Below, one piece after another: positions 1 to 19,170 of a stretch of 19,170 nucleotides of DNA. The stretch comes from Escherichia coli (GTDB taxonomy: Bacteria; Pseudomonadota; Gammaproteobacteria; Enterobacterales; Enterobacteriaceae): NCBI RefSeq assembly GCF_003334255.1, contig NZ_QOWU01000071.1. The stretch is one strand, 5' to 3'. Below the pieces are notes generated by a model. The model had not been told where the DNA came from. It did not search any database and saw nothing but the letters and a program-made list of their open reading frames with translations. The first letter of the stretch is position 1. Each line of letters opens with the position of its first letter. The translations under genes were made by a program, and so were the position numbers.

Positions 1-265
1 TATTTTCCGAATGCATAATGACCTCCTCTGGAATATCCCACCAATGCTATAGTGAGTATATAAAGGTCATACCATCTACGTGTTCTTCGGTAGCGATCAC
101 GGCGGCGAGCGTGGTGCACTGTTGTACGGGCTGATCGGCACCTGCCGGTTGAATGGTATCGATCCGGAAGCGTATCTGCGCCATATCCTGAGCGTACTGC
201 CGGAATGGCCTTCCAACCGAGTTGACGAACTCCTGCCATGGAACGTAGTACTCACTAATAAATAA
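1..265 (+). CDS. IS66-family transposase, C-terminal fragment (5' end outside window)
   Basis: Translation ...GALLYGLIGTCRLNGIDPEAYLRHILSVLPEWPSNRVDELLPWN... matches the conserved C-terminal region of IS66-family transposases; reading frame is open to the window edge. Confidence 0.8.
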
Positions 266-296
266 GCGTCAATACGGTGCTCCATTGACGCTTACA
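1..296 (+). mobile_element. IS66-family insertion sequence, 3' end only (window begins inside the element)
   Basis: Transposase C-terminal ORF ends at 265. 266-296 holds an 8-bp-stem hairpin (GCGTCAAT...ATTGACGC) and ends ...CGCTTAC, i.e. GTAAGCG on the other strand, which I recall as the IS66-type terminus. Exact boundary is inferred. Confidence 0.6.
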
Positions 297-492
297 AATA
301 TCCGGGATATTGCAGGCAAATGTAGTCCATCTGCACCTTTGATGTGCAGTCCATCACCCGTTTAAACGCCTCCATGTAGTCATAACAGCCCTGCAATAAT
401 TGCGCGTCACCATCCTCAGTCAGAGGAAACCGGCTGGCGTAGTCATGAACTATTTTTGCCAGTTGTTGCTGCTCTGTGGTTAAGTCGATCAT
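292..492 (-). CDS. Hypothetical small protein (66 aa), translationally coupled downstream of tnpR
   Basis: ATGA start/stop overlap with tnpR (ATG at 492-490, tnpR stop at 491-489). Its stop codon lies inside the putative IS66 terminus, so the C-terminus may be altered. No family recognised. Confidence 0.45.
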   Translation of the reverse strand: MIDLTTEQQQLAKIVHDYASRFPLTEDGDAQLLQGCYDYMEAFKRVMDCTSKVQMDYICLQYPGYL

Positions 493-1064
493 TTTTGTCC
501 TCGTGAAAGCGTTCTATAAACTGTTGGCCGCGACACTGCGAACAGATCCGCCAGATCGCTGATCGAGTACTGGCCGGTTTCCCGCATGCGGCACAACTCT
601 TTTTGCTGCTTTTCAGACAGCTTAGGTTGTTTTCCCCGCAGTTTTCCCTTTGCCCGCGCAATCGCCATCCCTTCCCGGGTACGCAGACGTATCAGATCGC
701 CCTCAAACTCAGCAAAAGTGGCCAGCACATTGAAAAACATCTTCCCCACAGGGTCTGCTGGGTCGTAGAGACTGGTTCCCAGCGCCAGCTTCACACCCCT
801 GGCCTGTAGTGCATCCGCTATCTCACGTGCGTCAGGAACTGACCGCGCCAGACGGTCAAGCTTGGGAACAACCAGCGTGTCACCGCTGCGCACAGCGGCC
901 AGCGCCTGATCCAGTCCGGGCCGTTGCCGGTTTGAGCCGGTCAGCCCTTTATCAAGGTAAATCCGGTCCGGGGAGACGCCAAGTCTGACCAGCGTTTCCT
1001 GCTGTGCGGTTAAATCCTGTTTATCAGTAGAGCATCGGGCATACCCGATCCGTATTTCAGGCAT
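489..1064 (-). CDS. tnpR: Tn3-family serine recombinase (resolvase)
   Basis: 191 aa; N-terminal catalytic region IRIGYARCSTDKQDL, DRLARS motif, C-terminal helix-turn-helix (SISDLADLFAVSRPTVYR); divergent from tnpA as in Tn3-family transposons. Confidence 0.9.
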   Translation of the reverse strand: MPEIRIGYARCSTDKQDLTAQQETLVRLGVSPDRIYLDKGLTGSNRQRPGLDQALAAVRSGDTLVVPKLDRLARSVPDAREIADALQARGVKLALGTSLYDPADPVGKMFFNVLATFAEFEGDLIRLRTREGMAIARAKGKLRGKQPKLSEKQQKELCRMRETGQYSISDLADLFAVSRPTVYRTLSRGQK

Positions 1065-1212
1065 AAATGTGTACGTTTAAGGGGCCATGAAAGAGATTGA
1101 TACCGTACCAGTTATATGAGACAACGTCAGCAGTGATTTTCTCTGAAGCGCAAATTTAATTTTTACCGTCCGCAGAGCGATCCTCTTACGGACATGATTA
1201 ATCGGGGTCAGG
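1065..1212. promoter_or_regulatory. res-like region with divergent tnpR/tnpA promoters
   Basis: 148-bp intergenic region between divergent tnpR and tnpA containing inverted half-sites (GTCCG...CGGAC); position fits a resolution site. Subsites not mapped. Confidence 0.45.
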
Positions 1213-4200
1213 ATGACAACGCGTGGCAAAGCTACAGGCAAAAGTGAACGGCTGGCGGTTTTAAATAGCGCCGAGCAGGAGGCACTGTATGGTCTTCCTG
1301 ATTTCGATGATGCACAGCGACTGGAATTCCTGGCGCTGGAGGAATCAGAACTGGCGCTGGCCTGTAGTCGTCAGGGTCTTCACGCTCAAATTTATTGCAT
1401 CCTTCAGATCGCTTACTTTAAAGCCAAACACCTGTTTTTCCGCTTCGGATGGGGTGATGTTAAGGACGACAGTAACTTTGTGCTGAGCCGTTATTTTCAG
1501 GGTGAATCACTTCCGGAGCTGACTCTCACCAGGCACGAGCGCTATGCTCAACGCGAAAAAATCTGCTCACTGTACGGTTACCAACCGTGGTCATCTTCTC
1601 TGTCGCCACAGCTTGAACAGCAGGCAGCCAACATTGTTCACCGGGATGTAACCCCCGGCTTTGTTGCCACGGAGCTGATTATCTGGCTCAACGAACATAA
1701 AATTATCCGCCCCGGTTATACCACGCTTCAGGAGCTGGTAAGCCGGGTCCTTTCTGAAGAAAGGCAGCGTCTGGGACGTATACTGACGGAACAGCTTGAT
1801 GATGCAACTATTGCTGACCTGGGCAGACTGACTGAACGTGATGATACCCTTTCCCGGCTCGCAATCCTCAGGCAGGATGCGCGTGACTTTGGCTGGCGCC
1901 AGATGGTTCACGAACGGGAAAAGCGGGCTATCCTGGAGCCGCTGCACCATAAAGCCTGCGATATTTTGCCAGCACTGAATATTTCGCAGCAAAACCTGCT
2001 GTACTACGCCAGTCTGGCAAATTTCTATACCGTTTACGATCTCCGCAACCTGAAACCGGAGCAGACCCGCCTTTACCTGTTGTGTTATGCCTGGGTTCGC
2101 TATCGCCAGTTCAGTGACAACCTGGTGGATGCGATGTTTTTCCATATGAAACAGCTTGAGGATGAGAGCCGCAGCGTGGCCAGCCAACTCATGGCTGATA
2201 TGCAGGAAAAATACCGGCGCGAAACGTCTAAAATCGGGCGTCTGCTGTCGCTTTATGTTGATGACAGCGTTCCTGACCCCACCACCTTTGGTGAAGTCCG
2301 CCGCCGGGCCTGGAAAATAATGCCCAGGGAGACGCTGAAAACTACAGCACAACGTATGAGCGTGAAGCCCGTCAGCAGACTGGCGCTACAGTGGCAGGCC
2401 GTGGATGGCATGACGGCATTAATACGGCGTCACCTGCGACCATTATATCTTTCACTCGATCTCACCAGCGTGGTCCGGGACAGCCCGTGGGCAGAGGCGC
2501 TTAACTGGCTCAGAACGGTGTTCAGCAAAAAACAGACGCTTTTGCAGCGGCCACTTGAGGAGTGCCCGCAGGTAACGTTACCTGCGCGGCTGCGCCCGTA
2601 CCTGCTGGAATTCGGTGAGGATGGTGAGCCCACAGGCCTGAATGCCGGGCGTTATGAGTTCTGGCTCTATCGTCAGATAAGAAAGCGTTTTCAGGCGGGA
2701 GAATTCCACCTCAATAATAGCCTCCGGCACCGCCATCTTTCTGATGAACTGGTACCGGAAGGGGAACAGGCCACAGTGCTGGCTGAAATGAACATCCCGT
2801 TCCTGCAGAAGCCCATTAAAACACAGCTAAAAAAACTGGCATCCGAGCTGCACCGACAGTGGAAAGTGTTTAACCGTGAGCTGAAACAGGGGAAACTGAA
2901 ACATCTGGAATACGATAAAGAAACGCAGAAGCTGACCTGGCATAAATCGGTGGCCAGCCGTTATAAGTCGCAGAATAAGCGTTTTTATGAGCAACTGCCA
3001 TTCTGCGATGTGACCGACGTCTTCCGCTTTGTTAACGGGCAGTGTCGATTTCTTCCCGCCATGAAGCCGCTGCAACCCCGTTACGCCAAAAAAGAAGCTG
3101 ATGTAGACAGTCTGATGGCGGTCATCGTTGCCCAGGCGATGAACCATGGCAACCATGTGATGGCGCGAACCAGCGATATACCATTCCATGTGCTGGAGAC
3201 CACGTACGAACAGTACCTTCGTCTGGCGTCTCTGCTCACGGCCAATGACTGTATAACCGATGCTATAGAAGCGCTACCGGTTTTTCCGCTCTATTCGTTT
3301 GATCCGGAGACGCTTTATGGAGCTGTTGACGGGCAAAAATTTGGTGTTGAACGTCCGACAGTGAAAGCACGGTATTCACGTAAATATTTTGGTCGTGGTA
3401 AAGGCATGGTGGCCTACACGCTGCTGTGCAACCACATTCCAGTCAACGGATACCTGATTGGCACAAACGACTACGAAGGCCATCATGTATTTGACATCTG
3501 GTACCGCAATACCTCAGCAGTGAAACCCACGGCCATTACCGGTGACATGCACAGCATCAACAAAGCCAACTTTGCGATCCTGCACTGGTTTGGCCTTCGC
3601 TTTGAACCCCATTTTACTGGCCTTAACAAACAACTTCAGGAACTGTACTGCACCAGAGACACGTCAGCATATAAAAAATGCCTGATCCAGCCTGCCGGTC
3701 AGATTGACCTGGACCTTATCACCCGCGAAAAAAGTAATCTTAATCGCATCGTCGCTACGCTGGGGCTAAAAGAAATGACGCAGGGAACGCTGATCCGTAA
3801 GTTATGTACATATACTACGGCCAGCCCGACAAGACAGGCGGTATTTGAATACGATCGGCTGGTTCGCAGCATTTACACGCTGAAGTATCTGCGTGACCCG
3901 CAACTGGAACGCAATATCCGTCGTTCCCAGAACCGCATTGAATCTTATCACCAGCTGCGTGCAGCAGTCGCCAAAGTCGGCGGCAAGAAGGAGTTAACAG
4001 GGAAAAATGACATTGAAACGGACATCAGTAATCAGTGCGGACGGTTGATCTCCAACGCGATCGTTTATTACAACTCCGCGATCCTGTCACGGTTACTGGA
4101 ACGGCTGGAAGCCGAAGGTAACGAAAGGGGCATAGAGACTCTGACCCGGATATCGCCGGTGGCCTGGCAGCACATTTTGCTGAACGGGCATTATACATTT

Positions 4201-4260
4201 CAGAACACTAATGAAATTATTGACCTGGATGCTCTGGTTGTCGGACTAAAACTGGGGTAA
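1213..4260 (+). CDS. tnpA: Tn3-family DDE transposase
   Basis: 1015-aa ORF, the typical size for Tn3-family TnpA; stop codon lies inside the terminal inverted repeat as in Tn3. Confidence 0.92.
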   Translation: MTTRGKATGKSERLAVLNSAEQEALYGLPDFDDAQRLEFLALEESELALACSRQGLHAQIYCILQIAYFKAKHLFFRFGWGDVKDDSNFVLSRYFQGESLPELTLTRHERYAQREKICSLYGYQPWSSSLSPQLEQQAANIVHRDVTPGFVATELIIWLNEHKIIRPGYTTLQELVSRVLSEERQRLGRILTEQLDDATIADLGRLTERDDTLSRLAILRQDARDFGWRQMVHEREKRAILEPLHHKACDILPALNISQQNLLYYASLANFYTVYDLRNLKPEQTRLYLLCYAWVRYRQFSDNLVDAMFFHMKQLEDESRSVASQLMADMQEKYRRETSKIGRLLSLYVDDSVPDPTTFGEVRRRAWKIMPRETLKTTAQRMSVKPVSRLALQWQAVDGMTALIRRHLRPLYLSLDLTSVVRDSPWAEALNWLRTVFSKKQTLLQRPLEECPQVTLPARLRPYLLEFGEDGEPTGLNAGRYEFWLYRQIRKRFQAGEFHLNNSLRHRHLSDELVPEGEQATVLAEMNIPFLQKPIKTQLKKLASELHRQWKVFNRELKQGKLKHLEYDKETQKLTWHKSVASRYKSQNKRFYEQLPFCDVTDVFRFVNGQCRFLPAMKPLQPRYAKKEADVDSLMAVIVAQAMNHGNHVMARTSDIPFHVLETTYEQYLRLASLLTANDCITDAIEALPVFPLYSFDPETLYGAVDGQKFGVERPTVKARYSRKYFGRGKGMVAYTLLCNHIPVNGYLIGTNDYEGHHVFDIWYRNTSAVKPTAITGDMHSINKANFAILHWFGLRFEPHFTGLNKQLQELYCTRDTSAYKKCLIQPAGQIDLDLITREKSNLNRIVATLGLKEMTQGTLIRKLCTYTTASPTRQAVFEYDRLVRSIYTLKYLRDPQLERNIRRSQNRIESYHQLRAAVAKVGGKKELTGKNDIETDISNQCGRLISNAIVYYNSAILSRLLERLEAEGNERGIETLTRISPVAWQHILLNGHYTFQNTNEIIDLDALVVGLKLG

Positions 4261-4292
4261 CGGAAATTTCGGCGGTTCCGGCGTAGAACCCC
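4255..4292. repeat. 38-bp terminal inverted repeat of the Tn3-family transposon (tnpA-proximal end)
   Basis: Reverse complement reads GGGGTTCTACGCCGGAACCGCCGAAATTTCCGTTACCC (outer GGGG, inner end overlapping the tnpA stop). No matching second copy found in 1-500. Confidence 0.7.
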
Positions 4293-4909
4293 ATATCGCT
4301 CTTACTAGGGGAGCAGTAAACCAAAAATGAAAAGTATTATTAAAGAGAACGTTGGCAGGAGCAGAGGTAGTGACAGAATCACCAAATCCCTGTCAATATG
4401 TGATTTTTTGTTCTTAACGTGGTATCTGAAATTCACTCGTTTATCCGTTTTCACATAACACCTGCCATTTGCTTTACCTGGCCTCTTAAGTTGTATGAGG
4501 CATAATTTATTCCAGACAATATTTTATGGCCACTTTTAACCTGTGCCATTTATTACCTCGTCATTATATCGTCACCAGGATATGCCGCGTCAGCGGCATG
4601 GAAGGCGGCACGCTGTGGTTACATGTGATACCGGAGTAAAACCGCCGAAGCCCGGCGTCAGCCGGTACGGATTGATAGATTTCACCTTACCCATCCCCAG
4701 CCCTGCCAGACCATATCCGCTTTCAGCCATGACAGAGCTTCTGTGCGCGGTCGGAGTGGTCCCGACGAGGGTTTACCCGAAGTCGGGGCGTATCTCCGCG
4801 TTAGCGGGCCGTCAGGGCCGCTTACGAGCGTGTACTCGATACGTCCAGCCAGAAGACTGGCAGCGATGACAATGTAGTTACAACATTCATAATTAAAAGC
4901 GATGTTGTT

Positions 4910-4941
4910 CCCGCCCTTCGGGCGGGGGCGGCCTCGCTTTT
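4910..4941. other. GC-rich hairpin (7-bp stem CCCGCCC/GGGCGGG, 3-nt loop) followed by a short T-run
   Basis: Seen directly at 4910-4926, T-run at 4938-4941; function unknown, lies between the transposon end and the origin region. Confidence 0.3.
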
Positions 4942-5079
4942 CAGTTATGAGGGGTGGGCACGGTGCTGCGTTTGTGTGGTGTTTTTATTCCTGATGTCTT
5001 TTTGCTGTGGTTTCAGCGGTGAGGTTCGGGGCCCGCGCGTCAGCGTGGGAGGTGCATATCAGTCTGTCCACAGGACAGG

Positions 5080-5280
5080 CATTGAACAGGTTTTCTTTTT
5101 AAATGGAAGTAATTAAGTAGTTTAAAGGAAATACAGTACTGGAGTTTAAAAGAAACATTGCACCCTGTAACGCCTGCGGCTGGCGCTTTATAGCATTAAC
5201 GGTTGTAACCTTATGGAGAAGTCCCTTGCAGTTAAATGTGGATAAACAGAATTACCCGTCTGTGAGACGTGTTTTGCGTG
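5080..5280. promoter_or_regulatory. IncFII-type replication origin region (oriR) candidate
   Basis: AT-rich stretch at 5090-5160 and a consensus DnaA box TGTGGATAA at 5237-5245, about 175 bp downstream of the repA stop, the position of oriR in R1/R100-type replicons. Confidence 0.45.
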
Positions 5281-5420
5281 AAAAACAGGGGGAGCATGAT
5301 GAGCCGGAAGGCAGATGATGAGGCTGTTTTTTGTGTGCTGTGCTGCTTTTTTGTGCGTCGCCGGGCTTCAGACGTGCGGAAGCCTCCGGCGCAGGCCGGA
5401 TTATTCAGATGAGGTCAAAC

Positions 5421-6293
5421 TCAGGGTGAGGCAGTGGCCAGCCGTGTGTAGTTGTTGTTCCGCGACATTATCATGCGCTCCTTCACGCGACGGTCGATTT
5501 CGCGCTTCACGGCTTCCAGGCTTCCCCGGAAACGCCCTTCCGCAATTTCACGCGTCAACTGCCGTTTCACCAGGGTGACAATGTCCTGACGGGTCCGGCC
5601 CGCATCACGGCGCGCACGGGCACGTTTCATGCCGTGGGCCTTGCGCTCTGCCTGGTAACTGCGGAAACGCTCGCGCACAAAACGCCAGGCTCTCGCTATC
5701 AGTTCATCCATACCCAGCGCATCCAGCCCCTGCTTTTTGCGCAGCTTGTTTTCCCATTCCACGCGGCTGCGGCGTGCGGAAGCCACCGCCTCTTCAGAGA
5801 TATCGAGTGAGGCAAACAGTGCCGGCGTGAACGTGATGTCGGTCGGAATGTTACAGCCAATTGTCGGGTCGTATTCCGTCTGGTAGGTCATCAGCCCCAG
5901 CTCAGCCAGGAACTTCAGGGCACGGGTGGCACGGGTGATGGAGAGTTTCCCGGCCTCAGACTCCGTCGCCAGTCCGCACTCAATGGCCAGCGTGGTGATG
6001 GAGCACTGCACGCGGTTGGCCAGCGGGTCATAGTGGAAACACAGCCCCTGCAGCAGCGCATCAATCGCCCTTCGGCGCAGCACTGGCGGCATACGCCGGC
6101 GCAGGCCGCGCGAACGTGCATACGCCACATGCGCGGCAAAATCAAAACGGGAGGTGAAGCCCACGGCCTTTTCCATCAGTTTTTCGCAGAACTTCAGCGT
6201 TCCGGCATCTTCACGGGGTGTGAAGACCGGATTCGGGTTCTTTACCTGACGGTATGTGCTTTCAGTAAATGAGGTCTGGTTCAGGGCCGCCAC
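5421..6293 (-). CDS. repA: IncFII-type replication initiator RepA (RepA1)
   Basis: 290 aa; [86 protein letters not shown] and the C-terminus RLATASP match R1/R100 RepA1 as I recall it, along the whole length. GTG start. Confidence 0.92.
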
Positions 6294-6370
6294 AAGCTGT
6301 CGCTTATGGCGGGCACAGAATGCCGTGCGTTAATGCACTGCAAGGGGTTGAATCTCTGACACGGTTTCAT
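6281..6370 (-). CDS. Leader-peptide ORF (29 codons) overlapping the repA start (tap/repA6-like)
   Basis: ATG at 6370-6368; stop TGA at 6283-6281 lies 10 nt inside repA, as in IncFII translational coupling. Peptide sequence itself not recognised. Confidence 0.4.
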
Positions 6371-6456
6371 ATATACTTATCCCGTATTCTGTGAGGCCCC
6401 CACTATCTTTCTTGAGCCCGCCAAAGTTCATCGAAAGATAGTGGGGGTTTTCCTTT
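6365..6456 (+). ncRNA. CopA-like antisense RNA (5' end uncertain)
   Basis: Plus-strand hairpin with 15-bp stem CCCCCACTATCTTTC/GAAAGATAGTGGGGG (6396-6447) followed by TTTTCCTTT; antisense to the tap start/RBS region. Possible -35 TTGAAT (6348-6353) and -10 TATACT (6372-6377). Confidence 0.45.
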
Positions 6457-7129
6457 ATGGTCTTCTGAAACTTTTTTCAGCCTTCCGGCCCCGGCAAACA
6501 GCCGTCGTTTCTGCCATACATCCTGAATGCCTTATGGCGCATCCTGCCGTTTTCTGACTTTCCGGATCGCGAGGATCCCAAAAGCCACTGCATAACGATC
6601 CGCAATATACCTCGTTTCCACCGCTTTGAAAAGCCGACATGATTTCTCAGGGTTACAGTTGCCCTCTTTAACTCCCCGAAAAAGCGTCGTTTTTTTGAAC
6701 TCTGTCAAAAAAATGAACAATTCCGCAAACGATCTTTTATGCTGTGTTTTTCATCATTTTTAGTAGAAGAGATCGCGTTATTTTTTTAAACGATCTAATC
6801 GTCCACAAATCGCATTTGACTCAGAACAATATACTGCTTTATTTGATGTAACAATCTATTCAACTGCTTATTTGGACTATTGCCACATATGCAACCTTGT
6901 GTAGCATGTTTATCAGCCATTAATCCTGTTTGGGTAATTGGCAGTTTTCGCCCGCCTCGAAACTGTCAAAAAGGCTTACAAGAGTGCACAACGCATGTGC
7001 CTGTCAGAACTGCAGGCCGGGCTGAACGAGGGTCAGCCGCTGTTTCCGACACATGCTTTATGTATTCGCCGTTCACAACAACATCGAAGCCCCCCTGCGG
7101 GGATCGATTTTCGCGGAGCGTTCCGGATT

Positions 7130-7636
7130 TTGAATATCAGTGAATTACATCAACGCAACTGGTATCTGGCACAGTACATTGCTGCCGGTAAAAATCGCGA
7201 ACATCTCTTTTCCTGGCTTTCCGAACAACACGTCCTTCCCTGGACACCCCTGATACTGAAAAAGGTCCGCCGTACGGATAAAGTCTGTGGTTACCGTCGT
7301 CATATACACGCCGTGTTTCCCGGTTACTTCTTCCTGAAAGCAGACCCCGAACGCCACGCTTTCACTCACCTGCGCCGTCACAGTGCCTTTCTGGACTTCG
7401 TGAAAATGGCCGGTGAAATCAAAACCGTCAGGGAGGATATCGTTCAGTCCCTGATGAAAGTGTACCCGGATCCTGCGCTCAATCCGGCAGCCAGGGAGGA
7501 GCTGGATGCTGCCTCCACCCTCTGGCTGACAAAAGCGCGTTACCAGTACCTCCTCCGGCTTGATGCACAGCCTCTGCCGGAGTCGAGGATCGCCCTGCTC
7601 CTGCACCTGGTATCTGATGACGGAGCGTTGACATGA
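7130..7636 (+). CDS. NusG/RfaH-paralog (NGN domain) transcription antitermination-like protein; start codon uncertain
   Basis: NWYLAQY...HAVFPGYFFLKADPE...SAFLDFVKMAG aligns by eye with the RfaH N-terminal domain (WYLLYC...EPLFPNYLFVEFDPE...VSHFVRFG). The ORF is open from 6938 (TTG); 7130 TTG follows a GGAG at 7115-7118. No clear KOW motif in the C-terminal part. Confidence 0.65.
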   Translation: MNISELHQRNWYLAQYIAAGKNREHLFSWLSEQHVLPWTPLILKKVRRTDKVCGYRRHIHAVFPGYFFLKADPERHAFTHLRRHSAFLDFVKMAGEIKTVREDIVQSLMKVYPDPALNPAAREELDAASTLWLTKARYQYLLRLDAQPLPESRIALLLHLVSDDGALT

Positions 7637-7663
7637 AAATTGCTGTCTTCATTTGACGACTTT

Positions 7664-7690
7664 CCCGGCCTTTATGGCCGGGCTTTTTTT
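7664..7690 (+). terminator. Intrinsic terminator T1
   Basis: CCCGGCC-TTTAT-GGCCGGG followed by CTTTTTTT. Confidence 0.55.
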
Positions 7691-7696
7691 CCCCAA

Positions 7697-7752
7697 TGCC
7701 CGGCACCGGTGACACCTGCGTGTACGGAGAGCGGCTGCCGGGCATTTTTTTT
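7697..7752 (+). terminator. Intrinsic terminator T2 (long hairpin with 9-bp closing stem) immediately upstream of the next RBS
   Basis: TGCCCGGCA ... TGCCGGGCA followed by eight T; ends 1 nt before the AGGA RBS of the gene at 7765. Confidence 0.5.
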
Positions 7753-7764
7753 CAGGACATCGTT

Positions 7765-8280
7765 ATGACCATTCAATCCCCGGAAAACCCTGTCATTCAG
7801 TTACTGGAGAATATGCTTGAAGCGCTCTCCACCTCCCCGGACAGCATCAACAATGAACGACGTCGCCGGCGCTTCCTGCTGAACTGGCTTGATTCCGCCC
7901 GACAGATGAGTGAGTTCAGGGGGATGCCTGAAGAGTTCACCGCCCTGCGCAAACTGCTGGCCACCAATACGGACATACCGGTAGAGAACACGCTGAAATC
8001 ACTGCTGGAAAGTGGCCACAACGCAGCACTGTATGACCTGTACCGCTTCCGAGCAGCGCTTGCCACGTGCAGGAGTCTGGGATGGCAGATTGGCACGTGC
8101 GCATGGAATGACCAGTTACTGAGTGAGACACTTTCCCGCGCACAGACCGGGAAACGTCATATCCTGCAGCTGAACAGCACCGGGGACACCTTTTCCACCA
8201 CGGGCAGAATGATCAGACCGGTGGCATTTTCATTAATCCATCCGGCCACCATCAACACGTCTGAGGTTGAAGAGATATGA
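7765..8280 (+). CDS. Hypothetical soluble protein (171 aa)
   Basis: ATG at 7765 with AGGA 8 nt upstream; longer ORF from 7696 rejected because its start lies inside terminator T2. ATGA overlap with the next gene. Confidence 0.6.
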   Translation: MTIQSPENPVIQLLENMLEALSTSPDSINNERRRRRFLLNWLDSARQMSEFRGMPEEFTALRKLLATNTDIPVENTLKSLLESGHNAALYDLYRFRAALATCRSLGWQIGTCAWNDQLLSETLSRAQTGKRHILQLNSTGDTFSTTGRMIRPVAFSLIHPATINTSEVEEI

Positions 8281-8810
8281 CCGGCATTGGTAACTGGATA
8301 GTCAGCGTGCTGATTGGATATGCTGCTGGCCCCCTGTGGGCTGCCACCCACCTGGGAACAAGCCAGGACCGGGGAAGCCGGGCCGCTTACGGTTACATCT
8401 ACCTGATAGACAGCATGATCAGACCGCTGGTGATGGTATTCGGGTTCTTTTTTGCATCGGTCTCCATCGTGGCCGGCGGCACCATTCTGAATGCGTTGTT
8501 TGGCGCGGCTCTGGTTAATGTGCAGGCGGACTCCCTTACGGGGTTATTCAGCATCGCTGGATTTTTGCTGATTTATGCCCGAGTCTGTACCACGCTGGTT
8601 GCGGCCGTTTTTGCGCTTCAGGCTTATCTGCCTGACCATGTGATTAATTTTCTGGGCGGACGTGACGGCGTTAATATGCTGGGGAATATGGCATCTTCGG
8701 TCAAAGATATTATTGCTGGCGGAAATACCAATATGCGCAGAACACCTGGCGTACGTGAAGAAAAACTGAAAAATATTAAAGGAGATGATAAAGACGGAAT
8801 AAAACAATAA
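8277..8810 (+). CDS. Hypothetical integral membrane protein (177 aa)
   Basis: Several hydrophobic segments (IVSVLIGYAAGPLWAA, LVMVFGFFFASVSIVAGGTILNALFGAAL, LFSIAGFLLIYARVCTTLVAAVFAL), hydrophilic lysine-rich tail; coupled to upstream gene. Confidence 0.6.
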   Translation: MTGIGNWIVSVLIGYAAGPLWAATHLGTSQDRGSRAAYGYIYLIDSMIRPLVMVFGFFFASVSIVAGGTILNALFGAALVNVQADSLTGLFSIAGFLLIYARVCTTLVAAVFALQAYLPDHVINFLGGRDGVNMLGNMASSVKDIIAGGNTNMRRTPGVREEKLKNIKGDDKDGIKQ

Positions 8811-8850
8811 AATGAAAATATCTAAAAACCAATAAAACAGTATTGCCATA

Positions 8851-8884
8851 TTCACCTGAAGAGATTAAAATATACTCAGGTGAA
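8851..8884. promoter_or_regulatory. Perfect 9-bp inverted repeat (TTCACCTGA / TCAGGTGAA) flanking a TATACT element just upstream of the RBS of the 8899 gene
   Basis: Seen directly; candidate operator or leader hairpin. Confidence 0.3.
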
Positions 8885-8898
8885 TATGGAGGTTTATT

Positions 8899-9546
8899 AT
8901 GAGTACAACAAAAAACAGATATCCTTCCTGGTGGGCATATTATTACCTTGTTCGCAATGCGTATTTCATATTTGGCATACCATGCTTATTATTTTATGCT
9001 TTTTTCGGAACACTAATTGTTCATGATTCAGCCTTATCTCAAACAATGGATTTTGTTTTTGCATATGGATGCTGGGCATTAATAATTATCCCATTACTCT
9101 GGCTATATCTGAGAACCAGAGCGAAGAAAAAGAAAGTCCTGCAGGTTGTTCAGCAGATAAAAGAAAGCAGTCTCTTTGCGCCGACCAGCGATTATGAGCA
9201 ACTGTCATTCTCGAAGAGTTGTTATTTCGGGATCGACATTAAAAACGGCACCATGCTGTATGTGCGTATTTATCCAAACAATGTGATGGATGTGATTGGT
9301 CTGGATATTCACAACTTTACCCGCACGGTTGCTGAGGACGGCAAACTGGAAATCCATACCACCTATGTGAGTCTTCCGATGATCCCACTGGAAATCTCCG
9401 GCATCTCATCAAGGACGCTGGCCAACACCATGCACACCATGGCTGCACGTGGATATGAGTACAAGGAACGTTTCCCGCAGATGATCCGGTATCGGGTTAA
9501 AGAGTGGGAAAAAGTTGCCGGTGTACCTGTTGCAGAAGTGTTTTAA
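8899..9546 (+). CDS. Hypothetical membrane-anchored protein (215 aa); AT-rich
   Basis: GGAGG 8 nt upstream of ATG; two N-terminal hydrophobic helices then a soluble domain; last 35 codons duplicated downstream. Confidence 0.6.
   Translation: MSTTKNRYPSWWAYYYLVRNAYFIFGIPCLLFYAFFGTLIVHDSALSQTMDFVFAYGCWALIIIPLLWLYLRTRAKKKKVLQVVQQIKESSLFAPTSDYEQLSFSKSCYFGIDIKNGTMLYVRIYPNNVMDVIGLDIHNFTRTVAEDGKLEIHTTYVSLPMIPLEISGISSRTLANTMHTMAARGYEYKERFPQMIRYRVKEWEKVAGVPVAEVF
9433..9546 (+). repeat. Direct repeat copy 1 (3' end of the 215-aa gene)
   Basis: About 110 bp near-identical to 9938-10051. Confidence 0.8.
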
Positions 9547-9562
9547 GACGGTTATCTCATAC

Positions 9563-9591
9563 ATCCGGTTCATCTGAACCGGATTTTCTTT
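9563..9591 (+). terminator. Intrinsic terminator after the 215-aa gene
   Basis: ATCCGGTTCA-TC-TGAACCGGAT followed by TTTCTTT. Confidence 0.5.
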
Positions 9592-9614
9592 ACTGCAACA
9601 GATAACTTATGTCG

Positions 9615-9824
9615 TTATCGATAAAGTCGCCCAAGAGCCTTGATAGCTGCAACTTTAATTTCCATATCATCACTTTCACTTAATCTACGTAATTCCCTCT
9701 TTATGTTATCTGCCTGGCATCGACCTTCACCTAATGCATAGATCACAGCAAGTGTAACGTCTTTTGATTTATCCTTCATCATTTCAAACAAGAAAGTATT
9801 AGCTATCGCAGGAGACATACTCAT
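9615..9824 (-). CDS. Small hypothetical protein (69 aa), AT-rich, helical-repeat-like
   Basis: Strong RBS (AGAGGA, 8-nt spacer); sequence ...AAIKALGRLYR resembles a single HEAT/PBS-type repeat, tentative. Confidence 0.5.
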   Translation of the reverse strand: MSMSPAIANTFLFEMMKDKSKDVTLAVIYALGEGRCQADNIKRELRRLSESDDMEIKVAAIKALGRLYR

Positions 9825-9937
9825 AATAATTTCCTCTTTATAAAATTAACAAAGATACTCATTTAGATGTATAAACATCTGTATAATAAAATAACTCTTG
9901 CTAAACAAGAAATTAAAATCTTGCATCCACAGTCTCG

Positions 9938-10051
9938 CACACCATGGCGGCACGCGGATATGAGTACAAGGAACGTTTCCCGCAGATGATCCGGTATCGG
10001 GTTAAAGAGTGGGAAAAAGTTGCCGGTGTTCCTGTTGCAGAAGTATTTTGA
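9938..10051 (+). repeat. Direct repeat copy 2 (orphan copy of the gene 3' end)
   Basis: Differs from copy 1 at four positions plus the stop codon (TAA vs TGA); all four fall on third codon positions and are synonymous. Confidence 0.8.
9944..10051 (+). CDS. Orphan 35-codon ORF identical in protein sequence to the C-terminus of the 215-aa protein
   Basis: ATG-initiated MAARGYEYKERFPQMIRYRVKEWEKVAGVPVAEVF; no obvious Shine-Dalgarno, so expression is uncertain. Confidence 0.3.
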   Translation: MAARGYEYKERFPQMIRYRVKEWEKVAGVPVAEVF

Positions 10052-10083
10052 GGTAGCTATCAACTGTTAGACGATAATCCGTC

Positions 10084-10114
10084 AGCCGGTTTTCTCTGAA
10101 CCGGCTTTTTCTTT
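10084..10114 (+). terminator. Intrinsic terminator after the orphan module
   Basis: AGCCGGTT-TTCTCTG-AACCGGCT followed by a T-run. Confidence 0.5.
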
Positions 10115-10166
10115 TCAGGCAGAATGCCTGTCTGCCGTCCCTGTATCAGACTGTAATTTGCACAAT

Positions 10167-10181
10167 ACGGCAATTTGCCGT
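10167..10181. promoter_or_regulatory. Perfect 15-bp palindrome ACGGCAATTTGCCGT; candidate antitoxin operator
   Basis: Located 26 bp upstream of the antitoxin start codon, in the promoter region. Confidence 0.45.
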
Positions 10182-10206
10182 ACAGTGTATTCAGGAGGTA
10201 CAAATC

Positions 10207-10488
10207 ATGCCATCTGCAACACAAACTGCCCGACTGGAAGCAAGAATCAGCACAGAACTGCATGCTATGCTGAAACGCGCTGCAGAAATCCAGGGACGCA
10301 CTATGACCGATTTTATCATTTCTGCCGTTCAGGATGCGGCACAACGCGCTATAGAACAAACCGATATCATCCGACTGTCCCGGACAGATCAGGAAATTTT
10401 TGCTCAGGCATTACTGTCACCAACAGAACCTAATGATGCGCTCAAACGGGCCTTTAAACGCCGTAATAATATTCTATACACAAAATAA
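10207..10488 (+). CDS. DUF1778-type (ribbon-helix-helix) antitoxin of a GNAT toxin
   Basis: 93 aa; AGGAGG RBS; ...LEARISTELHAMLKRAAEIQGRTMTDFIISAV... is typical of TacA/KacA-type antitoxins; immediately upstream of the GNAT gene. Confidence 0.85.
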   Translation: MPSATQTARLEARISTELHAMLKRAAEIQGRTMTDFIISAVQDAAQRAIEQTDIIRLSRTDQEIFAQALLSPTEPNDALKRAFKRRNNILYTK

Positions 10489-10493
10489 ATATA

Positions 10494-10982
10494 ATGTTTC
10501 AGCTGAAACCATTTAACAGCACATATGACAGAACCTCATTTTTATGTGGTTCTGATGCTCTGGACCGTTATATAAAAGAGCATGTCACACAGGATATTCG
10601 ACGACGCATCGCGGCCTGCTTTGTTGCTATAGATAACGATCATCGTATCATCGGATACTATACGTTATCAGCGGCCAGTATATTATTAACTGACTTACCT
10701 GAGCATTTGAGAAAAAAGCTACCACGATATCCTACCATCCCGGCTATTCGTATGGGACGCCTGGCAGTAAGTCTGTCATCAAAAGGAACAGGACTTGGTG
10801 GGACACTTTTAGCTGATGCGCTATATCGTGCATACACATCTGAAATTGCAGCATATGCGCTGATTGTTGATGCAAAAGATGACACGGCAGTCTCATTTTA
10901 CAAACATTATGGATTTATGACGCTCCCGGAGTCAGGGCGAACTTTATTCATGCCACTGGCATCATTATCTGCAATAGAATAA
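10494..10982 (+). CDS. GNAT-family acetyltransferase toxin (TacT/KacT/AtaT-type)
   Basis: 162 aa acetyltransferase fold (…RMGRLAVSLSSKGTGLGGTLLADAL…FYKHYGFM…), 5 bp after the antitoxin stop. Confidence 0.85.
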   Translation: MFQLKPFNSTYDRTSFLCGSDALDRYIKEHVTQDIRRRIAACFVAIDNDHRIIGYYTLSAASILLTDLPEHLRKKLPRYPTIPAIRMGRLAVSLSSKGTGLGGTLLADALYRAYTSEIAAYALIVDAKDDTAVSFYKHYGFMTLPESGRTLFMPLASLSAIE

Positions 10983-11553
10983 CCAGAATAAATCCGGGTA
11001 AAAAAGGGCGCATTGAGGTCAGCCTTCGCAACAATCCGGCGGCAGATTCCCTGCCGCCGTGTTGCCCGTTAACGTTTAACTTCGTAGGCTAACGTTGCCA
11101 CAAGCACCGTATTTCCCTGCTCGATACGAAATCCGCAAAGCGAATCCCTCACCATCCAGACAAAACACAGTATCGTCACACAGAGGACAATTAACATTGT
11201 TAAAAACGTTCGTTGTAGCATCGCAGCCCCTCCATTGCCTTTCGGCCGTTATCGGGCTACTATAATGTTGTCTAGGCATTACAGTAGAGCCCTGGGTTGA
11301 TTGATAAAAAAATCGCCTGGGGCTTCTGCTACATGCCGTCCACAAAACGCTTTCGGCATACAGCCTCAAGCGCCCGCAGCTATTCTAATCGTTTTTCAGT
11401 CTGCCACAATCGTTTTCCATCTAATGACATGTAATGCGCAACGGTATTTTTACGGGAAACAACACGGCAAGGATTCCCGGAACACGTCCATTATTTTATG
11501 GTTACGGACATCATGTTAAATCAGAAAGTAATAATGACCTGAAAGGAAATGGT

Positions 11554-11796
11554 ATGAGTAACGAATACCAAAGCACCAGTATAAACCCGGATGTTTTTGA
11601 ACAATTTCTTACCCTTCTTAATACACACTGCCAGTCCTCAGAAGAGTCGCTCGCCATGCTCAGCACGCTGTGTTTTGACCTTATGATGAAATGTGGTATT
11701 CAGTCAATGGACAGCCTCATGCTCAACGGTATGGGCATATCAATGCAACTTCAGGGTATTGATAATCACAACTGTACAACCTGGAATATTCACTGA
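11554..11796 (+). CDS. Hypothetical small protein (80 aa)
   Basis: ATG at 11554 preceded by AAAGGAAA; the longer ORF from 11434 lacks an RBS. No family recognised. Confidence 0.4.
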   Translation: MSNEYQSTSINPDVFEQFLTLLNTHCQSSEESLAMLSTLCFDLMMKCGIQSMDSLMLNGMGISMQLQGIDNHNCTTWNIH

Positions 11797-11839
11797 CCTT
11801 AGTCTGGACTGAAAACAGTGTCAGCCAGAAATAAACGAT

Positions 11840-11863
11840 CAATGCCTCATACACATGAGGCAT
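11840..11863. terminator. Hairpin between convergent genes (10-bp stem AATGCCTCAT/ATGAGGCATT, 4-nt loop)
   Basis: Seen directly; no strong U-tract on either side. Confidence 0.4.
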
Positions 11864-11888
11864 TGATAACGGTCATAAATAATCTTTA

Positions 11889-13436
11889 TTATTTTTCTGA
11901 TTCAGCATTTCCGGTCAGTACAGGCTCTTCTGGCAAAGACATTACCGGAACGTCACGTTCGCCATTGAATACAGAAACACTTTCGGTGAAACCATTCTGT
12001 AACAAAGAAAAACTTAACGGCAGATTTTTGGTTTGTATCCCTGTGATCCATTGAAAAATCTCGGGAAAACGACGGGCGCTGATATGCACATGATTGAGGC
12101 GGTGCTCAGTAATATCACTTGCCATCATCATGAGAGGCACATCGTATCCCGAACGCAAACCTGGCGCATGATGCACAGGGGTGCTGTCTGAACTGACGGA
12201 TTGCCCATGATCAGAAAAATACAGCATGGCAAAATCATCGCCATGCTCTGTCGTCATGTTATAAATTGCCTGAAGAAACCGATCCAGCTTAAGCAATGTT
12301 GATAAATAACAGGATACTTTATTTCCGAATAATTCCCTGAACGGCTGTGCATCATTAAAAAGTCTGTCACAGGGATTAGGATGGGATCCCAGCATATGAA
12401 TGAAAATCACTTTTGGAGAAGACGAATTAACAGCTTCCCTGACATACTGAAGCATATCTTCATCATCAATGCGACGGGAAGAAGAGTTCCCTTCCTTAAG
12501 AAAATATTTCTTATCCGCACTGGCGGCGATGACAGAAATCAGCGTATCATGTCGCCCTAAAGAGCCCTGATTTGATATCCACCACGTTTCATATCCGGCT
12601 TTTCTGGCAAGCGTAACAATATTATTACCCGGATTACCTGTTTCAGTGTAATCAAGAGTCAGTGTTCTGCTGAGTGAACCTGTCGTATTCGGAGCAGCGG
12701 AGAAATACCCATTAATAAATATACCCGGAGCAGAGTTCAGCCATGGTGTTGTCGGCAAAGGATACCCATAAACAGAAAGATAATCCCGTCTGACACTTTC
12801 ACCAATTACGATAATTATAGTTTTATATTTCTTCTCCACACTCACAATATCCCATGAGTCTTTCTGATTGTTTTTCAGCGATTCATATCGCATCATTTCT
12901 TCTCTGGTTTCAGCTATCCCCGTTATTACATTCGTAACCATACGTTTTGGCCATGCATTTACTGACAATACGATAAAGAACAACAGAAAGATAAATCCCC
13001 GGTGGCTTTTTTCACGCTTACGCCAGAACCAGAATGTAAAAGCAGCAATGACCAGTGAAACAATAAAATAAAAAACAGGTATGCCTGTGATAAATTCACC
13101 TGCCTCATTTATATTTGTCTGCATTACAGACGCAATAAAACTGTTGTTTATTTTTCCGTAAATCATTCCAACCGGAGCATAGAATGCACTTAACAAAAGA
13201 AAGATACAGACACACGTCGCTGAAATAACATTCCGCCGCCCCAACGACATCATCAGGAACAATATAAGTACATTCCCTGTGGCGTTTTTCACTGTATATC
13301 CGCAGCACCATGTAACAAGTACAGAAAACAACAGATAAATCAGTGACTCTTTACACCACAACATAAAATAAAACTGTTTTGCCATCTCAAAAGCACATTT
13401 GGATTTTTCTTTAATACGAGACACGCCAGTCATTTT
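11889..13436 (-). CDS. Phosphoethanolamine-transferase-like membrane enzyme (sulfatase/alkaline-phosphatase superfamily, EptA/MCR/OpgE-like); start uncertain
   Basis: N-terminal hydrophobic helices followed by a catalytic domain with IIIVIGESVRRDYLSVYGYP, KVIFIHMLGSHPNP and AMLYFSDHGQS, resembling the VVGETARADHVSFNGY / MLHQMGNHGP / MLYVSDHGES blocks of MCR/EptA. AT-rich. ORF open to 13445 (TTG); first ATG at 13436. Confidence 0.75.
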   Translation of the reverse strand, partial: KMTGVSRIKEKSKCAFEMAKQFYFMLWCKESLIYLLFSVLVTWCCGYTVKNATGNVLILFLMMSLGRRNVISATCVCIFLLLSAFYAPVGMIYGKINNSFIASVMQTNINEAGEFITGIPVFYFIVSLVIAAFTFWFWRKREKSHRGFIFLLFFIVLSVNAWPKRMVTNVITGIAETREEMMRYESLKNNQKDSWDIVSVEKKYKTIIIVIGESVRRDYLSVYGYPLPTTPWLNSAPGIFINGYFSAAPNTTGSLSRTLTLDYTETGNPGNNIVTLARKAGYETWWISNQGSLGRHDTLISVIAASADKKYFLKEGNSSSRRIDDEDMLQYVREAVNSSSPKVIFIHMLGSHPNPCDRLFNDAQPFRELFGNKVSCYLSTLLKLDRFLQAIYNMTTEHGDDFAMLYFSDHGQSVSSDSTPVHHAPGLRSGYDVPLMMMASDITEHRLNHVHISARRFPEIFQWITGIQTKNLPLSFSLLQNGFTESVSVFNGERDVPVMSLPEEPVLTGNAESEK

Positions 13437-13591
13437 CCTGTACAAAAACAGACAATCATTTCAACGCATGGATATTTATATGAAACAGCTCACAAAAATA
13501 CCCTGCTCTGTCTAGCAAGATTACATATTATCAGGTTTTGTGTTTACAGCAACTGCTCCCCGGACCAGATTATTCGCATAACCCGATGAAT

Positions 13592-13612
13592 GACTCATCA
13601 TTATGATGAGTC
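13592..13612. other. Perfect hairpin GACTCATCA-TTA-TGATGAGTC just downstream of the 151-aa gene
   Basis: Seen directly; possible terminator or regulatory element. Confidence 0.35.
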
Positions 13613-13623
13613 TCAGGATTCAT

Positions 13624-14079
13624 TTAGTTAACAAAAATACTTCTTGCCTTCCCGGAAAGGCAAACATACGAAAGAGAAAGCATGGCTATAATAATATCAA
13701 TCAAAATATGCTCAATCTTTCCTGTTGTCATACATTCAGCACCGACAACATAAAGACAATAAACAAAAGTGACAGCATGGTGTGATATATAAAGAATATA
13801 AATGCACAGAAGTAATTTTCCGACGACTCTTTTCCGTTTAAAGAAAGAATAAATGAAGAACAAGCATAAAGCCGCCAGAAAAAGAAAGGTAGCTATGGAG
13901 ATTATAAAATACTCCATCACCTGTGAATTCTCATCCAGAGATGTGTACAGCGAATAATATGTGGCTGTGAGATTAAGTCCCGTTATCAATATATAAACAA
14001 CTGATAATAGTATAATATAAAGAATCAGACCAAATCTGGTTTTCTGTGCTCTGGTTAATACTTCTGATTTATCTCGCAT
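13624..14079 (-). CDS. Hypothetical integral membrane protein (151 aa), AT-rich
   Basis: About four hydrophobic segments; no family recognised; upstream of the transferase-like gene on the same strand. Confidence 0.5.
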   Translation of the reverse strand: MRDKSEVLTRAQKTRFGLILYIILLSVVYILITGLNLTATYYSLYTSLDENSQVMEYFIISIATFLFLAALCLFFIYSFFKRKRVVGKLLLCIYILYISHHAVTFVYCLYVVGAECMTTGKIEHILIDIIIAMLSLSYVCLSGKARSIFVN

Positions 14080-14166
14080 AAAATATCCTGTCTGTAATCT
14101 GTCCCGGTAAACAATGGTAAACGTCAGAATCAGTGCGAATACGGTAACAAAGATTCCTCCTGTGCT

Positions 14167-14847
14167 TTAAAGTGTGTAGGCAGAAACCAGTCTGGTGGTT
14201 CCGGTCAGGGTGTCTGATACCTCAACTTCCCGGGTGACTATCACCATACCTGACTGACGCAGTCTCTGCACATCAGCTGCAATTCGCTGAGTTCCCGGCC
14301 AGAACAGACCATCCAGCGCGGTGACAATTAACCCGCTTTCCAGCGCCAGTTTCAGCCGTGCTGTCGGGGCTTTAACCTGCCCGGCGATATCAGTGAAACA
14401 ACGCGTCGTCATGCCATAGCTGTCCACCCGCCGTATTCGCGTCGCAAGACTGTAGCTGAAGCAATCCGGCACGCCGGATAAGTCATTCTGCAGACTGTAT
14501 ACACATCCCCGCTGCCGCCCATTGAACAGGACTTTTTTCTGGCTGAGCAGCCATTCCCGCCGCAGGCTGTCAATCATCTGCGGGGTCCGCGTTAACAGCA
14601 GACGAAACGGCAGCTCAAAACTGGTCACATAATCAACATTAAGTAAGGCTGTCCGCAGCCGTTCCCTGGCACCTGCTCCGGTATCACGGCATTCACGCAT
14701 GACATCTTCCCACTGGCGCATCAGTTGCGGAGACTTATGCCTGGCCCTGAACTGATATTTCTCAATCTGATAATCAATATATTCCTGCATACCGTCACCG
14801 GATATCTGTTGCCGTCTCATCACGGATATCAGCGTACTGGAATTCAT
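14167..14847 (-). CDS. Hypothetical protein (226 aa)
   Basis: Long ORF with GC content above its neighbours; divergent from the nuclease gene. No family recognised. Confidence 0.55.
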   Translation of the reverse strand: MNSSTLISVMRRQQISGDGMQEYIDYQIEKYQFRARHKSPQLMRQWEDVMRECRDTGAGARERLRTALLNVDYVTSFELPFRLLLTRTPQMIDSLRREWLLSQKKVLFNGRQRGCVYSLQNDLSGVPDCFSYSLATRIRRVDSYGMTTRCFTDIAGQVKAPTARLKLALESGLIVTALDGLFWPGTQRIAADVQRLRQSGMVIVTREVEVSDTLTGTTRLVSAYTL

Positions 14848-14950
14848 GCCCTGCCTGAAGTATCACACTGCAAATAATAAACACGCCTGAGCATTATTAT
14901 TTCGCAATATTAATTGCACCTGTTTTCATAAATAAAAAGGACAAGATAAA

Positions 14951-15436
14951 ATGATAAAATATATATTCGCACTCACACTTCTGCTTTCCGGTTCTGTCTG
15001 TGCCGATCAAATTCAGGGACACGTTATTCGTGTGCTGGACGGTGATACTCTGGAGATATTACAGGCCCGGCATCCCGTCAGAATTCGTCTTGTTAATATT
15101 GATGCGCCGGAAAAGAAACAGCCTTTTGGACGCTGGTCAATGAATCAACTTAAAAGCCTTGTGGCAAATACACCCGTAACCGTGACATACACACAGACAG
15201 ACCGCTACGGGCGTATTCCGGGACGGGTATATACCGAAAACGGTATGGAAGTTAACCGCTGGCTGGTACAGCATGGTGCAGCCTGGGTATATCCTGATTT
15301 CAATACAGATTACACCCTGCCGGCATACCAGAGAGAAGCCAGAACAATGAAACGGGGTCTGTGGGCAGACAAAAAACCTGTTCCACCATGGCTGTGGCGA
15401 AAAGAAAATAAAAACAACCACAATAATTATAAATAA
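14951..15436 (+). CDS. Secreted thermonuclease (staphylococcal-nuclease-like)
   Basis: Signal peptide MIKYIFALTLLLSGSVCA; SNase motifs RLVNIDAPE and DRYGR; AAGGA RBS 8 nt upstream. Confidence 0.85.
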   Translation: MIKYIFALTLLLSGSVCADQIQGHVIRVLDGDTLEILQARHPVRIRLVNIDAPEKKQPFGRWSMNQLKSLVANTPVTVTYTQTDRYGRIPGRVYTENGMEVNRWLVQHGAAWVYPDFNTDYTLPAYQREARTMKRGLWADKKPVPPWLWRKENKNNHNNYK

Positions 15437-16104
15437 GATATCTCACAGGAATATATTTCCTGCCGTTTTATTTCCCCTGTTAGTCTCCAGCGGGAAATAA
15501 CATCCAGAAGTTACACTGATATGAATAATAAACCTGTTCAATGTGTCCGTCACTAAAGTGAACTCAGCCCCTTATGGAAAATATTGTAAATGATGGATGA
15601 ATGCTGAATACATTTCCCGGGGAGTGGCAGAAACAGATAAGTTGATGTCTGACTCAGAAGAAAATACGCCTGTAGCGCCCTGCATTTCATAACATTTCTG
15701 TTACAGCAACAACGAAAGCCGACAGTAATGCCGGGCTTTTACGTCCACATGCATATTCCACTTATCCGGAATTGTGACACAGCACCTGAATACAGGATTG
15801 ATCACCGGTGCCCACAAATGGCACATTTTCAGTAAGATTCCGAATGTTACATTACCCCGTCATGTGTGACGCAGTTGTCACCGGGAAAGAAACAGAAAGC
15901 ACATGAAAAACATAAAAACTCACACAGGACTCCTTATCCACAAAGAACAAACACGACGCGTTCGTCTTCATGAAACACCGGCCGCCTGGTGCCTCACACA
16001 CCGGGAATGCTACAGCAAAACAACCGGTCGCCGCTGCGGCAGCCCTGACAGTCTCAGCAGGCTGATTCTGAGCAGCATTCAGCCCATAGAATGAGATAAC
16101 CCGT

Positions 16105-16470
16105 ATGAATGATGACAGACAGACGCCTCCGGCACCCGATGCATGGAAAATCCGATTTCTGGCTGACGGTACACCCGGCACATGGTTTTACACCGATGAC
16201 GCAGCCGTCACAAAAGAGTGGCTGCGGGCACATTGTGACGATGTGGAAGTGATCCCCCTGTGCCGTATGCATGACGGTCCCGTTTTCCGGGAACACCATA
16301 TTAATGAACTCAGCGCCGCACTGGCCAGAATGCTCCATATGCACCACATACTGCTGGAACGAACCCGGTACAGAGAAAATATCCATGATGCAGAATGTAT
16401 TCGTGAAATTCACGAAGCTCCCCTGCAGGCTATCGGCATCCTGGAAAAATACAAACGCACAAAATCATAA
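16105..16470 (+). CDS. Hypothetical protein (121 aa)
   Basis: First gene of a compact three-gene plus-strand cluster; no family recognised. Confidence 0.45.
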   Translation: MNDDRQTPPAPDAWKIRFLADGTPGTWFYTDDAAVTKEWLRAHCDDVEVIPLCRMHDGPVFREHHINELSAALARMLHMHHILLERTRYRENIHDAECIREIHEAPLQAIGILEKYKRTKS

Positions 16471-16479
16471 GGCTGTTCT

Positions 16480-16671
16480 ATGTGGATACTGATTTTCTGG
16501 CTCTCATCCCCCTTTAATGTCTCCTCCGGCGATGCCCGGCAACCCACACTGGCCGTTCACAGTCAGGAGTTCCGTACTGAAAAAGCCTGTCGGGATGCCT
16601 TCACCGCGCTGAAAAAAGAAAACGTGGGAGAATTTGCTCTCCGGGGCGTCTGCGTCCCCGGCGGAGAATAA
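16480..16671 (+). CDS. Hypothetical small protein (63 aa) with hydrophobic N-terminus
   Basis: AAGG 9 nt upstream; MWILIFWLSSPF... could be a signal or anchor segment. Confidence 0.4.
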   Translation: MWILIFWLSSPFNVSSGDARQPTLAVHSQEFRTEKACRDAFTALKKENVGEFALRGVCVPGGE

Positions 16672-16704
16672 ACCGGAGATGATGATTATCCACAGGAGTA
16701 TTCA

Positions 16705-17028
16705 ATGGCATACCATCCCCCGGATGTCACACGGCATTATCCTTATCTGCGCCGGATGTCCTGGGCGCAGATAACGGCAGCAGCTGAAGATGCGGAAATA
16801 CATCATGATTATGCCCGGGCATTAATATTGTGGCAGCATGCATATCATGCTGCCACGTTGACCATTAACAAAAACCTGGCAACCGCTAAAATCCACTTCT
16901 GTGCTAAACGCCTTCAGATACGTGAACAAATGAGCAGGATAATCCGGAATACTGGCACAGACGAAATACTCTTCCGTCTGAGTAAACACCATCATTTATA
17001 TGAGAAAAAGAAAACAAAAGAGGGGTGA
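16705..17028 (+). CDS. Small helical protein (107 aa), possibly ANR-like (AraC negative regulator family); tentative
   Basis: AGGAG RBS 8 nt upstream; the ...YARALILWQHAYHAA...FCAKRL... pattern resembles ANR-family proteins as I recall them. Not verified. Confidence 0.45.
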   Translation: MAYHPPDVTRHYPYLRRMSWAQITAAAEDAEIHHDYARALILWQHAYHAATLTINKNLATAKIHFCAKRLQIREQMSRIIRNTGTDEILFRLSKHHHLYEKKKTKEG

Positions 17029-17176
17029 GGGTGAGAAACCCCTTGTATGGGAAAAACTTGCCATGCTCACTGCAGGTGCATTTTTGATACTGGCAATCCT
17101 GGGTGAGTAATCTTAATATCCTGTTTATTAAAGGGCAGAAGGCGGTGCCCCTCTGCCCTTAAGTACGTTTCCGGGA

Positions 17177-17287
17177 TTATCTGTCAACCAGTTCCCGGAT
17201 CAGCTCCAGGATAGCTATCACTGCATTGGCCACAGCAACAACAGCCCTGAGAACGATGATTAACAGGTTAATCATCCGCTTCTCCAT
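17177..17287 (-). CDS. Type I toxin-like small hydrophobic peptide, copy A (36 aa; 32 aa if started at second ATG)
   Basis: MEKRMINLLIIVLRAVVAVANAVIAILELIRELVDR; GGAG lies 7 nt upstream of the second ATG (17275). Copy B differs almost only at synonymous sites. Confidence 0.6.
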   Translation of the reverse strand: MEKRMINLLIIVLRAVVAVANAVIAILELIRELVDR

Positions 17288-17534
17288 CAATGGAGAAAGA
17301 ACGCCGTGGTTTGCCCTTACATTGCCTGTCGCCACGTTTTCTATAGTGTCAGTTATAGACAGTTCTTCTCCGGCCAGAGCACCAAAACCAGCACCACCTG
17401 ATGTTTTGGCCAGGACTTGCAATCTGTTCATCCCTGGAACGATATGCCGGAAAGAACGTACCTCAAGGCTGACACACCGAGTATATACTTATACGATGCT
17501 TGCAGAAATATTATTTCAGCCGTATTATTTCATA

Positions 17535-17621
17535 GTCAGTTATAGACAGTTATCTTCCGGTCAGGGCTACCAAGTTCGATCCGGAATCGTAAAAAAACCG
17601 GCCTCACCAGTCGGTTTTTTT
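17535..17621 (+). ncRNA. Candidate antitoxin small RNA, copy A
   Basis: Sigma70-like promoter TTGCAG-17 nt-TATTAT (17500-17528); intrinsic terminator ACCGGC-CTCACCA-GTCGGT plus seven T (17597-17621). 5' region 17535-17551 is a direct repeat of 17348-17364, hence complementary to the peptide mRNA leader. Confidence 0.4.
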
Positions 17622-17878
17622 ACATCTGTATATATCTGCTCCGGACTGCGCCCTGAGTCTCCCGTTGAAAATTGCCTTTTGAATTTTACGAAATACGGCA
17701 AATGGTGGATGGATGTCGAATATATTTCCAGGGGAGTTCCGGGGAAAAGCCGGCTCATGTTTGACTCACGGGAACAGACGCTGGAAGTGCAGAAAGATTT
17801 TCGATTTTTAACCTGAGCATATTTTGTTAAAGGGCAGAAGACGGTGACCCTCTGCCCTTAAGTACGTTTCCGGGATTA

Positions 17879-17986
17879 TCAGTCAACCAGTTCCCGGATC
17901 AGTTCCAGGAGAGCTATCACTGCGTTAGCCACAGCAACAACCGCCCTGAGAACGATGATTAACAGGTTAATCATCCGTTTCTCCAT
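17879..17986 (-). CDS. Type I toxin-like small hydrophobic peptide, copy B (35 aa)
   Basis: MEKRMINLLIIVLRAVVAVANAVIALLELIRELVD; versus copy A five synonymous changes, one I-to-L change and loss of the terminal Arg. Confidence 0.55.
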   Translation of the reverse strand: MEKRMINLLIIVLRAVVAVANAVIALLELIRELVD

Positions 17987-18279
17987 CAATGGAGGAAATC
18001 ACTGTTGTTTACTCTTACATTGCCTGTCACAACAGCTCTTTCATTGTTAGCTGAAAAGAGACTTCCTCCGGCCAGAGCACCAGACGCAGCACCACCTGTT
18101 TGTCTGGCCAGGTCTTTGAATAGCACAGATCCATAGTCCCGATGGATTGATGCGAAGGTAAGTCTCCAGACAAGGCTAACTTGCTGATTATACTTGTTTC
18201 AGGCGATATCGCTACTCCCGGAACAATAGACTGTAACGAACAGATTGCGATCAGGTGAATATAACGATATTCTGGTAAC

Positions 18280-18366
18280 GTTAGTTGAAAAGAGACTTCC
18301 TCCGGGCCAGAGCCACCAACTCTCCCTGGGATCGCAAAAAAGCCGGCCTCACCAGTCGGCTTTTTT
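18280..18366 (+). ncRNA. Candidate antitoxin small RNA, copy B
   Basis: Promoter-like TTGCGA-17 nt-TATTCT (18245-18273); terminator GCCGGC-CTCACCA-GTCGGC plus T-run (18341-18366). 18286-18305 is a direct repeat of 18052-18071 in the copy-B peptide leader. Confidence 0.35.
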
Positions 18367-18579
18367 GTGCCTGTCTCTCACCACCTTCTGCTGTTCCTGT
18401 GAAAATGCCCTGCTGAATTCATCCCTGCCCGGTCATTACCGGCGATTGTTCGTATTCATTCCACTCAGCCTCATCACGAAATTAATCCATTTATCTATGG
18501 AGGAATCCCCGTGTCTTACCAACAGACGTCTGCCAGTGAAGCACCAACAGAGATTTGGTATATCGTCGGTATCATATGC

Positions 18580-19170
<591 letters not shown>

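Follow-up and report, generated by a model that had tools for sequence, protein, structure and literature searches.

Tandem DqlB/AgrB type I toxin–antitoxin modules with different recognition sequences on an IncI-complex plasmid of Escherichia coli

Two tandem dinQ-like modules on a conjugative plasmid

We analyzed a 19,170-nt stretch of Escherichia coli DNA (hereafter, the window), in which positions 17124–18420 form a 699-bp tandem repeat made up of two dinQ-like type I toxin–antitoxin modules. An earlier note, made from the letters of the sequence, had described the two units as tandem and diverged, and this is borne out by the direct-repeat spacing of 699 bp and by the identities between corresponding segments (94% for 17124–17298 versus 17823–17997 and 72% for 17306–17423 versus 18004–18121). 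A sensitive blastn search of the entire window revealed no third module. The plasmid carrying both modules is a conjugative, IncK2/Z-like member of the IncI complex, and RefSeq plasmids that are 100% identical across the region bear the annotation “dqlB: DinQ-like type I toxin DqlB (x2).” The peptide family, which the note could not assign to any named group, had been named and annotated already: the dql family was named by Kristiansen et al. in 2016 (PMC5066626), and related plasmid versions of the system were validated in 2025.

More than 2352 plasmid records, most of them conjugative, match the region; the tandem pair is present in at least 231 plasmids, some with only 93.7% identity, and a single module is matched by at least 5000 PLSDB records. 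A scan of genome contigs with the pattern CTCCGGCCAGAGCAN{8,11}GCACCACC recovered 14 loci, of which two were chance matches in Kitasatospora and most were dinQ of Escherichia; this diversity was too low, and homologues were therefore sampled from PLSDB plasmids. The window also contains other plasmid maintenance functions, among them hok/sok (sok at 11219–11375) and a DUF1778/GNAT pair. In related IncK2/Z plasmids, the tandem adjoins trbA, and in IncL/M plasmids, the dqlB locus adjoins trbC.

The DqlB toxin genes

As described previously, the minus strand of each module carries a 36-codon ORF (17177–17287 and 17879–17989) with an internal GGAG-N6-ATG arrangement, in which the Shine–Dalgarno (SD) sequence and the start codon occupy 17282–17285 and 17273–17275 in module 1 and 17981–17984 and 17972–17974 in module 2. 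The first gene, dqlB-1 (17177–17275), encodes a 32-aa hydrophobic toxin (MINLLIIVLRAVVAVANAVIAILELIRELVDR; RefSeq CDS WP_001681653.1 on a 100% identical plasmid), and the second, dqlB-2 (17879–17974), a toxin of 31 aa (MINLLIIVLRAVVAVANAVIALLELIRELVD; RefSeq CDS WP_001363141.1). Both peptides consist of a single hydrophobic helix with a charged C-terminus (..LELIR..) and have GRAVY values of 1.72 and 1.89, respectively. The similarity to DinQ suspected in the earlier note found support in the DqlB (“DinQ-like”) profile of NCBIfam (NF041473), which the peptides match at 65.4 and 63.0 bits, well above the cut-off of 35, over profile positions 1–31 of 31 and starting from the internal Met. Against the DinQ profile itself (NF041472), they score 18.4 and 21.5 bits and do not reach the cut-off of 30, and the NCBIfam search of the window peptides produced no match beyond these two families.

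The internal ATG is the most likely translation start, with products of 32 and 31 aa, because this codon is homologous to the GTG start of DinQ, whereas the upstream in-frame ATG (17285–17287 in module 1) overlaps the SD and lies inside the SD-sequestering hairpin. Of the two lengths considered in the note, 32 and 36 aa, the shorter one is the more likely. In the homology search against plasmids that the note had proposed, 16 of 18 automatically parsed homologues have the ORF, SD, and start codon in the corresponding place; the remaining two have a GGGA variant of the SD, which the GGAG parse pattern missed, and one of them is annotated as dqlB in RefSeq. The two window copies differ at 5 codons, 4 of them synonymous and 1 exchanging Ile and Leu, and the dqlB ORF is under purifying selection. 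In dqlB-1, the stop codon is shifted (TGA to AGA, followed by TAA), which makes the product one residue longer; a 32-aa peptide ending in R is also found elsewhere (locus L019). Two other ORFs, an 84-aa frame at 17177–17431 and a RefSeq “hypothetical protein” at 18027–18173, were rejected as genes, since their frames are preserved neither from one module to the other nor in dinQ, and the former overlaps and the latter lies within the structured 5′ untranslated region (UTR).

The toxin mRNA

Alignment of the toxin-strand upstream regions predicts a minus-strand promoter for each toxin gene. The predicted dqlB-1 promoter (17470–17485), homologous to that of dinQ, has the −10 element TATACT (17480–17485) and a start near 17470, and the predicted dqlB-2 promoter (18177–18192) has TATAAT (18187–18192) and a start near 18177. 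The transcripts would end at intrinsic terminator hairpins on the same strand, located at 17131–17160 in module 1 (−22.4 kcal/mol with RNAfold, followed by UUUAAUAAA, with compensatory changes among 15 homologues in alignment columns 344–374) and at 17830–17859 in module 2 (−18.5 kcal/mol, likewise with covariation). The dqlB-1 mRNA thus probably extends from about 17470 to 17125, or about 345 nt; the minus-strand mRNA at 17177–17430 that had been anticipated falls within this range and is too short.

The full-length mRNA can be aligned with that of E. coli dinQ and 12 other homologues, including the stem-loops and the SD hairpin, and 23 of the 53 consensus pairs display compensatory changes, which are distributed over an SL2-like stem, an SL4-like stem, the SD hairpin, and the terminator. 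In module 1, the SD GGAG is embedded in the hairpin UCUCCAUUGAUGGAGA (17282–17296, minus strand), an inverted repeat corresponding to a conserved hairpin in columns 196–212, and in module 2, sequence and repeat analysis places it in the equivalent conserved hairpin (17981–17995). The SD is predicted to be paired in the full-length RNA, the probability of its being unpaired amounting to 0.00 in module 1 and 0.20 in module 2. The primary dinQ transcript is inert and is activated by 5′ processing (+44 form). When the window transcripts were truncated at the 5′ end in silico, the SD opened in module 2 (0.70) and not in module 1, by a method that also misses the known dinQ switch.

AgrB-like antitoxin RNAs

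Divergently from each toxin gene, the plus strand encodes an AgrB-like small RNA (sRNA) of about 86 nt, sRNA-1 at 17536–17621 and sRNA-2 at 18281–18366. Matches to the Rfam AgrB family (RF02891) span 17536–17623 (43.5 bits, model positions 1–84) and 18281–18368 (41.0 bits) and cover the full model length, with scores that barely exceed the gathering score of 40. The predicted fold of sRNA-1 comprises a single-stranded 5′ recognition region, an internal stem-loop, and a terminator hairpin (17590–17621), and the assignment of sRNA-2 likewise draws on its fold. The promoter-like elements with 17-nt spacers reported earlier were recovered, with TTGCAG (17500–17505) and TATTAT (17523–17528) preceding sRNA-1 and TTGCGA (18245–18250) and TATTCT (18268–18273) preceding sRNA-2 (17500–17528 and 18245–18273 overall, plus strand). 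They agree with the consensus at 7 to 8 of 12 positions, and the geometry of −35 element, 17-nt spacer, −10 element, and 7-nt gap to the RNA start is conserved in position across 20 homologous AgrB-like sRNA genes. A generic promoter and terminator scan missed these promoters, as it did the toxin promoters, which are similarly weak by consensus, and called the sRNA terminators on the minus strand only, probably because the A/T runs were absorbed into the stem; homology-anchored alignment and explicit folding were used in its place.

The terminator ends, at 17621 and 18366, coincide with those that had been expected for the sRNAs. The asymmetry between a G:U pair on one strand and an A-C opposition on the other, from which strand specificity had been deduced, does exist, but the resulting bias is mild, with energies on the plus and minus strands of −13.6 versus −11.2 and −17.4 versus −15.2 kcal/mol, a difference of about 2.3 kcal/mol. 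Given this small difference and the A- and T-runs on both sides of the hairpin, the sRNA terminator is formally bidirectional. No match to the OrzO, IstR, or OhsC families of Rfam was obtained at gathering within the window, and related loci contain sub-threshold OrzO-P matches (31–35 bits versus 60), mostly to the terminator portion alone. Thus, among the systems with which the locus had been compared, dinQ/agrB is a homologue, whereas tisB/istR, zorO/orzO, and shoB/ohsC share its architecture only.

Pairing between sRNAs and toxin leaders

The short repeat that each sRNA had been reported to share with its toxin leader was confirmed. The sRNA-1 target site in the dqlB-1 5′ UTR (17349–17381, minus strand) lies about 75–105 nt upstream of the start codon, with the first 16 nt perfectly complementary (16/16), whereas the sRNA-2 target site in the dqlB-2 5′ UTR (18047–18079, minus strand) pairs at 24/24 nt, including one G:U; both direct repeats are far above chance expectation for a 19-kb window. 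The variable 5′ segment of about 20 nt in each sRNA matches its own toxin leader, and the predicted duplexes are stronger for cognate (−55.7 kcal/mol in module 1 and −65.5 kcal/mol in module 2) than for non-cognate combinations (−41.0 and −40.0 kcal/mol). These energies were computed with the 5′ 42 nt of each sRNA, since RNAduplex runs with whole sRNAs had given over-long, uninformative pairings. For scale, the AgrB–dinQ and AgrA–dinQ duplexes of the known system amount to −65.5 and −50.0 kcal/mol, respectively, and AgrB protects against DinQ, whereas AgrA fails to do so (PMC3567139). The co-variation extends to other replicons: over 12 distinct recognition types, cognate sRNA and target sequences form 229 of 240 possible pairs, compared with a non-cognate mean of 14.4 of 20, and a total as high as the cognate one did not arise in 100,000 permutations.

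The two modules carry different recognition types and are predicted not to cross-protect, and their different recognition sequences would most likely make them two independent locks. A core of 13–15 nt, CUCCGGCCAGAGC, is common to both modules and may allow some cross-talk. Were this core sufficient for each sRNA to repress both toxin mRNAs, the modules would be redundant and cross-regulating, and the duplication would merely raise dosage, as might be suggested by uninterrupted paired runs of up to 15 bases in non-cognate pairs, by their predicted duplexes of −40 to −41 kcal/mol, and by the 94% identity between the coding regions. We regard such redundancy as unlikely, because the variable 5′ ~20 nt strictly co-varies with the cognate leader in all 12 types, because AgrA, despite a stronger predicted duplex with dinQ and 25/31 complementarity, fails to offset the toxicity of DinQ (PMC3567139), and because the same two recognition types occur singly in other IncI plasmids (loci L022 and L017). 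It is also quite improbable that one copy, most likely module 1, is a decaying, nonfunctional duplicate. Within its first 31 nt, sRNA-1 has 2 mismatches and 3 G:U pairs, which makes it, as judged by predicted pairing, the less perfect antitoxin of the two, and the stop codon shift described above affects the same module; however, both copies retain the ORF, SD hairpin, promoters, terminators, and sRNA, the ORF changes between them are mostly synonymous, the 32-aa form ending in R recurs at L019, and the tandem pair is kept in the at least 231 plasmids mentioned above, including those with 93.7% identity (L030).

Proposed mechanism and comparison with known systems

The DqlB profile, the Rfam AgrB match, the alignment with the dinQ mRNA, and the complementarity between sRNAs and leaders agree in supporting the type I toxin–antitoxin layout of the dinQ/agrB kind put forward in the earlier note, and we assign a probability of about 0.9 to the locus consisting of two complete tandem DqlB/AgrB modules on an IncI-complex conjugative plasmid. 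In the mechanism that we propose, a minus-strand mRNA of about 345 nt would hide its SD in a hairpin of the long, structured 5′ UTR and encode DqlB, a single-helix membrane peptide of 31–32 aa. The divergent sRNA, beginning about 65–105 bp upstream of the toxin start site, would pair through its first ~31 nt with the toxin leader and, by analogy with dinQ/agrB, keep the SD sequestered and expose the duplex to RNase III, such that no toxin would be made as long as the plasmid is present. Following plasmid loss, the sRNA would not be replenished, leftover mRNA would be translated, and the plasmid-free cell would be killed or arrested (post-segregational killing). For the modules described here, toxicity, rescue by the sRNA, the role of RNase III, mRNA processing, and post-segregational killing are inferred from their relatives.

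The closest experimental parallels are the 2025 studies of pOXA-48 (IncL) and pOXA-484 (IncX3), which demonstrated toxicity of DqlB/agrB, rescue by the sRNA, and plasmid stabilization (PMC12365149, PMC12317039). On pOXA-48, DqlB is toxic and agrB rescues, no transposon insertions are tolerated in the agrB region, and agrB alone rescues the killing that follows plasmid loss (PMC12365149); the agrB-dqlB locus of pOXA-484 is toxic without agrB and stabilizes a test plasmid (PMC12317039). These loci, which like that of the window reside on conjugative enterobacterial plasmids, encode peptides of the same family (NF041473; 25/31 residues identical between the window peptide and the IncL/M and IncX3 peptides) and share the layout, in which the sRNA is divergent and acts in trans, its 5′ end repeating part of the toxin 5′ UTR about 180–235 nt away. 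In contrast to them, the window contains two tandem modules with different recognition sequences, and its sRNAs match Rfam AgrB, whereas those of IncL/M and IncN are too diverged to do so. The chromosomal dinQ-agrA-agrB locus is homologous along the whole length of its mRNA (terminator, position of the ORF, SD hairpin, SL2/SL4-like stems, and the core CUCCGGCCAGAGC) and in its sRNA (Rfam AgrB), and it has the same divergent orientation and a tandem repeat of the sRNA gene. It differs in that DinQ is a 27-aa peptide with a GTG start, whereas the window peptides, at 31–32 aa, fall under the DinQ HMM cut-off; in that it combines one toxin with two sRNAs, one of them degenerate, rather than two toxins each with a matched sRNA; in its chromosomal rather than plasmid location; and in that the dinQ promoter has LexA operators, which the window promoters lack. 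The hok/sok system of plasmid R1 is likewise a plasmid-borne type I addiction module with a small membrane toxin, an inert structured mRNA, and an unstable antisense RNA, but Sok is cis-encoded and overlaps the hok leader, Hok, a protein of about 50 aa, depends on translational coupling to mok, and there is no sequence homology between the two systems.

The toxin promoter intervals contain neither CTG-N10-CAG nor a relaxed variant of it, and the best 20-mer has 8/20 mismatches, whereas dinQ carries TACTGTATGATTATCCAGTT over its −10 element; because the operator of chromosomal dinQ is missing here, the toxin genes are probably transcribed constitutively and not in response to SOS induction. A CTG-N10-CAG motif does occur at 17398–17413 and 18096–18111, and a comparable site close to dqlB on pTF2 has been rated a possible LexA site (heterology index 11.64; PMC12211044). 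The motif is nevertheless unlikely to be a LexA site, since it sits some 70 nt into the transcribed 5′ UTR, within structure-conserved RNA elements (CCUGG / CAGGUGGUG), and with plasmid relatives acting as addiction modules (PMC12365149, PMC12317039) and DqlB not detected in the pTF2 proteome analysis (PMC12211044), we consider an SOS-induced stress toxin under LexA control, like chromosomal dinQ, a very improbable reading of the locus. A role of the peptides as small membrane modulators of conjugation or recombination would be in keeping with the reported effects of DinQ on conjugal recombination and nucleoid compaction (PMC3567139) and with the neighboring trbA and trbC in IncK2/Z and IncL/M plasmids, respectively; it is extremely improbable in view of the killing, rescue, and plasmid-loss experiments with DqlB relatives (PMC12365149, PMC12317039) and of the neighboring maintenance functions, hok/sok and the DUF1778/GNAT pair.

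DqlB/AgrB is among the addiction systems found most widely on conjugative resistance plasmids of Enterobacterales, with dqlB reported for 83% of the IncB/O/K/Z and 67% of the IncI1 plasmids (PMC12365149), and it is easily overlooked because the gene is tiny. The modules described here would account for part of the stability of the plasmid, and an addiction function would be nothing new in kind.

Regulatory and coding halves of the modules

The leaders of modules 1 and 2 match single modules of other IncI-type plasmids at 97–100% and 91% identity (target region), respectively, whereas the ORFs and terminators of the window match each other (94%) and the ORFs of those other plasmids are 99–100% identical among themselves. 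The regulatory and coding halves of the modules have different histories. It is tempting to consider, tentatively and with more doubt than confidence, that the modules are orthogonal specificity alleles in which a cassette of 5′ UTR and sRNA has its own course of evolution and recombination, separate from that of the toxin ORF; a diversification of recognition sequences of this kind is not described in the papers on dqlB/agrB that were consulted. If this were true, two stacked, non-cross-reacting locks would defeat competitors that possess only one antitoxin, and orphan sRNAs would serve as anti-addiction immunity genes. The co-varying specificity types and the exchange of regulatory halves would, if confirmed experimentally, bear both on plasmid–plasmid competition and on anti-plasmid strategies that supply antitoxin RNA. 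Examples of orphan sRNAs are one of the module 2 type carried by plasmid NZ_AP022088 and, in the chromosomal agrA/agrB pair, the second sRNA gene, which has no toxin.

Organization and family identity of the tandem units

Window positions 17124–18420 hold a direct repeat of two units with a spacing of 699 bp, which very probably (probability about 0.9, judged from the sequence) are DqlB/AgrB type I toxin–antitoxin modules in tandem. On the minus strand, each unit comprises a G+C-rich toxin-mRNA terminator hairpin recognized by RNA folding (17131–17160 and 17830–17859), a small toxin ORF (dqlB-1, 17177–17275; dqlB-2, 17879–17974) and, toward the leader, a GGAG Shine–Dalgarno (SD) sequence within a short hairpin (UCUCCAUUGAUGGAGA), with a long leader 5′ of that hairpin. 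The segment holding the small ORF and the hairpin downstream (17124–17298 versus 17823–17997) is 94% identical between units and the following ~120 bp are 72% identical; beyond this stretch, similarity is lost and returns, at 90% identity, only in the sRNA terminators. On the plus strand, divergent from and upstream of the ORF, lie a promoter-like element whose −35 and −10 hexamers are 17 nt apart (TTGCAG/TATTAT at 17500–17528 and TTGCGA/TATTCT at 18245–18273) and an sRNA unit of ~86 nt with a 3′ hairpin and T-run, ending at 17621 (sRNA-1, from 17536) and 18366 (sRNA-2, from 18281). The coordinates of both units in the earlier note, and the promoter-like elements that it had placed there, were all borne out on re-reading the sequence. 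Sensitive blastn of the 19,170 nt found no third dqlB module.

Both sRNAs matched the full Rfam AgrB model on the plus strand (RF02891, gathering score 40 bits; 17536–17623, 43.5 bits; 18281–18368, 41.0 bits), and the module 1 and module 2 peptides matched NCBIfam NF041473, “DinQ-like type I toxin DqlB,” with 65.4 and 63.0 bits, respectively (cut-off 35 bits); both scored below the cut-off of the DinQ model NF041472. Together with homology to the dinQ mRNA and sRNA/leader complementarity (see below), these matches support the type I architecture first proposed from gene order, and they give a family name, DqlB, to a peptide that the earlier note had assigned to no named family. Several E. coli plasmids are 100% identical over the region, including NZ_CP116070 (IncK2/Z), on which the RefSeq annotation has 2 dqlB genes, 32 and 31 codons long, whose positions coincide exactly with those of the window ORFs. 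The search of plasmid databases suggested as a check showed peptide and unit to be widespread: more than 2352 plasmid records matched the module pair and at least 5000 matched one module, nearly all of them conjugative and from Enterobacterales.

The dql (dinQ-like) genes dqlA and dqlB were defined in 2016 by Kristiansen et al., who detected them on Enterobacteriaceae chromosomes and plasmids through 5′ UTR similarity and signature residues (PMC5066626). The DqlB/agrB locus of pOXA-48, characterized in 2025, encodes a toxic peptide neutralized by agrB and causes killing upon plasmid loss, and dqlB was found on 83% of IncB/O/K/Z and 67% of IncI1 plasmids (PMC12365149). The IncX3 locus of pOXA-484 is toxic without agrB and stabilizes a test plasmid (PMC12317039). 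Since these studies already name and experimentally validate the system in close relatives, and it is annotated, the window feature is of a known kind; its peptide is identical at 25 of 31 residues to each of the IncL/M-type and IncX3-type DqlB peptides. RF02891 itself misses part of the AgrB-like family, because 4 comparison loci, L026 (IncL/M), L027, and L028 and L029 (both IncN), have no Rfam AgrB match at E ≤ 1 despite carrying the equivalent direct leader repeat of at least 14 nt, ~180–190 nt upstream.

Toxin mRNA and reading frame

Comparison with the E. coli gor–arsR interval (dinQ-agrAB) showed the entire toxin mRNA to be homologous to dinQ, including the terminator, ORF position, SD hairpin and core CUCCGGCCAGAGC, with AAGUCCUGG, CAGGUGGUGC and GUGACAGGCA as further elements in common. 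The minus-strand mRNA, placed by the earlier note at 17177–17430, probably spans about 17470 to 17125. We aligned 15 mRNAs, namely those of the 2 window modules, dinQ, and homologues from IncI1, IncI-gamma/K, IncX1, IncX3, IncX4, IncHI2 and IncFIB plasmids and from Serratia, Citrobacter and Pantoea. Their consensus structure contains compensatory changes at 23 of 53 pairs, distributed over 2 leader stem-loops, the SD hairpin and the terminator, in agreement with the covariation reported for stem-loops SL2 and SL4 (PMC5066626).

The 2 toxin ORFs differ at 5 of 31 shared codons (4 synonymous, 1 Ile/Leu), and a stop-codon shift in copy 1 adds one Arg. Plasmid homologues lacking the ORF would have spoken against a toxin gene; the ORF, SD and start codon position are instead kept in 16/18 homologues parsed automatically, and the other 2, one of them a RefSeq-annotated dqlB, carry the SD variant GGGA, which was missed because the parse required GGAG. 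The 36-codon ORF with its internal GGAG-ATG is present as originally described, but its likely start is the internal Met, where the NF041473 alignment of both peptides also begins. Module 1 thus most likely encodes a product of 32 aa and module 2 one of 31 aa, because this ATG aligns with the experimentally shown GTG start of DinQ (PMC3567139), whereas the upstream in-frame ATG overlaps the SD, sits in the SD hairpin and has an out-of-frame equivalent in dinQ. Two longer minus-strand frames are probably not genes, since neither is conserved between modules: the 48-aa RefSeq “hypothetical protein” WP_001346191.1 (18027–18173), which lies wholly within the structured dqlB-2 leader, and an 84-aa in-frame fusion of leader and dqlB in module 1 (17177–17431).

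Promoters, terminators and the question of LexA control

The sRNA promoter geometry (−35, 17-nt spacer, −10, 7 nt to Rfam model position 1) is constant in 20 AgrB-like genes, with variable spacer sequence. Alignment with the dinQ promoter places the toxin −10 elements on the minus strand at 17480–17485 (TATACT, module 1) and 18187–18192 (TATAAT, module 2). In dinQ, a LexA operator overlaps the −10, whereas the aligned window promoters have none. LexA-like CTG-N10-CAG motifs, kept in both modules, occur only at 17398–17413 and 18096–18111, and a similar site on plasmid pTF2 has been given as a weak candidate SOS box (PMC12211044). They lie off the promoter, inside the transcribed leader and within conserved RNA elements, and LexA control of the window modules seems unlikely; transcription of the toxin without such control, as a constitutive gene, would be in keeping with a role in addiction.

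The sRNA terminator hairpin had been described as plus-strand-specific. The asymmetry is real, a G:U pair in the plus-strand RNA corresponding to an A-C mismatch in the minus, but the strand specificity does not follow: given a predicted difference of only ~2.3 kcal/mol and A- and T-runs on both flanks, the terminators are formally bidirectional.

Specificity of sRNA–leader pairing

The 5′ end of each sRNA has the same sequence as part of the toxin leader of its module, making the RNAs complementary, and the short shared repeat that the earlier note had read in the locus was found in both modules. Pairing extends over 16/16 nt in module 1, followed by 2 mismatches and 3 G:U within 31 nt, and over 24/24 nt (one G:U) in module 2, followed by a one-base bulge. 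Duplex energies predicted for the 5′ 42 nt of the sRNAs were −55.7 kcal/mol (sRNA-1 with mRNA-1) and −65.5 kcal/mol (sRNA-2 with mRNA-2) for cognate pairs, and −41.0 kcal/mol (sRNA-1 with mRNA-2) and −40.0 kcal/mol (sRNA-2 with mRNA-1) for non-cognate pairs. Calibrated on the chromosomal sRNAs beside dinQ, the protecting AgrB (−65.5 kcal/mol) and the non-protecting AgrA (−50.0 kcal/mol; PMC3567139), these values suggest that neither window sRNA should protect against the toxin of the other module.

The 19 sRNA/target pairs collected from plasmids and chromosomes fall into 12 distinct recognition types. With one representative per type and the first 20 nt of the sRNA, cognate combinations paired at 229/240 positions and non-cognate ones at a mean of 14.4/20; none of 100,000 permutations equalled the cognate total, a comparison slightly biased toward cognates by choosing the best upstream match as target, although these sites are homologous and their distance is constant (180–235 nt).

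Mosaic history of the modules

The window recognition types occur singly in other IncI-type plasmids, type 1 in L022 (NZ_CP023382) and type 2 in L017 (CP074320), at a different site, flanked by a HEAT-repeat gene and hok. Module 1 and L022 are 97–100% identical over the SL2 and target segments, and module 2 and L017 are 91% identical over the target segment; in ORF and terminator, by comparison, identity is 94% between modules 1 and 2 and 99–100% between L017 and L022. Across plasmids, 5′ UTR and sRNA thus cluster by recognition type and ORF and terminator by location, from which we infer different histories for the regulatory and coding halves, with a break near the SD/start codon. Exchange of regulatory cassettes and gene conversion of the ORFs both fit this mosaic.

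L019 (NZ_AP022088) carries one complete dqlB module and, at 1256–1343, an orphan AgrB-like sRNA with no cognate toxin, the layout of chromosomal dinQ-agrA-agrB. The orphan is of the window module-2 recognition type and the neighbouring module of a different type; it could be an anti-addiction element. No description of the mosaic history, the single-type occurrences or this orphan was found in the dqlB/agrB literature examined. These observations are modest and remain within the known DqlB/AgrB system; the question of interest is that of 2 modules as orthogonal locks, with recognition cassettes exchanged among plasmids.

Plasmid neighbourhood

The window is the replication/maintenance region of an IncI-complex plasmid, with RepA/RepZ and its PK-repZ pseudoknot (6306–6455), the ExcA gene and a thermonuclease gene. 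Mobile-element scars are seen at a Tn3-family resolvase and transposase (489–4260), a C-terminal TraY/DotA fragment upstream of excA (8277–8810) and an IS3-family transposase fragment directly downstream of module 2 (18623–19069). The last occupies the place of trbA in related IncK2/Z plasmids, one of which carries the same tandem pair directly upstream of trbA. A 518-aa ORF (11889–13445, minus strand) shows weak phosphoethanolamine transferase similarity (CptA/EptA, 81–101 bits; MCR-4/5, 26–27 bits), and with all scores far under family cut-offs, it does not score as an MCR. Within 8 kb lie 2 further maintenance modules, a DUF1778/GNAT-like pair (10207–10982) and hok/sok (sok, 11219–11375; Rfam sok, 116 bits). 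Between the HEAT-repeat gene and hok, L017 and L022 have a single dqlB module and L001, a plasmid identical to the window region, has the DUF1778/GNAT pair, so this site may be a hot spot for addiction modules.

What the first reader, a model, noticed from the sequence alone, without database searches (positions are those of the whole stretch)
17177..17986. The 36-codon ORF is conserved at the protein level between the two copies while the region upstream of it is not
Aligning the two ORFs codon by codon gives five synonymous third-position changes (AAG/AAA, GCT/GCG, GCC/GCT, AAT/AAC, GAG/GAA), one conservative I-to-L change and one change at the final codon (AGA to TGA). Immediately upstream of the ATG the copies diverge and copy B carries a 1-nt deletion that destroys the longer 84-codon frame. 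This is the pattern of purifying selection on the short peptide only.
Basis: seen in the sequence. Interest (0 to 1): 0.6.

Follow-up and report, generated by a model that had tools for sequence, protein, structure and literature searches.

The report
Tandem dqlB/agrB plasmid toxin-antitoxin units
The conserved short ORF is the already-annotated plasmid killer peptide DqlB, present twice in tandem, and the "unconserved" DNA upstream is its regulatory leader, which co-evolves with a neighbouring antisense RNA antidote.

Summary
The sequence observation is correct. The two minus-strand ORFs differ by five synonymous changes, one I/L change and AGA/TGA at the last codon, and copy B has a 1-nt length difference just upstream. 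The ORFs are known genes: RefSeq annotates both as "DinQ-like type I toxin DqlB" (NCBIfam NF041473, 65 and 63 bits, cutoff 35). Each has an AgrB-like antisense RNA on the plus strand (Rfam RF02891). The window comes from an IncI-type E. coli plasmid. Homologs were shown in 2025 to be plasmid addiction modules.

- Purifying selection on the peptide is real: dN/dS is about 0.08 across 13 distinct homologs.
- The gene has 31 codons, not 36.
- The upstream region is a structured 5' UTR, not unconstrained DNA. 95% of cells pair, 60 cells carry compensatory changes, and 0 of 500 shuffles match this.
- The variable segment of the UTR matches the 5' end of the cognate agrB in every homolog.
- The sharp identity boundary is a recombination boundary. 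The CDS and 3' UTR group by plasmid lineage, while the UTR and agrB seed group by "type".

The two units are predicted not to cross-react. Overall this is a known system of low novelty, with a modest new angle on its modular specificity.

The parts
17177..17275 (-). dqlB copy A coding sequence: 32 codons plus TAA (MINLLIIVLRAVVAVANAVIAILELIRELVDR). The usual first stop TGA is mutated to AGA, so translation runs one codon further to the second stop.
   Evidence: PGAP annotation WP_001681653.1 in NZ_CP060062.1. NF041473 65.4 bits, cutoff 35. 17 of the other 18 copies stop after codon 31.
17879..17974 (-). dqlB copy B coding sequence: 31 codons plus TGA (followed by TAA).
   Evidence: PGAP WP_001363141.1. 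NF041473 63.0 bits.
17281..17296 (-). SD-sequestering hairpin of copy A (UCUCCAU-UG-AUGGAGA). SD GGAG is at 17282-17285.
   Evidence: Single-sequence folds show the SD paired in all 15 distinct UTRs. The arms covary: CUCCAU/AUGGAG, UCCCUU/AAGGGA, CUCCAG/CUGGAG.
17980..17995 (-). SD-sequestering hairpin of copy B (SD GGAG at 17981-17984).
17255..17276 (-). 9-bp hairpin covering the start codon of copy A (GAUGAUUAAC...GUUAAUCAUC, codons 1-7).
   Evidence: Inverted repeat I1. Folds at -8.3 kcal/mol, is conserved in all homologs, and K-12 dinQ has an equivalent stem of different sequence.
17954..17975 (-). Start-codon hairpin of copy B.
17349..17382 (-). agrB target (contains 'element 2') in the copy A 5' UTR, ending 73 nt upstream of the ATG.
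   Evidence: 27 WC + 3 GU of 34 positions with agrB-A. Repeat family D3.
18047..18080 (-). agrB target in the copy B 5' UTR, ending 72 nt upstream of the ATG.
   Evidence: 25-nt uninterrupted helix with agrB-B, -59.3 kcal/mol. Repeat D7.
17290..17305 (-). Element 3 plus anti-SD of copy A. It pairs either with the SD (closed state) or with element 2 (open state).
   Evidence: Helix 4, alignment columns 131-140 with 204-213: 5 of 9 pairs have double-sided changes. Three pairs are compensatory between copies A and B themselves.
17446..17459 (-). Element 1 of copy A (GUUCUUUCCGGC region), which pairs with element 2 in the full-length mRNA (the lock).
   Evidence: MFE fold of the full-length mRNA. 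By analogy with dinQ U16-C28.
18152..18167 (-). Element 1 of copy B (GGAGACUUACCUUCGC).
17124..17473 (-). Predicted dqlB-A mRNA (about 350 nt). +1 was placed by homology to K-12 dinQ +1 (GTCAGCC vs GTTAGC), with a -10 TATACT at 17480-17485. The 3' hairpin is at 17131-17160.
   Evidence: The TSS is inferred and was not found by the consensus scan.
17823..18180 (-). Predicted dqlB-B mRNA. -10 TATAAT is at 18187-18192 and the 3' hairpin at 17830-17859.
   Evidence: TSS inferred.
17536..17623 (+). agrB-A antisense antitoxin RNA: a single-stranded 5' seed of about 20 nt, an internal hairpin and a terminator. The promoter, read by eye, is TTGCAG (17500-17505), 17-nt spacer, TATTAT (17523-17528).
   Evidence: Rfam RF02891 43.5 bits, gathering score 40, full-length model match. 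Fold.
18281..18368 (+). agrB-B antisense antitoxin RNA. The promoter, read by eye, is TTGCGA (18245-18250), 17-nt spacer, TATTCT (18268-18273).
   Evidence: Rfam RF02891 41.0 bits. Fold.

Best explanation
The region holds two tandem type I toxin-antitoxin units of the dqlB/agrB (DinQ-like) family on an IncI-type conjugative plasmid.

Each unit has two parts:
- A minus-strand mRNA of about 350 nt. It has a 5' UTR of about 195 nt and encodes a 31-aa hydrophobic membrane peptide, DqlB (32 aa in copy A).
- A divergently transcribed plus-strand RNA of about 88 nt, agrB. Its first 20-34 nt are complementary to the UTR about 72 nt upstream of the start codon.

The proposed mechanism is transferred from dinQ. 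In the full-length mRNA, a 5' element pairs with the agrB-target element, and the Shine-Dalgarno sequence is locked in a hairpin. After 5' processing, the target element pairs with the anti-SD strand and frees the SD. agrB binding to the target element re-closes the SD hairpin and creates an RNase III substrate. If the plasmid is lost, agrB (assumed to be labile) is no longer made, and the toxin is translated and kills the cell.

1. Strong purifying selection on the peptide.
2. Selection on RNA structure and on sense/antisense complementarity in the UTR. The sequence drifts, but by compensatory change.
3. A mosaic history. The central block (agrB seed, promoters, 5' UTR) comes in old, distinct 'types'. 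The CDS/3' UTR and the agrB body are homogenised within a plasmid lineage.

Shown here: family membership, the selection signal, the structure covariation, the cognate complementarity and the mosaicism. Inferred: toxicity, 5' processing, RNase III cleavage, relative RNA stabilities and transcription start sites.
For: Identity of the elements:
- RefSeq annotates dqlB twice at exactly these coordinates.
- NF041473 scores 65.4 and 63.0 bits, against a cutoff of 35.
- Rfam AgrB scores 43.5 and 41.0 bits, against a gathering score of 40, with full-length model matches.
- The plasmid context includes PK-repZ, sok and excA.

Selection on the peptide:
- dN/dS is 0.08 across 13 distinct ORFs.
- Variable columns by codon position are 10/3/22 of 31, and 21 of 31 residues are invariant.

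Start site:
- SD GGAG lies at -10..-7 from the second ATG.
- The first ATG is lost or out of frame in 8 of 18 copies.

UTR structure:
- 95.3% of cells pair, against 37-52% when partners are slid.
- 60 cells have double-sided changes, against 5-18 when slid; 0 of 500 shuffles reach any measure.
- The 2:3 duplex was recovered by RNAalifold without being specified.
- The MFE folds of both full-length mRNAs show the 1:2 lock and a closed SD.

Antisense pairing:
- The agrB seed pairs at 18-20 of 20 positions with its own UTR in 13 of 13 loci, against a mean of 15.0 over all other combinations.

Mosaicism:
- 25 of 25 informative sites in the CDS, 3' UTR and agrB body group by plasmid lineage.
- 46 of 49 sites in the central block group by seed type.

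Published experiments:
- dqlB from pOXA-48 and pOXA-484 is toxic, is neutralised by agrB and stabilises plasmids (PMC12365149, PMC12317039).
- Peptides from the same Inc groups are 81% identical to ours over 31 aa (L016/L018 for IncL/M, L006 for IncX3).
- The dinQ mechanism is described in PMC5066626.
Against: - No experiment exists for these two copies.
- The Rfam scores are only just above the gathering threshold.
- The consensus promoter scan did not find the inferred promoters.
- In silico 5' truncation opens the SD in copy B but not in copy A.
- Copy A has a lost first stop codon and a weaker cognate duplex (-48.7 against -59.3 kcal/mol), so it might be partly degenerate.
- The free-energy matrix for 2:3 pairing did not separate cognate from non-cognate partners.
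Confidence: 0.9

Rival explanations
1. One reading: a 36-aa peptide is the only selected element, and the upstream sequence, including the broken 84-codon frame, is decaying neutrally.
For: Between the two copies, dN/dS is 0.064 over 35 codons. The long frame is open in only some homologs.
Against: The first four codons are not conserved as coding sequence: the ATG is lost or out of frame in 8 of 18 copies. The upstream region has 44 invariant columns shared with dinQ, strong compensatory covariation and a cognate antisense partner.
Confidence: 0.04
2. The ORF similarity between copies A and B reflects recent gene conversion or duplication alone. The ORF need not be translated, and its conservation could be RNA-level only.
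For: The quartet test shows the CDS and 3' UTR are homogenised within a plasmid lineage. L019 copies a and b share a 138-nt identical run. The first seven codons form an RNA hairpin. The 3' UTR is as similar between the copies as the ORF.
Against: Across lineages where dS is saturated (about 1), dN stays at 0.078. Third positions vary in 22 of 31 codons and second positions in 3 of 31. RNA structure alone would not produce that codon periodicity. Homologous peptides are toxic in experiments.
Confidence: 0.04
3. The long upstream frame (84 codons in copy A) is a mok-like leader whose translation is coupled to toxin translation, as in hok/mok/sok.
For: In copy A the frames are fused. The upstream frames of the two copies share some residues (GGA..GALAG..TGNVR).
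Against: The in-frame extension is open for more than 40 codons in only 6 of 18 copies (winA, L003, L004, L015, L017, L019a), and the position of an upstream start varies. The shared residues coincide with invariant RNA blocks and helices. The dinQ model needs no leader peptide.
Confidence: 0.02

Closest known systems
dqlB/agrB of plasmids pOXA-48 (IncL) and pOXA-484 (IncX3), validated in 2025 (PMC12365149, PMC12317039)
   Same: Same NCBIfam family. Peptides from the same Inc groups (L016/L018 for IncL/M, L006 for IncX3) are 81% identical to ours over 31 aa. The architecture is the same: a divergent antisense RNA whose 5' end pairs with the UTR about 70 nt upstream of the ATG, and the same terminator motif CCGRYCTCACCAGTCGG. 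The role is plasmid addiction.
   Different: Here there are two tandem units with different seed/target sequences. The IncL/M and IncN agrB is shorter and falls below Rfam detection. Copy A carries a one-residue C-terminal extension.
Chromosomal dinQ/agrA/agrB of E. coli K-12 (Weel-Sneve 2013; Kristiansen 2016, PMC5066626)
   Same: Homologous UTR blocks, SD hairpin, start-codon hairpin, four-element switch, agrB promoter layout (TTGCAA-17-TAGTAT-7 against TTGCAG-17-TATTAT-7, read by eye) and a 3' hairpin. K-12 also has a second agr RNA (agrA) whose seed does not match the toxin mRNA.
   Different: The DinQ model scores below its cutoff (18-21 bits against 30). There is no LexA box at the promoters. 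The location is a plasmid, not arsR-gor. Each agrB here has its own toxin gene.
zorO-orzO / zorP-orzP tandem type I loci of E. coli O157:H7 (from memory: Fozo 2010; Wen, Won and Fozo 2014)
   Same: Tandem duplicated type I units with divergent, non-overlapping antisense RNAs that pair in the 5' UTR. As I recall, the antitoxins were reported not to be interchangeable because of differences in the pairing region.
   Different: The peptide family is unrelated. The Rfam OrzO-P model gives only sub-threshold hits on the agrB terminators (30-35 bits against 60).
tisB/istR-1 and hok/sok
   Same: An inert full-length mRNA, activation by processing, and antisense control at a distance from the SD (discussed in PMC5066626). 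A hok/sok unit sits in the same window at about 11219-11375.
   Different: tisB uses a ribosome standby site. hok needs the mok leader and 3' processing. No conserved leader ORF is found here.

Membership tests
DqlB (NCBIfam NF041473, dql family of Kristiansen 2016) | Peptide matches the curated equivalog model above its cutoff | tested here: met
   65.4 and 63.0 bits against a cutoff of 35; profile positions 1-31 of 31 are matched.
DqlB (NCBIfam NF041473, dql family of Kristiansen 2016) | Short hydrophobic single-helix peptide of about 31 aa with an SD correctly placed before its start | tested here: met
   GRAVY 1.7-1.9; the best 19-aa window scores 2.7. GGAG lies at -10..-7. The helix itself was not modelled here.
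DqlB (NCBIfam NF041473, dql family of Kristiansen 2016) | dinQ-like 5' UTR with an SD hairpin and mutually exclusive elements 1-4 | tested here: met
   44 invariant columns are shared with dinQ. Covariation: 95.3% of cells paired, 0 of 500 shuffles reach the observed values. The 1:2 lock and closed SD appear in the MFE folds. The open state after truncation was reproduced for copy B only.
DqlB (NCBIfam NF041473, dql family of Kristiansen 2016) | Neighbouring divergent agrB-type antisense RNA complementary to the UTR | tested here: met
   RF02891 scores 43.5 and 41.0 bits against a gathering score of 40. Pairing over 34 nt is 27 WC + 3 GU for copy A and 26 WC + 2 GU for copy B.
DqlB (NCBIfam NF041473, dql family of Kristiansen 2016) | Toxic on expression, neutralised by agrB, stabilises the plasmid | not testable with these tools
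   Shown only for the pOXA-48 and pOXA-484 homologs.
DinQ proper (NF041472, SOS-regulated chromosomal toxin) | Peptide above the DinQ model cutoff | tested here: not met
   18.4 and 21.5 bits against a cutoff of 30.
DinQ proper (NF041472, SOS-regulated chromosomal toxin) | LexA box overlapping the promoter | tested here: not met
   K-12 has CTGGATAATCATACAG at +1 (12 of 16 matches). In the window, the only CTG-N10-CAG matches are inside the UTR stem (17398-17413 with 8 of 16; 18096-18111 with 10 of 16).
Hok/Mok/Sok-type coupling | Conserved overlapping leader ORF required for toxin translation | tested here: not met
   The upstream in-frame ORF is long in only 6 of 18 copies and its start position is not conserved.
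Zor/Orz | Antitoxin RNA matches the Rfam OrzO-P model | tested here: not met
   Only sub-threshold partial hits on the terminator half of homolog agrBs, 30-35 bits against a gathering score of 60. Nothing in the window reached the gathering score.

The most novel reading that the evidence does not exclude
The two tandem units are mutually orthogonal addiction modules. Specificity would reside in a central cassette of about 260 bp (agrB seed, divergent promoters, UTR elements 1-3). This cassette exists in several old 'types' that recombine independently of the toxin CDS. The common derivatives that have deleted the second toxin but kept its agrB would then act as immunity (anti-addiction) against plasmids carrying that toxin type. 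I did not find this modular specificity and orphan-antitoxin picture in the papers I read.
Probability: 0.3. Interest if true: 0.5.

Novelty: already known. Interest (0 to 1): 0.22.

Why it matters
The finding itself re-discovers an annotated gene, so its main value is as a check. Reading the sequence alone did pick out a real small toxin gene by its substitution pattern.

The follow-up adds some practical points:
- dqlB should be read as 31 codons.
- The apparent "junk" upstream is the regulatory core of the system.
- Comparing only two tandem copies can mistake a conversion boundary for a selection boundary.

If the predicted orthogonality of the two units and the function of the toxin-less agrB copies were confirmed, they would bear on how IncI/IncK resistance plasmids stack addiction systems. 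They would also bear on how these plasmids compete with one another.

Tried and rejected
- **Full-length RNAduplex of UTR against agrB.** Energies were inflated by long bulged duplexes, and shuffled controls reached -63 kcal/mol. I replaced it with in-register counts over 20 and 34 nt.
- **Free-energy matrix for element 2:3 pairing.** The cognate partner ranked between 1 and 10 of 14, so it did not discriminate. I rely on column-wise covariation instead.
- **MAFFT alignment of the 40-nt SD region.** The 3' arm fell out of register for sequences with 13-nt spacing, so I made no pair count on it and used single-sequence folds.
- **Consensus promoter/terminator scan.** It found none of the inferred promoters. 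It reported the agrB terminators on the wrong strand only, because these hairpins are flanked by an A-run on one side and a T-run on the other. Promoters are therefore given as inferred.
- **A first identity-matrix script.** It timed out.
- **LexA regulation.** I considered it and found no support at the promoters. The weak box that PMC12211044 predicts for an IncI1 dqlB corresponds to the CCTGG...CAGG stem inside the UTR.
- **A mok-like leader ORF.** I considered and rejected it.
- **Further copies in the window.** None were found.
- **agrB in the IncX1 locus L012.** Neither Rfam nor a complementarity search found one.

Full report
**What is at the coordinates**

The window carries two direct repeats with a period of about 699 bp. 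One pair is 17124-17298 and 17823-17997 (94% identical). The other is 17306-17423 and 18004-18121 (72% identical). There are also shorter repeats that recur inside each unit.

On the minus strand each unit holds a small hydrophobic ORF.
- five synonymous differences;
- ATC/CTC (I/L);
- AGA/TGA at codon 36;
- a net 1-nt length difference a few bases upstream, which closes the long frame in copy B.

In the other two reading frames the same differences are mostly non-synonymous.

**What it is**

The 1.3-kb region is 100% identical to several E. coli plasmids. RefSeq annotates both ORFs there as "DinQ-like type I toxin DqlB".
- The peptides score 65.4 and 63.0 bits on NCBIfam NF041473 (cutoff 35). 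They fall below the cutoff of the DinQ model itself.
- Rfam's AgrB model (RF02891) matches the plus strand at 17536-17623 and 18281-18368 with full-length matches, at 43.5 and 41.0 bits against a gathering score of 40.
- The rest of the window (PK-repZ, sok, excA, a Hok/Gef gene) identifies an IncI-type conjugative plasmid.

The family is described in the literature:
- Kristiansen et al. 2016 named it (PMC5066626).
- In 2025, dqlB/agrB on pOXA-48 and pOXA-484 was shown to be toxic, to be neutralised by agrB, and to act as an addiction module. The pOXA-48 paper reports dqlB on 67% of IncI1 plasmids (PMC12365149, PMC12317039).

**The gene is 31 codons, not 36**

I fetched 17 homologous loci spanning IncI1, IncK, IncB/O, IncX1, IncX3, IncI2, IncN, IncL/M and IncF plasmids, plus K-12 dinQ. 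All 18 dqlB copies keep an intact frame starting MIN(L/V/M)LI.

- it is AAG in L008;
- it is CTG in L009, L012 and L013;
- it lies 13 nt upstream, out of frame, in L006 and L015-L018.

What is conserved there is a hairpin whose arms change together: CUCCAU/AUGGAG, UCCCUU/AAGGGA, CUCCAG/CUGGAG. It encloses the SD GGAG 6 nt before the true start codon, and the SD is paired in all 15 distinct sequences, including dinQ.

Copy A is 32 aa only because its first stop, TGA, has become AGA. Translation therefore runs on to the second stop. All the other copies end in a stop after codon 31, and in most a second stop follows directly.

**Selection on the peptide is real**

Across 13 distinct ORFs, mean dS is 0.98, mean dN is 0.078 and the ratio is 0.08. 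Variable columns by codon position are 10/3/22 of 31, and 21 of 31 residues are invariant.

Part of the nucleotide conservation in codons 1-7 is also structural. These codons form a 9-bp hairpin over the start codon. It is kept in all homologs and has an equivalent stem of different sequence in dinQ.

**The upstream region is constrained, in a different way**

An alignment of 15 distinct 5' UTRs has 44 invariant and 16 nearly invariant columns, in blocks shared with chromosomal dinQ.

RNAalifold predicts three main helices:
- stem-loop SL2;
- a duplex between the segment after GGAG in the agrB target (element 2) and the segment just upstream of the anti-SD (element 3);
- a further helix.

On that structure:
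- 95.3% of cells pair, against 37-52% when partners are slid;
- 60 cells carry double-sided changes, against 5-18 when slid;
- none of 500 shuffles reaches any of the five measures.

Three of these compensatory pair changes occur between copies A and B themselves (A-U to G-C, G-C to A-U, A-U to U-A), read.

The MFE folds of both full-length mRNAs show a 5' element paired to the agrB-target element, with the SD closed. That matches the published dinQ "lock". Removing the 5' end opens the SD in copy B but not in copy A (model).

**Sense/antisense co-evolution**

In all 13 loci where Rfam finds agrB, its first 20 nt pair at 18-20 positions with a site 72-78 nt upstream of the neighbouring dqlB start. 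The mean over all other combinations is 15.0. The seed differs between lineages, and I count at least eight versions.

The window carries two of them:
- type A, with target ...ACTGTCTATAACTGA;
- type B, with target ...GTCTCTTTTCAGCTAA.

K-12 provides a calibration. There, agrA does not repress dinQ in published experiments.

| mRNA x antisense RNA | WC / G·U / mismatch (of 34) | Duplex energy (kcal/mol) |
|---|---|---|
| K-12 dinQ x agrB | 31 / 0 / 3 | -57.8 |
| K-12 dinQ x agrA (non-repressing) | 25 / 4 / 5 | -42.3 |
| dqlB-A x agrB-A | 27 / 3 / 4 | -48.7 |
| dqlB-B x agrB-B | 26 / 2 / 6 | -59.3 |
| dqlB-A x agrB-B | 18 / 4 / 12 | -33.3 |
| dqlB-B x agrB-A | 20 / 6 / 8 | -32.4 |

The cross-pairs are weaker than the non-functional agrA pair, so I predict that the two units do not cross-react. 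That is an inference.

The IncN and IncL/M loci, which Rfam misses, have a shorter agrB with the same layout and terminator.

**Why the identity changes so sharply just upstream of the ORF**

Segment identities and a quartet test on winA, winB, L004 (type A) and L005 (type B) agree:
- All 25 informative sites in the CDS, 3' UTR and agrB body group the sequences by plasmid lineage.
- 46 of 49 sites in the central block (agrB seed, promoters, 5' UTR) group them by type.
- Only one site in the whole unit supports the third topology.
- In the common IncI1 variant L019, the two copies share a 138-nt identical run that starts at CGGATG.

The boundary is therefore a recombination or gene-conversion boundary that coincides with the functional boundary at the SD hairpin. 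Purifying selection alone does not explain the contrast. The two differences in the 3' hairpin are structure-neutral: one is in the loop, and the other changes G-C to G·U.

**Comparison with dinQ**

The architecture and the UTR are homologous to dinQ, but this is not dinQ:
- the peptide is below the DinQ model cutoff;
- it is plasmid-borne;
- neither promoter has a LexA box, whereas K-12 has one overlapping +1.

The only CTG-N10-CAG matches lie in the SL2 stem inside the UTR. That is probably what a 2025 paper scored as a weak LexA site on an IncI1 plasmid.

**Verdict**

The element is an already known and annotated type I toxin-antitoxin family, present here as two tandem units. The incremental points are the seed types, the modular recombination, the predicted orthogonality and the common antitoxin-only derivatives. 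I did not find these in the papers I read. They remain computational.

Noticed in passing
L003 1780-2138 (CP052260.1, IncK2/Z), compared with window 17706-18141: L003 equals the window's tandem locus with a clean 436-bp deletion. The deletion removes the copy-B toxin CDS, SD hairpin and agrB target, but keeps agrB-B and the first ~40 nt of the dqlB-B mRNA. In PLSDB, many plasmids match only the part of cassette B that survives this deletion (query 145-303 at 99-100%). Only 154 of the 403 matching plasmids carry 80% or more of the cassette. The antitoxin-only form therefore seems common.
   Followed up: partly
L008 1855-1942 (NZ_CP123198.1, IncI1/B/O): This locus has its own dqlB with a third seed type and a cognate agrB. 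It also has an extra type-B agrB (20 of 20 seed pairing with type-B targets) and no type-B toxin nearby. This resembles agrA next to agrB in K-12.
   Followed up: partly
window 17177-17179 / 17180-17182: Copy A has lost the family's first stop codon (TGA to AGA) and ends at the back-up stop, giving a 32-aa DqlB with a C-terminal Arg. This is unique among the 18 copies compared. Only about five public records match this region at 100% identity.
   Followed up: partly
window 11889-13424 (-): A 511-aa plasmid-borne phosphoethanolamine transferase. It scores far below every NCBIfam EptA/CptA cutoff (best 101 bits against a cutoff of 404). No MCR-named model appears among the hits at E <= 1e-10. 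It may be a divergent lipid A-modifying enzyme.
   Followed up: partly
window 11219-11375 (-) and neighbouring genes: The same window holds a second type I system, hok/sok (Rfam sok, 116 bits). According to the RefSeq record it also holds a GNAT/DUF1778 pair that looks like a type II toxin-antitoxin. That would make four addiction-type modules within about 7 kb.
   Followed up: no
window 6306-6455 (-): The regulatory pseudoknot of the repZ replication gene (Rfam PK-repZ, 162.5 bits, full length). It marks the IncI-complex replicon.
   Followed up: no
window 18027-18173 (-): RefSeq annotates a 48-aa 'hypothetical protein' (WP_001346191.1) inside the copy-B 5' UTR, in a different frame from the toxin. 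It overlaps the conserved RNA helices and the agrB target, so it is probably a spurious call.
   Followed up: no
window 18623-19170 (-): An IS3-family transposase gene begins about 250 bp beyond agrB-B and runs off the end of the window. In related IncI1 plasmids (L019), trbA lies at that position instead.
   Followed up: no

What the first reader, a model, noticed from the sequence alone, without database searches (positions are those of the whole stretch)
17348..18305. Module-specific complementarity: each putative sRNA 5' end matches a site 60-85 nt upstream of its own peptide start codon
In unit A the 17-nt sequence GTCAGTTATAGACAGTT occurs at 17348-17364 (peptide mRNA leader region) and again at 17535-17551 (start of the putative sRNA). 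In unit B the 20-nt sequence TGAAAAGAGACTTCCTCCGG occurs at 18052-18071 and at 18286-18305 in the equivalent positions. Because the repeats are direct and the two RNAs are made from opposite strands, each sRNA would pair with its own leader. The A and B repeat sequences are unrelated, suggesting the two modules evolved non-cross-reacting specificities, which would allow stable coexistence of two paralogous systems.
Basis: partly seen in the sequence, partly recalled or inferred. Interest (0 to 1): 0.7.

Follow-up and report, generated by a model that had tools for sequence, protein, structure and literature searches.

The report
Two tandem AgrB/DqlB toxin-antitoxin modules
The repeats are real and mark where two neighbouring copies of a known plasmid "addiction" system (a small toxic peptide, DqlB, silenced by a small antisense RNA, AgrB) each recognise their own partner; the system is known, and only the copy-specific recognition code is a modest new detail.

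Summary
Both repeats are exact, at the stated coordinates, and not chance (0 of 200 shuffles). The region holds two tandem agrB/dqlB type I toxin-antitoxin modules on an IncK2/Z-type plasmid. They are homologues of E. coli dinQ/agrB. RefSeq already annotates both toxins as dqlB, and both sRNAs pass the Rfam AgrB threshold.

Each repeat pairs the first 17-24 nt of an AgrB-like sRNA with a site 73-112 nt upstream of its own toxin start codon, as in dinQ/agrB and pOXA-48 agrB/dqlB. Across 21 distinct modules this 24-bp intermolecular helix is 97% paired, and 19 of 24 pairs change on both sides. That is strong evolutionary evidence for RNA-RNA pairing.

The A and B recognition segments are homologous but diverged (53-59% identity, against 94% for the ORFs). 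Predicted cognate duplexes are -31 and -40 kcal/mol; cross duplexes are -10 and -14. The cross values are weaker, relative to cognate, than AgrA on dinQ, which does not protect in vivo. With unfolding costs included, sRNA-B still shows some affinity for leader A, so the two modules may not be fully insulated from each other.

Verdict: interpretation supported, except "unrelated". This is a new member of a known kind, and no transcript or repression experiment exists for these modules.

The parts
17126..17165 (-). Terminator hairpin of toxin mRNA A
   Evidence: Inverted repeat I3, 17126-17142 / 17149-17165. Aligns with the dinQ terminator. 94% identical to the copy in unit B.
17177..17275 (-). 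dqlB-A toxin ORF, 32 aa: MINLLIIVLRAVVAVANAVIAILELIRELVDR
   Evidence: PGAP CDS WP_001681653.1 'DinQ-like type I toxin DqlB' on the 100% identical plasmid NZ_CP116070.1. NCBIfam NF041473.1 scores 66 bits against a cut-off of 35.
17273..17302 (-). Element 3 (GTTCTTTCTCC, 17292-17302), SD hairpin and start codon of A (ATGGAGAAGCGGATG, 17273-17287)
   Evidence: Coordinates. The SD GGAG is predicted paired (P=1.0) in the full-length leader. Elements 1, 2 and 3 co-vary between classes.
17348..17385 (-). Target site in leader A for sRNA-A nt 1-40. It includes the exact 17-nt repeat (17348-17364) and element 2 (GCCGGAGAAGAAC, 17362-17374).
   Evidence: Duplex energy is -59.2 kcal/mol over 40 nt, with 17 contiguous Watson-Crick pairs starting at sRNA nt 1.
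17446..17485 (-). 5' end of toxin mRNA A: -10 TATACT (17480-17485), predicted +1 at G17473 (GTCAGCC), element 1 GTTCTTTCCGGC (17446-17457)
   Evidence: Aligns with the mapped dinQ -10 and +1; with my dinQ +1 the SD numbering A182-G187 of PMC5066626 is reproduced. Element 1 pairs with element 2 in the predicted fold.
17500..17528 (+). Promoter of sRNA-A: -35 TTGCAG (17500-17505), 17-nt spacer, -10 TATTAT (17523-17528)
   Evidence: Read from the sequence. A TAnnnT hexamer lies 6-7 nt upstream of the GT(T/C)AG start in all of the roughly 25 homologous sRNA genes.
17535..17623 (+). AgrB-like antitoxin sRNA-A: 5' tail, stem-loop 1 and terminator
   Evidence: Rfam RF02891 AgrB, 43.5 bits against a gathering score of 40, model 1-84. 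Predicted fold.
17825..17864 (-). Terminator hairpin of toxin mRNA B
   Evidence: Direct repeat D1 and inverted repeat I4. Alignment.
17879..17974 (-). dqlB-B toxin ORF, 31 aa: MINLLIIVLRAVVAVANAVIALLELIRELVD
   Evidence: PGAP CDS WP_001363141.1 DqlB. NF041473.1 scores 63.7 bits.
17972..18000 (-). Element 3 (GATTTCCTCC, 17991-18000), SD hairpin and start codon of B
18046..18082 (-). Target site in leader B for sRNA-B nt 1-40. It includes the exact 20-nt repeat (18052-18071) and element 2 (18058-18072).
   Evidence: Duplex energy is -69.2 kcal/mol.
18153..18192 (-). 5' end of toxin mRNA B: -10 TATAAT (18187-18192), predicted +1 at G18180 (GTTAGCC), element 1 (18153-18166)
18245..18273 (+). Promoter of sRNA-B: -35 TTGCGA (18245-18250), -10 TATTCT (18268-18273)
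18280..18368 (+). AgrB-like antitoxin sRNA-B
   Evidence: Rfam RF02891, 41.0 bits against a gathering score of 40. Predicted fold.

Best explanation
The region carries two complete, tandem agrB/dqlB type I toxin-antitoxin (plasmid addiction) modules of the dinQ/agrB family.

In each module a sigma-70 promoter makes an sRNA of about 88 nt on the + strand. A back-to-back promoter about 60 bp away makes a toxin mRNA of about 350 nt on the - strand. The two genes do not overlap. The sRNA acts in trans through a direct DNA repeat: its 5' tail and the first half of stem-loop 1 (nt 1 to about 40) pair with leader nt 90-127, which lie 73-112 nt upstream of the DqlB start codon.

By analogy with dinQ (PMC5066626), this pairing occupies leader element 2. 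Element 3 is then free to sequester the Shine-Dalgarno sequence in the 3:4 hairpin. The duplex is also a substrate for RNase III. After plasmid loss the sRNA would decay first and the toxin would kill the cell.

The first 17 nt or so of the helix differ between modules A and B, and between about 10 classes family-wide. Each sRNA therefore recognises mainly its own leader.

Shown here: the sequence anatomy, the homology, the family membership, covariation of the intermolecular helix and of elements 1-3, and the predicted energies. Inferred: the transcripts themselves, 5' processing, RNase III cleavage, toxicity, post-segregational killing and actual insulation between the modules.
For: - Rfam AgrB matches at 17536-17623 and 18281-18368, above the gathering score.
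- NCBIfam DqlB equivalog at 66 and 63.7 bits, cut-off 35. PGAP annotates two dqlB genes on plasmids 100% identical over this stretch.
- Both units align end to end with K-12 dinQ-agrA/agrB, including the -10, +1, target, SD and terminator.
- The repeats are exact and not chance.
- In 26 of 26 modules the best duplex starts at sRNA nt 1 and ends at the homologous CT(A/G)AC of the leader.
- The 24-bp intermolecular helix over 21 distinct modules is 97.2% paired, with 19 of 24 pairs changed on both sides. 0 of 500 shuffles reach this, and slid registers give only 40-45% pairing. Permuting sRNAs among modules reaches the observed total in 0 of 100,000 trials.
- Differences between the two copies at nt 1-17 are 15 G-U wobbles against 1 A-C mismatch. 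Selection on RNA pairing predicts this bias; DNA homogenisation does not.
- Energies over 24 nt: cognate -31.0 and -40.4, cross -10.3 and -14.5 kcal/mol. Over 40 nt: -59.2 and -69.2 against -39.3 and -43.4. Cofold ddG: -29 and -31 to -38 against -3 to -7 for sA on mB.
- Benchmark: AgrA on dinQ reaches 0.69 of AgrB on dinQ and does not counteract DinQ toxicity in vivo (PMC3567139). The window cross ratios are 0.25 and 0.47.
- Homologues were validated experimentally as toxic, rescued by agrB, and plasmid-stabilising on pOXA-48 (35-nt complementarity, Tn-seq essentiality of agrB; PMC12365149) and on pOXA-484 (PMC12317039).
- Leader elements 1, 2 and 3 co-vary between classes, and the SD is sequestered in the predicted folds.
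Against: - No transcript, toxicity or repression data exist for these two modules. All transcript ends are inferred by homology and from promoter motifs.
- sRNA-A matches its own leader imperfectly: 28 of 33, with mismatches at nt 18 and 20.
- In silico, the 5'-truncated leader A does not open its SD (P paired 0.99, against 0.53 for B and 0.64 for dinQ). The activation step for A is therefore unresolved.
- With unfolding costs included, sRNA-B on leader A still gives -18.5 to -21.6 kcal/mol, 63-73% of the cognate value, through the conserved core. Insulation may hold in one direction only.
- The target sites in the covariation set were located with RNAduplex against the cognate sRNA, which leans towards pairing, although all sites fall at the homologous leader position.
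Confidence: 0.85

Rival explanations
1. The modules are only partly insulated. sRNA-B also binds leader A through the conserved core (CCGGCCAGAGCACCA, which overlaps element 2). The tandem would then be a partly redundant, hierarchical pair rather than two independent systems.
For: Cofold ddG for sB on mA is -21.6 (full-length) and -18.5 (truncated) kcal/mol, against -29.5 and -29.1 for sA on mA. The core of sB matches the core of leader A better than sA's own core does. In K-12, the imperfect AgrA still lowers full-length dinQ mRNA about 3-fold (PMC3567139).
Against: The sB 5' tail has no helix longer than a few bp with leader A: -14.5 against -31.0 kcal/mol over 24 nt. In the sRNA the core is buried in stem-loop 1. 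AgrA shares the identical core with AgrB yet does not protect against DinQ (PMC3567139). In the reverse direction, sA on mB is essentially nil at -3 to -7 kcal/mol.
Confidence: 0.2
2. Only one module is active. Module A is a decaying copy, like AgrA in K-12, whose imperfect repeat is a relic.
For: The A repeat is 28 of 33 with two internal mismatches. Truncated leader A does not open its SD in silico. Decay does occur in this family: orphan sRNAs in L009 and L015, and a frameshifted third toxin on the same plasmid.
Against: The dqlB-A ORF, SD, promoters and terminators are intact. Seventeen contiguous pairs from sRNA nt 1 are retained. The A-class module is conserved with its cognate sRNA in other plasmids (L009, L010, L028, L006). 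Where decay is seen it removes the toxin, not the antitoxin, and here both are present.
Confidence: 0.1
3. The direct repeats act at the DNA level, for example as operators for a shared regulator or as recombination or duplication scars, with no RNA-RNA role.
For: They are direct DNA repeats about 190-235 bp apart that flank a divergent promoter region.
Against: Across 21 modules the two copies change together while keeping complementarity, with 19 of 24 double-sided changes. Differences between copies are almost all G-U-compatible, 15 to 1 at nt 1-17. Only RNA pairing predicts that bias. The repeat starts exactly at the sRNA 5' end in every module. AgrB/dinQ duplex formation and RNase III cleavage were shown in vitro for the homologue (PMC5066626).
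Confidence: 0.02

Closest known systems
dinQ-agrA/agrB of E. coli K-12 (type I TA; Weel-Sneve 2013 PMC3567139; Kristiansen 2016 PMC5066626)
   Same: Single-transmembrane peptide with the LELIR motif. Divergent, non-overlapping sRNA gene. The sRNA 5' 31-34 nt are complementary to the leader about 70-110 nt upstream of the start codon. Four-element leader with a sequestered SD. Terminators are conserved. The whole unit aligns with dinQ.
   Different: No LexA operator at the toxin promoters. The locus is on a plasmid. There are two complete toxin+sRNA modules, whereas K-12 has one toxin with one active sRNA (AgrB) and one inactive sRNA (AgrA). The recognition segments differ from dinQ/AgrB: cross duplexes are -6 to -16 kcal/mol against -41. 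The peptides fall in the DqlB model, not the DinQ model.
agrB-dqlB of pOXA-48 (IncL) and pOXA-484 (IncX3) (PMC12365149, PMC12317039); dql family named in PMC5066626
   Same: Same family and same architecture. A 35-nt complementarity between the 5' UTR and agrB was reported. Toxicity, agrB rescue and plasmid stabilisation were shown. dqlB was reported in 83% of IncB/O/K/Z and 67% of IncI1 plasmids.
   Different: Those are single modules of other recognition classes: IncL/M GTCAATTGTTT... and IncX3 GTCAGTTGTAGAGAG.... The papers I searched did not discuss tandem modules, recognition classes or cross-reactivity.
Multi-copy type I TA loci with copy-specific antitoxins: ibs/sib (Han et al. 2010, listed in the references of PMC4147584) and zorO-orzO/zorP-orzP of E. 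coli O157 (Wen, Won & Fozo 2014; recalled from my own knowledge, not verified here)
   Same: Paralogous toxin/sRNA pairs in one genome, in which short variable segments of the sRNA discriminate the cognate mRNA. For zor/orz the modules are tandem, with divergent trans-acting sRNAs that pair in a long 5' UTR.
   Different: The toxin and sRNA families are unrelated to this one. Those loci are chromosomal. Discrimination there was tested experimentally; here it is only predicted.
hok/sok (also present in this window at 11219-11375)
   Same: Plasmid type I addiction module with an inert full-length mRNA and a processed, active form.
   Different: Sok is a cis-overlapping antisense RNA. Here the sRNA gene does not overlap the toxin transcript: the two +1 sites are 61 bp (A) and 99 bp (B) apart and point away from each other.

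Membership tests
dinQ/agrB - dqlB/agrB type I toxin-antitoxin family | Small hydrophobic single-helix toxin that matches the DinQ/DqlB protein model | tested here: met
   NCBIfam NF041473.1 (DqlB equivalog) at 66 and 63.7 bits, cut-off 35. The DinQ model NF041472.1 scores below its cut-off. PGAP annotates both as dqlB.
dinQ/agrB - dqlB/agrB type I toxin-antitoxin family | sRNA that matches the AgrB covariance model (unstructured 5' tail, stem-loop 1, terminator) | tested here: met
   Rfam RF02891 at 43.5 and 41.0 bits, gathering score 40, full model length. These scores are only just above threshold. nhmmer with a family profile gives 81 and 74 bits.
dinQ/agrB - dqlB/agrB type I toxin-antitoxin family | sRNA gene lies upstream of the toxin gene, is transcribed divergently and does not overlap it | tested here: met
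   Predicted toxin +1 at 17473 and 18180; sRNA +1 at 17535 and 18280; back-to-back promoters. The layout matches K-12. Transcript ends were not mapped here.
dinQ/agrB - dqlB/agrB type I toxin-antitoxin family | About 30-35 nt of complementarity between the sRNA 5' end and the toxin 5' UTR, far upstream of the SD | tested here: met
   Repeats of 33 nt (85%) and 26 nt (96%). The duplexes start at sRNA nt 1. Covariation in 19 of 24 pairs over 21 modules.
dinQ/agrB - dqlB/agrB type I toxin-antitoxin family | Leader with mutually exclusive elements 1:2, 2:3 and 3:4 that control SD access | tested here: inconclusive
   All four elements are present and co-vary, and the SD is sequestered in the full-length folds. 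The predicted opening after 5' truncation is seen for B (0.53) and dinQ (0.64) but not for A (0.99).
dinQ/agrB - dqlB/agrB type I toxin-antitoxin family | Toxicity of the peptide, rescue by the sRNA, RNase III cleavage of the duplex, and post-segregational killing | not testable with these tools
   Shown only for homologues (PMC3567139, PMC5066626, PMC12365149, PMC12317039).
dinQ proper (SOS-regulated chromosomal locus) | LexA operators that overlap the toxin promoter | tested here: not met
   No CTG-N10-CAG motif lies at either toxin promoter. The only such motifs (17398, 18096) lie inside the transcribed leader. The K-12 control is found at the dinQ promoter.
hok/sok-type cis-antisense type I TA | Antitoxin RNA is transcribed from the strand opposite the toxin mRNA and overlaps it | tested here: not met
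   The sRNA genes lie wholly outside the predicted toxin transcripts. Complementarity comes from a direct repeat, not from overlap.

The most novel reading that the evidence does not exclude
Plasmid agrB/dqlB has diversified into many mutually insulated recognition classes. I found at least 10 among 21 distinct modules. They are set by about 15 hypervariable nucleotides at the sRNA 5' end and the matching leader site.

Plasmids stack modules of different classes. This plasmid carries A, B and a third class. Plasmids also retain orphan antitoxin sRNAs of classes whose toxin they lack (L009, L015). Such orphans could neutralise the addiction modules of competing plasmids (anti-addiction). On this reading the recognition code is a battleground of plasmid-plasmid competition rather than a simple duplication.
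Probability: 0.3. Interest if true: 0.55.

Novelty: new member of a known kind. Interest (0 to 1): 0.3.

Why it matters
agrB/dqlB is one of the commonest addiction systems on IncI, IncK, IncB/O, IncL/M and IncX resistance plasmids. Sequences related to this stretch are found in 1143 of 5426 complete E. coli genomes, and the tandem itself in 143. The antitoxin sRNAs are not annotated in RefSeq.

A short, co-varying recognition code decides which sRNA silences which toxin. Knowing it matters for three things:
- predicting which co-resident plasmids protect each other from post-segregational killing;
- designing antisense or CRISPR plasmid-curing strategies, such as the agrB-carrying TAP of PMC12365149;
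- annotation.

The mechanism itself is not new.

Tried and rejected
- **Full-length RNAduplex.** Running whole sRNAs against whole mRNAs gave long, unrealistic duplexes that ignore intramolecular structure. I replaced it with 40-nt and 24-nt 5' segments and with cofold ddG.
- **Ungapped 33-nt complementarity matrix.** One-nucleotide bulges in the conserved core, such as sB CCGGGCC against leader CCGGCC, blurred it. I restricted the covariation test to nt 1-24, which are ungapped in all modules.
- **Genome-contig scan.** An ORF/terminator pattern returned only 6 loci, so I built the comparison set from PLSDB hits.
- **LexA control as in dinQ.** Rejected for the promoters. The putative SOS box reported at -119 of dqlB on pTF2 (PMC12211044) corresponds to a motif inside the transcribed leader.
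- **Other targets of sRNA-A or sRNA-B in the window.** None found with up to 2 mismatches.
- **Literature.** No paper found on dql recognition classes, tandems or cross-reactivity. One search failed for lack of capacity. OrzP/zorP was not found in PMC5397157, so the zor/orz comparison rests on my memory.
- **Not run.** A metagenome scan for more modules, because the covariation signal was already saturated.
Full report
**Observation**

GTCAGTTATAGACAGTT is at 17348-17364 and 17535-17551. TGAAAAGAGACTTCCTCCGG is at 18052-18071 and 18286-18305. Each occurs only twice in the window, even with 2 mismatches allowed, and no dinucleotide shuffle gives two copies.

The repeat finder extends them to 33 nt at 85% identity and 26 nt at 96%. 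It also shows that the whole region is a tandem duplication with a period of about 700 bp: a 175-nt block at 94% identity and a 118-nt block at 72%.

**What it is**

Rfam finds two AgrB sRNAs (RF02891) at 17536-17623 and 18281-18368 on the + strand. Both are just above the gathering score, at 43.5 and 41.0 against 40. The same scan finds PK-repZ and sok elsewhere in the window, so the window is an IncI-complex plasmid.

The stretch is 100% identical to IncK2/Z plasmids such as NZ_CP116070.1. There PGAP annotates two 'DinQ-like type I toxin DqlB' genes, which correspond to window 17177-17275 and 17879-17974 on the - strand. Both peptides match the NCBIfam DqlB equivalog at 66 and 63.7 bits, cut-off 35.

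Each unit aligns from terminator to sRNA terminator with the K-12 dinQ-agrA/agrB locus. When I place the dinQ +1 at GTTAGC, my numbering reproduces the published positions of the SD (A182-G187) and of element 1 (U16-C28) (PMC5066626). The homologous starts are therefore G17473 (GTCAGCC) for A and G18180 (GTTAGCC) for B, each 6-7 nt downstream of a -10 hexamer (TATACT, TATAAT).

The sRNA genes have their own promoters: TTGCAG-17-TATTAT for A and TTGCGA-17-TATTCT for B. In all of the roughly 25 homologous sRNA genes I collected, a TAnnnT hexamer sits 6-7 nt upstream of the GT(T/C)AG that begins the repeat.

The repeats therefore lie at the very 5' end of each sRNA and inside each toxin leader. 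Measured from the annotated ATG, the exact repeats are 73-97 nt upstream and the full duplex reaches about 110 nt.

**Is the pairing real?**

I collected homologous loci from PLSDB across IncI1, IncI-gamma/K1, IncK2/Z, IncB/O, IncX1, IncX3, IncX4, IncN, IncL/M, IncF, IncHI2 and a Buttiauxella plasmid. I added chromosomal dinQ loci from E. coli, E. albertii and others. sRNAs and leaders were located with nhmmer.

In 26 of 26 modules the best duplex between the sRNA and the neighbouring leader starts at sRNA nt 1. It ends at the homologous CT(A/G)AC of the leader. Collapsing duplicates gave 21 distinct modules. I joined the 24-nt leader site and sRNA nt 1-24 of each with an artificial GAAA linker, and the alignment is ungapped.

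| Measure on the 24-bp intermolecular helix | Result |
|---|---|
| Cells forming a standard pair | 97.2% |
| Pairs with changes on both sides | 19 of 24 |
| Cells with a change on both sides | 113 (shuffled mean 34) |
| Shuffles reaching the observed values | 0 of 500 |
| Pairing when the register is slid by 1-3 columns | 40-45% |
| Permutations of sRNAs among modules reaching the observed total | 0 of 100,000 |

Where the two copies of a module differ within nt 1-17, the differences are 15 G-U wobbles against one A-C mismatch. Neutral transitions in DNA repeats would give roughly equal numbers of each. The constraint therefore acts on RNA pairing, not on DNA identity.

One caveat: the target sites were located by duplex prediction against the cognate sRNA, which favours pairing. 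However, they all sit at the same homologous leader position, 16-17 nt upstream of the conserved GACAGGCA.

**Module specificity**

The A and B recognition segments are not unrelated. They are homologous positions that have diverged.

| Segment, A compared with B | Identity |
|---|---|
| dqlB ORF and toxin terminator | 94% |
| Variable part of the target | 53% |
| sRNA nt 1-17 | 59% |
| sRNA terminator | 86% |

Predicted duplex energies (kcal/mol):

| Pair | 24 nt | 40 nt | Cofold ddG, full-length / truncated leader |
|---|---|---|---|
| sA on mA (cognate) | -31.0 | -59.2 | -29.5 / -29.1 |
| sB on mB (cognate) | -40.4 | -69.2 | -31.2 / -38.2 |
| sA on mB (cross) | -10.3 | -39.3 | -3.3 / -7.0 |
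| sB on mA (cross) | -14.5 | -43.4 | -21.6 / -18.5 |
| AgrB on dinQ | -41.3 | -62.1 | -36.7 / -40.7 |
| AgrA on dinQ | -28.5 | -46.6 | -21.0 / -25.0 |

An internal benchmark exists. In K-12, AgrA matches 25 of 31 nt of dinQ and does not counteract DinQ toxicity. AgrB matches 30 of 31 and does (PMC3567139). In my 24-nt metric AgrA reaches 0.69 of AgrB, while the window's cross pairs reach only 0.25 and 0.47 of the cognate values.

The cofold figures include the cost of unfolding both RNAs. By that measure sA on mB is negligible. sB on mA retains affinity through the conserved core, at about the relative strength of AgrA on dinQ. Insulation is therefore well supported for A on B and probable, but not certain, for B on A.

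Using the AgrA benchmark as threshold, the 21 modules fall into 10 classes, and 87% of non-cognate pairs are at or below the benchmark. Every multi-module arrangement I saw combines different classes. These are window/L028 (A+B), L014/L019 (IncX3-type plus GTTGG-type), and a third, frameshifted module of the GTTGGATG class elsewhere on the same plasmid.

**Mechanism**

This part rests on analogy with dinQ (PMC5066626). Both leaders contain the four elements of the dinQ switch:

| Element | Module A | Module B |
|---|---|---|
| 1 | GTTCTTTCCGGC | GAGACTTACCTTCG |
| 2 | GCCGGAGAAGAAC | GCCGGAGGAAGTCTC |
| 3 | GTTCTTTCTCC | GATTTCCTCC |
| 4 | SD region (ATGGAG) | SD region (ATGGAG) |

Elements 1-3 co-vary between classes. 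In the predicted full-length folds, element 1 pairs with element 2 and the SD is locked in the 3:4 hairpin.

Removing the first 44 nt partly opens the SD for B (P paired 0.53) and dinQ (0.64). Blocking the sRNA target closes it again (1.00 and 0.99). Leader A stays closed in this crude model (0.99), so its activation step is unresolved.

sRNA binding would thus mimic element 1, keep the SD sequestered and create an RNase III substrate. Post-segregational killing follows if the sRNA is the less stable partner. Toxicity, agrB rescue and plasmid stabilisation were demonstrated for the pOXA-48 and pOXA-484 homologues (PMC12365149, PMC12317039). None of this has been tested for these two modules. 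Unlike dinQ, the toxin promoters carry no LexA operator.

**Comparison and novelty**

The family is known. dinQ/agrAB was described in 2013, the dql genes were named in 2016, and plasmid agrB/dqlB was validated in 2025 with a reported 35-nt complementarity. The two toxin genes here are already annotated in RefSeq, although the sRNAs are not.

Copy-specific recognition by type I antitoxins is also an established idea, from Sib/Ibs and, from my memory, Zor/Orz. I found three things not discussed in the papers I searched:
- the family-wide covariation of the recognition helix;
- its partition into about 10 classes;
- the stacking of different classes in tandem.

I therefore rate this a new member of a known kind with modest interest.

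Noticed in passing
L009 2218-2305 (CP104411.1); L015 2155-2241 and 2535-2621 (NZ_CP134667.1): Orphan AgrB-like sRNAs with no adjacent toxin leader. L009 has an A-class module followed by a B-class sRNA only. L015 has one toxin of a third class with its cognate sRNA, followed by B-class and A-class sRNAs in tandem. These could be relics left after toxin loss, or anti-addiction elements aimed at competing plasmids.
   Followed up: partly
Outside the window: NZ_CP116070.1 23383-23946 (L029): The plasmid that is 100% identical to the window over the modules carries a third agrB/dqlB module of another class (sRNA 5' GTTGGATGTAGAGTATC, -64 kcal/mol with its own leader). Its toxin ORF is frameshifted by an extra A, so the antitoxin is kept and the toxin inactivated.
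   Followed up: partly
L002 763-845 (K-12 agrA) vs L003 (E. albertii dinQ locus): The 5' end of K-12 AgrA matches the E. albertii dinQ leader better (29 of 33) than the K-12 dinQ leader (26 of 33). In E. albertii the sRNA at the agrA position matches its own dinQ at 31 of 33. AgrA may therefore be a relic of a different recognition class rather than a degenerated AgrB copy.
   Followed up: partly
window 17467-17473, 17535-17539, 17348-17352 (A); 18174-18180, 18280-18284, 18046-18050 (B): The toxin mRNA 5' end begins with the same pentamer as its own sRNA (GTCAG in A, GTTAG in B), and the target ends with its complement (CTGAC, CTAAC). This three-way covariation fits the mRNA 5' end acting as an intramolecular mimic of the sRNA, the a/a' interaction of PMC5066626.
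   Followed up: partly
window 17398-17413 and 18096-18111: CTG-N10-CAG (LexA-like) motifs lie inside the transcribed leaders, not at the promoters. The equivalent site on IncI1 plasmid pTF2 was listed as a putative SOS box at -119 of dqlB (PMC12211044). Its position argues against a classical operator role.
   Followed up: partly
window 18027-18173 (-) and 17177-17431 (-): The 48-aa 'hypothetical protein' WP_001346191.1 annotated by PGAP lies entirely within leader B and covers the sRNA target, so it is probably a spurious call. The 84-aa ORF over unit A is an N-terminally extended reading of dqlB-A.
   Followed up: partly
window 17535-17623 and 18280-18368: RefSeq/PGAP records of identical plasmids annotate both dqlB toxins but no ncRNA for the AgrB-like antitoxins. 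Sequences related to this 1.4-kb stretch occur in 1143 of 5426 complete E. coli genomes, and the tandem itself in 143.
   Followed up: yes
window 11219-11375 (-) and 6306-6455 (-): A sok antitoxin RNA (116 bits), which implies a hok/sok module, and the repZ regulatory pseudoknot (162 bits) are also in the window. The plasmid therefore carries at least three type I addiction modules, and NZ_CP116070.1 also has several type II TA systems.
   Followed up: no
window 18623-19069 (-): A 148-aa ORF with a transposase-like sequence lies directly downstream of sRNA-B, and the window ends inside it. In NZ_CP116070.1 a group II intron (ltrA) follows. Module B thus abuts an insertion, whereas trbA follows in related plasmids.
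   Followed up: no
L016 636-731 (NZ_CP126949.1): A second annotated dqlB ORF keeps only the SD-proximal part of its leader (model positions 185-316). It has no target site and no sRNA upstream, so it is a toxin ORF without a recognisable antitoxin. It is either dead or regulated differently.
   Followed up: no
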